Shown here: piece by piece, positions 1 through 64,000 of the stretch | Numbering within the stretch: position 1 is the first letter of the stretch | Layout of the letters: each line of letters starts with the position of its first letter | Assembly (NCBI GenBank): GCA_951406725.2 | Contig: OX597816.1 | Location: forward strand, 138,942,001-139,006,000 | DNA length: 64,000 nucleotides | Reading direction: 5' to 3' | DNA from: Octopus vulgaris | Lineage: Eukaryota | Notes under the pieces: generated by a model | What the model was told of the DNA's origin: nothing | Database searches by the model: none | Seen by the model: the letters and a program-made list of their open reading frames with translations, nothing else | Program-made: the position numbers and the translations under genes

Positions 1-2
1 TA

Positions 3-63
<61 letters not shown>

Positions 64-653
64 ATATATATGTATATATAATGGAACAAAAACACAATAG
101 AGACAATAAAACATTCGGACAGATAGGCGATAAAAGGTGGACAGGAGAAACAACAATTAGAAGAACAGGAAAAAAAAGACGAGTCATTCGTGGCCTTCTT
201 TCATCCGTCAAGTTTACCAGAAGTCCTTACTGTTTCGGGCAATTACACTTGAGACAGTTCAATCTGGTTGCCCCCAAAAAAGTCGAAGCTAAGAGCATTA
301 GATGTTTTTGTAAGAAAGCTAGCAAATTTGTATGGTAACAGAGACAAAAAACGGAGAACAAGGTACGCAATTACAAATACAAACAACAAAAAAACAACAG
401 GTGTCTTTCGACTTAGAACGAATCCAACTGAGCTGGCGTGTATGAAGTGAAAGCCTAAAGGCAGGAACATGGGAGATGGACATAAGAGGTGTTGGCGATC
501 GGCAGTCAGGCGAAGATAGAAAGATGATGGCTGGATGGACACCAGTCACGTAGAAGGAGTGATGTGTAGGGGCAGCGGGATTGGTGGAATAGAAAGAAAA
601 AAATCAGACAAAGAGAAAGGTACAAGGGGGATTAACGAGGCGGAAAAGATGAG

Positions 654-715
<62 letters not shown>

Positions 716-1438
716 GACACACACATTAAGTACAGGACATCACCGACGAGTGAAAATACTTAAAGACTTAACGAGGGACAAATACGGGACAAAATACCAA
801 AAGAAGTCTAATTTCTCCTCAGTTGTCGACTGTTTATTACTCCCTATTTCAAGCTTTCACCGACAAGATAGAAAAACTTCATAAGACAGCAGAATCTAGA
901 AATTTTTAAAATATAAAACTTATTGAGAGTTAGAGCTTCGAACAAACAAACAACAACAGAGTGGACGTACGGTGTAAGCAATCGACGAAGACGAACGTTG
1001 AGGGCCTGTAGGCAAAGACGAATTGTAATGAATAACGCCTGGGAGAAATTTTAAAAGGATTATAGAATAAATAAAAGAGATGAAAATAGAAGAGAAAAGA
1101 TGTCGGGACGCTAGAGAAATGACGTCCAGCTAGGTCCAGAAAGGACAGAGGCGAGAGAAAAATGGCTTGTAGTCACGTGTGACCAAAAAGCAGAGAGGAA
1201 GGGACACAAGAGAGAAGATGAGGGAAAGAAATAAACGGAGTGAGGAGAAGGGAAAAGGAACGAAAGATAGTAGGGAGTGGAAGACAGACAGGGGACAAGG
1301 TAGAAGGAGGGGGAGAAACGGAAAATAAAGAGGATTATACAGGGATACGGAGAAGGAAAGAAATCGGAGTGTGGAATCATAGAAATTATATATAAAAGAA
1401 CTTACTGTGGACAAGGCTGCGTGGCGTTCGATTGTTAT

Positions 1439-1525
<87 letters not shown>

Positions 1526-1602
1526 CTTATGTGTAAGGGCAATTCAGATTAATAGACACTCTATCTCTCCTAACTACTCCCACGGCGTAATTTGATCTGA
1601 AC

Positions 1603-1649
1603 ACGGTAAGCTGATGATAAATTAGTCCATTGAAAATTGCTTTTACCGT
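1603..1649 (+). ncRNA. Degenerate minimal type I hammerhead ribozyme-like motif
   Basis: acggtaag-CTGATGA-taaattagtccatt-GAAA-attg-ct-tttaccgt: an 8-bp stem I encloses the core boxes, but stem II is weak and the expected U16.1 is C. Confidence 0.4.
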
Positions 1650-1935
1650 TTATAGTAGTGAATTGTAGCACTACGTATAAGTAATTTAATGCTTAGTTAA
1701 TATCCTTTTCTTATACTATCTATTCAGAATTAGCTCGTGTAGATCAATGAGAAACAGCCCAACGAGACACAGGGACTAAGATGCCATTGATTGAACGCGA
1801 ACTGTCAATCTTTAGTATTGGTGCCTCACATTTTAGTTATTTATTCCTTTTGGCCGCTATACAACGTCTAGTGGACGTTGTATACTTTCATGTACAAAGT
1901 TAACTAATATTTAATAGAATTAGTTTTGATATAGA

Positions 1936-2224
1936 CCAGGGGTTTTGAACCATTTTTTAAACCATGGACGTTTTTCTTTACTATTTTATTCTGGTGGATT
2001 CCATTGCTATTTTGCTTTTCACACATGGAGTTGCATAGGTTGATATATGTAAAACGTTAGAGAAAGAAACCTAGCTGTTTCTTGCAATATATACTAATAT
2101 ATACATCTAAAGCCACATTTTTCAGGAGGCCTTAAAATACTGTTGTCGATCTCCAATATACTATTTTGTTGCGTTAACCCCCAAAATCTTAGCAGCTACA
2201 TGGATCCTGGTTGACCAACTCTTA
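1936..2224 (+). mobile_element. hAT-type MITE (degenerate)
   Basis: caggggttttgaacc left end and ggttgaccaact right end; homologous in opposite orientation to 5270-5703. Confidence 0.5.
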
Positions 2225-4039
2225 TAGGCTATTATCCATAAGATAAAGGGTTATTGCGAGGGTGTACATGTAAGCTACTGATAGACTGGTTGACGACGTC
2301 TGAAAGCATTGATTGCTCAGTCAGGATCAAGACCGTTAATGTGATATAGAAGGGTGCAGTCGACTGAATCATCCCCAGGACCTACTTGATACCTATTTTA
2401 TCGTGATTGCGAACGGACGAAAGGCAACGTCACCTCCGTCAATAATTAAAACGTACAACGTAAGGAACTGAAACTGAATATATTAAGGCATTTAGACATT
2501 TAGATTTATAATTACATTTAAGACATGTGCAGCCGAAAAAGAAAGAAAAAAATAAGAGGGAATGAGCAACATTCTAATGAAGATATTTGTAGTATTGCGT
2601 TTGTCATTGGAGATATTGTGGTTTAGCAGAGAAACTGGTAGTTGATCTATGAAACTTCAAGAAACTCGTTAAGGAAGTTTGTGGAGGTCTATGACTCCAC
2701 AGGGAGCCTGAAACAAATACAGTTGGTCCTGATGGTGATGTAATTATGTGGTAGTTTATATCTAGTTATTCATAAACTGGCATTAAACATCAACTTAAAG
2801 GAGGAAACCTACTTACTGCCACTACCGCCTCCTTTAGTCTGCGTGTTGCGAAGGTTGATCTCTTACCACCAGGCTATTTATGAAGCCATTAGTAATCTAT
2901 CGAAAAACTCGTCATTGCAATTCATTGCCAAATCGTAATGTTTGCTTTTGCTTCGTTTTCAAGAAGTTGGCGTCCGTGGATAAAATCCGTTTGATCCAAA
3001 TAATGTGTAGATGTTTTGATACAATTAAGTTAACTGATCACTTACTACCGTGGTTTCTTTAAAAGCCTCATTTTCTGTTTGTGCTGACGAGTAAATATGT
3101 AAATGACTTATTCGTATCAATAAAGAAGTGGCAGTGTGATACAGTACTGTAACGGAGTCGATTTGTATTTAGTTTGGCGAGAATTGTAGAAAGTAGTAGA
3201 TGGAAGCCGAAGGGGTGGTAATGCAAAGCATTTCATTTTACACGGCAACATGGCGTTAAATGTGTTTCGTAATTATTTGTGACAGCTTCCGTTGTCTGCC
3301 TGGCATTGATTGGCGTCCGGGGAATAACATCCGAAATGTTTCCAGAAACACGCTCTACAGCACTGCTGTTGTGTTCATATCAGACAAACACACGTTTCGT
3401 TTGACAGACTGTGGTGGCCTCTGCTCCCTCAGGAATAACGGGGTCATATCCAGTATCTCTCAACAGGCCTTGCTACAGCTGACTAAGATGGAAGTAAGTG
3501 CAATGTGTCAAGTGGCTGTCTTGCATTTATATATTCACACTCAAGCTTACGGTTTCATATCGATATTTATACACACAGACACATGCACGCTTTATTTACA
3601 TACACATACATACATACATACACACACACCTATATATATATATATACATATACATACATACATACATACATCTGTGTGTGTGCCTGTGTGTGTGTGTTTA
3701 AACATCCACTCACAATCGTACATAAGCAGCCATGTATTTATGCAGACATACATACAGATAACACAATTATTACTCATATACACATACACTCGCATAGGCA
3801 CACATATACACACAAACAGATACACACACACACATATGCACACATACATATGCACGCACAAACACTTACATGCACATACGAACGTAGAAGGATTAGTTTC
3901 TCATTTATTAACAGACAGAATTGGTGAATAACTTTTCCTCACATGAAACATGACCCAAACCTTTAATCTGCACCGAAATAATCTATGTTGTGCTGATTGT
4001 TCTAGGTCACATATTAAATTATTACTATACTTATACTAT

Positions 4040-4348
4040 TATTCTTTCACTGGCTACAATCATTGGACTACGGCCATGCTGGGGCACCGCCTTGAGGAAG
4101 TTTTTAGTTGAATGAATCGACTCCAATGCTTATGCTTTTAAACCTGGTATTCATTTCATCGGTGTCCTTTGCCGAACCGCTATGTTACGGGTACGTAATC
4201 ACTCGAAGACCAGTTTTCAATTATTTGGTTGACCTCGGTCCGAGCCTATAGTAGAAAATATTTGGTCAAGGCGCCGTCCAATGAGACTGAACCCGAATCC
4301 ATATTGTTAGGAAACAATCTTCTTACCACACAGCTATGCCTGCGCCTA
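4040..4348 (-). mobile_element. SINE family B (tRNA-like head), internally deleted
   Basis: Reverse-complement match to the 25700-26185 copy (ggccatgctggggcaccgcc, ctatagtagaa, cttaccacacagc). Confidence 0.8.
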
Positions 4349-4390
4349 CATACATACATACATACATACATACATACATACATACATACA

Positions 4391-4422
<32 letters not shown>

Positions 4423-4684
4423 CTTAAAAGCATATGCATACATATATTTGTGTGGCTATGAACAAGTATGCAGTTACATACCACATGATTAATAAAGATA
4501 TATTTAATTTCTCAGTAGACAAACGAACCTGAGGCTAAAAGGCAGTATTAAGAGTTTTATCCAACTGGATTCCCTATTATCAAAGACTCATCAGTAAAAT
4601 TGTTTAGTAAATATATGAATATCACTGTATACACACTGGACATAACACATGTTACACTCTGTGCGAGCGAGAGAGAGAGTGTGT

Positions 4685-4725
<41 letters not shown>

Positions 4726-4819
4726 TGTGTGTGTGTGCGTGAGCAAATACACTGTTGTTTAGCTTAAATGGGGGTATACGTTTCTTTTCTATCCGTGAGA
4801 TTTTAAAGTCAGTTTCTAG

Positions 4820-4888
<69 letters not shown>

Positions 4889-5269
4889 TGTTGGATGTGT
4901 GTGCGTGTTCGTGTGTGCACGTGCGCTTTCATACGTATTCGGACTACAAACTTATGTACTGCTATATTCCAACTCTGAATCCATATTAGTCTATATATCT
5001 CATCAAGTAATAGAAGTAGTACTATAGGTGTGTCACCCTTCCACAATACTGCGACGCTAGATCCACCCGAGGCTACCCACTGGTGTAGGCAATGAATTTC
5101 CTACACAATAGCACGAAGTTAGAATTAGCCGTTGAGCCTTTGGTGCAGATGCATTTGCAACCTTCATCGCTGAAAGTATTTTGAACAGAATTTCTTCAAT
5201 ATTTTACAAGCAACATCCATCTTCTTTCTTGAGTCTGGAGTCAGATGTAGTGGCTCGCTCTTTCTCCAC

Positions 5270-5703
5270 CAGTGTATCCCAACCAGGGTCCATATAATAT
5301 TTTGTTTAATTATAAAAGTTTACAAAATTCCCCTCCGAGGGACAAGTCCAGGCAAGGTTCTTTATAGAAGACCAGCAGTCGCCCATACATATCAGCCTCC
5401 CCTGTCCACGCCACCGACGTTATCCAAGAGAAAGACAAAGGCCAATACAGCTTGGCACCAGTGACGTCAGAACTCATTTCTACAGCTGAGTGAACTAGAG
5501 CCACGTGAAATAAAGTGTCATGCTCAAGAACACAAAATACAGCTCGGTCTGGGAATCGAACTCACTACCTCATGAGTGTTAACCCGACTAGGATCTTTAC
5601 CCTTAAAAGAATAAGATTTTAAAACCGCAAATGGCTATGAGGGTCCATCGGTGTAAAATAAGAATCAGAGGGATCCATAAACAAAAATAGTTGAGAGTCA
5701 CTG
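5270..5703 (-). mobile_element. hAT-type MITE interrupted by SINE family C (~5330-5590, minus)
   Basis: cagtgtatcccaacc ... gttgagagtcactg termini; internal SINE C matches 46960-47310. No TSD recognisable. Confidence 0.55.
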
Positions 5704-5719
5704 CTCAAAAGCTTCAGAC

Positions 5720-6140
5720 AATTTCCATGAATACTAACTACTTTCTTTCCAATGCAGCTAGTTCAAGATTTCTGAGCACCATGTGAACACGAATTCTAAT
5801 AAAGCTTCTGATATTTATCCTCGCAAGAATGCATGCTAATTCTCATCCATTATTTTCGCAGTGTTCAGTCACCTCCCCTCATCTACATTTCTTGTCAACT
5901 GCATTAACGATGTTCGCCTCCCAGGAGACTGTCACCTCTAACATTTTTGCCACTTTGCTTTCCTTGACACAACAGCCTACGGTTGGATGTTTTGGCGGTA
6001 AAAAGGGATAGTGATGCTTACTGTCATAATCAACTGAGATCGTTCAAGTCCCCAGCCATTCTGCAGGTTAGCAACTGTGAAGTGCTTTCTAGCTTAGAGT
6101 TCACTTTCCCGGCAAACTTTTCTCACTCTATTTTCCGCTG
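5720..6140 (-). mobile_element. Non-LTR retrotransposon restriction-like endonuclease remnant (HERO-like)
   Basis: Minus translation ..KVAKMLEVTVSWEANIVNAVDKK..HCENNG* resembles the ELTVPWExNIxxAxERK..CxxxGW C-terminal motif; contains stops. Confidence 0.55.
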
Positions 6141-6479
6141 CTTGTGGTCTTTGGCTTTTATAAATACTTACATACACATAAACATACATACATACATACA
6201 TACATACATACATACATACATACATACATACATACATACACACGCATAGATGCATACATATGTGTGTGTGTATCTTTATATGTATATCTATCTATCTATC
6301 TATCTATCTATCTGTCTATATATATAACGGTAAGCTTTATGAAAATAGACAAAAGACGAAGGCAGGTTTACGGAAATAAACAAAAGACGAAGGCAGGTGG
6401 AATACAAACAAACAATTGTATTAGTATGGCGGAATATATATATATACATACATACATATATATATATAGCAAGAGAGAC

Positions 6480-6598
<119 letters not shown>

Positions 6599-8585
6599 AA
6601 TGTCATTTCCATGAAAAACAAAGAAATTGTATTGTTACCATATTCAATGCATGAGGCACAAAAGATTAAAAAGCTAATCAAAATAATTATGCAATAGGGA
6701 AGGCAATATTAATCAATGATGAATATATTAATCACTTACGCCAAGTAACGGGATCTATTCTGGACATACATATACATATGCATATGTTTAATTTTGTGTG
6801 TGTGATAAAAAAAAGTACCAGGTTTCGCATGATCAACTTATAGAACATCCTCAGACATTACTATACTTGTCAAGGTAGCGATGATATTAACACTGAATTG
6901 ATGTATAATAACTGTAAATCAGAAGGTGTGAAAATTAGTAGATTTGAGAGAATAAATTACTGAGGTTAATTACTCCAGGACAGGCACCTATCAAATATAT
7001 GAACACTATATATTACTCACCTAGCTTGCATTGACTGAAACAAAGTGAAAAGCGGTGTGAAGGAAACCAAAGTTTGTAATTGTGTCTTGCTATTTGGTTT
7101 CCATGTTTCTCTTTCATCCTTCTCTGGTTGATAAAATATGTGCTCACAGTGATAAGGCATGCGCTGCAACCAAAGACAAAAGAGAGAAGCAAAGAAAAAA
7201 GAATATATTTCAGTATAGGTGTTTAAAATGTATCTGTCATGAGAAGTGTTATTGTTTAGAGGAGAAAATGTAAGCTAATCTGTACCAGTGAAGTAGTGAC
7301 GGTATTGTGCCAATGTGATTTTCCGATTTATGCTTAAGTCAAGAGAGTAAAATAGAAAATGTTTTGTGTTATATGGTTATTTCCCTTTACGATGCGAGGT
7401 CAAATCCGGCCAAAATTGGCATCACGTACAATAAGTACGAGATGAAGTTATTCGATAAAACCTTTTCCTAACATGTAAACCTTTGTGACACTAAAAACAA
7501 TGGTTCCTAATTTAGATACAAGGCCAGCAATTTTGAGGCTAGTGGCCTTAGTCGATATCGTCCACTCGAGTACTTGATAGTTATTGTTTAATTCTAGCGA
7601 CCATGGAAGGATAGAAGGCATTAGTGCCCCGGCACCCAGACCTCAAGGACTATACAGGCTTATGCAGCAGATATAAAAGTGCCACCCAATGGGAGTGTCA
7701 TCTGGGACAGACCGCCTCCACTACCTGTCACATTTAGGCCACTGAGGAATGGCAAAATTAACCCTGACAAGATTAAATACCAAATGCATTTCGTCCGAGA
7801 GCTAGCTGGTAGACTCGAATTTCTCATTAGACACAAGACTAGCAATTTACACAGGGAGGTAGAATTAGTTGAGTAAATTGATTCCAGTACTTTACTAATA
7901 ATTTATTTTATCGTATACGTAATGATTACACGTAAAGTGACGTAACTGGGATCTGAACTCTGAACATAAAAACCCGGAACAAATAACGCAAGGCATATTC
8001 TCGACGCTCTAACGACTGCCAATCGTTCAGTTTGTTCATCAGTTCATAACCAAAGACAAAACAATTTTGTGTATGTGTGTGTTATTGACAACAGTTTTTA
8101 GATATTTTGCTTTGTTTTTGTTTTATATTCTGTTGCAAACTCAGATGTGAAAGCATTGATGCTGAACTACTCCTATCAACCCTTTCAATTATATTTTCTG
8201 TTTTAGTGGTCCTAAATAGATGGATGTGAACAACATTATGCAATAAAGTATAAACTACCACGCTTGAGGTGGAGATTCTCAAATTATGTTTTTTTTTAAG
8301 TAATGGAAATTATAATCCTAATGTGAAAAGTTATTCTCAGATGGGATAAGGGAGTGAAATAACAACAAATTATTGAAATTAAAATGAAGGACTAAATAAA
8401 TAAAGAATTAAATAAATAGATAAATAAAGTAATTTAAATGGGGGCATATAGGGAAATGAGAGAGCCATTCTGGTCTTTGGCAACCATGATGAGAAATCCG
8501 GACACGTTTCGTCTATTTAACCTCCCTACAGAAGCAGAGACCACTGAATGACTGTCAAGACCTCTGGAAGTTAATAGAAATATAC

Positions 8586-8616
<31 letters not shown>

Positions 8617-9837
8617 TGTGTGTTTGTGTGTGTGTGTAAAGAACATTCGCCGATTAGGCAAATTAATGTAACGATCCACAAGGGTGTCTCCTGCATGAAT
8701 AACATATAGTTAAGTGCAGGTTAGCAGCCATAAATAAGATTTTTCTAATTGAAATTGTAACGCTAATGAGATAAAAAGTCATCAGCGTTAATGAAAATTT
8801 ATTCAGAAAGTGTTTAATAGTAAGGTTGCCTGACATTTCCAACCAGACAAAAATTAAATTTAAAGGGAAATATACCAAGTGAAAGAGCGAGGGAGTATGT
8901 TTATATTTGATGAGTGCCTTATGACAATTTCACTCACATCTCGATTATATGAAACATTTTCATCTAAGCTTATTCTGCAGAATAGCTTAGAACACCCATG
9001 GATGGTGGCCCGCAATTAATTACATAATCTTGCAGAGAGTACGTTTGAGAATATTTCCAATGCCATTATTTTTAATTTTATTTTCACTGAACAATATGAT
9101 ATTCATACATAACCAAAAAGAAAACTATTCCTATTGAAAGTTCAGAAATTTTGGAAGCACCCAGTCGACTTTGTGTCGCTGAATTTGTCCGGAGTGATCG
9201 TTATAGATAGCAAAAGTTCAACATCACTCATCTCCCATCATCATCATTGTCGTTGTCGTCATCATCATCATCATCATCGTCGTCATGCCACTCTCTATTC
9301 CCCACTTTTTCACACAGTTTCCAATGCAACGCTTTTGCCACCTCATCGTGATACCACAACTGATATCGGTTTTAGGCAAGTCGACGGCATTCATTCTCAA
9401 TATCGACAATCATTTTTTACAAATCCATTATAAATTCACTTCAATGGATACATTTGATAACTTAACTTAACATTTCTAAGTTTGGCCCTCCAGTTTCTCG
9501 CCAAAGCTTGGTCTTGCGCTGCAAGTATGTTTCTTTAACTAGCCCCCAACTATGTTCTCCAGCAATTTCAGTTGTGGCCACATGCAATTGATTATATAGT
9601 CCCTTGTTGCATACTACTTCACTATATCCTTCATGTACTTCTCGTTTTGTTCTTTTCTAGTTTTCCTGCTTTCAATATGCCTTCATCTCTAACTACCACT
9701 ATCAAGGGTTTCACGTTTTGGGTTAGATATCTCAGTAAGTTCCCATGTTCAATATACACGCAGTCTTCCACACTTATCAGTCCCCTTCCTCCTATTCCTC
9801 TCTTCGTGTTTAGACGATCATTTTTGTTGTTATCATA

Positions 9838-9886
<49 letters not shown>

Positions 9887-10541
9887 TGTTGTTGTTGTTG
9901 TTCATCTCTGTAAAGTGCTGACTGAGCTATGAAACTATATACCGTTATGTGCAGTAGTTTGTATGATGATGGATTGTTGAACAGTATGAATTGAAGACGG
10001 CGATGTAAGATAATTCAAGCGGAGAAAATTGTCTTTGTACATCTGCAACAGAAACAAGCAGTAATCTGTCATATCAGCAATAATTTGATAGTTTACGGAA
10101 AGTATAACTGCATAGGTTTTTATTACTGTTTTTATGAAGTAGTACGGAGAAGAGTGGTGAGTGGCAGAATTAGTTGATTACTGAACTGACTTCTTGCTTT
10201 ATTTAGTTACATCATTCTACGTTCTGAGTTCAAATTCCCTGAGATCAACATCGTCATGTTTCATTCTGGTTGTGATAAATTAAGTAGAAGTAATTCACAG
10301 TCAATTAGGCTTTCAATGGTGTATTTGCTCTAAGTATGATACACAGATTACCATTTTAAACTAGTACTGATTCTACCGCATATAACGAATTTTTATTGTA
10401 ACATCAGTGATTTTTCAGTAACTGTTTTTCTATATCAGTAGCAGCGGATTTTGTCTCAGCATGCGATTCCCAGCAAATACTTGCTACTGAGAAAACTCAA
10501 AGAGATAGAAATGCGCATTTAGCCATGCTACCACCGTTGCT

Positions 10542-10785
10542 GGTGGAGGCGCGTGGCTTAGTGGTTAGGGTGTCAGCATCATGATCGTAAGATTGTGGTT
10601 TCGATTCCTGGACCGGGCGATGCGTTATGTTCTTGAACAAAACACTTCATTTCACGTTGTTCCAGTCCACTCAGCTGGCAAAAATGAGTAACGCTGCGAT
10701 GGACTGGGGAACACATACGCCATTGAAACCGGGAAACCGGGCCCATGAACCTGGCTAGGCTTTAAAAAGGCGCGTTTATTTTTTT
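10542..10785 (+). mobile_element. SINE family C with 13-bp TSD
   Basis: tRNA-like A box (tggcttagtgg) and B box (gtttcgattcc); exact TSD taccaccgttgct at 10529-10541 and 10786-10798. Confidence 0.9.
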
Positions 10786-11369
10786 TACCACCGTTGCTAG
10801 AGGATGTTCGTCTTCTTTTGATATATATTTGTGTTTTTAAGCACAATGCATCTATAAGCGTTACTATCTCAGAACGACTTCTGTAGTTAGGCTCTCAATG
10901 GTGTATCTGCTTTAAATGTTGTCCACAGGCTGCTATACATTTTATAGTTTTCACCAAAGACATAAATTACGATCAGTGTAATCATAAAATTGGATGACAG
11001 CGCCCGCAGGGGTTTAGAAAAACCATACCGTTACATGCAAATGATGCTGGGTTCATATTCATCTTTCAGTTTCCCGGTTTGGATAAACTTAAATATTGTT
11101 GAAATATTCCGGTCAGTTTAATAGAATATACCTTATGTCAAAATGCGCAGCTTTGTACTTCATTATATTCACTCACTGTTCCTATCTACTTTTAACGCAT
11201 TTTAATGCATAAGAGGGCGCTACAACGTGCAATTAAGTATAGTGAGTGTGTCATCATCTGATATTTTTTGTAGTTCGTATTTGTACAGAGTAGGCAGAGA
11301 GGACGGCCGTTTTTGAAATGGCTATTACTCAGCCCCAGTGGGAGAGACATATGTCCGACAGCTACCATT

Positions 11370-11915
11370 CGGTCCGTGGTGTCTTAGCATCGCGTGTTTG
11401 CCTGCGACAGTTGAGTGAAGAACAACGAGTCTGTCACAACTGCTCAGCGTGAGCTTTGGCGTCACTTCAACATTCACCGAAATCATGCTGTTACGTTGGA
11501 TGAATGCACTTCATACACGAGGTACACTAATGAATAGGAGACTGGTAGGGGACGCCACGAACGGTACAGACCCTAGTAAATGTGGAACGCGTCAGACAAG
11601 CTTAGATACGGAGTCCGAATCTCTCTGCTCGGGGGCATTGCACTAAATTTGGAACCGGTAATCGATCGGTAGGCGTATTTTGCATGAAAACCTGTATTTC
11701 CACCCGTACAAATTGGCCATTGGGCAAACATTTGAAACCACAGACTATGCACAGCGGCTTAACTTCGCACGTCAGATGAAAGCAATTTTTAAGGCAAATG
11801 AGGACCTCGTTTTGTTAATGAGTGATGAAGCTCATTTTCATCTCAATGGCATGGTGAATCAACAGAACTGTCGTTATTGGACTCTTGAAGATCTGAGAGA
11901 ACTGTACGAAAGTTT
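11370..11915 (+). mobile_element. Tc1/mariner-superfamily transposase remnant (Tc3/DD41D-like, DUF4817-type N-terminus)
   Basis: HRVFACDS*VKNNESVTTAQRELWRHFNIHRN N-terminal HTH and FHPYK..LLMSDEAHFHLNGMVNQQNCRYW first catalytic D motif; frameshifted and truncated. Confidence 0.85.
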
Positions 11916-12798
11916 TACAGATTCTTACAGCTCCAGTGAAGGATTGGATCTGTAGTCTTCGAATCAGCTATGCATGTTTGTATGTAGAGGGTCAACATTG
12001 ACAGACAGAGCCCCCTACATGTATGTATATATACAATTGATGCTCACAAGTATATACTTCTCACAGACATATCAGTCTAAGTAATACACAAATGCATAGT
12101 TTACATTCAACAGCAGTCCCACAGCAACAAACTATTTGAAAATTAGTTATGTGTATTACCACAATAATTAGCACAAATCATAATTAAAGCATAATTGAAT
12201 GGGCTTACTGTATGTCATGGTTCCATCTTATGTTAGCTACCAGGGTGTATATATCCGGATAATTTTCAAAAAGTGTCACCTTTTGGCGCCTGCTGTCGAA
12301 AATAACATATGCATGTATATTACTTATGCGAATTCTATGTCCAATAAATAAAGTGAAAGCGAATCTGTAATGTACTCGTAAAAAGAAAATATTGATATAT
12401 TTACTTTGTGGTTATATTACAGTGCAAAAATAAACGATATTTCTTGTACGCATCTGTTTGCGAGAAAGTTAAGTTACGTCTTATAAGACATAATATATGC
12501 ATGCATGTTTGCATGCATTATGTATGTATGTATGTATGTATGTATGTATGTATGTATGTATGTATGTATGTATGTATGTATGTATGTATTTATGTATGTA
12601 TGTATGTATGTATGTATGTATGTATGTATGTATGTATGTATGTATGTATGTATGTATGTATGTCAGTGCTATGTGTGATTATGTGTGACCATCTGCTTAT
12701 ATCTCTCACTGAATATATGTATGAATATATATATATGTATATACATACATACATACATATACATACGTAGGTAGGTAGGTAAGTAGGTAGGTAGAGAT

Positions 12799-12898
<100 letters not shown>

Positions 12899-13049
12899 GT
12901 AGATAGATAGATAGATAGATAGATAAACAGACAGACAGATAGAAAAGTATTTTTATATAAGTATGCACATATGTATGAATACCTAAATTTATATTTACAC
13001 ATAAGGGCAACCCATCCACAATGAAGTTAGAAGCCGTCACCTAGATTAC

Positions 13050-13857
13050 ATCCTTGTACATTAAACCCTCGAATAGTTCCCACTGGTACTGGAAATTGGT
13101 ATTTCTGAATATATACATGAATATATTTCCTGTCCCAGTAGTTAAGAATTCTCCGATGTTCCCTTGTAGCAGCGCCTTAGATGTTCATAGACCCCGCTAG
13201 AGTGCTTTGTGCTGACGATCTTTCATTCTAAGTAACAAAAAACTGATTCTATATATTTTCCTCAGCTAGAGTACCGCTCCTCTCTTCCTCCATTTCTTTG
13301 TAAAACGGATCTATCAACTTCTAGTTTGTTAAATCAAACAATCGTAAATCTCATGCACTTGCACTAGGAAGTGTGCTTGGCTTTATGTGTGGAGTTTTTC
13401 TTTTTCTTCTTCCGGGCCCTTCTTATTCTTTTACATGATTCTACTGTTTCAACTTTCTTCCATCGTCGCAGGACGACGGGGTAGTGTTATTGATTATCTT
13501 CTTTGGCCAGCTCTATATTCAATATGTAAGCCTCTCAACTTTCTGGATGTTGAGCACTGCACCGAGGAAGAAAAACCTTGTTTGCTCATACGCGGAGCCA
13601 TGTTCTGTTGGATATTGAGGCAGCTTACGGGGTCTACTGTTGTTGCTGTTTTTGTTGATGATGATGACATCTTTGTTGTAATGCGCCTTCTGTCTTCTGT
13701 TTTTCAAAGAAAGGCATGGTTGATCCGCGAAATAAATGAACTTAGAGCATAAAGGGGCATGACTAAATACTGGAAGGTATTTTATAAGGCACTCTGTCTT
13801 TTTGTAAAAGAAACAGAAAGCAAGTAATATGTCAGTTCGTAGGAAGTTGTCAGTCAA
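13050..13857 (-). mobile_element. Ty3/Gypsy-like pol (RNase H region) remnant, highly decayed
   Basis: Minus-strand motifs ILLAFCFFYKK / SHAPL / HIEYRAGQ..TLPRRP occur in the order expected for ELLA..TDHxPL..IEYRPG..ADALSRRP. Confidence 0.45.
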
Positions 13858-13997
13858 AGAACAGTGTGGATGTCTGCAGAATTCATCAAAAATAAATAAA
13901 TATATATGCGTATGCGTGTGTGTATGTGTGTTTGCGTATATACATATTCATATCCATATATATAGATACATACATATATAGATACATACATATATAC

Positions 13998-14090
<93 letters not shown>

Positions 14091-14092
14091 CA

Positions 14093-14123
<31 letters not shown>

Positions 14124-14130
14124 GTATATA

Positions 14131-14162
<32 letters not shown>

Positions 14163-15373
14163 CACACACATGCAAGTACACCTATATACCCATGTACATA
14201 CATACATACATACATACATACATACATACATACATACATACATACATACATACATACATACATACATACATACATACATACATACATACGTACATAAATA
14301 CATACATACATAAACCTAACAAAATCCTAACAAAAAAGTCATTGGAAACACAGTCTCTCCGCATGTGTTATGTTTCTACTACCAGAACTAACATTGCATT
14401 TAATCTCGTCTCACTAATCCCTGGTGTGTTTTTTTTTTATTTACCAGAACACACACTCAACCACATGTAAATATATACTTTTCGTTCTTATTATCTGTAT
14501 AAAATGTCTTTGGGGAATTTCTAAATCATTTAACATTCAGATAAATCACACGAAGGTAAAACCTTTACAACATATATATATATTTGTTTCTTTTAAGTCT
14601 TGTCTTTTTCTTGTTATTTTTCTTCGGTTCCTTGATGTCTCCCTTTTAAAACATTAAAGGGGTCGTTTGCTTTGTGGTTTCTGAAGAGTAAAGAAACATA
14701 CTGACATCAATGATTCCACTGAGGGTTCACAGCTCGACTACAACTTAACAGCTGCGTTTCTTTCATTCTTCAATGTTATTCTATATTTTAAGTTGCTACG
14801 GGTGATTTCAGCACAACTATAGTCAGGCCTTAAGACTTTACCTCAGTCAGATTATGACCTCGGGCACGAACTGTGGATGGTTACACATTAACTATGAGAG
14901 AGAGGTGGGGGGGTGGGAGAATACAGGTGAATACATTAAGAGATGACAGCATATGGTGATTTCAAAACTATTCCCAAGCTAAATTAGACAGAAACCACGG
15001 GGTGAAAAGAGGTGTGGAAGAAAATGAGATTACTTTAGAATTAGATCGTAGACTTAGTAAACATGTTTAAATCATTGCCTCATTTAAGGTTTTAAAAAAA
15101 TAATAAAAGGTTTATTGTTGTTTATTTCTGAGAGGGTAATATGTACTTGTCCCTTGACGGCGATTATCGGTTCACAACAAAAGATATTCTGTACAGGAGG
15201 TTTGGTATTCGACTGTTTTATAACAGCTGTCGGCATATCAAAGAGCTCTTCTCTTAAGAGACTACCAAATACTTACGGACAGGAAATCTTACAGGGAATA
15301 ACAGAGAAGCAAAAACGCAGACATGCTTATATACACATATACATACATATGGATATAGATACATAGATACCTT

Positions 15374-15441
<68 letters not shown>

Positions 15442-15811
15442 GTACACATTAATATACGCACATGCGTACTTATGCGGATACAGATCTGTGAACATGTGTG
15501 TGTGTGTGTGCGTGTATGTGTGTGTGTGTGTGTTTATTTAAATGTATATAGAAATGTATACACAGAAAACAGGCATACATAAACGTTCTTAACATTTATT
15601 TAAAGTTTGCTTTTGTAACTAAACGCTGGTCGCTAATAAAATGACAAAGCTCTTGTTGTTCGAGTAGGCTGTTACAGACATTGTGTTGATGTGGGAGGAA
15701 ATGTAGAGACGAAATGCATTCATGTATGTAAGTAGTTGTGTATGGATGTGTATCTCTGTGAGAACATATGTATGCATCCGTGTATGTGCATGTATGTATG
15801 TGTAATGTATG

Positions 15812-15868
<57 letters not shown>

Positions 15869-16100
15869 ATGGATGTATAAATGTGTTCATGGTGATACGT
15901 ATGGGCATGTACGTATGTAGGATATGTATATATTTATTTATGAATACATTATATGTATATGTAAATAGACTACAATTCAATATGCAGTGAGTATAATATA
16001 TATTCATATGTGAACATATGTGAACATATGCGCTTGAGTTTGATCTTCTGTGTCTGCTTTCCGTTCATTTGTTTATTACTATACGTGTTTTGACGCCTGA

Positions 16101-16169
<69 letters not shown>

Positions 16170-16321
16170 TGTGTACACGTACATACATTCAAAAGTACCC
16201 CGTTGTTGATATGGAAATTCCAATGAAGGAGGCTTGGATCTAGGTTAGAAACCGGTTCTTTATTGGAAATAAATCTTGAAATAAACTGAATAATGACATA
16301 CATGCATACATACATACATAC

Positions 16322-16800
16322 ATGGTGGATGCCCCCTTGTTATCGAGTATCGCCATTGCACGAGGCTTAATCAATGTTGTTATCGTGCAATGCCTGTGCA
16401 AGAAGATATTTTTTTAAGTGAGGAAAGGCTGTGCACTGAGTCAATCCCACTCACTAAGCAACAGCAGCCATAATCCGAAAAGAAGAACAAGTCAACATCA
16501 TCGGTAACCACTGAGCCTCAGGTTTATGTCGAAGTTATCCCAGTTACCTGAGTTGGCTTCTCCTAGAAGGATGCCCTGACAAAGGCTAGGAGTCCTTCAC
16601 TCCCAATGGTTTAACTGCGCAATCGGGTATTCAATCCGATTATTTCTATGTCCCCGCGCATGATACAGCTTTAAGACATTTATTGGATGGCCGTTGACTC
16701 TCAAGAGTTCCTCCGCCCTTTGACGGGTTTTGTTTTTCATCCCGCAGGGTGACCAATAAACACCCTCCTCACCAAGCGAGCTTGGTGGGGTTGCTGGAAA
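16322..16800 (-). mobile_element. LINE (RTE-like) 5' UTR or derived SINE fragment
   Basis: GC-richer block; minus strand ctagcctttgtcagggcatccttctaggagaag resembles an RTE 5' UTR motif as recalled, not verified. Confidence 0.35.
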
Positions 16801-16802
16801 GA

Positions 16803-17085
16803 CGGATCTTTACCTTTTGACCTACAGAGTTAAAAAAATTTTTTTTTATAACTAAGCACTTTCAAACTTCGGACACTGGTAAAATGTGTCATATAAAACA
16901 TATTTTACTCTTAGCATTTTTGAGAAAAACTTAAGTTTACGAAGTTATTTCTAGTTAAAATTGTAGTGTTTCGGTAATTTCAATCAATCAATGACGTGTA
17001 TTCAGCTGAATAAAATTACTGCTGTTGTTTGTCAACAAAAACTTCCGGCGGTCAAAAGGTCTGTAGATCAAAAGGTCAAAATCCC
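16803..17085. mobile_element. MITE with 26-bp terminal inverted repeats
   Basis: cggatctttaccttttgacctacaga (16803-16828) vs reverse complement of tctgtagatcaaaaggtcaaaatccc (17060-17085), 4 mismatches. Confidence 0.7.
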
Positions 17086-18189
17086 ATAAAGCTATTTAAA
17101 TTTCTTTTAATGTTTATTTCAACTTTTCTTCAAACGTATTTTCACAGCGAGTTATTTAGGCTCAGGAGGGTCCAGATCCAACAATAATATAGCCTTTACC
17201 ATCCTACCGTTTCTTTTCACAGAGGTTATTTACAACTAGGACCTCATTAATTGTATCCTAATTTTTTCAAGATGGTATCATAAAATTAAGGATTTGAACA
17301 TAGATCTACATATATGGGCTTTTCCTTTTGGTTTCATTGAAAAATTCCTTTGGGGGCTTGTTTATAGTACATCCTGCAGCGTTGTGTGACGTACTTTTCA
17401 GTGAGAAACAAACTATAATCGGTACTACTTTAGCGTAGTCTACCTGGCTATTACACCTAAGAGTACAGCCTAACCCTAATTTTAAACCTAAAACTAAGAC
17501 CTAAACATAATCCCAATCCTAAAACCCAACTGTAGTCCTAACCCTGATCAGGTCATTTGACAACGCGGACTTCAGATACAGCAGTTGAGTGCAAGGTAAA
17601 ATAACACCGTATAGGCATTCACACACACACCTAATACTTGTATATGCACATGTGTGTGTCTGTGTGTATCTGTGCGTGCGTGTGTCTGTGTGTATCTGTG
17701 TATCTGTGCATGTGTGTGTGTGTGTGTTCGTGTAAATTCATATTTAACACATTCGAGTTCACTCAGACGTAGAAAAATCTTTCGCTGCGGAATTAATCTC
17801 GGGAGAAAATTTTGCTCTTGGATGACATTTGTAAAACACATTAAGCTATGAATAATGTAATAAGATTGGAGAAAGCATGTGTTTCTGCGTTGTTGTGTGC
17901 CATCAGCTACGAACACCAAATAAGCCTTTCACAACCAAGAAAGGACATTTTCTTGTATTAGAACAGCAAACAATATATAGTTTGACACGCGCAATGCTTC
18001 GTGACTCTAGAATTAGTTAACTTAAGTCGTGCGACGTGCGTTGATTAAATTGTGTTCTTATATAGTAATAATAAACACATTAGCGTACGCTCGGATGGGA
18101 GACGGATGTGCGACTTGATGTAAAAAATTCTAGCTTCGTAAAGTGGAGAACGAACACATTAGTGGCACTAGTCTTCATATCGAACTAAC

Positions 18190-20420
18190 CATATTTGATA
18201 CTGGGTTACAATTGAGATAGTAATGACTAACATATATGGTCATGCAGCCTTATACAGGTTATGGGGGTCACATACTCTACCTTTGTGTGCAGGTTAGCAA
18301 AGAGAAAAATAATCTATCCGGGTTGTCAGCTGCTAAAGGAATGCATTTTATTAACAGGGCTGTCTCTGGTGGCAACAATAAGATAGTTCATTCTTCGTGT
18401 TGGGTGATATCTGGGCTGGAGAAGTATGCGCAATTTTTCATTGAGAGAGAGAGAGTTGGCATTTGTAAACCGCAGACGAGTAAGGAGGGGTCTGTTAAGA
18501 ATACTACTACATTCGATGTTGGGAAGTCATCTCGATGGTCACAGAGTTTACAGATGAATCGAGACAGGAAGACTTTCCTAGCACTGCACCCGAAGGAGTA
18601 CATGGTCTGAGTATACCTTCCCCTAAAGTCATTGGTTGTCATGTCCATATAGTGTTTTATGATGGTATTGGAGGATGTGAGGATGGCTCCTTAGAGAGAA
18701 GCTCTTTAACAAAGCAGGATTTTACAAATGGGCAGTTGATAGGATTTCAGTAATTAGTGGTTGAGTTGTGGGTTAGAGGCTGAACGTTTCACTCATCAGT
18801 GTGTGATGTTTAAAGTATTATCCAAACAGTATTGTCCAAACAGGTGTAGCTGAATTTGACATTGTGGAAGATTCAATAATGTATAGACTACATGGGCTGG
18901 ATTCCAGGGAAATGCTTTTTAATTAGCGCCAGGAACCTCCTAGATATGTTAGTGGAAATGTCTAGGTTGAATGCTGAACTGAATCAGAGTATTTTTGGTT
19001 TTTCTGACACTCTTAAGGTGGAGGGTGACAGTAAGGAAGACCTACATATACACTGACTTATCAGTAAAGCTACTCCTCAGCAATGCCTCATTATAGTTGT
19101 CCACAATAGATTAGAGATACTTCTACCGATCCCTGTGCCTAGTATTCTAATTATAGCTAGAAGGGAATGTCGATTAATATAAACAGTTTCTTCTTTGAGC
19201 TTCCTGTAAGGTCAGTACTTGCCCGTCCTCGGGTTCAATGTTATCTACAGGAACTCGAAATTTTTCTAATTGCTGGTAACTTTTATAGTTAGATCGAATT
19301 CTTTAAAGATTGTTATCTGACCCTTTCTGAACTTGTCTATGGCGTAGTCAGTCATGTGGCTTGTGATTCCCAGACTATCATCCCTAAACAGATCCGAGGT
19401 ATGGAAGTGTGCGCTGCCTTTGAGTATCCAGGATAAATCAGCCGACAAGGTCAACGACTTCAGTTTCATCGTTGCCCAACATAGATACGTAAAAAAAGTG
19501 GGTCGTCTTAACCTTTTTTCTTAATAATAATCATCGTAAAGCAGGATTGACCTTCTAGCCCTCATGATGAATCTGATAGCGAGATCGCTAATTTCAGTTA
19601 AATGCCTACCAAATTCTAGGGTCTTCAGGAAGAAAGTTTAGAATATCAAAGGTAGAAATTGACGATATAGAATTGCATGAGTTCTCAGACAGCTTTATTT
19701 TCGATATTGCAGAACAAGTCGATTACTGCGCTGCTGCAATCCTAGTGTCTCAACCCCGTGGCCCTTCTAATATCGCAAATATACTTACGTACAATATCTC
19801 TCTCGGTCTTGGAGGTGTTAACCAGCCTATATTTACGGCGAGCTGGCAGAAACGTTAGCACGCCGGGCGAAATGCGTAGCCGTATTTCGTCTGTCGTTAC
19901 GTTCCGAGTTCAAATTCCGCCGAGGTCGACTTTGCCTTTCATCTTTTCGGGGTCGATAAATTAAGTATCAGTTACGCACTGGGGTCGACGTAATCGACTT
20001 AATCCATTTGTCTGTTCTTGTTTGTCCCCTCTGTGTTTAGTCCCTTGTGGGTAGTAAAGAAATATATATTTACGATTAGAAAATTGGGTTTATAACTCTT
20101 AAGCATTATGCAAGATGACGCAAGGCCAGGCGACACAGAGGATGTTTTATTTTTAGGAGGGTGGCTCGCTCTTTCGCTTCAGTGCTTATGTCGTTGTATG
20201 TAGAGACTATGGTTTCATTCTGTTTTAGTGATGGTATACGTAAGAAATGTTGTCTACCTGGAAGTGTTTCCTTTATATATGTTCCCTGTTTTGTCGATGA
20301 AAATGTCTACATTAGATGAATATTTTAATATGTGCCATGTACCTGTTTAAATTGTTTAGGAAGGGGTTACAGCGACGGCTAGCCAAATCTTTCGTCTTTG
20401 ACAATACTCATTAGATCGGG
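18190..20420 (-). mobile_element. Penelope-like element RT (and downstream linker) pseudogene, split by a SINE
   Basis: Minus translations in order: DKTGNIY; LKSYKPNF..YRLVNTSKTE; DIVNFY; EVVDLVG*FIL..LFRDDSLGI; FL*ITLN..PYRK..VYINRH; KIL*FSSAF..STNISRRFLALIKKHFP; KFSYTCLDN. These match PLE RT motifs (FDIVxFYPSI, YRDDGL, IIWFNPPF, KISYSCM). Confidence 0.85.
19838..20064 (+). mobile_element. SINE family A, near full length, with 10-bp TSD
   Basis: ggcgagctggcagaaacg... gagttcaaattcc B box; TSD tatatttacg at 19828-19837 and 20065-20074. Confidence 0.92.
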
Positions 20421-20449
20421 TTCGAAGATTATCTATTGGTTTCAGATTT

Positions 20450-20657
20450 TGACACAGGGCCAGCGGTTTTGGGGGAGGAGATAAGTTGATTCGAGTGCAA
20501 GGATCCCAGTGCACAACTGGTTTTTATTTTATCGATCCCAAAAGAATGAAAGGCAAAGCCAACTTCGGAGCAATTTGAACTCAGAACATGAAGATAAACG
20601 AAATGCCGCTAAGCATTTTGTCTGGCGTGCTAATGATTCTACCAGCTCGCTGCCTTA
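20450..20657 (-). mobile_element. SINE family A
   Basis: Reverse complement of the 19838 copy. Further copies at about 2355-2490, 7515-7620, 7830-8025, 10150-10290, 27470-27662, 31350-31876, 38790-39262, 39540-39690, 45320-45520, 53455-53685, 59130-59352. Confidence 0.85.
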
Positions 20658-20720
20658 AAGCCAATCTCTATTGATGTTTGTTATTTTTATATCAAGTTAT
20701 ACACACACACACACACAGAC

Positions 20721-20802
<82 letters not shown>

Positions 20803-21024
20803 ATATATATAATAATAATTTAACATTAAACAGAAGGATTACTCAATACTTTTCAAACAGATACTTTTATGAAGTTTTACAGGATTTACCGGCAAAAGGT
20901 TGACAGGTTGACGGTGATTTCCAAGTTCTGGTTTACTCTTCTGAATATATATGTATATACACATATACATACACACATACATTTATACATGTATACATAC
21001 ATAGATAGGTATGTATACAAGTAT

Positions 21025-21115
<91 letters not shown>

Positions 21116-21251
21116 CATACATAGATACATATATACATATACATACATACTTACATACATACATATGGTTGTATCTACGTGTGATGTATGTAAATTTATA
21201 TACATATACAGGCAGCCGACATACAGGCAGAAAACAGACCGACAGACAGAA

Positions 21252-21285
<34 letters not shown>

Positions 21286-21935
21286 ATAGATAGATAGATA
21301 GATAGATAGAAATGATTAAGTGCATTGATAATCTAAATGTGTGTTGTTATGTATGTACATGAGTGTGTATATGTGTATATGTTTACGGTTTCGGTGTATT
21401 TAATGCACTTCGTTCTGACAAATAAATACTTATTCATATCGATTCCATTATTATTTTCGAAAAAAAAAAAATCTACAGCAAAACATCCCACCTAACAAAT
21501 ACACCCACTAACAAAGAAAAAAAAACTTTATAAAACAAAGACCAATGAAAAGAACACCCAAAAGTCTTGCTGAAGCCTGTTAATGTAAAGTTTACCTATC
21601 ATAAAAGTAACTTACGTCAGTAGAAGGCATACTGTGATAAGCTATCCTCTCAAATATTATCATTAAGATTAACCAAACAGCTAAGTGCAATATTACTAGT
21701 ATAATAGAGTTCAAATAAATAGCTTATGTAATCCGACTTAAGTAAAAGAATAACAGATTTATGTACGTCATGTGTGTATGTATATATGTGCCTTTGAGTG
21801 AGTACGTTGTGGCTGTGTTTGTAGTGTGTGTGTGAATGTATTTATCCGTGAGCATTGTGTGCGCGCGCGTGCGTGTGTTTGGCAGAGAATGTAAACATGT
21901 TTAGGTAAACATGCATAAGTTATGCTATATATATG

Positions 21936-21967
<32 letters not shown>

Positions 21968-22155
21968 TAATATAGATAGTTTCTTGGATAAAGAACGTTA
22001 ATGTATGCGATTGATGACTGCGTGGATATATATAATATAAATAATTATGAATACTTATACATGCTTAAACACGCATTGCATATGTATATATATGTGTGTG
22101 TGTGTGTATGTGTGTGTGTGTACGTATTTATAAATATTATACTGTATATGCATAC

Positions 22156-22387
<232 letters not shown>

Positions 22388-22396
22388 TATAGATAT

Positions 22397-22476
<80 letters not shown>

Positions 22477-22897
22477 GTAGGTAGGTAGGTAGGTAGATAG
22501 CTAGATAGATCTAGAAAGTACATGTACATGGAAATTACTCATATGTATCACACTACATATCCCTCTAAATATCATAAACATCGTGTGTGAATGTGTGTGT
22601 GTGTATGTGTATGTGTGTAAACAAGTCTGTAAGTTTTAAGATTAATCTTGAGTATATCTATATTATGTTCAGCTAACACTAGAGGTGGATAAATAATAAA
22701 ATGTCCTGTATCTCAAGACCTTAATCCATTAGTATCTTCTCCATTAAGCTTTTACCTAACTCCCCTTTGCTACGCAACTACTTCAATCTATTAGCTTGAC
22801 ACAACAAAAGACTTGCCGATTCGGGGGGGGGGCATATCTTAGGATAAACACTTATGTAATATATACATGCGTAAATAGTTATATGTATGTGTGTATG

Positions 22898-22931
<34 letters not shown>

Positions 22932-23102
22932 TGTATGTATGTTTTATGTATGTATCTATGTATGTGTGTGTGTGTGTGTGTGTATGTTTGCATGTATGTA
23001 TATATGTGTGCTTGTTGCGTATATGCTTTATTTTAGAATGCGTGTGCATTAACTATCGGACTCCGTATATGTGTACATACAACATGCATACGCAAACACA
23101 CC

Positions 23103-23155
<53 letters not shown>

Positions 23156-23871
23156 GTATATGTATACATACACAATATATATATATATATGCGTGTGTAA
23201 ATACATATAAATATTTATATATATATATATATATATAAATGTATGTATATATATACACACACACACATATATATGTATACACACTTATACATGTGTTTGA
23301 TTATGAACGGATGTCTATGGTGAAACCTTTTTTTAAAACGTATATCTCCTTTTCGAACCTTCTCTGCCCTGCTCTCCGTTTCAATATAATTACAATATCT
23401 TTGCGAGTTTGTATACATGCATAAATCCTGGCAGGGACACACACACACACACACACACCATTACATTAACGTATACATACATTAATATACACGTTGTACA
23501 TACATGTAGGATGAAGAATCATGAGGATTTTATGTTTGTTGACGTCCGATTATACTTCTATATTGATCCGGCATACGTTAAATCATGCTAATCTTACTAT
23601 CCATTATACATCAATAGCCGAACTCCGTGATCTCCGGAAACCCATGATGGGATTAATAGCATTCGCATTCCTTTGAAAGAACATTTTTATGCACTAACAT
23701 ACACTCTAGCTATCGGAGGAAACGTCTATGTGGACCTTTATTATGCTAGACATAACCGTCTTACTCACACGCCAAGGAAGAGACACACTGAATTATATTC
23801 CTAAATACATACATATAGACAGACAGACAGATAGATAGATATGAATGTATGTACCTACCTCTCAATCAACG

Positions 23872-23908
<37 letters not shown>

Positions 23909-24133
23909 CTTTATTTAAAGCAGCAGAAAATTCAACAAAATCTGTTACTCTGAGTTTCTCGTTGCCGTTCATCAGACAGTTATTCTAGCAAAAACTGTCT
24001 GATGAACGGCAACGAGAAACTCAGAGTAACAGATTTTGTTGAATTTTCTGCTGCTTTAAATAAAGCATATTACTCTACCACTGGTATTTGAGTACTCTTT
24101 TTTCCACCTTGTTTCACATTTATGTGTTTACTC

Positions 24134-24136
<3 letters not shown>
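23909..24136 (+). mobile_element. Short HHR-bearing insert in (TA)n with perfect 73-bp inverted arms plus 3' tail
   Basis: 23909-23981 is the exact reverse complement of 23993-24065 (11-nt spacer); unique tail to ~24136; (TA)n on both sides. Confidence 0.85.
23995..24032 (+). ncRNA. Minimal type I hammerhead ribozyme (mirror copy on minus 23942-23979)
   Basis: ctgt-CTGATGA-a-cg(gcaa)cg-a-GAAA-ctcagag-TA-acag; canonical core, GUA site after 24028, self-complementary helix III. Confidence 0.8.
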
Positions 24137-24191
<55 letters not shown>

Positions 24192-25145
24192 AGAGTAAAA
24201 ACATTGATATTAATTAAATTAATATCAACTTAAACCAATAGCTTAGCATATTGAAAAAAATCTGAAGATTCAAAAAATTATATTACATATAAGAGGAATG
24301 ACCACTAGATGGACTCCTAATATGCTAAATGTAGTCCCTATACGGCCTGACCACTAAGAAAAATTGTTCTCAAGAAAATTCGGAAAACGCTAGAACGTAA
24401 AGCGAGCAAAACATATGAAAAGATACAAATATAATGATTAGTCACATACCAGATTTCATTGTTACCATTTACATTACGTAAATGTCTGCAGATCATCTGT
24501 GCGACCGTCATAGAAAATATAAATTGCAGAACTATATACGGAACGTCCTGACGAGAGAGAACATGCACACAGTTCTATCAATTATATATTTACCCGACAT
24601 TATATATTTACCTAATATTAGGCGTCCACCTAGTGGTCATTCCTATTATATTCATGTAATATAATTTTCTGAATCTTCAGATTTTTTTTCAATATGCTAG
24701 GCCACTGGTTTAAATTGATATTAATTTAATAAATATCAATTTTTTACCCTTATTATTTAAATTTAAATTACCATGTTCTCTAATCGGCAGGCTTCGATGC
24801 GGAAAATTATTTTCTTCAGAGTCATTTCCGGCTTCGGCGCGCCAAATCGAAGACATTTGAAATGTACCCCCAAATATAATTGATAGAACTGTACGCATGT
24901 TCTCTCTCGTCAGGACGTCTCGTATATAGTTCTACAATTTATATTTTCTATGACGGTCGCACTGATGATTTGCAGACATTTATGTAATGTAAATGGTAGC
25001 AATGAAACCTGGTATGTGACTAATTATTACATTTTGTATCTTTTCATTTGTCTTGCACGCTTTACGTTCTAGCCTTTGCCGAATTTTCTTGAGAACAATT
25101 TTTCTTAGTGGTCAGACAACATGGGGTCTACATTTAGCATATTAA
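24192..25145 (+). mobile_element. Retrozyme-like / PLE-derived non-autonomous element with A-B-A'-C-B' architecture
   Basis: ~24195-24330 is inverted at ~24606-24745 and ~24320-24585 is inverted at ~24872-25145; homologous to 55795-56733. Confidence 0.75.
24956..25020 (+). ncRNA. Type I hammerhead ribozyme (mutated inverted copy on minus 24441-24505)
   Basis: gtcgca-CTGATGA-t-ttgc..cattta/taaatg..gcaa-t-GAAA-cctgg-TA-tgtgac; 6-bp stem I, intact core, GUA site. Confidence 0.85.
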
Positions 25146-25322
25146 AGAGACTGATAGAATCCAGACTTTCAAAAACAGAAACAAAAATGAAAGTACCGTT
25201 TTTGAAAGTCTGGATTGTATCAGTTTCTTTTGCCAAACATCTAACTTACATCGATGTAAACTCACCGACACAAGTTGTCAAGCAGTAGGTGGGGAACAAA
25301 CACAGACACACATCAATACGCA

Positions 25323-25370
<48 letters not shown>

Positions 25371-25699
25371 TACATACATACATACATACATACATACATA
25401 CATACATACACACACATATATTCAATTAGAGGTTAAATAGTCTCATTAAGGGATAATAATATGCAATGAATTACTAGTTCATTGCCTAGTATTTTTGTGA
25501 ATAATATTATTCATAAAATAATACGTTTATATATAAATCTTGGTTTATAAGTATTCAAAAGAAAATTTTTAAAATGAGATGTAACATTAATATCATTTAT
25601 TATCAGCAAAAATCCAACATATCCTCTTGGAATAAGTTGGATGTTTGCAGATAATCAATTATATTAATGCTACATATCCATTTTCTAAGTTTTCTTATA

Positions 25700-26185
<486 letters not shown>

Positions 26186-27380
26186 ATATATATATTTGAG
26201 CGCGTATGGGTTTGTGCACGTGTGTGGGTATGTGTGCGCGCGCGTAATGGGTGGATATGTATATGTGTACATGCATGGCTACATATACATGTGCGTCTAT
26301 TGGCGTATGTGTGGGTGCGCATGTATGTATTTCATGCGAGTGTGAGTGAGTATATGCATATAGGTACATATACGTGGTTGTGCGTGCGCACATGTGTATG
26401 TACAAGCGTGCATAAGCGAGTGCTATGAGCATTTTTACTTCTTTACATTTTACTTCCTCCCCTCCGGTTTTCCCCCTTATTTAACGATCATTCTAATAAC
26501 TCTTTTGTCTAAATAGCGCTCAAATACATAGTAATTTTCCTTTGTTTAACGGTCATTTTCATAGCACTTTTTGATTACCTCAATAACTGACGAGATGCCG
26601 GTGCAGGCTTCTGCCCCAACATCCGAAACTCGGAGTCTTAATATGGCAATCGAATAATTGTCACATATTATATTACAGCTATATATATATTCGAGGTGGT
26701 TCCCCAGCATGGCCGCAGTCTAATGACTGAAGTAAGTAAAAGATACAAGATGTATTCACGAGTTTACACTTCCTTCGCACACACACATATTATATATGTG
26801 TAGCATTAATATAATATAATATATAATATAATATGATATATATATATATTATATTATATTATATTATATTATATTAATGTTACATATATATGTGTGTGCG
26901 GGGCGGGGGGTAAACATGTGAATATATCTCGTATCTTTTACTTATTTCAGTCATTAGACTGAGGCCATGCTGGGGAACCGCCTTGAATTTTTAGCCGAAT
27001 GAATCGACTCCAGTATATTTCTTTTTTAAAGCCTTGTACTTATTCTATTGGTCCGTGTTGCCGAACTGCTAAGTTACAGAGATGCAGACACACCAACAAC
27101 GGTTATGAAACTGATGGGGGCGACAAACACAGACACAAAGATTTTATGTACATAAATATATACATTTATATTTATATATACGAGGTGCTTTTTCAATTTC
27201 CGTCTACCAAATCTGCTCACAAGATTTTGGTCGCCCCGAAGCTATAGTAGAAGACACTTGCCTAAGGTGCTATGCAGTAGGACTTAACTTGGAACGATGT
27301 CGTTGGGAAGCAAGCTTCTTACTACACAGTCACACCTGCACCTATATTTACACATATACACGTATACATATATGTAGCAC

Positions 27381-27418
<38 letters not shown>

Positions 27419-27738
27419 ACATATTTGTAAATATGCCTATACATATGTACGCATACATATTCTTTTCTGCTGTAGGCGCAAAGCCCGAAATATTTGGGGG
27501 GGGGCAGTCAATTAGATCCACCACCAGTACTCAACTATCGACCCCAAAGAATGAAAAGCAAAGTCGACCTCGGCGGAATTTGAACTCAGAACGTATAGAC
27601 AGACGAAATACCGCTAGACATTTCGTCCGGCGATGTAACATTTCTGCCAGCTCGCCGCCTTTGTAAGGATATATATTGAATATACGTGGATCTGTGTTCG
27701 TGTGAATATATATATTTATATATATGTATATATGTATG

Positions 27739-27846
<108 letters not shown>

Positions 27847-27847
27847 G

Positions 27848-27901
<54 letters not shown>

Positions 27902-28761
27902 ATATAAAATATATGTGTGGGTGTGTATGTTATGTATGTATATTGGTGCATGAGTGCGGACATGTATGTGTATGTGTGTATGCACACGCACATGTACATT
28001 CAATAAGTTGGGGGGAAAAAAGAGTCAAACAAAGAAGCAGAGTTGGTCTCTCTTTCTCCTCGTTTTTACATTTGTTTAGTCTTCACCCTTGTTGAACTGA
28101 TGAGGCCATTAACCACGCCTAGCCGACGTGATAAATCTATCAGTCGGCCCTTTCATCTTTAACACACTTCTGAGCTTCTGAGGCATACCAACTACGCACG
28201 CACGCACAGACACAGACACAGGCACACACACACAAGCACTCACGCCTACATATATAGATACAAACACAGATTACGCATACAGACGTGCTAAGAAGATCTT
28301 TCAATGTCCATACCTTCATTCTGTTTTCTTTACTACCATTCTCCAGATACCACTTTCTTTCTCCTTCCATCACCACCAGCTTCATCATCATCTTCATCAT
28401 CATCGTCATCGCCGTCATCATCATCGTCGTCGTGATCATAATCATCATTGTCGTCGTCTTCATCATCTTCATCATCATAATCATCGTCGTCGCCATCATC
28501 GCCATCATCGCCATTATCGTCATCGTTATCGTCTTTATTTCGACGCGCCCTTCGTCTGATTTCTTTATGTTTTTTCTCTTGTTGCTGCTGCTACTGTTGT
28601 TCTTTTTGTTGTTGCTCTTGTTGTTACTGTATATTTATCACAACCTATGGCCACATGCACAAGCATGTGTGGGTTTGTCTGTCTGTTTGTCTGTTAAGCC
28701 GCCAGTCTTCCCCTGCCTCTTTCTCTGGCTTTTTCATATACACGTGCCTATACATACATAA

Positions 28762-28810
<49 letters not shown>

Positions 28811-28852
28811 CATACATGTGTATATATATATATGTATGTATGTATATATGTA

Positions 28853-28884
<32 letters not shown>

Positions 28885-28933
28885 CATATAATCTTTATGT
28901 GTATGTTTGTATATATGGATGCATTTATGTAAA

Positions 28934-29001
<68 letters not shown>

Positions 29002-29545
29002 GAGAGAAGAGAGAAAAATAAAGATGGATAACGGGCATGTCTGAAATAACGAAACATAGATACGCCACATCCAAATCGTATAGCGAAAGAAAAACCTACT
29101 TGTGAAAATAGGGACCACAAAACATACTCGACAAGAGCTTTTATTTTTGCTTGTAGTCATTTCACATGAACTGGTTTTCTCATGATTTTAAGAAGAATAT
29201 GAAGGTTGCAAAATATTTCACCATCAATAAATCATTACATGCAACAGAAATCTTTCGCGTTACAGGAGTAATGCGTTCCTGAAAAAGTTTGTCGTAACGT
29301 GAAATTAATTTCCCCATTGAGTTTTTTCATATTATGAAGTGACAATGTGCGTTGCCACAGATTTTTGGAAAAAGCAGAAAAAGAAACGTGAAATAACTTG
29401 TGTGTGTGTGTCTATGTTTCTTTTCCTCCCATTGTGTATGTTTGTAGCGTTAATTTACTCGTAGCCTGCGTCCAAGCCTAGTATGTGCACACATCTTGCG
29501 CTTCTCATGTTAACCCTGTATCTCTCTTTTGCTCTGTGTGTGTGT

Positions 29546-29633
<88 letters not shown>

Positions 29634-29959
29634 ATTGTATGTATGCATATCATCTTTTATCTTTTACATTTATTGCTTGCTGGACTCTATCATGACAGTG
29701 AGTGAGGGAGAAACAGAGAGAAAGAAAGAAAGAAAGAAAGAGAGAGGAAGGGAGAATCTATGTACTTCAGGAGAGAGAATCGCTTCTCTTTTTAAGTTTT
29801 TAAGTTGGAAAGTTGTTTTCTTTTGTCGGAAGGAAAAAGAGAAGAGCATGTGTACATACATCATACATGCATACAGACAGAAAAGATTTAAATGAAATAT
29901 GTTAAGGAATAAATACGATACGTTCTTATCACAAAGGATAATATGCTGGGTGACTCTAT

Positions 29960-30880
29960 CTTCTGCCTTTTTTTTTCATCATCTTCATCTACTTGAGGAG
30001 CGAAGAACTTATCCAAACTCTTTAGAGTTTTTGACACATCATCTCGTTGTACAGCACTGTGTAGGTCCTGAGCTCATTGAAATCGCCTCGTAATGTTTAT
30101 GCAACACTCACTATTAGAATTGTTATCATCAAGAACTTCTCGATCTTCTTCTATAAGTGGCCATCTTCAAGCAATATTCTTTGAAGTCTATTTCAGTGGT
30201 GTTGGTAGAACTCTCATTTGTATCCTCAGCTTGGTCGTCTTCTCACAACGTCATCCCCACGTTAGATAAACTCTCTTTGTGGGATAGTATCAACTCATCC
30301 ACATCATCTGTGACTTCTTCTAACCCTACATCATTTGCAAATGTCACAGTATCTTTCCGAATTACTCGTAGACTTTCTACTTCGGAAATTTCGTAAAATT
30401 ACGGCTACAGTCTGGTTACATATTTCCCCAAGCTTCAGTCAAACTTGATGGCTTTACTTAATCTCATGACTCAACAATATTTTCCACATCATCCAATACG
30501 TTGAGCGTCTTTCAAAAGTCTCTAGCTGTATGATTATCTTCCCTAACAAATGCTTTCATAAGTTTGAAAGTTCTCAGAAGTTAAATATCACACCGCGATT
30601 CATTGGCTGAAGCAAAGAACTTGTATTTTGGGGTAGATATTGTGCTATCACATTATAAGAAAGCTCATTTAAGTTCACCGAGTAGCTTGGTGAATTGTCT
30701 TAAGGGAGCAATGCTTTACTGGAAATGCTATGTCTGGCATGTTAAAAATGTCAAAAAGGCTCCTAGTCATCCATGCATCATTCGAACGCCAAATCATGTT
30801 AGAAATACAAGTTAGTTACGTGCGATTCTTCCGTCACTATTGTCCACGAAAAGAACCAGTTATACATGTAAATATATATT
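29960..30880 (-). mobile_element. pogo/Tigger-like DDE_1 transposase pseudogene
   Basis: Minus translation SNDAWMTRSLF; YLPQNTSSLLQPMNRGVI (cf. FLPPNTTSLLQPMDQGVI); F*KTLNVLDDVENIVES*..EAWGNM*P; FANDVGLEEVTDDVDELI. Confidence 0.85.
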
Positions 30881-31398
30881 GGGAACGACGCAATCTCTAC
30901 TAGTCGATATTAAATATCTAATTAAAATTACTCCAGTTGTTATCTGTTCCGTACATTTATCTTCCTCACTGAAGAAGCCTAAACTCCCTGTACACGTCCA
31001 TACTTCAAAATGTTAGTCATTAACAACACTTAATACGCTGAGAGAATTTCTAAGTACATACTTCTCTTTTTACCATTTCAAGTCAATTTCGTTCTTTCGT
31101 TTATTTTGTATTACATTTCCATTCATCTCTAACGAAACATACAATAAACCGAATCACAATGCTATAATGATATTCTCCGGATGTTTAAATGTAATTGCCC
31201 AAGCGTGTGCGCACACACACAAACACATACACGCAGTCACACATCTACACACACAAACATATACACAAATGCAAGGGTGTATATGTGCCTATCGTTTTTA
31301 CCTATTTTTGGTGGGGGCTTGAGAACAAATGTCAACTAAATATGTTGTAATAGGCACAAGGCCTGAAATTTCGTTGGAATTGGTTAGTCGATTATATT

Positions 31399-31738
31399 AA
31401 GTCGTGGCCAAAAGTTTGGAACATAGGTCTGAAAATTAGAATTTTTATATTAAACGCTCAAAAGTCATATTCAATTTGCAATGTATTAATCTCTTGACCA
31501 AAAGTTTGAAACATAGGTCTGAAAATTAGAATTTTTATATTAAACGCTCAAAAGTCATATTCAATTTGCAATGTATTAATCTCTTGACCAAAAGTTTGGA
31601 ACATAGGTCTGAAAATTAAAGATTTGTTATATTAAATGCCCAAATATATACGTTGGATGTATTTGAATCGAATCGTACTTGAGTATAACAATTAAAAAAA
31701 TTTTTTTTTTAAATGTACCTAACTTTTGGCTACGACAG
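31399..31738. mobile_element. Tc1-type MITE with internal 90-bp tandem repeat, inserted in SINE A
   Basis: gtcgtggccaaaagtt left and aacttttggctacgacag-ta right; repeat units start at 31408, 31498 and 31588. Confidence 0.8.
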
Positions 31739-32009
31739 TAGATCCAATTTGTCTGCTGGGACTTATTTTATTGGCGCCGAAATCATGAAAAGCAGAGTCG
31801 TACTCGGCGGAATTAAAACTTAGAACGTAAAGCCGGAAGAAATGCTAGTAAGCATTTTGTCCGGTATGATAATGTTTCAGCCAGCTCTCCGCCTTCATTG
31901 TAAGCTAAATATACTAATTGGTATGAATCAAATATATCCCACTCCTATAAAACTGCGGTCGGGGACTTGCTAGCAATATAAGAAATTTCATTTAATTTTC
32001 TCTACTATT

Positions 32010-32089
<80 letters not shown>

Positions 32090-33487
32090 CACATTAAAAT
32101 TTGTTTTTTACAGTTGTATATTTATACTTAATTAGCCTCTTAATATTCAATACATTAATATGCCAACACAAACTTACATATCCTACCACGTGGTAAATGA
32201 TGATGTTCACCTAGTGGTTAATATCATGTATAAAAGGAATTTATCGAGAAATAGTATGTGGTATAATGGAGCGCCGTCGTATTTGACGACGATTTTCAAG
32301 ATACTCTCGATAAAATGAGGTACCCATAGGTTGTTTTAGCGTGTATGTGTATTGTGTCTGAGCATTCAACATACATTTGTATTTTTAACGTGACCCTAAA
32401 TCAAAATCAAGGGGACACAGTCTGACCATAATAGTTAATTGAATTACCGGTGCAAACAATCCGGCGAGCTTTTACACAATTTCCATCTAATCCAATTTCT
32501 CTTCCAAGTGTTGTTTTAGCTCCAAGTTATAGTAAAGGACAAATGCTCAAGATGTCACGTAGTGAGAAGGAACTCGAAACCTCGTAATTGTGAAGTGGAC
32601 TTCTAAAGCATTCGGCAAAGCAGTAGCTTTATTGTGTATACACCCGACGTCCCCTCTTCTTCATGAATGCAAGCAGAGTCTATATACCCCATAATAAAAT
32701 AGTAAACACCGACGACTGGTGGATTCTGATCTAAGTTCGAGCATTCATATATTGATATGATTCATTCAATTAACTACTTTTAATGTTTTTCTATCGAAAA
32801 TTTCAAAGAAATATCAGCAATAGATTTGAATCCCTGGGCCATAAATAGGGAGCTCAATAATGTAATTACCCAAATATCCCCTAACAATATACAAATGGAT
32901 ATTCCAAAGAAACACAATGAACTCTGTGATTCTACAAGTCTACACGTCGCGTTTTTACTGAGATAAGAATTTATACTATATAAATATACTAACATGCTTT
33001 TAGAGAAAAAACTTGTCCTTTAAGTGTCAGCGAAATCCCAGAACGGACCATATTAGTAGAACATGCTTTTGACTCCCACTTATAAACGAGTTAGTTAATT
33101 TATTTTGCATGTGGCATGTTCCCTTCGACAAATAGCTAATTTCCCTGTATCCTATGTAAGAAAATCTTGTAGTTTGTAATATTTGAATTGCTTGTTAAAC
33201 CTACGATTCTATACAATTCGTGCTGAGAGATAGTGCACTGATTGCCAAACCGTGTGTTATGACAAAGACAGATGTTTAAGACAACGCCAAATCAGCAGCT
33301 GTCCAAACAAAAGGTTGCTGTTTCGAATCATGTGGTAATTCCCGTCGATTCAGTGCTTTCGAAGCCTCTTTTAAGATATGCACTCATACACCTTTACAAA
33401 TACACACCGTATTTATATATGCCCATCTATATATACCTATATAGATGTCCTATATGTGAATACGCGCACAAATACATATATACATGA

Positions 33488-33544
<57 letters not shown>

Positions 33545-35270
33545 CACAACCATATATGTGCATATTTGTTAGCATGTGATACATGTGTATATACACATAT
33601 GTAATACACCCTCGTACAGACATTTACAAAATATACGCCAGTCAGTTAGTGAGTTCATCCCGCACATGTTTGTAGCGGTTACCTTACATAATTCTCGATC
33701 AGTTGCGCGTTTTGTTTTCCTATTGTTTTACTGTTTTGGAGCTTTGTAATTTGGATGTCTTCCCTTGTCTTCACTTTCTTTCTTCTTTTTAAATTTTTCA
33801 GCTAGCGTTTCATGTGAACACTGTTTTTGAATGGCGGTGATTTTCTTCTCGTGGCCTGGCGCAGATCAAAGGCTATAAAAACAGCTTTCTTTGACCAATA
33901 TGTACAAAAATTGTAATTTCTTATTTGAAGGCAACTTCAGATAACATCCGAACAGACCGAACAATATGTATTTACATAACTGTCCCTTGCCAGCAACAAA
34001 AATCAGACTATCTTTCCTTAAACCTGTGAATTAACTCGACAAATTTATTAATCCTTTCTTCAATTATCTTCACTTCTGCAATTTATTCTCCATTGCTTCA
34101 AATGGAGAATAAATTCAAGGCGATAAAAGTGCAAACATGTAAAACTAAGTGAATAAAATAACATTGCAAAATTCCGGTTTCTTTGTTACCCCTCGGGTAT
34201 CCCTTCGTATATCATTATGTATTTCTCAATGCGTATAAATACTTTTGAGCAAGTTCAATAATACTTATAAGTATGTTCTAATAAAGAAATGATTATTATC
34301 ATTATCATCACAACTAACATACTCAGCTTGTTGCTGGAGGTGTCATAAATATACCAGCTGTACACTTCTCGTGAAATAAGGTGGTACTTTCCTTTCAAGT
34401 CTCGAGAAGTTTTCGGAGACTGCTTCCACTGCCAAGCAATGTTTGTTAGATATATGCTCTATTTCCATTTTTAATCCTGTCTTTTCCAACCAATATTTGT
34501 TTATTGGCACAACAGCAGCAGCAGCAGCAGCAGTAGCAGGATGAGGAGGTAAGTTAGTAAGTAAGTTATCTTAAAACTGAAATTAGACCAAACATGACAT
34601 GAAATTCTTATTTTCTGTACCCAGATTTCAATTTCTTTTTACTGAAAATAATGCGAATCAACTTCTCACCGTTGTTACATCGTTGTCTAAGTTTCACTCA
34701 GAATATTTCCAAATATGTTGTCTTTTCTTTCCTTTTTATAAGCTACCTCATTTTAAATGTCTTAATCTTTTTCAAGTTGATGCTAATGCGTTTGTTTGGC
34801 GAAAGTTTATTTGAATTACACTGAAGACTTTTTTTCTCATCAAACACTGTGACTATACCATCTGGTAAAACTTTAAACAATCTAAACAGGGACCAGCGAG
34901 TTGGAAAAGAAAAACAGAGTCATGATAAAAGAATAAAGGGCTACATGTCTTATCAACGATAAAAAAGAGTCAACTCCTTCTTTAATAGTTAAAATCCGAT
35001 CGGATGATAATGTTGTCTGTGATGTTCCAACATTACTCGTGAGAAATACTTAAAGCAGAAATAGATCGGCACCAAAAAACTAAGTAGCGCTTTCTCGTTC
35101 TTAATCCTTTATTATTATTTTTTCGTCTCTTTCCTACGCGTCTTGCTTGTAATCAGAAAGAACAGACAGTATTTCATTTAGTGGTGCTTTGAAGATGTGG
35201 GTGAAGCAATATATCAAAGCAGCAGAATAATTTATGTGGCGTGAGAAGAAAGAGGGCAAAAGAAAGAGAG

Positions 35271-35320
<50 letters not shown>

Positions 35321-35563
35321 AGAGACACAGAAAGAAATTGAGAATGAGACTTCAAGAGGGTTAACTGATGCAATGGTAGTGATCAAAAATAAACATGAAG
35401 AGGCTAAGCCGGAAGCTGTATGAAGCATTTGACGTATGAACGAGAATCAATATCAATGAAATTGAAACATGGGGTAGGACCAAACGTAAAATCTATACGT
35501 ACCGTACGTAGAAAACTTCATCAAATTAAGAGTAAGGGAACCAGAAATACTGAAATAACTTAG

Positions 35564-36063
35564 CACTTCGTGGGCCGGCGGGGTCCTTTAGGACCCCAGC
35601 AAGTTTTAAAAGTTAGGCAACTTTTACATTTTTTAATTTACATGATTTTTATATCACATGACTTTTATTGTCAATAGCTTATGTATGCACATAAACATTT
35701 TGAGTTAAAAACATTCAGTGGCAGATATAATATAATTAATTTGAACACTACAAGTTAGTCATTGGCCTTCTGTGAAATTATTTTTATCTGTTCTTTTTTC
35801 AGATATTCTGATGAACTATAAGTCAATTTTCTTCGTATTTGTACTGGAATGAATTAATTTAGTTTTACATTATATTTAGTACTATATGTATAGTTTATAA
35901 AACTATAAAAAAAAAGTGCTACAATCCTTGTTCTCTATCATGCAGTCACACATATATAGAGGATTAAACAAATATTACTTTATGGATTGTGCGGAAATGC
36001 GCAAAAATAAAAGGGGACCCCAATGGCCTTTTGTGTAATTCCAACCCAACGGTCCACAAAGGG
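35564..36063. mobile_element. Possible piggyBac-type MITE (degenerate)
   Basis: ttag-cacttcgtgggccg left and cggtccacaaaggg-tgaa right: imperfect TIRs with TTAA-like flanks. Confidence 0.45.
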
Positions 36064-36804
36064 TGAAAAGAGGAAAATTTATTGTTAGCTTTTAGAGGCT
36101 AGCACAAAATGAGTGACAGAGAGGAAAATTCAGTGATATGGTACAAGAAATCCCTAAATTTCTTAATTACTGTAACCATATGCTGTTAATCAATAATTAG
36201 AAGATCAAATAGATTCTATTCCTTAGTAACCGATTTTGTACAGATAGCGTAGGTGTTGCATGAAATGTATTTTGAATGGCAGATATAATATAATTAATTT
36301 GAACACTACAAGTTAGTCATGGACAACTTTAGTAAACTCCACTCCTTTACAATCCTTCACACCTGACATCTGGTTCCTTACATGCATATATTTATCGGGC
36401 TTACATTGATCTCCAGGCTTCCAGGCTTCCAGACTTCCAAAATCATTTTCTTCTGAGCGGACTGGGAAGGTTTGCAAAATTAAAGATCAAAATGACAAGT
36501 TAGTCGTTATAAACTAGTCAGAAGGGCTAATACACTTCTGACTTGTAAAGAAACAAGATACAGTAATAAACTATAGCCTTGTTTGTTACTACTCTCAGCT
36601 GATGCAGAAAAATTAAATGTATTCCATATTAAAGAAATACGTCAGTAAAGGTCAGTGCCGCATAAAATAGGAAAGAATATTACGCTAATACATGCGCCTA
36701 ATGCCGATATATTACATGTTCAGCACAACATAGAATATTCTCAATAAAATACGATCTAATGATAAGATACTCGATTATATAGAACGGGATTCAGAAACAC
36801 TTAC

Positions 36805-37155
36805 CTTCTGCTGCTTTTCAGGGATCTCTATCAGGTCGGGGATTTTGTCTCGTGCCCCAGGTTTCACCTGAATCAAAATTTCCAACCCCATCCCGACAGT
36901 TTTTCTTTTGGAGTCTTTATTTTTGTCAAAATGCTCGGGTATTCCAAAGCCACACATTTCACCACCCACTACATGTATAGTTTTGGTGATACATTAGATC
37001 TATACAGAGGTCCTTCTCCCTCACATCAGTATTATTATGAAATCTTCAGTTTTGGGGGGACTATGGGGTGCTTCACAGCCAAGGTTTGTACTTGTGAGCA
37101 TGTCCCACATAACTGATGATTTAACGTATCTTCCTTAAGCAGAGTTCAGTTTGGT
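36805..37155 (-). other. Candidate exon (unknown gene or transposon)
   Basis: ctctctcag acceptor, AAG/GTAAGT donor; ATG at 36957 opens 51 codons to the donor. No recognisable homology. Confidence 0.3.
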
Positions 37156-37291
37156 CTGAGAGAGTACACTCTAATTTGTGTCTTTTCGTCGATATACAAA
37201 AATATAAAATTGCTTTCCTTTCTGTTTGGTATAAAAAGTGTTGCGATTAGGTATATTTCCCCGCTTCTTTTAAATATACATGATTATTAGT

Positions 37292-37580
37292 GAAGGCGCG
37301 TGACTTAGTGGTTAGAGTAATCGGCTTACATTCGTAAAGTTTAAGAGTTCGATCCCCAGCGGCGCGTTGTGTTCTAGAGCAAGATGCTTTATTTCGCGTT
37401 GGTCCAGTCCAATCAGCTGGCAAAAAATGAATGTCACGCTGAATCTCCTTGAGAACTACTTTAAGGGTACGGGTGTCTGTGGAGTACTCAGCCACTTGCA
37501 CGTTAATTTGACGAGGAGGCTGTTCCGATGGTCTACTCAGCTGGGATCCTCGTCGTAGTTAGCGACAAAGCGAAACATGA
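37292..37580 (+). mobile_element. SINE family C
   Basis: gaaggcgcgtgacttagtgg A box, gagttcgatccc B box; related pieces at 37770-37952(-) and 39290-39530(-). Confidence 0.8.
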
Positions 37581-38017
37581 TTTTTGTTTAAAAGGACGAA
37601 ATTGATTTTGGCAAAAGAAATACCTTTTACTGAGTTTTCACTGCTATCTCCTCTTGTGAGTATAACCGTTGTCACTACCATTATTGCTTCTTATTGAGGT
37701 GATGGCGGTGGCAATGCACGATCTGCTGCTACTTCTGATTTTAAAAAATCTTATTTGACTGACATAACATTGGAAGAAAGAGTGAGAGAAAGTTGTGGTG
37801 AAAGAGTACAGCGGGGTTCCCCACCCCGCCGGATCCTCGTGGAGCTTAAGTGTTTTTGTTCAATAAACACTCACAATGCCCGGTCTGGGAATCGAAACCG
37901 CGTTCTTACGACGCGAGTCCGCTGCCCTAACCACTGGGCCATTGTGCCTCCACTGCTGCTGCTGCTGCTATATGGTCGTTGTTGTTGTTACTGCTACAGA
38001 TACTGATGATACGATTA

Positions 38018-38414
38018 TCTTTATATATAAAAGTAAGGTTGTGTGTCTGTCTCCTACGATTTAAATTCCTAACTACTCCCACATTTTGCGGTGCAGTGTA
38101 ACCAAAAGTGGGTATCTTATAGTCGTGATTCATATAGAGCCCTTCTGGGTATTAGCGCCCGTCTACGTTGAGTCTACGATTTTAAAAATAATTTACCATC
38201 ATTTTTTTTCATTTTAATGCATTTTTTCGCTATTATATAAGGAAAGTAACTCTCTAAAAATGTCTACGATGAGTCAACAATTTAAAAAAAATTTACCAAC
38301 ATATTTTTTCCATTTTTAATGCATTCTTTTGCTATAGTTTGGCTATAACTCTCTAAAAATGCTTATATAGTTATTTCCCTTACAAACCCGAGCAACGCCG
38401 GGCGATAATGCTAG
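38018..38414 (+). mobile_element. Non-autonomous Helitron
   Basis: A|TC 5' start, subterminal hairpin cccg-agcaacgc-cggg (38387-38402), CTAG|T 3' end; internal ~110-bp imperfect duplication. Confidence 0.85.
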
Positions 38415-39692
38415 TTAAATATAATTACGTTTGTAGTATTATGTAGTCGGAGATGACTGTAAAACACAGTTTCACCTTCAAAACTTTCTCCCATTTCCCC
38501 TCATTCTAATAGGATGATAAAGATACGACATTTGAAATTTCTGTGTTTCGAAAAATGTTCTTCCAAATTTTTTTTGTCCCTTAGGGCGAGACCAAAAAAA
38601 AAATTGCTGCTGATCAGTCCCTAACAGTGCCAATAATTAAAGAAAAACATTGCACAACATAAACCACAAAAACGGAATTCTAAAAAGGAAGTCTAAGGCA
38701 CAAAGTCAAGGAGTTTCCAAAATACTTTTAGGTTTGGCGATGAATAGCAGCAGCAACAACTACAATAACGGTAATAATAATCCTGTCTGAAAGGTCTGAA
38801 ACTTTTGGGGAGATGACCAGTCGATTACATCGACCCCGGTGTTTCACTGATACTTAATAAATCGAACCGAAAGGATGAAAAGAAAAGTCAACCTCGGCGG
38901 AATTTGAGCTCAGAGTGTATTGATAGGCGAAATACCTATTTCTTTACTTGACCTCCGCAGAATTTGGACTCAGAACGTAGAGGCAGACGAAATACTGCTA
39001 AGCATTTCGTCCGGCGTGCTAACGTTTCTTATTTCTTTATTGCCCACAAAGGGCTAAACATAGAGAGGGGACAAACAAGGACAGACAAAGGGATTAAGTC
39101 GATTACATCGACTCCAGTGAGTAACTGGTACTTAATTTATCGACCCCGAAAGGATGAAAGGCAAAGTCGACCTCGGCGGAATTTGAACTCAGAACTTTAA
39201 GACAGACGAAATCCCACTAAGCATTTCACCCGGCGTGCTAACGTTTCTGCCAGCTCGCCGCCTTAATAATGATAATAATAATAATGGACCCTTCCGTCGA
39301 AGACAACGTATGAGTTTTCAGCTTTTGCCAAACGACCTGCAAGAATGGTTTGTTTACATTGATTTGGTATAGCTCACTCTCTCCATAGAATCGGCGTTGC
39401 CTAGACAGGTGACAGGTGCACAGTGTACCAGGCATTAGGTGTTGAAGTGATCGCAGGGCACCGAGAGACGAAGTGTTTTGCCCAAGAACACAACGCTCTA
39501 CTTGGTTTAGGAATTGAAACAATAATTCTTTCTATTATAGGCACAAGGCCTACAATTTGGGGGAGGGGAACAATCGATTACATTGAACCCGGTACTTAGG
39601 TGACACTTACTTTATCGATCCTGAAATGATGAAAGGCAAAGCCGGCCTCGTAATTAAGACAAGTAATTCGCCCGGCGTGCCAACTCGCTGCC

Positions 39693-39838
<146 letters not shown>

Positions 39839-40085
39839 CTATTCAGGAGAAATGTATCCTGGACAGAAGCGGTGACAACCAGCTTCAATTACTTTGGGAA
39901 ATATTTTCAACTGTCGTCAGGACTATAGCTGTTGTTATTTGTTATTTGGTATTGTAATTTGTTATTGTAAACTGTGTCAAACACGGGGGTATACCACGAA
40001 GGAACGTGAAAATAAGATGACAACGTTGGACAGCTGCTGGTCGCATGTAAAGTCTGGCAAGCATATGTGAACCTTACACACACAC

Positions 40086-40165
<80 letters not shown>

Positions 40166-40223
40166 CAAGAAGTTAAAAATATACTGGTATTCATTTAGAT
40201 TTTTTATTTAAAAGTTTCTAAAG

Positions 40224-40262
40224 ACTTAACCGGTTTCAAAGATTTTCTTCATTTTCAAAAGT
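40224..40262 (-). ncRNA. Minimal hammerhead-like motif, U3-A8 core variant
   Basis: Minus: actt-TTGAAAA-t-gaaga(aaa)tcttt-GAAA-ccgg-TT-aagt. Confidence 0.6.
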
Positions 40263-40559
40263 TGAGATAGAAAGACGTGGTACTATGCTGGAACTGTCTT
40301 CTTTCTGCGTTTTCAACTTTTTTCTATATTTCTGCCGAGTAAGTATGTATGTATGTATGTATGTATGTATGTATTCATGTATGTATGTATGTATGTATGT
40401 ATGTATGTATGTATGTATGTATGTATGTATGTATGTATGTATGTATGTATGTATTTGTGGCTGTATGTATGTGTATGAATGGGGGTATTATCCTATTTAC
40501 AGATTTGGTCTGGAGTAAGAAACTTTGCCATCGAAATGTCACCGACACCCTTGAGATCA

Positions 40560-40960
40560 ATGCCACTAAATTTCTGCTAGAACTGTCGTAGGTCTATGGC
40601 TGGAAAAAAAAACCGGAAGAAGAACAGATTCCAGAGATGTGCAAGTTTGGAATGGATGAAATAATGAATAACTGAAGAAAGAGGGACGAACATGTTGGTA
40701 GTTCCTCACTGAAGGTGAGATGAGCTTAGCTAGCTCTGAGGAGCAGAGGCTAATCTAGAAGTAACAGGAAAGCAGAGGCTGCAGTATATTTTTGAACGAC
40801 TTCATCTTCATCCTTTTTTAGATAAAAGCACCGTCTCAGATATGGAAACAGTATTGTAGTATGGGCGTCCCTTAGCCTTGTAGAAGGCTACAAGTTATTG
40901 ATGGCTGAAATATTTTGTAACTCTCAAGGGAAAGGTTAATCCTTGATATATCGTGAATGT
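40560..40960 (-). mobile_element. CR1/Jockey-like LINE ORF2 C-terminal remnant
   Basis: KYFSHQ*LVAFYKAKGRPILQYCFHI*DGA resembles LYKAQVRPxLEYCSHIWxGA. Confidence 0.6.
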
Positions 40961-40987
40961 GATATGTCAATCATGCCTATTATTCGA

Positions 40988-41068
40988 GGCTCTGATGAAG
41001 CTATAAGATATTACTGAGACACTCAAGTATGAGTCCATTGCACATTATAGCAGAAACAGCCGTGGGCT
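40988..41068 (+). ncRNA. Degenerate type I hammerhead motif
   Basis: ggct-CTGATGA-a-gctataa..ttatagc-a-GAAA-cagccg-TG-ggct; perfect 7-bp stem II, but the cleavage triplet is GUG. Confidence 0.65.
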
Positions 41069-41522
41069 AATGAAGGTTATTCGTGCTTCATTTTCTTATA
41101 ATGTATTTATATATATTTATACCTTTACATTTGTATGTGCATATTTTTTGTGATTGCTAATCATCCTCTCATGGGCTGAGGTGGTGACGAAGGATGGGCA
41201 TAAACAATATTCAATGAATTGTTGTCTATATAAACCATACCATCAACTCCCCCCCCCCAATTGATAGTAAGAGTTATCGTTCCCTTCACAATGTAGATGT
41301 TGGCACATGTGAATGGGTATGGTAATATAGATATAGAAGTGTTCCAACTACTTGTGTATACTGCAGCGGTTCATAGATTTGAGCGCCGATGAAACTGTGA
41401 GCTGCAGAATATAAAATATAGTCATACATACACATACGACTGTATGTGCGCGCATGCGTATGTGCATACACACACACATACACATACATACATATATACA
41501 TACATATATACATACATACGTA

Positions 41523-41675
<153 letters not shown>

Positions 41676-42999
41676 CTTAGAATTTGTGTGTGCATGCGTG
41701 CGTGCGTGTGTGTATATGTGTGTGTGTGAGCTATTACTAACATGAACACACTCATTAGCATACACCCACACTCTTATGAGCATATATGATACGAAAGCAT
41801 AAAATAGAGAGAAAATGCCGAATGTTGCCAAAATTGCCAGTATCATATAATAATTTCACTCCTCTTTAGTAATGGCGAAGCCGAAGAGCACAGAGAACCG
41901 GGGGTTAGGAAAGAGGCAGAAAGAAGAAAAGAATTTTGATAGCAGAAGACCGAGGTTAGTGTGGTGGTGGGGGGGGAAGAAATTGAGCTAGCTGTTCACG
42001 ATGCTACGTGGATGGAAAGGAAAAGCTACCAATTTAATTGGTATTCAATTTGTGTTGTCTGAAATTGCATCTAACCTGTTCGCAAATCAATATCTTGTAT
42101 TCCGTGAGTTATTTATTCCTACAATATAGCGTCTTTATATCTCACATTTGATAACAAATCTGTATTTATGTGTTATTATTCTAAATATTGATTATTAAAT
42201 TTATAGCTTGTTTAACAAATGAAGACCATAAAATTTATGTCTCAATGCGATTCCTATCTACGTACACTTCATCGTACAGTTTAATAACGTGGTTCACATC
42301 AACACGTCTACACACGTATGCACACGCAACGAGTATGTTATTGCTGTGTAGGTATATACTCATATCTATCTGTCTTTCTCTACCTCGGTCTCTCTCTCTC
42401 TCTCCTCCCTTCCCTCTCTCTTTCTCCGCATGTCTCCTCTTCTTTCTTTTTTTCTCTCTACCTGTCTTTTCTATCTATGAATCTCTCCCTCCCCCTCTCT
42501 CTGTATGTATGTATATACAGACACACACGTTTACACACTTACATATATACAGTGTAAAAAAAAAAGAGAGAAATAATCTAAGGGAAATATCTTGAATAGA
42601 CGAATCATTTCGAAAAGGGTCGACGTACATAATAAAATTCTTAAGTGAAATTTACCTCATTTGAAGAAAGAAATATAAAAAATCTGGTATAAATTATTAT
42701 CGCCTCTGAACCAAAAAAAAAGTTAAATAAGAATAAATTTTCTCAGAACTAATTTACATAATTTGGTGTAAAAGGGTGATTCTGATTGCAGTCAAAAACA
42801 CGTTTGCGGATATGTTTCAGTCTAGTTGTACCTCATCAACATAACATAATGTATAAGAATCTGCTTTGAACAATTGACAATGGATTTTCTTACAGAGAGC
42901 AACTTCAGGAAATTTTTAATCGTTTCAACAATTTCAATAAAAATTGCTATGGAAAATAACTAGAGTGAGTCTGTATTATGTGTTTACATAAATAAGTTA

Positions 43000-43350
43000 A
43001 CAGAAGCGTCGAATCAGTGCTATTATATGGCAGTGGAAGATGGACACCGACAAAGAAATTATCAAGCGGGCTAAATGGATGCTACACAAGGATGCTACGA
43101 ATGACCCCAAATGTGAAATGGCAGCAACATAAGAGTAACGAATGCCTTTATAGAGACCTGCCGAAAGTTAGCGAGAAGATCAAGCAAGTGCCGCTGCGAT
43201 AATCTGATTTCTGCTTGCGCCACTCTGAGCTGGTAGCATCTTCATTAGTCTTGTCGAACCCACTTCATGGAGATGTAAGAAGAAGCAAGCGTTGCCACAT
43301 CTACATCGATGAATTGAGTGCAAACGCAGGCCTGGAATATATCAAGGATC
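43000..43350 (+). mobile_element. RTE-clade LINE ORF C-terminal remnant
   Basis: VESVLLYGSGRWTPTKKL..LNGCYTRMLRM..NVKWQQH..LYRDLP..RHSEL..PLHG..YIDEL matches the RTE thumb/C-terminus. Confidence 0.85.
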
Positions 43351-43547
43351 TTGTGGTGTGTTTACGTCCCCGTAACTTAGTGGTTTGGAAAAAGAAAAAC
43401 GATAGAATAAGTACCAGACATAAAGAAAAAGTAAGTTCTGGGATGGATCGACTTGTTCGACTAGAATCTTTCAAGGTGGTTCTCCATCATGGCTGCAGTC
43501 AAAATGACTGAAACAAGTAAAAGAATAAAAGAATATATATATATATA

Positions 43548-44444
43548 TTGGACCATCCCATAAATAACGCGGTTTTTTAAACTTAAGCTGCTCAAGCTAC
43601 TCGCAGTAGTTCTCCTTTGTTATCGTTTGGTTTGGGTTTAAAAGTTCAAAGTGGACGAAGCCTTTCGTATCCCACCAAACAGATAACAACACCTTACGTC
43701 GGTGAAGACCTTCTTTAGTCTACTAGGGTGCCGGTGTTTCTCCGTTTCCTACCCACTGTCTTCAGCGCTTGACATCTTTATAGAGAACCCATTTCTCGTC
43801 ATCAGTCACTATTCAGCCTAAAAAAAGTCCATTCGTGAGACGTGACAGCAAAGAAGAGCACACAAACTCTCTGCGCGCGATAAGACTCGGAAAGTTTGTG
43901 AGGAACCTATTGACTCAATTTTCTGACTTTTCCGATGTCATGCAGGTGTTGGTTGAATGGTTGAATGACCATAGCCAAGCCCTCTGCTAGATCCTCAACA
44001 GTTACGATGGGATTTTGTTCCACCAGGGTTTGCAAGACGTCCTCGTCGAGCTCTACAGATTTTCCAGGACGAGGCTCGTCTTCTAGGCTGTAGTTCCCCG
44101 ACTCGGAATTTCTGGAACCATTGTTGACACTGGCTTATGCTTATTATCTGATCACCATATACTGCATTTATTTCCCTCGCACATTTCGTTGCGTTGTTGC
44201 CTTTATTGAACTCATAAGGCAAAATATGCCGAATATGCTCCTTTGTCACTTCCATTACAGCTTTGAAAAAATAACTGTTAAGATCGAACTGCATGCTTCA
44301 AAACTTGCACAGAGAATAAGCACAAAGTAAAATTATTACCTGCTTTTATAGCAAGTTGACGCAGGTAGTTTATCCCGTTCCCCTCCGACATTTAGTTCAT
44401 GCAATTGAAGAAAAAAAAAACGCATTATTTATGGGATGACCCAA
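43548..44444 (-). mobile_element. Internally deleted mariner element with both TIRs and TA TSD
   Basis: ta-ttggaccatcccataaataacgc vs gcattatttatgggatgacccaa-ta; MEVTKEHIRHILPYEFNKGNNA..WFQKFR mariner HTH; frameshifted. Confidence 0.93.
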
Positions 44445-44619
44445 TACATATACATTAGATAGACAGACAGCCAGACAGATAGACAGATGGATAGATAAAC
44501 AGACAGACAGACGAACATATGGATGGATGGATGGATGGATAGACAAGCTGACAGATGGATAGATGGGTGGATGGATATATGGATAGGTAGATAGATAGAT
44601 AGATACATACATACATACA

Positions 44620-44651
<32 letters not shown>

Positions 44652-45073
44652 CATACGTATATACATATTTACATACAAAGATTCTTAATATATGTGATGG
44701 GGCTAACTGTGCACGTATTTGTGTCTGTCTGCATGTGTGCATATGTGTTTGTGAGAGAGAGAGAGAGAGAAAGAAAGTGAGAGAGCGAGGGAGAGAGAGA
44801 TGTATGAGTGAGTGAGCTTGTAGACAATGAAGACAAATGCCGCTTCTGAAAACATTATCTTATGCCTAATTGAAGTTGGTTGGGAAAATGTTTAACACAG
44901 ACACAAACACAGCGGGTGTCTATCGCATCCCACTGGTATGTGTTTTTAATGTATTTCTCTTCCCGCCACTCTCTTTTTCTCTCTCTCTCCCTTCTCCTCC
45001 CTCTTTCCTGTCTCTTTCTCCTCTCCTCTCTCTCTCTCTTTCGCTTGTTCGCTCTCTCTTTTACCATACTATA

Positions 45074-45118
<45 letters not shown>

Positions 45119-45517
45119 AGGCGTGGGTATGTGGTAAGAATCTTGCTTCCAAACCACATGGTTTGGGGTTCAGTTCCAGTTCGTGACATATTGGGCGAGT
45201 CTCCTCAACTACGGCCTCGGGTCGATTAAAGTCTTCTGAATGGCTCTGGTGGAAGGAAACTGAAGTACATTTAAACCCGTCGTTATGCATATATGTGTGT
45301 GTCTTTGTATCTGAGTTTGGCATAAGGCCAGCAATTTCGAGGAACGGGTTAAGCCGATTGCATCGACTTCAGGATTAAACTGGTATTAATTTTATCGACC
45401 CCGAAAGGATGAAAGATAAAATTAACTTCGGCGTAATTCGAAGTCAGAACGTGTCGACGGATGACATGCCACTAAGCATTCTATCCGGCGTGATAACAAT
45501 TCTGCTACCTCGTCGCC

Positions 45518-45595
<78 letters not shown>

Positions 45596-45604
45596 GCACG
45601 AAGC

Positions 45605-45655
45605 TTTGTCAGTGAACAGGTCGCGGTCTCAAAGCGACGAAAATATTCTGACAAA
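45605..45655 (+). ncRNA. Minimal hammerhead-like motif, G3-C8 core variant, in a ~200-bp insert (45593-45795) in (TA)n
   Basis: tttgtca-GTGAACA-g-gtcgc(ggtctcaaa)gcgac-GAAA-atat-TC-tgacaaa; 7-bp stem I, 5-bp stem II. Confidence 0.75.
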
Positions 45656-45792
45656 TCAAATTTAAATGTTGAAGTGAATCTAACGGCTTTGTGTGTTTCT
45701 TAAATGGCTTATAAACACCTTCCACGCTGCAATTGTTTTCGTTCCAGCACACGATCTCAGATCAAGTCACTCGCTATGCAAGTACATTTCCG

Positions 45793-45830
<38 letters not shown>

Positions 45831-45906
45831 ATAAATATTAGGGAATGAATCCAAAATTACAGGGAAAAATCAGATTTAGGGTTAATCCAATTTTATAGTA
45901 AAATAT

Positions 45907-46228
45907 TATATAATATAATTCGAGACAAAACCACTATTTTAAAACCAAACAAGAAAAGACTTAATCAATACATAAAATTTTAATATAAATTAAATAAACC
46001 GCCACAACAATTGTTTCATGTCTGCTACCGACAATCTTCAGGTGGATTTTCGATCTTCTAATCAGTATCAAAATTTGATACTGATTAGAAGATCGAAAAT
46101 CCACCTGAAGATTGTCGGTAGCAGACATGAAACAATTGTTGTGGCGGTTTATTTAATTTATATTAAAATTTTATGTATTGATTAAGTCTTTTCTTGTTTG
46201 GTTTTAAAATAGTGGTTTTGTCTCGAAT

Positions 46229-46239
<11 letters not shown>
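45907..46239. repeat. Perfect palindrome, 166-bp arms centred on 46073, with unique tail 45826-45906
   Basis: Arms are reverse complements with a single unpaired central base; embedded in (TA)n. Confidence 0.92.
46101..46144 (+). ncRNA. Minimal type I hammerhead ribozyme (mirror copy on minus 46002-46045)
   Basis: ccac-CTGAAGA-t-tgtc(ggtagca)gaca-t-GAAA-caattg-TT-gtgg. Confidence 0.85.
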
Positions 46240-46280
<41 letters not shown>

Positions 46281-46589
46281 ACATGTACGCACACGCACAT
46301 TAGAATGACAAAGTCACATTATGAAATGAGTATATAGAAATATTGTTGATAGAAATGTTTTGTGTATAGTTTTATTTTTATACATATTCCACCAGTAATT
46401 GAACAGATCAATAATTGAATACGTTGCAGGCGTGAACATCATCACTTAATTTCGGAACCTACTGTCTCATCATTTAATTTCGGAACCAACTCTTTTTCAC
46501 ATGAGAGTAGGGGTATATTTGAGGGAGCTGCCTAACAATTTAGGCAAATGTTTTCTACTATAGGTTTGGCTAAGTTCTGAGCGTGAGTT

Positions 46590-46836
46590 GTAGGCGAAGG
46601 CACTTTATTTCACGTTGTTCCAGTTCCTTCGGCTGTAGAACTGATTTGCGATGTCACAGGTGCCAAGCTGTATCGGCCTTTGACTTTCCTTTGGACAAGA
46701 TCAATGGTGCGGCGAGAAGCAGGTATGCATGGCCGATTGCTGGTCTTCCATAAGCAACATTTTCTGGATATGTGCCTAGGAGGGGAACATTGTAGGTGCT
46801 ATCCCATGGTCATTCATGACCGAAGGGGGGGGGGTC

Positions 46837-46868
<32 letters not shown>

Positions 46869-47310
46869 TGTATGTTTGTATGTATGTATATTTGTATGGA
46901 TGTTTGTATATATGTTTGTTTGTATGTATGTATTATATAGAGGGAGGTGTCAGGGTGAAGAGTAAAGACCTCCTTCGGTCATGAATGACCAAGGGATTGC
47001 ACCTAGAAAGTTCCTCTCCAAAGCACAAGTCCAGGCAAGGTTGTTTATGAAAGACCATCAGACGCCCATACATCCCAGCCTCCCCACTCCATGCCACCAA
47101 TGTTGTCCAAGACAAAGGCTGATACAGCTTGGCACCAGTGATGTTGCAACTCATTTCTACAGCTGAGTGAACTGAAGCAATGTGAAATAAAGTGTCTTCG
47201 CCTACAATATACGCTCGCAAGTTTTTAGTTAGCCCAAAACTATAGAATACAACACACAGTCTGGTCCGGGAATCGAACTCACTATCTCATAATTGCGAGT
47301 CCGAACATCC
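46590..47310. mobile_element. Two SINE C copies tail-to-tail (46590-46835 plus; 46960-47310 minus)
   Basis: Shared gtgccaagctgtatc / tggtcattcatgaccgaagg in opposite orientation. Confidence 0.85.
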
Positions 47311-49247
47311 ATATATTCCTCAGGGGTTGACACCAACCCTTGGCATTGAGAGTTATGCCAGCTACCAAACTGGTCGTTACTGCACTACCCTAAAGGTCCC
47401 AGGTATCCCATCTAGGACGAGGCCCATGTACAGCAATAAATTGGGATTCAAGTGCCCATAGCTATTCAACGCCATTTGAAAACGGTGCCCCAGCATGACC
47501 ACAACCTTTGGGCTGAAACGTATAAAAGAAACCTGTGTATGTGTGTGTGTTTGTGTATACCTCACTTTAGTTTAGACCATATGATTCGTACTTATTGTGT
47601 ATCGTATTGATAATGGTGACATCATACTGTTTGTCTAGGTCATTGTGAAGGAATTTAATTTCAATTTGTATTCGGTTAGCAAGTTCATCGACGAAATTAT
47701 ATATATCGATTATATAACAGTGAATCGAACGGTGAGCGACATGCTTATTATGTAAACTAATCGGAGCATCGACTTGTTACTATTTATATGTGTGTGTGTG
47801 TGTGTGTATATGTGTGTGCGTTTCTGGTGCATGTATGTGAATACATGTATATATGACAAATATATTAAATATATATATAAAACATTAGATTAACATACGC
47901 ATATATATGTATAAATACATACGCACATTCATATTAATAGGCACACACATACACAAGTACACACACACACACACAAGCATATATATACATACATACGTAC
48001 GTACATATATATATATTTGTGTGTGTGTGTGTACGTATGTATGTATGAATGTATTCACATACATACGTGAATGTTTCCATTGCTGTACATATTAATAATG
48101 CCATTTCCCGTTCAATTTCGTGTTCATGACCAATATATGTAATCGCATGTCATTTTACATCTGCACGAGATGTGTCCATGTCTTCTACGCTATTATCGTC
48201 AAAATTAGCTCTTCTTACCTGGATTAAATTGTTTCTCAGATTTTATATCACAACCTAAAATATACACTCAGAGACTTTCTATCGCAAGAAAAACCATTGA
48301 ACTGTTTCAGGTATAGTATATCATCAGAGTGCGCGTTTATAAAGCAAGAATAAGTGCCCCAAGAGGATATCAATAGAATTTTGCACGGTTCCCATAAATA
48401 CTTTTAATTGCCGATTTTATTATCATTTGCAATAAGAGAAACTTCAGCTCTTTGTTCTAATTATTTAGAAAACTGTGGGAACACATGTCGAATATGTGAC
48501 ATCTTAAACAAAGGCATTTCATATAATAACAGAGAGCTAAATTGTTGGCTATGCTTGACGGAGATATTCCAGATATTCAAACCAACTGTGGTTTCGCTGA
48601 AGAAGACATTACAAATATAAATCTGGCATCTGTTGAGACAAATTCTTCCGGCAAATTATCACTCTTCTGATACTTACTGCCAGGCGATACGTTATACATA
48701 CTGCAGGTTAAATAACCAAACAAACGTAAGTCAATATCGGAACTGTCATATAGTGTAGTGGCTAAAACCTGTAGCTGCTATGTTTTCTTAGATGCCAGCA
48801 GCAGGCTGTCCTGAACTAATGAGACCAACCTTATATGTGTTTTGAATAGACCACTTGCTCCATAATTTAGTTTACCCAGAAATCCCCGATCAACATTACA
48901 TTGAGTAGCAAAATAGTTAATCAGCAACTGATGTCTAGATTTGTAAGCCATGTATGTATGTATGTATGTATGTATGTATGTATGTATGTATGTATGTATG
49001 TTGGTAGGTAGATAGATAGATAGGTAGGTAGGTAGGCAGGCAGGTATTAAAATATTGATTCAGATTAGCATTTCTTAAAGTTTCACAGAATTCAAGAGAA
49101 AGCTTCCGACCACTCGGTTGCATACTTCAGACTCAGTAGCTAACATCTGATGAATGAAGAGTATTCATCTCACTTTGAAATTTTAGGATATCAGTTTCTG
49201 CGCCAAGCAATTGAAAAGCTCAAAACATGATCAATGTTTTCTTCTTC

Positions 49248-49347
<100 letters not shown>

Positions 49348-49385
49348 GCTCAGCTTATATGCATACACACACACACACACACACG

Positions 49386-49420
<35 letters not shown>

Positions 49421-49595
49421 GGGAGAAGTGGGGATGGTAAAGGGTGGTGTAAAGAAGAAGGAATATTGGCGGGAAATATGACAAACTGTTTAATAGGACC
49501 ACAAGGTAAAAATATTTAACAGGCTCAGAGGAACGGGAACGCACTTGAGAGCCATATTCGATTGTTGTACACTGATAGCCTGCTTATTTCACCGA

Positions 49596-49671
<76 letters not shown>

Positions 49672-50041
49672 GTTCCAAAAGAGGTCTCAGGGAGTAGTGT
49701 CCCAGCCTTCCTGAGCTAGTTTTCCATCATATCTCTTAACAATCGTAGAAGAGGCCTTCATCTTGGGACCATTCATGTATGGAAAATGTGGTTGGGGGTA
49801 AGCAAGGGTATGATCCTCGTAGAAAATCCAGCTTCAAAAGAGCCTCATGACAGCAAGGGGTAATGGGCACCAGACAGCCCAAAGGTTGCTATGGCATTGA
49901 GGTAGATTCGGTCAACACTGTTAAAGGGAACAGAACCCGGAACTAAAACACTGGATGATGATGATGATGAAATACACACAATCAGCTATACATACACAAA
50001 TGTGCATTCAGATACCTAGATATGTATATGTGAATATATAT

Positions 50042-50136
<95 letters not shown>

Positions 50137-50245
50137 GCATACATATATGCACACGTATATATGGACGTATACAGAATTACATTCACCAAACGCATACACA
50201 CCTAAACATGTATGTGTGTTTACATGACATACGTAGCGATATATG

Positions 50246-50308
<63 letters not shown>

Positions 50309-50462
50309 TGTATGTATGTATGTATGTATGTATAAAATAAAGAATGGAACTAGTAAAATTCGGACTATGAGCCAATAGTGTATATTTCAGTAAGCTTATT
50401 GTACCAGTTTTACTTGTGTCATTTTTACCTAAATTCATATATATATATACAAAGATACATAT

Positions 50463-50538
<76 letters not shown>

Positions 50539-50549
50539 TTATATATAAG

Positions 50550-50597
<48 letters not shown>

Positions 50598-51403
50598 TGT
50601 ATGTATGTATGTATACATACATATATAGAGAGTGAGAGACGGAGTTAGAGACAGTAACAGAGAGAGCGAACATTTCTCGATTAGAGTGCCGGTTGAACTC
50701 AGATGAAAAACACAACAAGCTATTCGAGTACAACGATCGAATATGGCTCTCAAGAAACTCGCCGTTCGCTAAGATCTCCCTAAATAGCTTTACTTTGCCC
50801 CTATTTAACTAGCTGTCATATTGCACGCTCGTATTTCTTCTCTTTTTGGCACTACTTACCCTCTCCCCACTTCTCCAATATGTCGGCTACTTTGACCACA
50901 ATGGCGAGTGGCGCTCAAGTCTATGTTTATTATATTCCATTGCAGCTGACTCATGCTGTAGTTTTTCACAGCCACGCTATATCTAAGTCTAGCATATAAA
51001 CGGTAAATAGGCTGAATGATTGTTCAAACTCGACAGAAATTGCTTCCAGCAAGAGAAACAGCAGGTTATTTTGATCTTTCAAGTGGTAGTAAAAGGTGTT
51101 TGAAAGGTGAAGCTAGCGAATACAGACAATAATTGGCTGCTAACAGATATGACATTACACAGCCTCAACTCTTCAACTAGACACCGCATGCGAGACTGAA
51201 CAATGCTATGTTAGCGTATATGTGATGGTGTTTGCACACGCCATTGTATGTCATGTGTGTTTAATTGCCTACGTGTACGTTTGTGTCAGTGTAAACAGGC
51301 GTACATAACTATGTAATTACTGATCTGTGTATGTATGTGTTTTGCGTGTGCGTATATATATATATGTGTGTATGTGTGTATGTGTTTGTGAATGCTTACA
51401 TAG

Positions 51404-51516
<113 letters not shown>

Positions 51517-51676
51517 TAGCTAAACTCAAAGTTGTATTTCTGCACAAAGACACACACACACATGAATGTATGAACAGTCATTCAAAGCCAGATATTTTGT
51601 GTCTGCATACATATACACATATGTATGTGCATGTTTGTATGCATGTATGTATATGTGTATATATGGTATGTGTATA

Positions 51677-51811
<135 letters not shown>

Positions 51812-52259
51812 ATATATATACATATACACATATACATGTATACACATATATATGCATACATATATACATACACCCTCACTCACAGACACACAAACACACG
51901 TGTGTGTGTGTCAGAATTCTTGACCACGAGTTCGATCCACTAAACAACTGACTTCATTGCCTTAGCATGTAAGTGGCTGAGTATTCTTTAATGGTATTCT
52001 GAGGTCGTATTATCGTGACTCCTATGAAAAGGCTGGACCTTTGAATCAAAGTTACACTGTGTCCAATAAAATTCTTACACATTTTATGCCAATCGCTTTC
52101 GTGGAGCAACTCGAAGCTAGAAAGAATGATCCATCGCGAAAATACTTGACAGTCGAATAGCAACCGGGTCCTTATGATTGGGATACGAACTCCTTAACCG
52201 TTCAGATATGGCACGCGCACCAACACACACATGTAGATAGACATATAGAGATATGTAGT

Positions 52260-52315
<56 letters not shown>

Positions 52316-52458
52316 TTTGTGTGTGTGTGTGTGCGTGTGTGTGTTCTATCAAATTCCATTCACAAGACACTCAAAGGCAATAGCAGAAGGCTCTTGTCTA
52401 AGGTGTTGCACTGTGAAATCGCACCTGAATCCCCAAAATTAACACACACACACGCACG

Positions 52459-52518
<60 letters not shown>

Positions 52519-52865
52519 CACACACAGTTAATGTCTTGAAACACTTCGCAAATTGCAGACTTCCTCGAAAAATAACAAAAGCTGAATGCCAAAAGTTACG
52601 AGGCTTTTCATTATAAAGATCTTCCGACCAGTTATAAAAAGTAAATGCATCCACGTTAGAGCATTGCATGCATTTCTAGAACAATGCTGCAACACTATAA
52701 CAACACAAGATATATGTTGGCAGTTACAAAGAATATGAACAAAACGCCCGATTATGAACAGTTAAAAAATTGCTGTAGCAGTTCACGTCTTTCTTGTCAG
52801 TTGTAAGGCCAATATATTCCCTTTAGGAGTTATGACGCAAACATTGTTTTAAAATAAAACTAAAC

Positions 52866-52908
<43 letters not shown>

Positions 52909-54709
52909 CTAAAATATAAATAGATAATTCTTAAGCTCTTCTATGTTTTAATTTTTCTCTCTAATTGTCGAATATCCGTGCCAAATATTTCAAAATTAAA
53001 TGATGCATAAATTTTGAGATATTATGTGTCATTCTTAGTCTACTGAATCTAAATCCTTCTACAATGATTCCAACAGAGATTTAGAACAAGTCAATAAATA
53101 TATTATTATTCATGTATTCTTTTACTTGTTTGGGACATTTGACTGCAGCCATGCTGAAGCATCGCCTTCAAGGGTTTTAGTCGAAGAAGCCGACCCCAGG
53201 ACTTATTTTTTGTAAGCATGGTACTTATTCTATCGGTCTTTTATGCTGTACCGCTAAGTTATGTGGACATAAACGCACCAACATCGGTTGTCAAGCGATA
53301 GTAGGGGTCAAACACAGACACAAAGTTATATATATATATACACGACGGACTTCTTTCAGTTTCTGTCTACCAAATACACTTACAAAGTTACAGTAGAAGA
53401 CGCCCAAGGTGCTACGCAGTGGGAATGAACCGGACCCATGTGGTTGGGAAGCAATTTCTTTATTGCCCACAAGGGGCTAAACACAGAAGGGACAAACAAG
53501 GACAGTCAAAGGGATTAAGTCGATTATATCGACCCCACTGCGTACCTGGTACTTAATTTATCAACCCCGAAAGGATGAAAGGCAAAGTCGACCTCGGCGG
53601 AATTTGAACTCAGAACGTAGCGGCGGACGAAATACCGCTAAGCATTTCCCCCGATGTGTTAACTTTTCTGCCAGCTCGCCACCTTACAGGTCTGGGCAGC
53701 AAGTTTTTTTACCACACAGCCACACCTGCGCCTGTATATATATAGATTTAATTATAAACTTTAAAATGGACCACCAGCATAACGTGGTAGACACAGAACA
53801 AGTCTCATATGTTTTTGTAGGAAAACTCAGCGATATTAATCTTTAGAAAGTTGATATTACATTTCGAGGCTTATACAAAATAGCACCAGTATTGGATTCG
53901 ACAGCTGATCCGGAACAAAACAATAAAATCAGAACTTTTGATAAATTTCATAGATAATGATTGCCCAACATATACCGCATGTCATAGATATAAGCTTAGA
54001 AATATAGCATTTGTGAGTAGTAAGATTAGATAGGGTAAACATTTTTTTAAAAAAATGCAAATTTTGAAATTATGCTTTTAGAATCCATCGCTTTGATAAT
54101 TGAGTATACTGAATTACATACATACGTACATACATACATGCATACACATACATACATATACATACATACATACATACATACATACATACATACATACATA
54201 CATACATACATACATACGTACATACATACATTACTTAAATACCAATATTAAGAAATTGGGCTTCTGAAAACCAGAAAGGAGAAGGCTGATTCGGAGACTA
54301 CAGAGCCAGGTCATCACTGGCACTGTAAAAGTCTGTAAAACTTTCGAGAAGTTTATCATTTAAATATATATGAGCATTTCTAGACATGATACTATAAGCA
54401 TGGTAATACATGCATAAAACAAAACATACAAACCTGCATATATACATACATACAAAAATACATTGTCGATGTTGAAATTCTCTATCGGCAAGAAATCTTG
54501 AAATAATTGAATAATGACATACTCTTTACTCTCTTTTACTTGTTTCAGTCATTTGACTGCGGCCATGCTGTAGTACCGCCTTTAGTCGAGCAACTCGACC
54601 CCAGGACTTATTCTATCGGTGTCTTTTGCCGGACCGCTAAGTTACGGGGACGTAAAAACTCCGGCATCGGTTCTCAAGCGGTATTGGGGAGACAAACACA
54701 GACACATAA

Positions 54710-54787
<78 letters not shown>

Positions 54788-55270
54788 GATGGGCTTCTTT
54801 TCAGTTTCCGTCTACTAAATCCACTCACAAGGCTTTGGTCGGCCCGAGGTTATAGTAGAAGACACTTGCCCAAGGTGCCACGCAGTGGGACTGAACCCGG
54901 AACCATGTGGTTAGTAAGCAAGCTATAGATGTGGTAAAAAAAAGTGAAAAAAAGAAAACGATGACGATGTAGAAAAACAAACAGGGTGAGTTTGACGCTG
55001 AGGAACATTGGAAGAAGTCTTTAACGTTTCCGACCTAAATGAGGAGAGAGAGAGAGCAAAATAAAGTGAAAACAAAAAGCACGTGTAAGTAGACAGTCAC
55101 CGGATGGTGAAATGATCGAAACAGGAAGAAATGGGCATGTGGCGTGGGTAGCAATGGAGACAATATGTGTGGATGTATGTCTATGTGCATGCATGTGCAT
55201 GTATATACGTATTTTATATGTCTGTGTATGTGTGTGTGAATATATAAATACACACACATATTTAAATATA

Positions 55271-55744
55271 GAGTAATCCCTCACCATATCGCGGTTCACC
55301 TATCGCGCAGTCAGTACATCACGGTTCACCTATTGCGCCCTCAGTACATCGCGGATTTTTCTGGTTAGTATACGTAAATTTATGTCGTGGACTCCTCAGT
55401 GTATCGAGGGTTTCTGCAGCCGATAGGTATTTAGATTTTTTAGATTTTAATTATTTCTGTGGTAAAATAAGCATTTTCACGCTTAAAAATTAATAAATTA
55501 ATAAATAAAAATACAGTACTGCACTGTATAACACATTAATAAGAATATATTAAAAGATAATATGTAGTGTACCGTAGATGAGTAAATAAAGAATCGCACA
55601 TACTGTATGTAAAACGAAACTCGGGTGGCGAATGTGTGGTGTTGCTTTGCATTTATAATAAAATAAATATATACAAATTATAAAAACAATAACAAAAAAT
55701 AAACAGGGGCAAACGTAACACCCGCGATAGTTGGGGGATTACTG
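55271..55744. mobile_element. pogo/Tigger-like MITE
   Basis: ta-gagtaatccctcaccatatcgcgg vs ccgcgatagttgggggattactg-ta; TA flanks. Confidence 0.75.
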
Positions 55745-55794
55745 TATACATATACATACATATACACACACACGCACACATACAACACACACAG

Positions 55795-55903
55795 GGTAGA
55801 AATTATTAAAAAATAACAATTTTTGCCAGTAGCCAGCATGCGTGAAAAACGTCCAAGGACTGCAAATTATATTCAAATATATATATAAATTATATATATA
55901 TAC

Positions 55904-55998
<95 letters not shown>

Positions 55999-55999
55999 C

Positions 56000-56091
<92 letters not shown>

Positions 56092-56733
56092 TCAAATTAT
56101 ATTCAGATAAGAGAGGAAAGCCACTGAGAGGTTTCCTTACATGCGGAAAATGGACGTCAAATTTTTTAATCACGGAAAATGATTTCTCATTTGGCGTCTA
56201 CTTTCAACATGTAAGGAAACCACTTAGTGGCTTTCCTCTTATCTTATATATTTGAATATAATTTTCAGTCCTTGGACATTTTTTGTACGCATGCTGGCCA
56301 CTGGTATTAATTGTTATTTTTTAATAATAATTTTTACTCTTAGTATTTTTAAATATTTTAGCTCTCGAGTCGGGTAATTCACTGCTAATTTATTCTAGCT
56401 TGGCGCGTTGGTTGAAGACATTTGAATTGAACTCATGATGTATAATGGTGGAACTGTATACGCACGTATGTCCTTTCACGGAGATGGAGTGTATTCGAGT
56501 TCTATTAATATGTGTCCCCAGCGGATTCCACTGAAGATCCACGGATAGTTGTTTCATTGTTAATGGTGTAACTTCGAAGTATGGAATTAACTGGTCGTTT
56601 TATATTTTTTCATAGTCTTGCACGAGTACATCCAATGCGTCGTTAAATGAGAACGCATTTTATCGTGGTTAGACGATTTGACATCTACTTTCAGCATGTA
56701 AGGAAACCACCACTTAGTGACTTTCCTCTTATA
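55795..56733 (+). mobile_element. Second copy of the retrozyme-like partial-tandem, 5'-inverted element
   Basis: Direct repeat at 56189 and 56676 (487-bp period); 55795-56195 (split by (TA)n) is the inverted copy across the monomer junction. Confidence 0.75.
56525..56587 (+). ncRNA. Type I hammerhead motif with one core substitution
   Basis: attcca-CTGAAGA-t-cca..tgg-t-GTAA(for GAAA)-cttcgaag-TA-tggaat. Confidence 0.7.
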
Positions 56734-56751
56734 CATACATACTTACATACA

Positions 56752-56793
<42 letters not shown>

Positions 56794-57515
56794 AAAAAAA
56801 TATATATACACACACAAATATTACACTCCATAGAATCCATTACTAATCAGCCCCTTCATAGCTATACTTACACCCATTCATATTCCCCCTTCTCTGTTTT
56901 TTTCTTCTTCTTCTTCTTCCTCTTCTTCTTCATCATCATCATTATCATCATCATCGTCGTCATCATCATCACCACCATCATCACCACCATCTTCTCCTTC
57001 TCCTCCTTCTTCTTCTTCTTCTTCTTCTTCTTCTTCTTCTTCTTCTTCTTCATCATCATCATTATCATCATCATCGTCGTCATAATCATCACCACCACCA
57101 CCATCATCGTCATCTTCTCCTTCTCCTTCTTCTTCTTCTTCTTCTTCTTCTTCTACTTCTCCACCCCCTACCCCTTAACTTTGTCACTAATGTTTTTTAG
57201 TATAACACCTACGCTAATTCTATAAACAAGCCTATCAATATAAATATTCTCCTGAATTGAACTGAGACTGCCAGCCGCCACTGACCATTCAAAATACGAC
57301 CATCAGGGCACTCCCAGATTCTCCCATCCCCCTTTCCCCACCAGCCTTCTTCCTCTACTACCCTTCCAAGAACTCACAACGACCTCCGACACACAAGTGC
57401 AAACAAGGGAGTCAGAGAAAGGCAGAATGCCACTTAAATCTGAACACTACTATAGAAATATTCTTTTAAAAAAACTTTTCTTCTAATTTTTCTAAATTTA
57501 ATTATTTAATCGTTA

Positions 57516-57553
57516 CAGTTGAAAAGGTCTCAAAATGACCGAAACCGGTACTG
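57516..57553 (+). ncRNA. Minimal hammerhead-like motif, U3-A8 core variant
   Basis: cag-TTGAAAA-ggtc(tcaaaat)gacc-GAAA-ccgg-TA-ctg. Confidence 0.7.
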
Positions 57554-57602
57554 AAATGTTCACTATAAAATTATTTTAGCATTTTCTATTTTTGACTTGT
57601 TT

Positions 57603-57648
<46 letters not shown>

Positions 57649-59084
57649 CACACACATAAATGCAACTATAATTCTTATCTAACCTGAATTTTATTTTCTT
57701 TATACAACTAAGGCAGCTACTGGTAGTTCTATTTTAACAATCGAGAAGACTCCCTGTCGAAATCTTAACCCATTTGTGTATATTTCTGTTTGATTCTATG
57801 TGTGTATGTGAGTGTGTGTGTGTGTGCGTGCGTAATCGATAGTGTGCACGTGTGTATTTGTGAGTGCGTGATTTTGTGTGCTTCAGAGTGCCTATATACA
57901 TGCTTCTGTAGACAATCTCACACAAATATATCTATCAGTAAACATTCAACTTTACACTGCCATATATAAAGAAACATACAGATACACACGTACACTTAAT
58001 AGATAAATACATACGTATACAATTATATGATATATTGTGTTATTTCAACTTTGCTTTTCATCATGCCGCTATTTGGTTGATAAATCACGTAACTTTCCTT
58101 TCATTATTACTTCGTCTATCGCTAACTTCCTCCCCTTATAATTTTACTCGTCATCCCCCTTTTCTTGTATTCTTTTCTTGCTGTCAATGTCGATTTTTAT
58201 TTCTGCTTTGGTTATTGACCAACCACTTAAAAAAAAATCAAGTTTTACTGTGAACGTCCTATTTCTTACACACGCAAACACACAGAAATACACACACACA
58301 CAAACTGAGACGATGACCCGACTACTTAACTCAATCTAATTCTTCATTCCTTCTCTCCCCTGTCATACCGTCTTCCGATGTTTATTTCGTCATTATTCTT
58401 TGAACTAACTACTTAGATTTTCTGTAGACTTTACTATATTCACACGCCATATAACAATCACTAACACCATGCCATCAAGAAATAGCAGTACAGTTTATCC
58501 CAAATTACATTCTACCACAACATAAAAAATATAAGCTACGATATGTGTATATGTATGCATTGTATGCACGTATCTCCTAGATGTAACATTGAACTACATT
58601 AAGTGGTGAGACTTCAGTTCGGCAATTCAGGAGTTGTGTGTTGAGTGGATTCACCCTTTAGTTACCATAACTCCCAGGTCCGTTCTGACCCGGAATGACA
58701 GTAGCTCTGTGTGTGTTATAGTGGCCATCAACTCAAATTTGAGTTGACAGTCACTATAACACACACTTTCACATTTTGTGTTACAACTTTTAAATATACC
58801 ATAACAACTTTCACGTTGAGACATGACTAATAGTTTTGATAGTACAGGATTTGCTTTTATACTTTTGTGACAAATGTTGCGACAGAATTCCATTAAGGAT
58901 CTCTTCATCAGGTGTTGCATCCTTGTGCATGTGTCTAAAACTGATTTTCCACTCGGTAGTGTATGTGCACACATTTGCTCGTAATGAACTGTATTGCTGC
59001 AGTTGAGCTGTTGAAGTTGTGTGCATATAAGCTTTCCATCTTGACCACCTGACACGTGACACTTCATGAACGACAAGACAGACA

Positions 59085-59715
59085 TTTAGAAGTTCAATAT
59101 GACCATCATCAATGCATGTGAGTTCCCTCTTATTTCTTTACTGCCCACAAGGGGCTACACACAGAGGGGATAAACAAGGACAGACAAACGGATTAAGTCG
59201 ATTATATCGACCCCAGTGCGTAACTAGTACTTATTTAATCGACGCCGAAAGGATGAAAGGCAAAGTCGACCTCGGCGGAATTTGAACTCAGAACGTAGAG
59301 ACAGACGAAATACCGCTAAGTATTTGGCCCGGCGTGCTAACGTTTCTGCCAGAGCTTTCTTGAAAGTGTCTTAATCCAAGATAAGTGTTTGCCTTCATAA
59401 ACTTGAGCCAAAGATAAAGAGGCTAGGTAAAGACACACCATGCGGTGGAAACACCTTTCCTCACCAGTTCCAAAGAAAGCCAATGTCATTACATTCTCTG
59501 GGAAAGCTTCAGTTTTTTTTAATGTAAACTTTTGACTAACTTCAAAATGGCCACATCATCAATGGAGAGTACTATGCAGTATCGCAGCGATGATGACGTC
59601 ATATCTACTGTTGGTGATTTTTTTTTTTTTGCTCAATAAGATGAAAGCTTATCCATCAATGGGATACAAGCATTGAACAACGATGGAAACAGTGTGTGAA
59701 AAGTAAACGTCTTGG
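59085..59715 (+). mobile_element. Mariner transposase remnant interrupted by SINE A (59130-59352)
   Basis: MRWKHLSSPVPKKA..SGK; NGHIINGEYYA; YRSDDDVISTVGDFF; NGIQAL..RWKQCV are mariner catalytic-domain/C-terminal motifs. Confidence 0.7.
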
Positions 59716-59759
59716 TCAGCTTGTGAACTTCCCAGCCGATTCTCGTATCTCTCTCGCCT

Positions 59760-59847
<88 letters not shown>

Positions 59848-59962
59848 CAATATATATATGCATACATACATACACACACATACATACATACATACATACA
59901 TACATACATACATACATACATACATACATACATACATACATACATACATACATACACGCATG

Positions 59963-60025
<63 letters not shown>

Positions 60026-61982
60026 GTGTGTGTGTGTGTGTGTGTGTGGGCGTATAATTCACGTACACATTTATCTACATATTGTAGATTATGAAATAAT
60101 ACGTATTAATATTGATAACTTTATATAATCTAACATTTCGAGCACATTAATACATCTCTCTTTCTCACTCACTCACTCCCCCTTTCTTTTTCTCTCCCTC
60201 TCTCTCCCTCATTCTCTTACTCAGTCTCTCTCTCCCCTTCTGTCTCTCGCTCGCTGTATCACCCGTTCTATATATAAATTTACGTGTATATGTATGCGCA
60301 TGCGTGTGCGTCAGAGTATGTGTCCGTCTGTATGCATAGCTGCATAGTCATTAATTATATAGCCACATATCTTTAATATTATGTGTTTATGTATATAATC
60401 GGATGTCGCTGTGTGTGATTTTCTTTCCGTCTATATGCGTATGTGTATGTGTATGTGGGTATTTAATGTTTCAGTATCACAGTGTGCTTTTACATGTACA
60501 TGCCTGATTGTGCGTGTATATGTGCGAACGAGATCGTATATGAATTTTTATGTGAGCTGTGTGTGTGTATGTGTGTGTGATCTTTGTACGTCAGAGAGTG
60601 TATGTATATGTGAATGTCTCTATCAGATCTTTTTGAACAATCCAGAAACGTTAGTGTTTTCAGATATCTACATCCATTACTTCACAGCGCTGATTATAAA
60701 TGGCATAAAGGCTAACGATTAGAAAGGTAGAATTCTTATTTGAAACCCGCCACTCCTCCGTATAATATTCATATTTATCAAACAGCAAACTAGTCGTTTG
60801 ACAGCTCTCTATAAAATATTCATGTCGACTTCTAAAAGCTATTTCCCTAATTATGTAGTCTTATATCAATAGAAAGCGACACACATTGATACCTTTACGC
60901 TGACAGAAACTGATTAAGTATTCACCCCATTAATTCTTATGTGACAATATGTCAATTGAAACAGCTGCTGATGGGCTTCACGTGAACGAGCTAAAGCGAA
61001 AATTGCTCTTAAAATATAAGAACTTAACAGAATTAACATATGACTTTGACTTAAGAGTTTTACTTTGATGGTTCATGCTGATACACATTTAACATAGTCA
61101 CTACCTGGCACTTTCAGCATATTATTAGATCGTGCTAAATAAAAAGTCGTTTGTTTGAGGTAAAGCCAATATCGGAAGTGGGGCTAGAGCAAAAGAGCTT
61201 ATACATTGTTGATCGAATACTCAACACAGAAGTAAAAATGTTCATGTCGAAAACGACAGTCATAAAACCATGTCTTAGGGTGCGTTAACTTCTTATATCT
61301 ATATTTGAGATACAGGGGTTGTATTTCCGAGTGTTTAAAATATGAAGCTATTCTTTCGTGGCATTGATCTCCTGAAGCAATCTTGGCGAGTATTTATCAA
61401 CACCAATGCCGAGAACAATCATCGTAAACTTGCCAATATTTACTCCACCATCCAGGCAACGTCGTCTTTTAACGATGTGAAATTCCAATAAAAGTCACAG
61501 CTCATACCTATCAATGTCTTTCTCTTCCCTTGCAATAAAGTACAAACTAGCTTATACTCTCTCCTAAATATGTTCTCTAATCGCGGCTCGTTTACTCAGA
61601 ACCTCACTTAAGACTACTTAACGGATATTATTTTCTAAATTTGGAGTATATTTTTGTGGGGATCTATAGTCGAATAAATAAACTTTCTCTATTCCATTCC
61701 TACCGATCGACTGACTGCAGGAGAACAAACAGTGCCGATTAGATTGCAAAATGTAGATAGAAAGGAACATAAGTGTAAGGCATTTAACTATAATATTACG
61801 TGTCTTTTAATCCACTGCCCTTGCCTTAGCCAATATTTACAAGTAATTGTAAGTTAACATCTATCGCACAATCCTTGCATAGCTACATCATTTCAAAGTC
61901 GTAGAACTGCTTATTCTTGTGAAGCAATTATCATCATCATCATCATCATCATCAGCATCATCATTATTATTATTATCATTAT

Positions 61983-62572
61983 TCAGTAGTTTTATTTTTA
62001 TAGCGTGCTTTCACTTCACTACCGAGCGCAGCTCTGTGTGCCTTGGGTACGTGCTGTGGTTTATTGTGATGCTCTTTTGGTTACTGTATTGAAAGTGCTT
62101 TCCGTAGGATGCGTGCAGGCAGTGCCCAGTAGTGCAATTTTCTGTATGTTATATATATTTGTAAGTCCTGGTATTTTTGTAATGTTTTTGTCTGAATATT
62201 TTTTTTATCATACCTAATGCGCCTACAATGATAGGAATTGTTTCTGTTTTTATATTCCACATTCTAGTTACTTGTATTTCCAGGTCTTTGTATTTTGAAA
62301 GTTTCTCCATTTCTTTTACAGAAACGTTGTCATCTGCTGGTATTGATACATCAGAAAGCATTTTTATTTCTTCGTGATCTCTGAAACTATATCTGGCCTA
62401 TTGGCTTTAATTTCTCTATCTGTGTGTATTGGCATATCCCAGAGTATGGTTGCTTTCTCGTTTTCCGTGACCTTTTCTGGTGAGTGCCTATACCATCTTT
62501 TTTCTGCTGTTATTCCATAGTGCTGGTATAGCTTCCAGTGTATGTAGGTCACAACTCTGTCGTGTCTGTGAA
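61983..62572 (-). mobile_element. R4/Dong-clade non-LTR element, 5'-truncated 3' end (RLE domain + 3' UTR)
   Basis: RHDRVVTYIHWKL..PEKVTENEKATILWDMPIHTDREIKANRPDIV..DVSIPAD..EKLSKYKDLE..PIIVGALG..LRKALSIQ*; flanked by (TAA)n. Confidence 0.88.
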
Positions 62573-62669
<97 letters not shown>

Positions 62670-62671
62670 TA

Positions 62672-63055
62672 TTGTCTTTGCACAGCCTCTAACGCTGGAG
62701 ATGTACTACGGTGCCAGTTGTTCACCACCAGTGAACTAAGGTAACACCCCTTATTTTTCGAGCACCATCCGGAGTATTCAAGCGATTCTAAGCAGCGCTG
62801 TTTTCAGCAAGTGCCCCACTCTTATTGCAGCCCCTATTTGTTCCATGTACTTCTCAAGATTTTTACTCACTATTCCCAGGGCTCCGGCAATTATTGTTAC
62901 TGCTACCAACTTTTCAAGCGACCAAAACTGCTTAACTTCCCAAGTTAACCTGTCATATCTATCGACTTTTCTTTCTTCCTTATCGCATACCTTGTTGTCA
63001 GCTGGACATGCTATAATCTATGTTCCAGCATCGTTTCTTTTCCTTCTTAATTCCC
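62672..63055 (-). mobile_element. Second, divergent R4/Dong-clade 3' fragment
   Basis: IACPADNKVCDKEERKVDRYDRLTWEVKQFW..IIAGALGIVSKNLEKY..KTALL..ILRMVLEK*; flanked by (TAA)n. Confidence 0.82.
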
Positions 63056-63809
<754 letters not shown>

Positions 63810-64000
63810 CTTATGATAAACAATAATTAAATACATATATTGATTTATTAGAACAAATTATAAGTTGATGAAATATCAATTTAGTCTCACGTGTGTCAGT
63901 TGGATTGCAGACTCAGTCGAACTTTGGAAATACCGCATGACATTTGGTTATATTCTTTCTAGACCTCAGGTCAAATCCTACCTTACATTCTCCCACGATC

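Follow-up and report, generated by a model that had tools for sequence, protein, structure and literature searches.

An inverted pair of truncated ends in an octopus (TA)n tract, in all likelihood the 3′ stub of a Penelope-like element

Positions 23909-24136 of a 64-kb stretch of Octopus vulgaris DNA (hereafter the window) in all likelihood represent the 3′ stub of a high-copy Penelope-like element (PLE), probably of the Hydra clade, lodged in a (TA)n tract and composed of two 5′-truncated, head-to-head copies that would have arisen as separately primed cDNAs. What was observed is the anatomy of the unit, the high copy number of its family, the scattered inversion points of other copies, and the microhomology or few extra bases at their junctions; the steps of formation are inferred.

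The original prediction had described exact 73-bp arms around an 11-nt spacer, and this was confirmed: 23909-23981 is an exact inverted repeat of 23993-24065 (arms 73 nt, spacer 11 nt). Besides this unit, the only non-simple exact inverted repeat in the 64-kb window was 45907-46072 / 46074-46239; a third inverted-repeat match (26804) was discarded as AT filler. The features of the unit, and of the two other hammerhead-bearing units in the window, are as follows.

23872-23908, no strand: left (TA)n target tract, with a TT break at 23900-23901
23909-23981, minus strand: inverted 5′-truncated copy of the element end, equal to sense 23993-24065, tail-less, its 3′ end abutting (TA)n
23942-23979, minus strand: mirror hammerhead without the outer 5′ strand of helix I; core begins at 23975, cleavage predicted after 23946
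23982-23992, plus strand: spacer of 11 nt, extra 5′ sequence of the longer copy
23982-24136, plus strand: longer 5′-truncated sense copy, 155 nt including the tail
23988-24039, plus strand: type I hammerhead, core at 23999, predicted cleavage after 24028
24059-24064, plus strand: AATAAA, immediately 5′ of the short 3′ end
24066-24136, plus strand: one-sided tail of 71 nt, at whose end other copies also terminate, followed by (TA)n
24071-24094, plus strand: bulged tail hairpin, 43 nt past the cleavage site
24137-24188, no strand: right (TA)26 target tract, common to this unit and the adjoining older unit
24189-25144, no strand: third, older inverted hammerhead unit, arms 87-91% alike, core at +24962, mirror decayed
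45831-46239, no strand: second hammerhead family, exact arms of 166 nt, 1-nt spacer, left tail of ~76 nt

The spacer (23982-23992) is family sequence, since contigs of other copies extend upstream of 23982. The tail was found on the right side only and (TA)n at both outer sides of 23909-24136, within which a target-site duplication is unreadable, a limit also noted for PLEs (PMC8557442). An AATAAA followed by a tail had been noted previously; both stand (plus strand, 24059-24064, and the 71-nt right tail), with no poly(A) after the hexamer at 24059-24064. A role as polyadenylation signal was rejected, because poly(A) is absent and because the motif sits within a small AT-rich hairpin. A 29-codon frame (24002-24091) opening at an ATG in the ribozyme core had no Pfam match and is within chance expectation. 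Separately, the tail holds a 52-nt GT...AG stretch with a pyrimidine tract (24084-24135) that resembles a very short intron and may be due to chance; it ends 1 nt short of the insertion end, and the 29 codons from the ATG at 24002 run up to it. (TA)n tracts of at least 16 nt occur 50 times in the window, totalling 2020 nt, and three unrelated hammerhead-bearing units lie inside such tracts within 22 kb.

The type I hammerhead core occupies 23999-24028 on the plus strand and its mirror 23975-23946 on the minus strand. A hammerhead descriptor matched five times in the window, whereas 100 block-wise dinucleotide shuffles averaged 0.05 matches with no shuffle exceeding 1; all five matches fell in the three inverted units (two in the 23909 unit, two in the 45907 unit and one in 24189-25144). 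In the 23909 unit, helix I comprises 10 bp with a single mismatch and extends into the spacer (23988-23993 pairing with 24034-24039), helix II has 2 bp with an A.A at its base and a GCAA loop, and helix III is a 9-nt palindrome. The placement of the ribozyme within 2 nt of the arm start proved accurate, as the core-proximal strand of helix I begins at 23995, 2 nt into the arm. Rfam hammerhead families gave no match to this unit at the gathering threshold or at E<=10, and the ribozyme call therefore rests on the descriptor, the pairing and published PLE motifs. The core is intact. For a single ribozyme copy the predicted active fold (-4.9 kcal/mol) was less stable than a misfold (-9.6), and the predicted cofold of two copies was a double hammerhead (-21.4 kcal/mol versus -9.6 for one copy). 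The two ribozymes of the unit lie on opposite strands, ~24 nt apart, and an RNA transcribed through the unit should, by prediction, fold into a 73-bp hairpin (~-135 kcal/mol) masking both, so that their acting as a pair appears unlikely.

The base of helix II was mismatched in all three ribozyme families (A.A at 24006/24015, U.U at 46112/46128 and U.U at 24969/25003). At position 24015, the family of the 23909 unit shows A, G or T, of which T alone would pair. A share of the family contigs carries a T-to-C change at core position 24000 (seen at mirror position 23974); as this falls in the catalytic core, part of the family likely has an inactive ribozyme.

The 45907 unit contains a hammerhead core at 46105 with predicted cleavage after 46140, together with its mirror. 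The earlier view that this palindrome has the same layout with unrelated sequence was borne out, the best local match between the two units being 15 columns. The plus copy of 24189-25144 resembles a partial tandem of ~530 nt (end piece, 124-nt middle, ribozyme piece), and in the minus copy the core is decayed. The end piece of this unit has a 72% match at 56220-56348, and a separate hairpin at 25144-25230 (33-nt arms, 94%; 21-nt loop) begins where the plus copy breaks off. Elsewhere, 43998-44297 (minus strand) encodes a mariner (Mos1-type) transposase HTH fragment (Pfam PF17906, E 1e-20). A frame at 9631-10014 (minus strand) resembles a remnant of an RTE-type LINE C-terminus and one at 58651-59085 (minus strand) a remnant of a hAT-like transposase; neither had a Pfam match.

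The 23909 unit belongs to an abundant family. At least half of its sampled words were present in 20 of the 24 listed sequencing runs (10 studies), and contigs aligned to 23897-24144 numbered 1511, 6795 and 5255 in three DNA runs and 462 in a fourth, most of them 90-99% alike. The high copy number is read from these contig counts, summed depth being no measure of it. The loose contig ends listed beyond 23901 and 24143 were TA repeats, indicating that both outer ends are recurrent family ends. Both arms have a minority letter at 24033, where G accounts for 54-77% of the depth in three DNA runs; this is consistent with a single template or source locus for the two arms. No listed piece spanned the exact junction of the 23909 unit (best 12/16 words in four runs, with contigs that drop rare variants), no RNA run among those listed contained words of the unit, and two pattern scans of metagenome contigs gave 0 matches to longer copies.

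We conclude that 23909-24136 is very probably the 3′ end of a PLE. Insertions of this class are described as frequently 5′-truncated, as abutting at their 5′ end an inverted copy that is likewise 5′-truncated, and as bearing a tail on one of the two sides (PMC8557442); their repeats are described as head-to-head, the junction forming a palindrome (PMC3846280, Arkhipova et al. 2013), and their hammerheads show a palindromic helix III, a dimeric fold and some opposite-strand pairs (PMC4209133). The 23909 unit combines a hammerhead with a palindromic helix III, variable truncation with an inverted copy, and a tail at one end. It shares the head-to-head layout, junction palindrome and one-sided tail of the general PLE insertion unit, although it is only 228 nt long and has no ORF; the PLE tail is usually quoted as 30-40 nt, shorter than the 71 nt here and the ~76 nt of the 45907 unit. 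The suggestion that a shared mechanism generates head-to-head units in (TA)n is thus supported by the published structure of PLEs, and is hence already known. Type I topology, a palindromic helix III and a predicted dimer are likewise shared with the hammerheads of Cervera and De la Pena 2014 (PMC4209133), whereas the consensus given there has G10.1-C11.1 at the base of helix II in place of the A.A mismatch. A Pfam search of 119 window frames returned only the mariner HTH and one weak chance match; neither RT nor GIY-YIG sequence was detected, in keeping with the truncation of the copy. Since no RT-endonuclease gene was found linked to the unit, membership is deduced from the non-coding end.

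Assignment to the Hydra clade is probable. The unit is inserted in (TA)n, a preference that we counted by eye for 26 of 27 Hydra families in the supplement of PMC8557442, and by-eye comparison indicates a hammerhead and a 3′ end of the clade type. In that source, helix III reads ACTC-N-GAGT in 5 of 26 hammerhead rows (by eye), one of them identical to that of the 23909 unit; Hydra-2_Amil also resembles the unit in helix I (CTGT/ACAG) and in cleavage after GUA (by eye); and U.U stands at the helix II base in 14 of 26 rows (by eye), as in the two other families of the window. Three of six Hydra consensus ends stop 36-47 nt past the cleavage site (37-42 nt for the short end here), and three run 88-116 nt past it (108 nt for the tail end here). 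Those three longer ends carry a bulged hairpin, then ACT and a T-rich run, 38-47 nt past the site (43 here), with a G-C outer pair where the 23909 tail has A-U (by eye). The tail-hairpin motif had a single match in the window, and one of 300 shuffles also contained it, a comparison that is no independent test because the motif was drawn post hoc; the hairpin is absent from the other two hammerhead families of the window, and the words 'hairpin' and 'stem-loop' are absent from the main text of PMC8557442.

The kin listed for this clade (Craig et al. 2021, PMC8557442) are Hydra-2_Amil, Hydra-2_Ajap, Hydra-1_Crog, Penelope-3_HM and Penelope-13_HM, the last of which is noted to have an inverted 5′-truncated copy, as here. 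The 23909 unit differs from the clade in that no ORF was seen, helix II is shorter with an A.A base, and the tail is 71 nt. It also differs in its ribozyme from Hydra-1_Obim, the only cephalopod Hydra family listed in PMC8557442; both a Hydra family (PMC8557442) and recently active PLEs (PMC13282606) have been reported in octopuses. The (TA)n-targeting Neptune elements may offer an alternative to the Hydra clade. The Naiad clade was rejected, as Naiad lacks a canonical hammerhead and the 23909 unit has the complete three-helix motif. Our search for further literature on the Hydra clade, thin in subscription journals, returned nothing relevant beyond the papers cited.

Because the reference itself is a palindrome, fold-back copies were seen as joints between its arms. 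Sixty joints were counted and 15 listed; 14 of these and 7 further listed rows gave 21 junctions, the count leaving out an opposite-strand joint (23992/24058), a go-back row (24014->23981) and four duplicate rows, with 45 + 12 rows lying beyond the listing. The sample is biased, in that a fold-back is visible only if its junction lies inside the reference, and near-identical ones appear as small indels. Across the 21 listed junctions, the 42 5′ ends (sense coordinates) were spread over 23982-24058, i.e. 77 nt, through and beyond the ribozyme, and in 16 of the 21 neither core start was retained. The original prediction that inversion is tied to the 5′ edge of the ribozyme is not supported by these positions, and centring just 5′ of a hammerhead is no rule of the family. 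The two 5′ ends of a junction were offset by 5-67 nt (median 16; 21 listed junctions). Microhomology of 3-5 nt was present in 5 of the 10 insert-free listed junctions, compared with 2.3% expected, and 11 of the 21 listed junctions had 1-13 letters between their sides, some of which are family variants or upstream family sequence. The junction of the 23909 copy itself has neither microhomology nor extra bases.

To account for these junctions we favour a two-primer route, to which we assign roughly even odds. The GIY-YIG nuclease of the element would cut both (TA)n strands; one cut end would prime ~37-42 nt past the hammerhead cleavage site and the other 71 nt further on, such that two priming sites 71 nt apart would produce the one-sided tail. 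Both cDNAs would terminate early, often in or near the ribozyme helices, and their ends would be fused by end joining, giving identical arms with a spacer contributed by the longer-running cDNA. Such a route would leave the 3′ ends facing outward and would account for central microhomology. The template RNA would have been uncut here, because both arms span the cleavage site, and the hammerhead is carried along with the element end. The resulting unit is predicted to be dead, having no ORF and a read-through RNA that would collapse into the 73-bp hairpin.

One clear junction and one probable junction support priming from both sides. At joint 23927->24058, the tail-less arm extends further 5′ than the tail arm, a polarity opposite to that of the 23909 copy; with 27 letters on its shorter side, this joint extends leftward to the TA flank and rightward to the tail. 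Joint 23929->24055 probably has the same reversed polarity. A later deletion at the centre of a palindrome could give the same polarity as these two-primer junctions.

Biochemical precedent comes from the anole PLE, which in vitro cleaves AT-rich DNA on both strands and extends each of them (PMC11167929, Frangieh et al. 2024); two internal RNA start sites bound its tail, ribozyme cleavage is dispensable and the protein is a predicted dimer (PMC11167929). This Anolis Poseidon PLE therefore resembles the proposal in its AT-rich target, use of both strands, two start sites and uncut RNA template, although it belongs to a different clade and PMC11167929 is silent on the origin of inverted copies. 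A literature search, thin in subscription journals, for a two-primer model of PLE inversion returned nothing relevant beyond the papers cited.

The leading alternative, which we consider possible yet clearly less probable, is a snap-back in which a single cDNA folds over at a microhomology and serves as its own template (or, following a proposal in PMC3846280, primes itself on an antisense RNA). The identity of the arms, down to shared minority letters at 24033 and 24015, the excess of microhomology and the small median offset of 16 nt between 5′ ends (the latter two among the listed junctions) are all consistent with snap-back. Moreover, snap-back from a tail-primed cDNA predicts the spacer on the tail-bearing arm, which is true of the 23909 copy. 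However, it cannot yield a longer tail-less arm, as at 23927->24058 and probably 23929->24055, unless the centre was later deleted, and the short end would need a separate step.

Somewhat less favoured still is the reading that the family is retrozyme-like, a non-autonomous tandem unit that lacks an ORF and relies on a PLE protein acting in trans for its movement; this changes the source RNA and keeps the insertion mechanism the same. The lack of a linked ORF (119 window frames) and the very high copy number agree with it, the adjoining 24616-25144 resembles a partial tandem of ~530 nt, and animal retrozymes have been reported as non-autonomous PLE derivatives (bioRxiv 10.64898/2026.07.22.740005). 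Non-LTR retrozymes (PMC7229834, Cervera and De la Pena 2020) are, like the 23909 unit, short and non-coding with a type I hammerhead, and U.U at the helix II base is described in one axolotl retrozyme family (PMC7229834). In contrast to the head-to-tail tandems of retrozymes (PMC7229834), the 23909 unit is head-to-head, truncated and tailed. Furthermore, the 23909 locus has no tandem or direct repeat of the unit, the loose ends listed past the tail run into (TA)n or unrelated flank with no next unit, and the 3′ end resembles those of autonomous Hydra-clade elements.

It is highly improbable that the point of inversion is set by the ribozyme, which would make the unit a head-to-head ribozyme palindrome of defined form. 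In favour of this reading, two complete cores are retained in each of the window's two perfect palindromes, and among the 42 5′ ends of the 21 listed junctions, 13 fall within 24032-24039, 4-11 nt past the cleavage site (scan-corrected p ~0.009). However, only 21 junctions were visible, with ends over 77 nt; 18 of the 42 ends fall on the cleavage site or 5′ of it, and just one is within 1 nt of the start of the cleavage product. The distance from inversion to cleavage also varies, being 36/47 nt in the 23909 unit and 67 nt in the 45907 unit. The 24032-24039 cluster coincides with a T run and with the helix I 3′ strand, and for 7 of the 13 ends the partner arm begins at or 5′ of the cleavage site; this combination favours pausing of the reverse transcriptase or microhomology as likelier explanations of the cluster than the use of cleaved RNA. 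Palindromes that keep two whole cores are the subset recognisable to a reader.

A fold-back chimera from library preparation or assembly is very remote. The arms are 100% identical, as a chimera would have them, though most family contigs differ from the 23909 copy by 1-10%. Against this, the unit has unique flanks on both sides, outer ends that are family termini in (TA)n and a tail on one side only; junctions of this class also occur in contigs of two separate studies (X14, X5), and an older unit with diverged arms adjoins. A MITE or microRNA precursor, suggested by terminal inverted sequence in TA and by generic microRNA-family scores below gathering, can be dismissed, as the variable centres of different copies exclude it, the outer ends differ by the tail, a hammerhead is present, and microRNA models score any long perfect hairpin.

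Returning to the proposal of a PLE stub built from two separately primed cDNAs, what the present analysis adds to published work is small: a tail hairpin in three published Hydra ends, a clear junction that speaks against snap-back, and a modest excess of 5′ ends at helix I. A more speculative extension, which we regard as tentative, is that the bulged tail hairpin of the Hydra clade, kept from corals, sea cucumbers and copepods to the octopus host, holds a dimeric protein in place between two priming sites; the two (TA)n ends would then each prime, and thousands of stubs would record where the reverse transcriptase stops, with a pause at helix I.

The 23909 unit is in itself ordinary, a dead stub of a known class of retrotransposon. 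Such stubs inflate genome-wide hammerhead counts and also score on microRNA models. The origin of the inverted copies and tails of PLEs is described as an open question (PMC8557442), and in a young, high-copy family with short, junction-bearing stubs, counting could separate the two-primer route from snap-back. If the tail hairpin is indeed conserved and the stubs do record reverse transcriptase stops, the inverted-plus-tail structure of PLEs would become testable from one genome.

Follow-up and report, generated by a model that had tools for sequence, protein, structure and literature searches.

Retrozymes and Penelope-type elements

The described elements closest to the locus presented here are the non-LTR retrozymes. 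Circular RNA has been shown for those of coral, mussel and axolotl (PMC7229834; Cervera & de la Pena 2020). More recently, their distribution and a phylogeny from Xenopus were used to argue that retrozymes derive, as non-autonomous elements, from Penelope-type elements (PLEs); in the same work an active retrozyme has, by definition, two ribozymes in tandem, and eight of nine predicted Xenopus dimers showed no cleavage in vitro (bioRxiv 10.64898/2026.07.22.740005). The helper of retrozymes was left open in two reviews (PMC7761336 and PMC6765202), and one review points out that the retrozyme repeats lack a motif indicative of their helper.

PLE insertions have a characteristic layout, i.e., a partial tandem, an adjacent inverted and truncated copy, a tail at one end and a bias for microsatellites (PMC8557442; Craig et al. 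2021). It was later shown that a PLE protein cuts both strands of AT-rich DNA in vitro, and that cDNA starts at two internal sites, which makes the PLE tail (PMC11167929; Frangieh et al. 2024). Algae have non-autonomous PLEs that carry pLTRs (PMC8557442), and a dimer model has been proposed for hammerheads that pair through helix III (PMC4209133). For the giant squid, the accessible text gives only a count of 235 Hammerhead_1 matches (PMC6962438). Our literature search, with subscription papers and Repbase outside its reach, returned no description in cephalopods of a family such as the one reported here, which may be catalogued in those sources as an unannotated repeat.

The window analysed in this work is a stretch of 64,000 nucleotides from Octopus vulgaris (contig OX597816.1, positions 138,942,001 to 139,006,000, forward strand), and all coordinates given below refer to it. 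It contains the element E2 (55795-56732) and a related element at 24.2 kb, E1 (24189-25144). We consider it probable that E2 is an old insertion of an element of approx. 490 nt, without ORF and with a type I hammerhead fold, that moved as a non-autonomous, retrozyme-type passenger of the RT/GIY-YIG endonuclease of a PLE.

With non-LTR retrozymes (PMC7229834; Li, Clavereau & Pollet 2026) E2 shares the lack of an ORF, a GC content of 36%, a type I hammerhead and a short palindromic helix III, as well as dispersed monomer-like copies and a PLE as proposed helper; its unit also falls inside the range of 51-972 bp given in bioRxiv 10.64898/2026.07.22.740005. On the other hand, the units of E1 and E2 (487-524 nt) are longer than the 170-400 nt of PMC7229834, an internal loop and an inner hairpin lie in the 30-35 nt that separate the two halves of their ribozyme core, and a U·U occupies positions 10.1-11.1. 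Moreover, the E2 locus is a dispersed copy of approx. 1.1 units with one ribozyme and not a tandem of two, and the PLE marks of E1 and E2 (inverted arm, one-sided tail, TA flanks) are not among the retrozyme features described in the accessible text of these sources. With the canonical EN+ PLEs that carry pLTR hammerheads (PMC4209133, PMC8557442, PMC11167929) E2 shares the partial tandem, the inverted 5'-truncated copy, the tail at one end, the AT-rich or (TA)n sites and a hammerhead upstream of two 3' ends. It differs from them in having neither an RT nor a GIY-YIG ORF, in a tail of approx. 100 nt instead of 30-40, and in a ribozyme that lies within the unit, outside the 54-nt repeat, and has fuller helices than the minimal PLE motif. 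The Chlamys elements, e.g., MRC1, are likewise non-autonomous, pLTR-forming and moved by PLEs (PMC8557442; Craig et al. 2021); unlike E2 as known here, they are algal, mostly without canonical hammerheads, and share 3' sequence with a known helper. Judged from its DNA sequence, E2 would work like a non-LTR retrozyme and insert like a PLE.

Kinship and anatomy of the two elements

The original prediction had presented E2 as a distant relative of E1. This kinship is well supported: blastn over the whole unit of approx. 490 nt gives 341 identical columns out of 549 (62%, E 3e-28), and the local score of 217 contrasts with 35.7 ± 5.2 in shuffles, with no score as high in 500 dinucleotide shuffles. 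The homology spans the whole unit, beyond the blocks that had been named; taken one by one, the three segments that lie outside the ribozyme reach significance (0/500 shuffles as high), the ribozyme segment has a weak sequence signal (7/500), and 56340-56400 is the worst-aligned stretch. The named blocks are present, and within the window ccacYtagtgg occurs only at 24626 and 56220, and ggcgcg-N6,7-gaagacatttgaa, for which 100 shuffles gave 0 matches, is confined to 24836 and 56402. A metagenome scan with the shared 19-letter block returned 26 loci (best E 0.013, GC 0.50-0.70), with no relationship past the motif in any of them. The features of both elements are the following.

55795-55885, minus strand: inverted arm of E2, outer piece, reverse complement of the tail at 56243-56340 (82/98 columns identical)
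55877-56091, no strand: (TA)n array that interrupts the inverted arm shortly after the position of 3' end A (TRF period 2, 110 copies)
56087-56192, minus strand: inverted arm of E2, inner piece, reverse complement of approx. 56645-56732 plus approx. 20 nt (68/90 columns identical)
56189-56192, no strand: head-to-head junction of the arms, four letters common to both, read from the sequence
56189-56242, plus strand: 54-nt terminal direct repeat, first of its two copies, a pseudo-LTR-like partial tandem (57 columns, 87.7%)
56213-56234, plus strand: hairpin with ccacttagtgg, directly upstream of 3' end A (z -3.42, 2/200 shuffles)
56243-56340, plus strand: tail from 3' end A to 3' end B, with a 10-bp AU-rich hairpin (56308-56331) at its end
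56402-56426, plus strand: conserved block ggcgcg..gaagacatttgaa, only in E1 and E2 within the window
56517-56594, plus strand: type I hammerhead ribozyme fold, by descriptor, folding and structure model
56676-56732, plus strand: second copy of the terminal repeat, ending at 3' end A and followed by (TACA)n/(TA)n
24189-24587, minus strand: inverted arm of E1 with tail and ribozyme (248/274 and 127/154 columns identical to its own forward arm)
24615-25144, plus strand: forward arm of E1, unit of approx. 524 nt with an intact-core ribozyme (24950-25027); its right end abuts another repeat

The forward arm of E2 measures 544 nt, or 1.12 units, and consists of the 54-nt repeat, the tail, the body, one ribozyme and the repeat again. 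The predicted period of 487 bp was recovered as a direct repeat with a period of 487 nt, or 490 after a 3-nt duplication. The unit of 487 nt has a GC content of 0.357 and a longest stop-free frame of 69 codons; it holds no ORF, and in particular no single ORF with RT and GIY-YIG, therefore E2 is not an autonomous PLE. The inner inverted piece, which blastn places at 56192-56112 versus 56645-56729, is 5'-truncated, beginning 64 nt downstream of the predicted cut site, and carries no ribozyme. The outer piece stops at 3' end B (55795) and adjoins a (TG)n/(TA)n microsatellite. The inverted-junction layout that had been called the same in both elements is indeed alike; nevertheless, it differs in that the inverted arm of E2 begins downstream of the ribozyme, and hence lacks one, and is split by the (TA)n array of approx. 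215 nt. The arms of E2 are 76-84% alike, which implies either that the insertion is old or that the arms derive from different templates. Sequence change between E2 and E1 amounts to approx. 38%, with the fold kept, and E2 is likely an old, dead copy of a small repeat family without ORF.

Several other repeats were seen in the window, which is AT-rich (GC 0.30-0.41) and crowded with microsatellites (132 TRF rows). A repeat with a 33-bp-arm hairpin (25144-25300) cuts the right end of E1 and has weaker relatives at 54610, 53207 and 43438. Just to the left of E2, the stretch at approx. 55272-55745 resembles a MITE by eye, with what seem to be inverted repeats at its ends and a 30-bp tandem inside. 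A 90-bp tandem repeat with 2.6 copies and 95% matches occupies 31408-31644, and approx. 25700-25800 holds a SINE-like repeat that seems to be of a kind known from octopus genomes.

The hammerhead ribozyme

The E2 ribozyme contains the core CTGAAGA (56531-56537), GTAA (56568-56571), CTTCGAAG and TA (56580-56581). Helix I, whose end is open, pairs 56524-30 with 56582-88 (7 bp) and continues in a distal helix, 56518-21/56591-94; it reads GATTCCA/TGGAATT and includes the attcca/tggaat stem that had been noted before. A U·U precedes helix II (56539-41/56564-66, 3 bp), and an inner hairpin follows at 56544-61; domain II of both ribozymes includes an internal loop and an inner hairpin, and the halves of the core lie 30 nt (E2) and 35 nt (E1) apart. 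Helix III (56571-80) is a perfect palindrome of 10 nt whose pairing with a second copy has a computed energy of -12.5 kcal/mol, and the predicted cut falls after A56581 (U16-H17 = UA, 56580-81). The 10.1-11.1 position is a U·U, i.e., without a pair, in both elements; a stem II that starts with U10.1-U11.1 is known in natural hammerheads, where it is the best-tolerated mispair (PMC3088659). The C3UGANGA9 core is present in E2, and the G12AAA15 core is broken by a U at the A13 position; with this letter, the ribozyme of E2 itself is likely inactive. In E1, GAAA is present in both arms and the core of the inverted arm is altered to CAGAUGA (24493-24499, minus strand), which makes two of the three family ribozymes in the window core mutants.

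The fold is better conserved than the sequence. In the ten core-anchored pairs that were counted for the two lineages (seven in helix I and three in helix II after the U·U), 12 of the 20 letters differ between E1 and E2, all of them as six double changes, with no single or breaking change. Pairs were counted from the core because MAFFT misaligns the ribozymes. Under random substitution the ten pairs all survive in 83 or 382 of 500,000 trials, according to the transition bias, for a pair set that is partly post hoc, as helix II was ended at three pairs, the fourth being C·A in E2 and in the inverted arm of E1. In the distal helix, defined with both elements in view and lying within the covariance model match described below, all four pairs have changed. 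The exchange of cttcgaag for cctgg, which had also been read as covariation, does not hold as such; these letters are not alignable, and the feature common to both is that helix III is short and self-complementary.

A covariance model derived from the two arms of E1 alone retrieved 56518-56594 as its top non-training match (27.5 bits, E 1.4e-4; next match, 15.2 bits); with the same alignment stripped of its structure the E2 ribozyme scores 6.7 bits (E 0.54). A descriptor fixed before the other sites were examined found five perfect-core matches in the window (23975, 23999, 24962, 46041 and 46105), and with one core change allowed it adds E2 at 56531. In 40 block-shuffled windows the strict set gave a mean of 0.025 matches; with the E2-level thresholds, chosen after E2 was known, the mean was again 0.025, versus 2 in the window. 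All the hammerhead families of the window (23999, 24962, 46105 and 56531) have a U·U or A·A at 10.1-11.1, and none reaches the Rfam gathering score. E2 shares with the Hammerhead_1 type models of Rfam the core and the three-way junction by descriptor; an Rfam search returned no hammerhead match to it at the gathering score or up to E 10, and the perfect-core motifs at 23975/23999 and 24962 go undetected in these searches as well. The Rfam miRNA matches correspond to inverted-repeat junctions and are all far below gathering. The minimum-energy fold of E2 is not the hammerhead (-17.4 versus -13.3 kcal/mol; z 0.09 versus shuffles), and when the unit is folded as a circle E2 is no stabler than shuffles (z -0.6; E1, z -3.5). 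A viral contig scan with a ribozyme motif gave 0 matches. A bacterial promoter scan found three sites versus 2.0 expected, which is not meaningful here.

Copies of the family in sequencing runs

A search of sequencing runs found part of the unit in 20 of 24 rows, from 11 studies and five organism labels, with no RNA dataset among the rows listed. Four of the 24 runs, with four organism labels (X1, X4, X5 and X10), were compared as contigs over 56186-56745; at 80% likeness, 95, 81, 105 and 159 contigs were aligned, respectively. It had been asked whether the family consensus restores GAAA at 56568-56571, and it does: at 56569, where E2 has T, the letter is A in 14, 7, 14 and 10 contigs of X1, X4, X5 and X10. 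In summed depth, which is not taken as copy number, A accounts for 1091.8/1146.1 (X1), 70.9/70.9 (X4), 977.9/977.9 (X5) and 509.4/558.6 (X10). The non-A depth of X1 (54.3) equals that of one contig identical to the E2 locus, and in X10 it is 49.2 of 558.6. Since A is found across the contigs of the four runs, GAAA is the family state, with an intact core, and the U of E2 is likely a local mutation. At 56548, 56555 and 56559 the majority letter makes Watson-Crick pairs out of two wobbles and one mismatch of the inner hairpin, and the 40 variant rows listed, out of 268, all lie outside CUGANGA and the core-proximal helices I-III. The claim of a real ribozyme family that keeps its structure through sequence turnover is therefore upheld by the six double changes with 0 broken pairs, the structure-model test and the GAAA found elsewhere.

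These results also bear on the idea that the unit is a DNA-level repeat, i.e., a satellite remnant, a foldback or a template-switch product, whose hammerhead look is due to chance or is long-dead baggage. The core change of E2, the lack of a folding advantage over shuffles and the lack of an Rfam match would suit it, and it is extremely improbable given the intact core in other copies, the compensatory changes and the negligible chance rate.

Contigs from other loci bridge the tail and the ribozyme (X1 record 2, X4 19, X5 25), and others run from the ribozyme region through the repeat into the tail (X1 1, X4 16, X5 23); each set perhaps represents one orthologous locus. The bridging contigs indicate that the short closed unit is not peculiar to the E2 locus. 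At least one inversion joint was found in X10, among the 15 of 38 joints listed. Of 285 loose ends, the 24 listed include three at 56239-41 and five at 56321-37, some of which run into TA-rich repeats; those near 56240 may alternatively stem from a common 7-nt indel at that place. No contig with two tandem ribozymes is present among the 32 of 525 pieces listed, and short contigs collapse tandems. In X1, three contigs have other sequence (median 171 nt) before 56389, which could be longer variants or a lead to the helper element.

These three contigs would also fit a different origin, in which an autonomous PLE contributed the unit as its pLTR/UTR region. Deletion, perhaps once in each of the two lineages, would then have produced the short closed form, uncut read-through RNA would have served as its template only now and then, and the ribozyme would have been conserved in the parent element and not in the short unit. 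The poorly aligned stretch at 56340-56400 could hold the independent deletion joints; in addition, PLE pLTRs carry hammerheads (PMC4209133), and Xenopus retrozymes are related to pLTRs (bioRxiv 10.64898/2026.07.22.740005). However, E1, E2 and the contigs of other loci all run from tail to ribozyme without an ORF, and the geometry of helices I and II and the distal helix are fuller than the minimal PLE motif, so that we regard this origin as unlikely.

Pattern of insertion

The layout of E2 matches that of PLE insertions in its partial tandem, inverted truncated arm, one-sided tail and microsatellite flanks. The partial tandem that forms the pLTR is the 54-nt direct repeat with period 487, and an adjacent inverted and 5'-truncated copy is found in both E1 and E2. 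Both ends of E2 adjoin microsatellites, in a window that holds 132 TRF rows. The inverted arms of E1 and E2 end at the same homologous place, 3' end B, beside a microsatellite that in E1 is (TA)26. The tail of E2 is found on the inverted arm and is absent after 56732, which makes it a one-sided extension of approx. 100 nt.

Each 3' end sits just 3' of a hairpin; an AU-rich hairpin precedes end B in both E1 and E2. The ccacYtagtgg hairpin had been proposed as a second cis element. This is partly supported. In favour of it, the hairpin is larger than stated, lies directly before a 3' end, folds better than shuffles (z -3.4 and -2.6) and has 33 of 35 cells paired over five copies; against it, there is no compensatory change. 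We consider it a candidate initiation or recognition signal.

Another source of such a locus would be a SINE-like RNA mobilized by an ordinary LINE, twin priming having produced the inversion. The window seemingly has fragments of non-LTR elements, as the frames at 9631-10014 (minus strand) and 62740-63114 seem to resemble parts of non-LTR retrotransposon proteins. Both arms here have the same 3' region and outward 3' ends, an arrangement that twin priming is not known to give. SINE-like hammerhead elements are known in Schistosoma (PMC6765202); nevertheless, neither a poly(A) tail nor a target-site duplication is visible at E2 and its forward arm exceeds one unit, and this source seems very unlikely to us.

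Two further head-to-head hammerhead pairs, unrelated in sequence to E1/E2 and each located between (TA)n arrays, were observed in the window. The near-perfect pair of small hammerheads at 23904-24136 (cores at 23975, minus, and 23999, plus) has A·A at 10.1-11.1 and an extension of approx. 70 nt on the right arm only. The second pair (45838-46244; cores at 46041, minus, and 46105, plus) has U·U at 10.1-11.1, a palindromic helix III and an extension of approx. 70 nt on the left arm only; its arms are identical over approx. 160 nt and it looks young. From these two unrelated pairs, long one-sided tails seem to be usual in this genome. The CCACTGGT shared by the tail of E2 and that of the 23.9-kb pair was discarded, because its score was reached in 28 of 500 shuffles and the window contains the 8-mer six times.

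Attempts were made to find the helper. Twelve motif probes gave no relevant match in the PLE supplement of Craig et al., where line breaks can hide matches, and by eye the Octopus Naiad consensus ends in the displayed parts of that supplement have no likeness to E2.

A possible route of mobilization

Mobilization of E2 as a PLE passenger could proceed as follows. A source locus with tandem units would be transcribed and the transcript cut by two ribozymes, which probably pair into a dimer by means of the palindromic helix III; ligation of the unit RNA would then yield a circle. A PLE protein would nick AT-rich or (TA)n DNA, and cDNA would start inside the RNA at A (151 nt) or B (approx. 246 nt) downstream of the cut, at either site just 3' of a hairpin. 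Each target end would receive one cDNA, and the two would finally be joined head to head.

The forward arm of E2 and the inverted arm of E1 both cross the cut site uncut. Given that the arm of E2 exceeds one unit through this site, the template was not a cut linear monomer, and must have been a circle or an uncut multimer. We favour the circle, with the balance roughly even, because it explains the conservation of the ribozyme; a fold kept through 38% divergence needs a use for cleavage. The circle step is weakened by the finding that ribozyme cleavage was not required for insertion by the one PLE assayed in vitro (PMC11167929). The length of the tail (approx. 100 nt versus 30-40) also counts against the reading of E2 as a PLE insertion.

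Relevance of the E2 locus

The class of elements to which E2 belongs is already known, and the value of this locus is the structural link that it provides between retrozyme-type units and PLE insertion. The helper of animal retrozymes and the role of hammerheads in PLEs are open questions according to PMC7229834, the bioRxiv preprint, PMC8557442 and PMC7761336. Hammerhead counts in genomes of this kind are likely low, since the form found in E1 and E2 is missed by Rfam and by descriptors with short spacers of 7-17 nt (PMC8557442). A hammerhead unit without ORF that has a PLE insertion signature, two defined 3' ends and candidate hairpin signals also offers a small substrate for an in vitro PLE assay.

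More tentatively, and with doubt prevailing, these copies might belong to a family of circular RNAs of approx. 500 nt with an undescribed hammerhead architecture (i.e., a structured loop 2, a U·U junction and a 10-nt palindromic helix III, missed by standard models), and might record two internal, hairpin-adjacent start sites of the PLE RT. If true, the two hairpins would be trans-acting recognition signals, and the family would be direct structural proof of PLE enzymes copying retrozyme circles.
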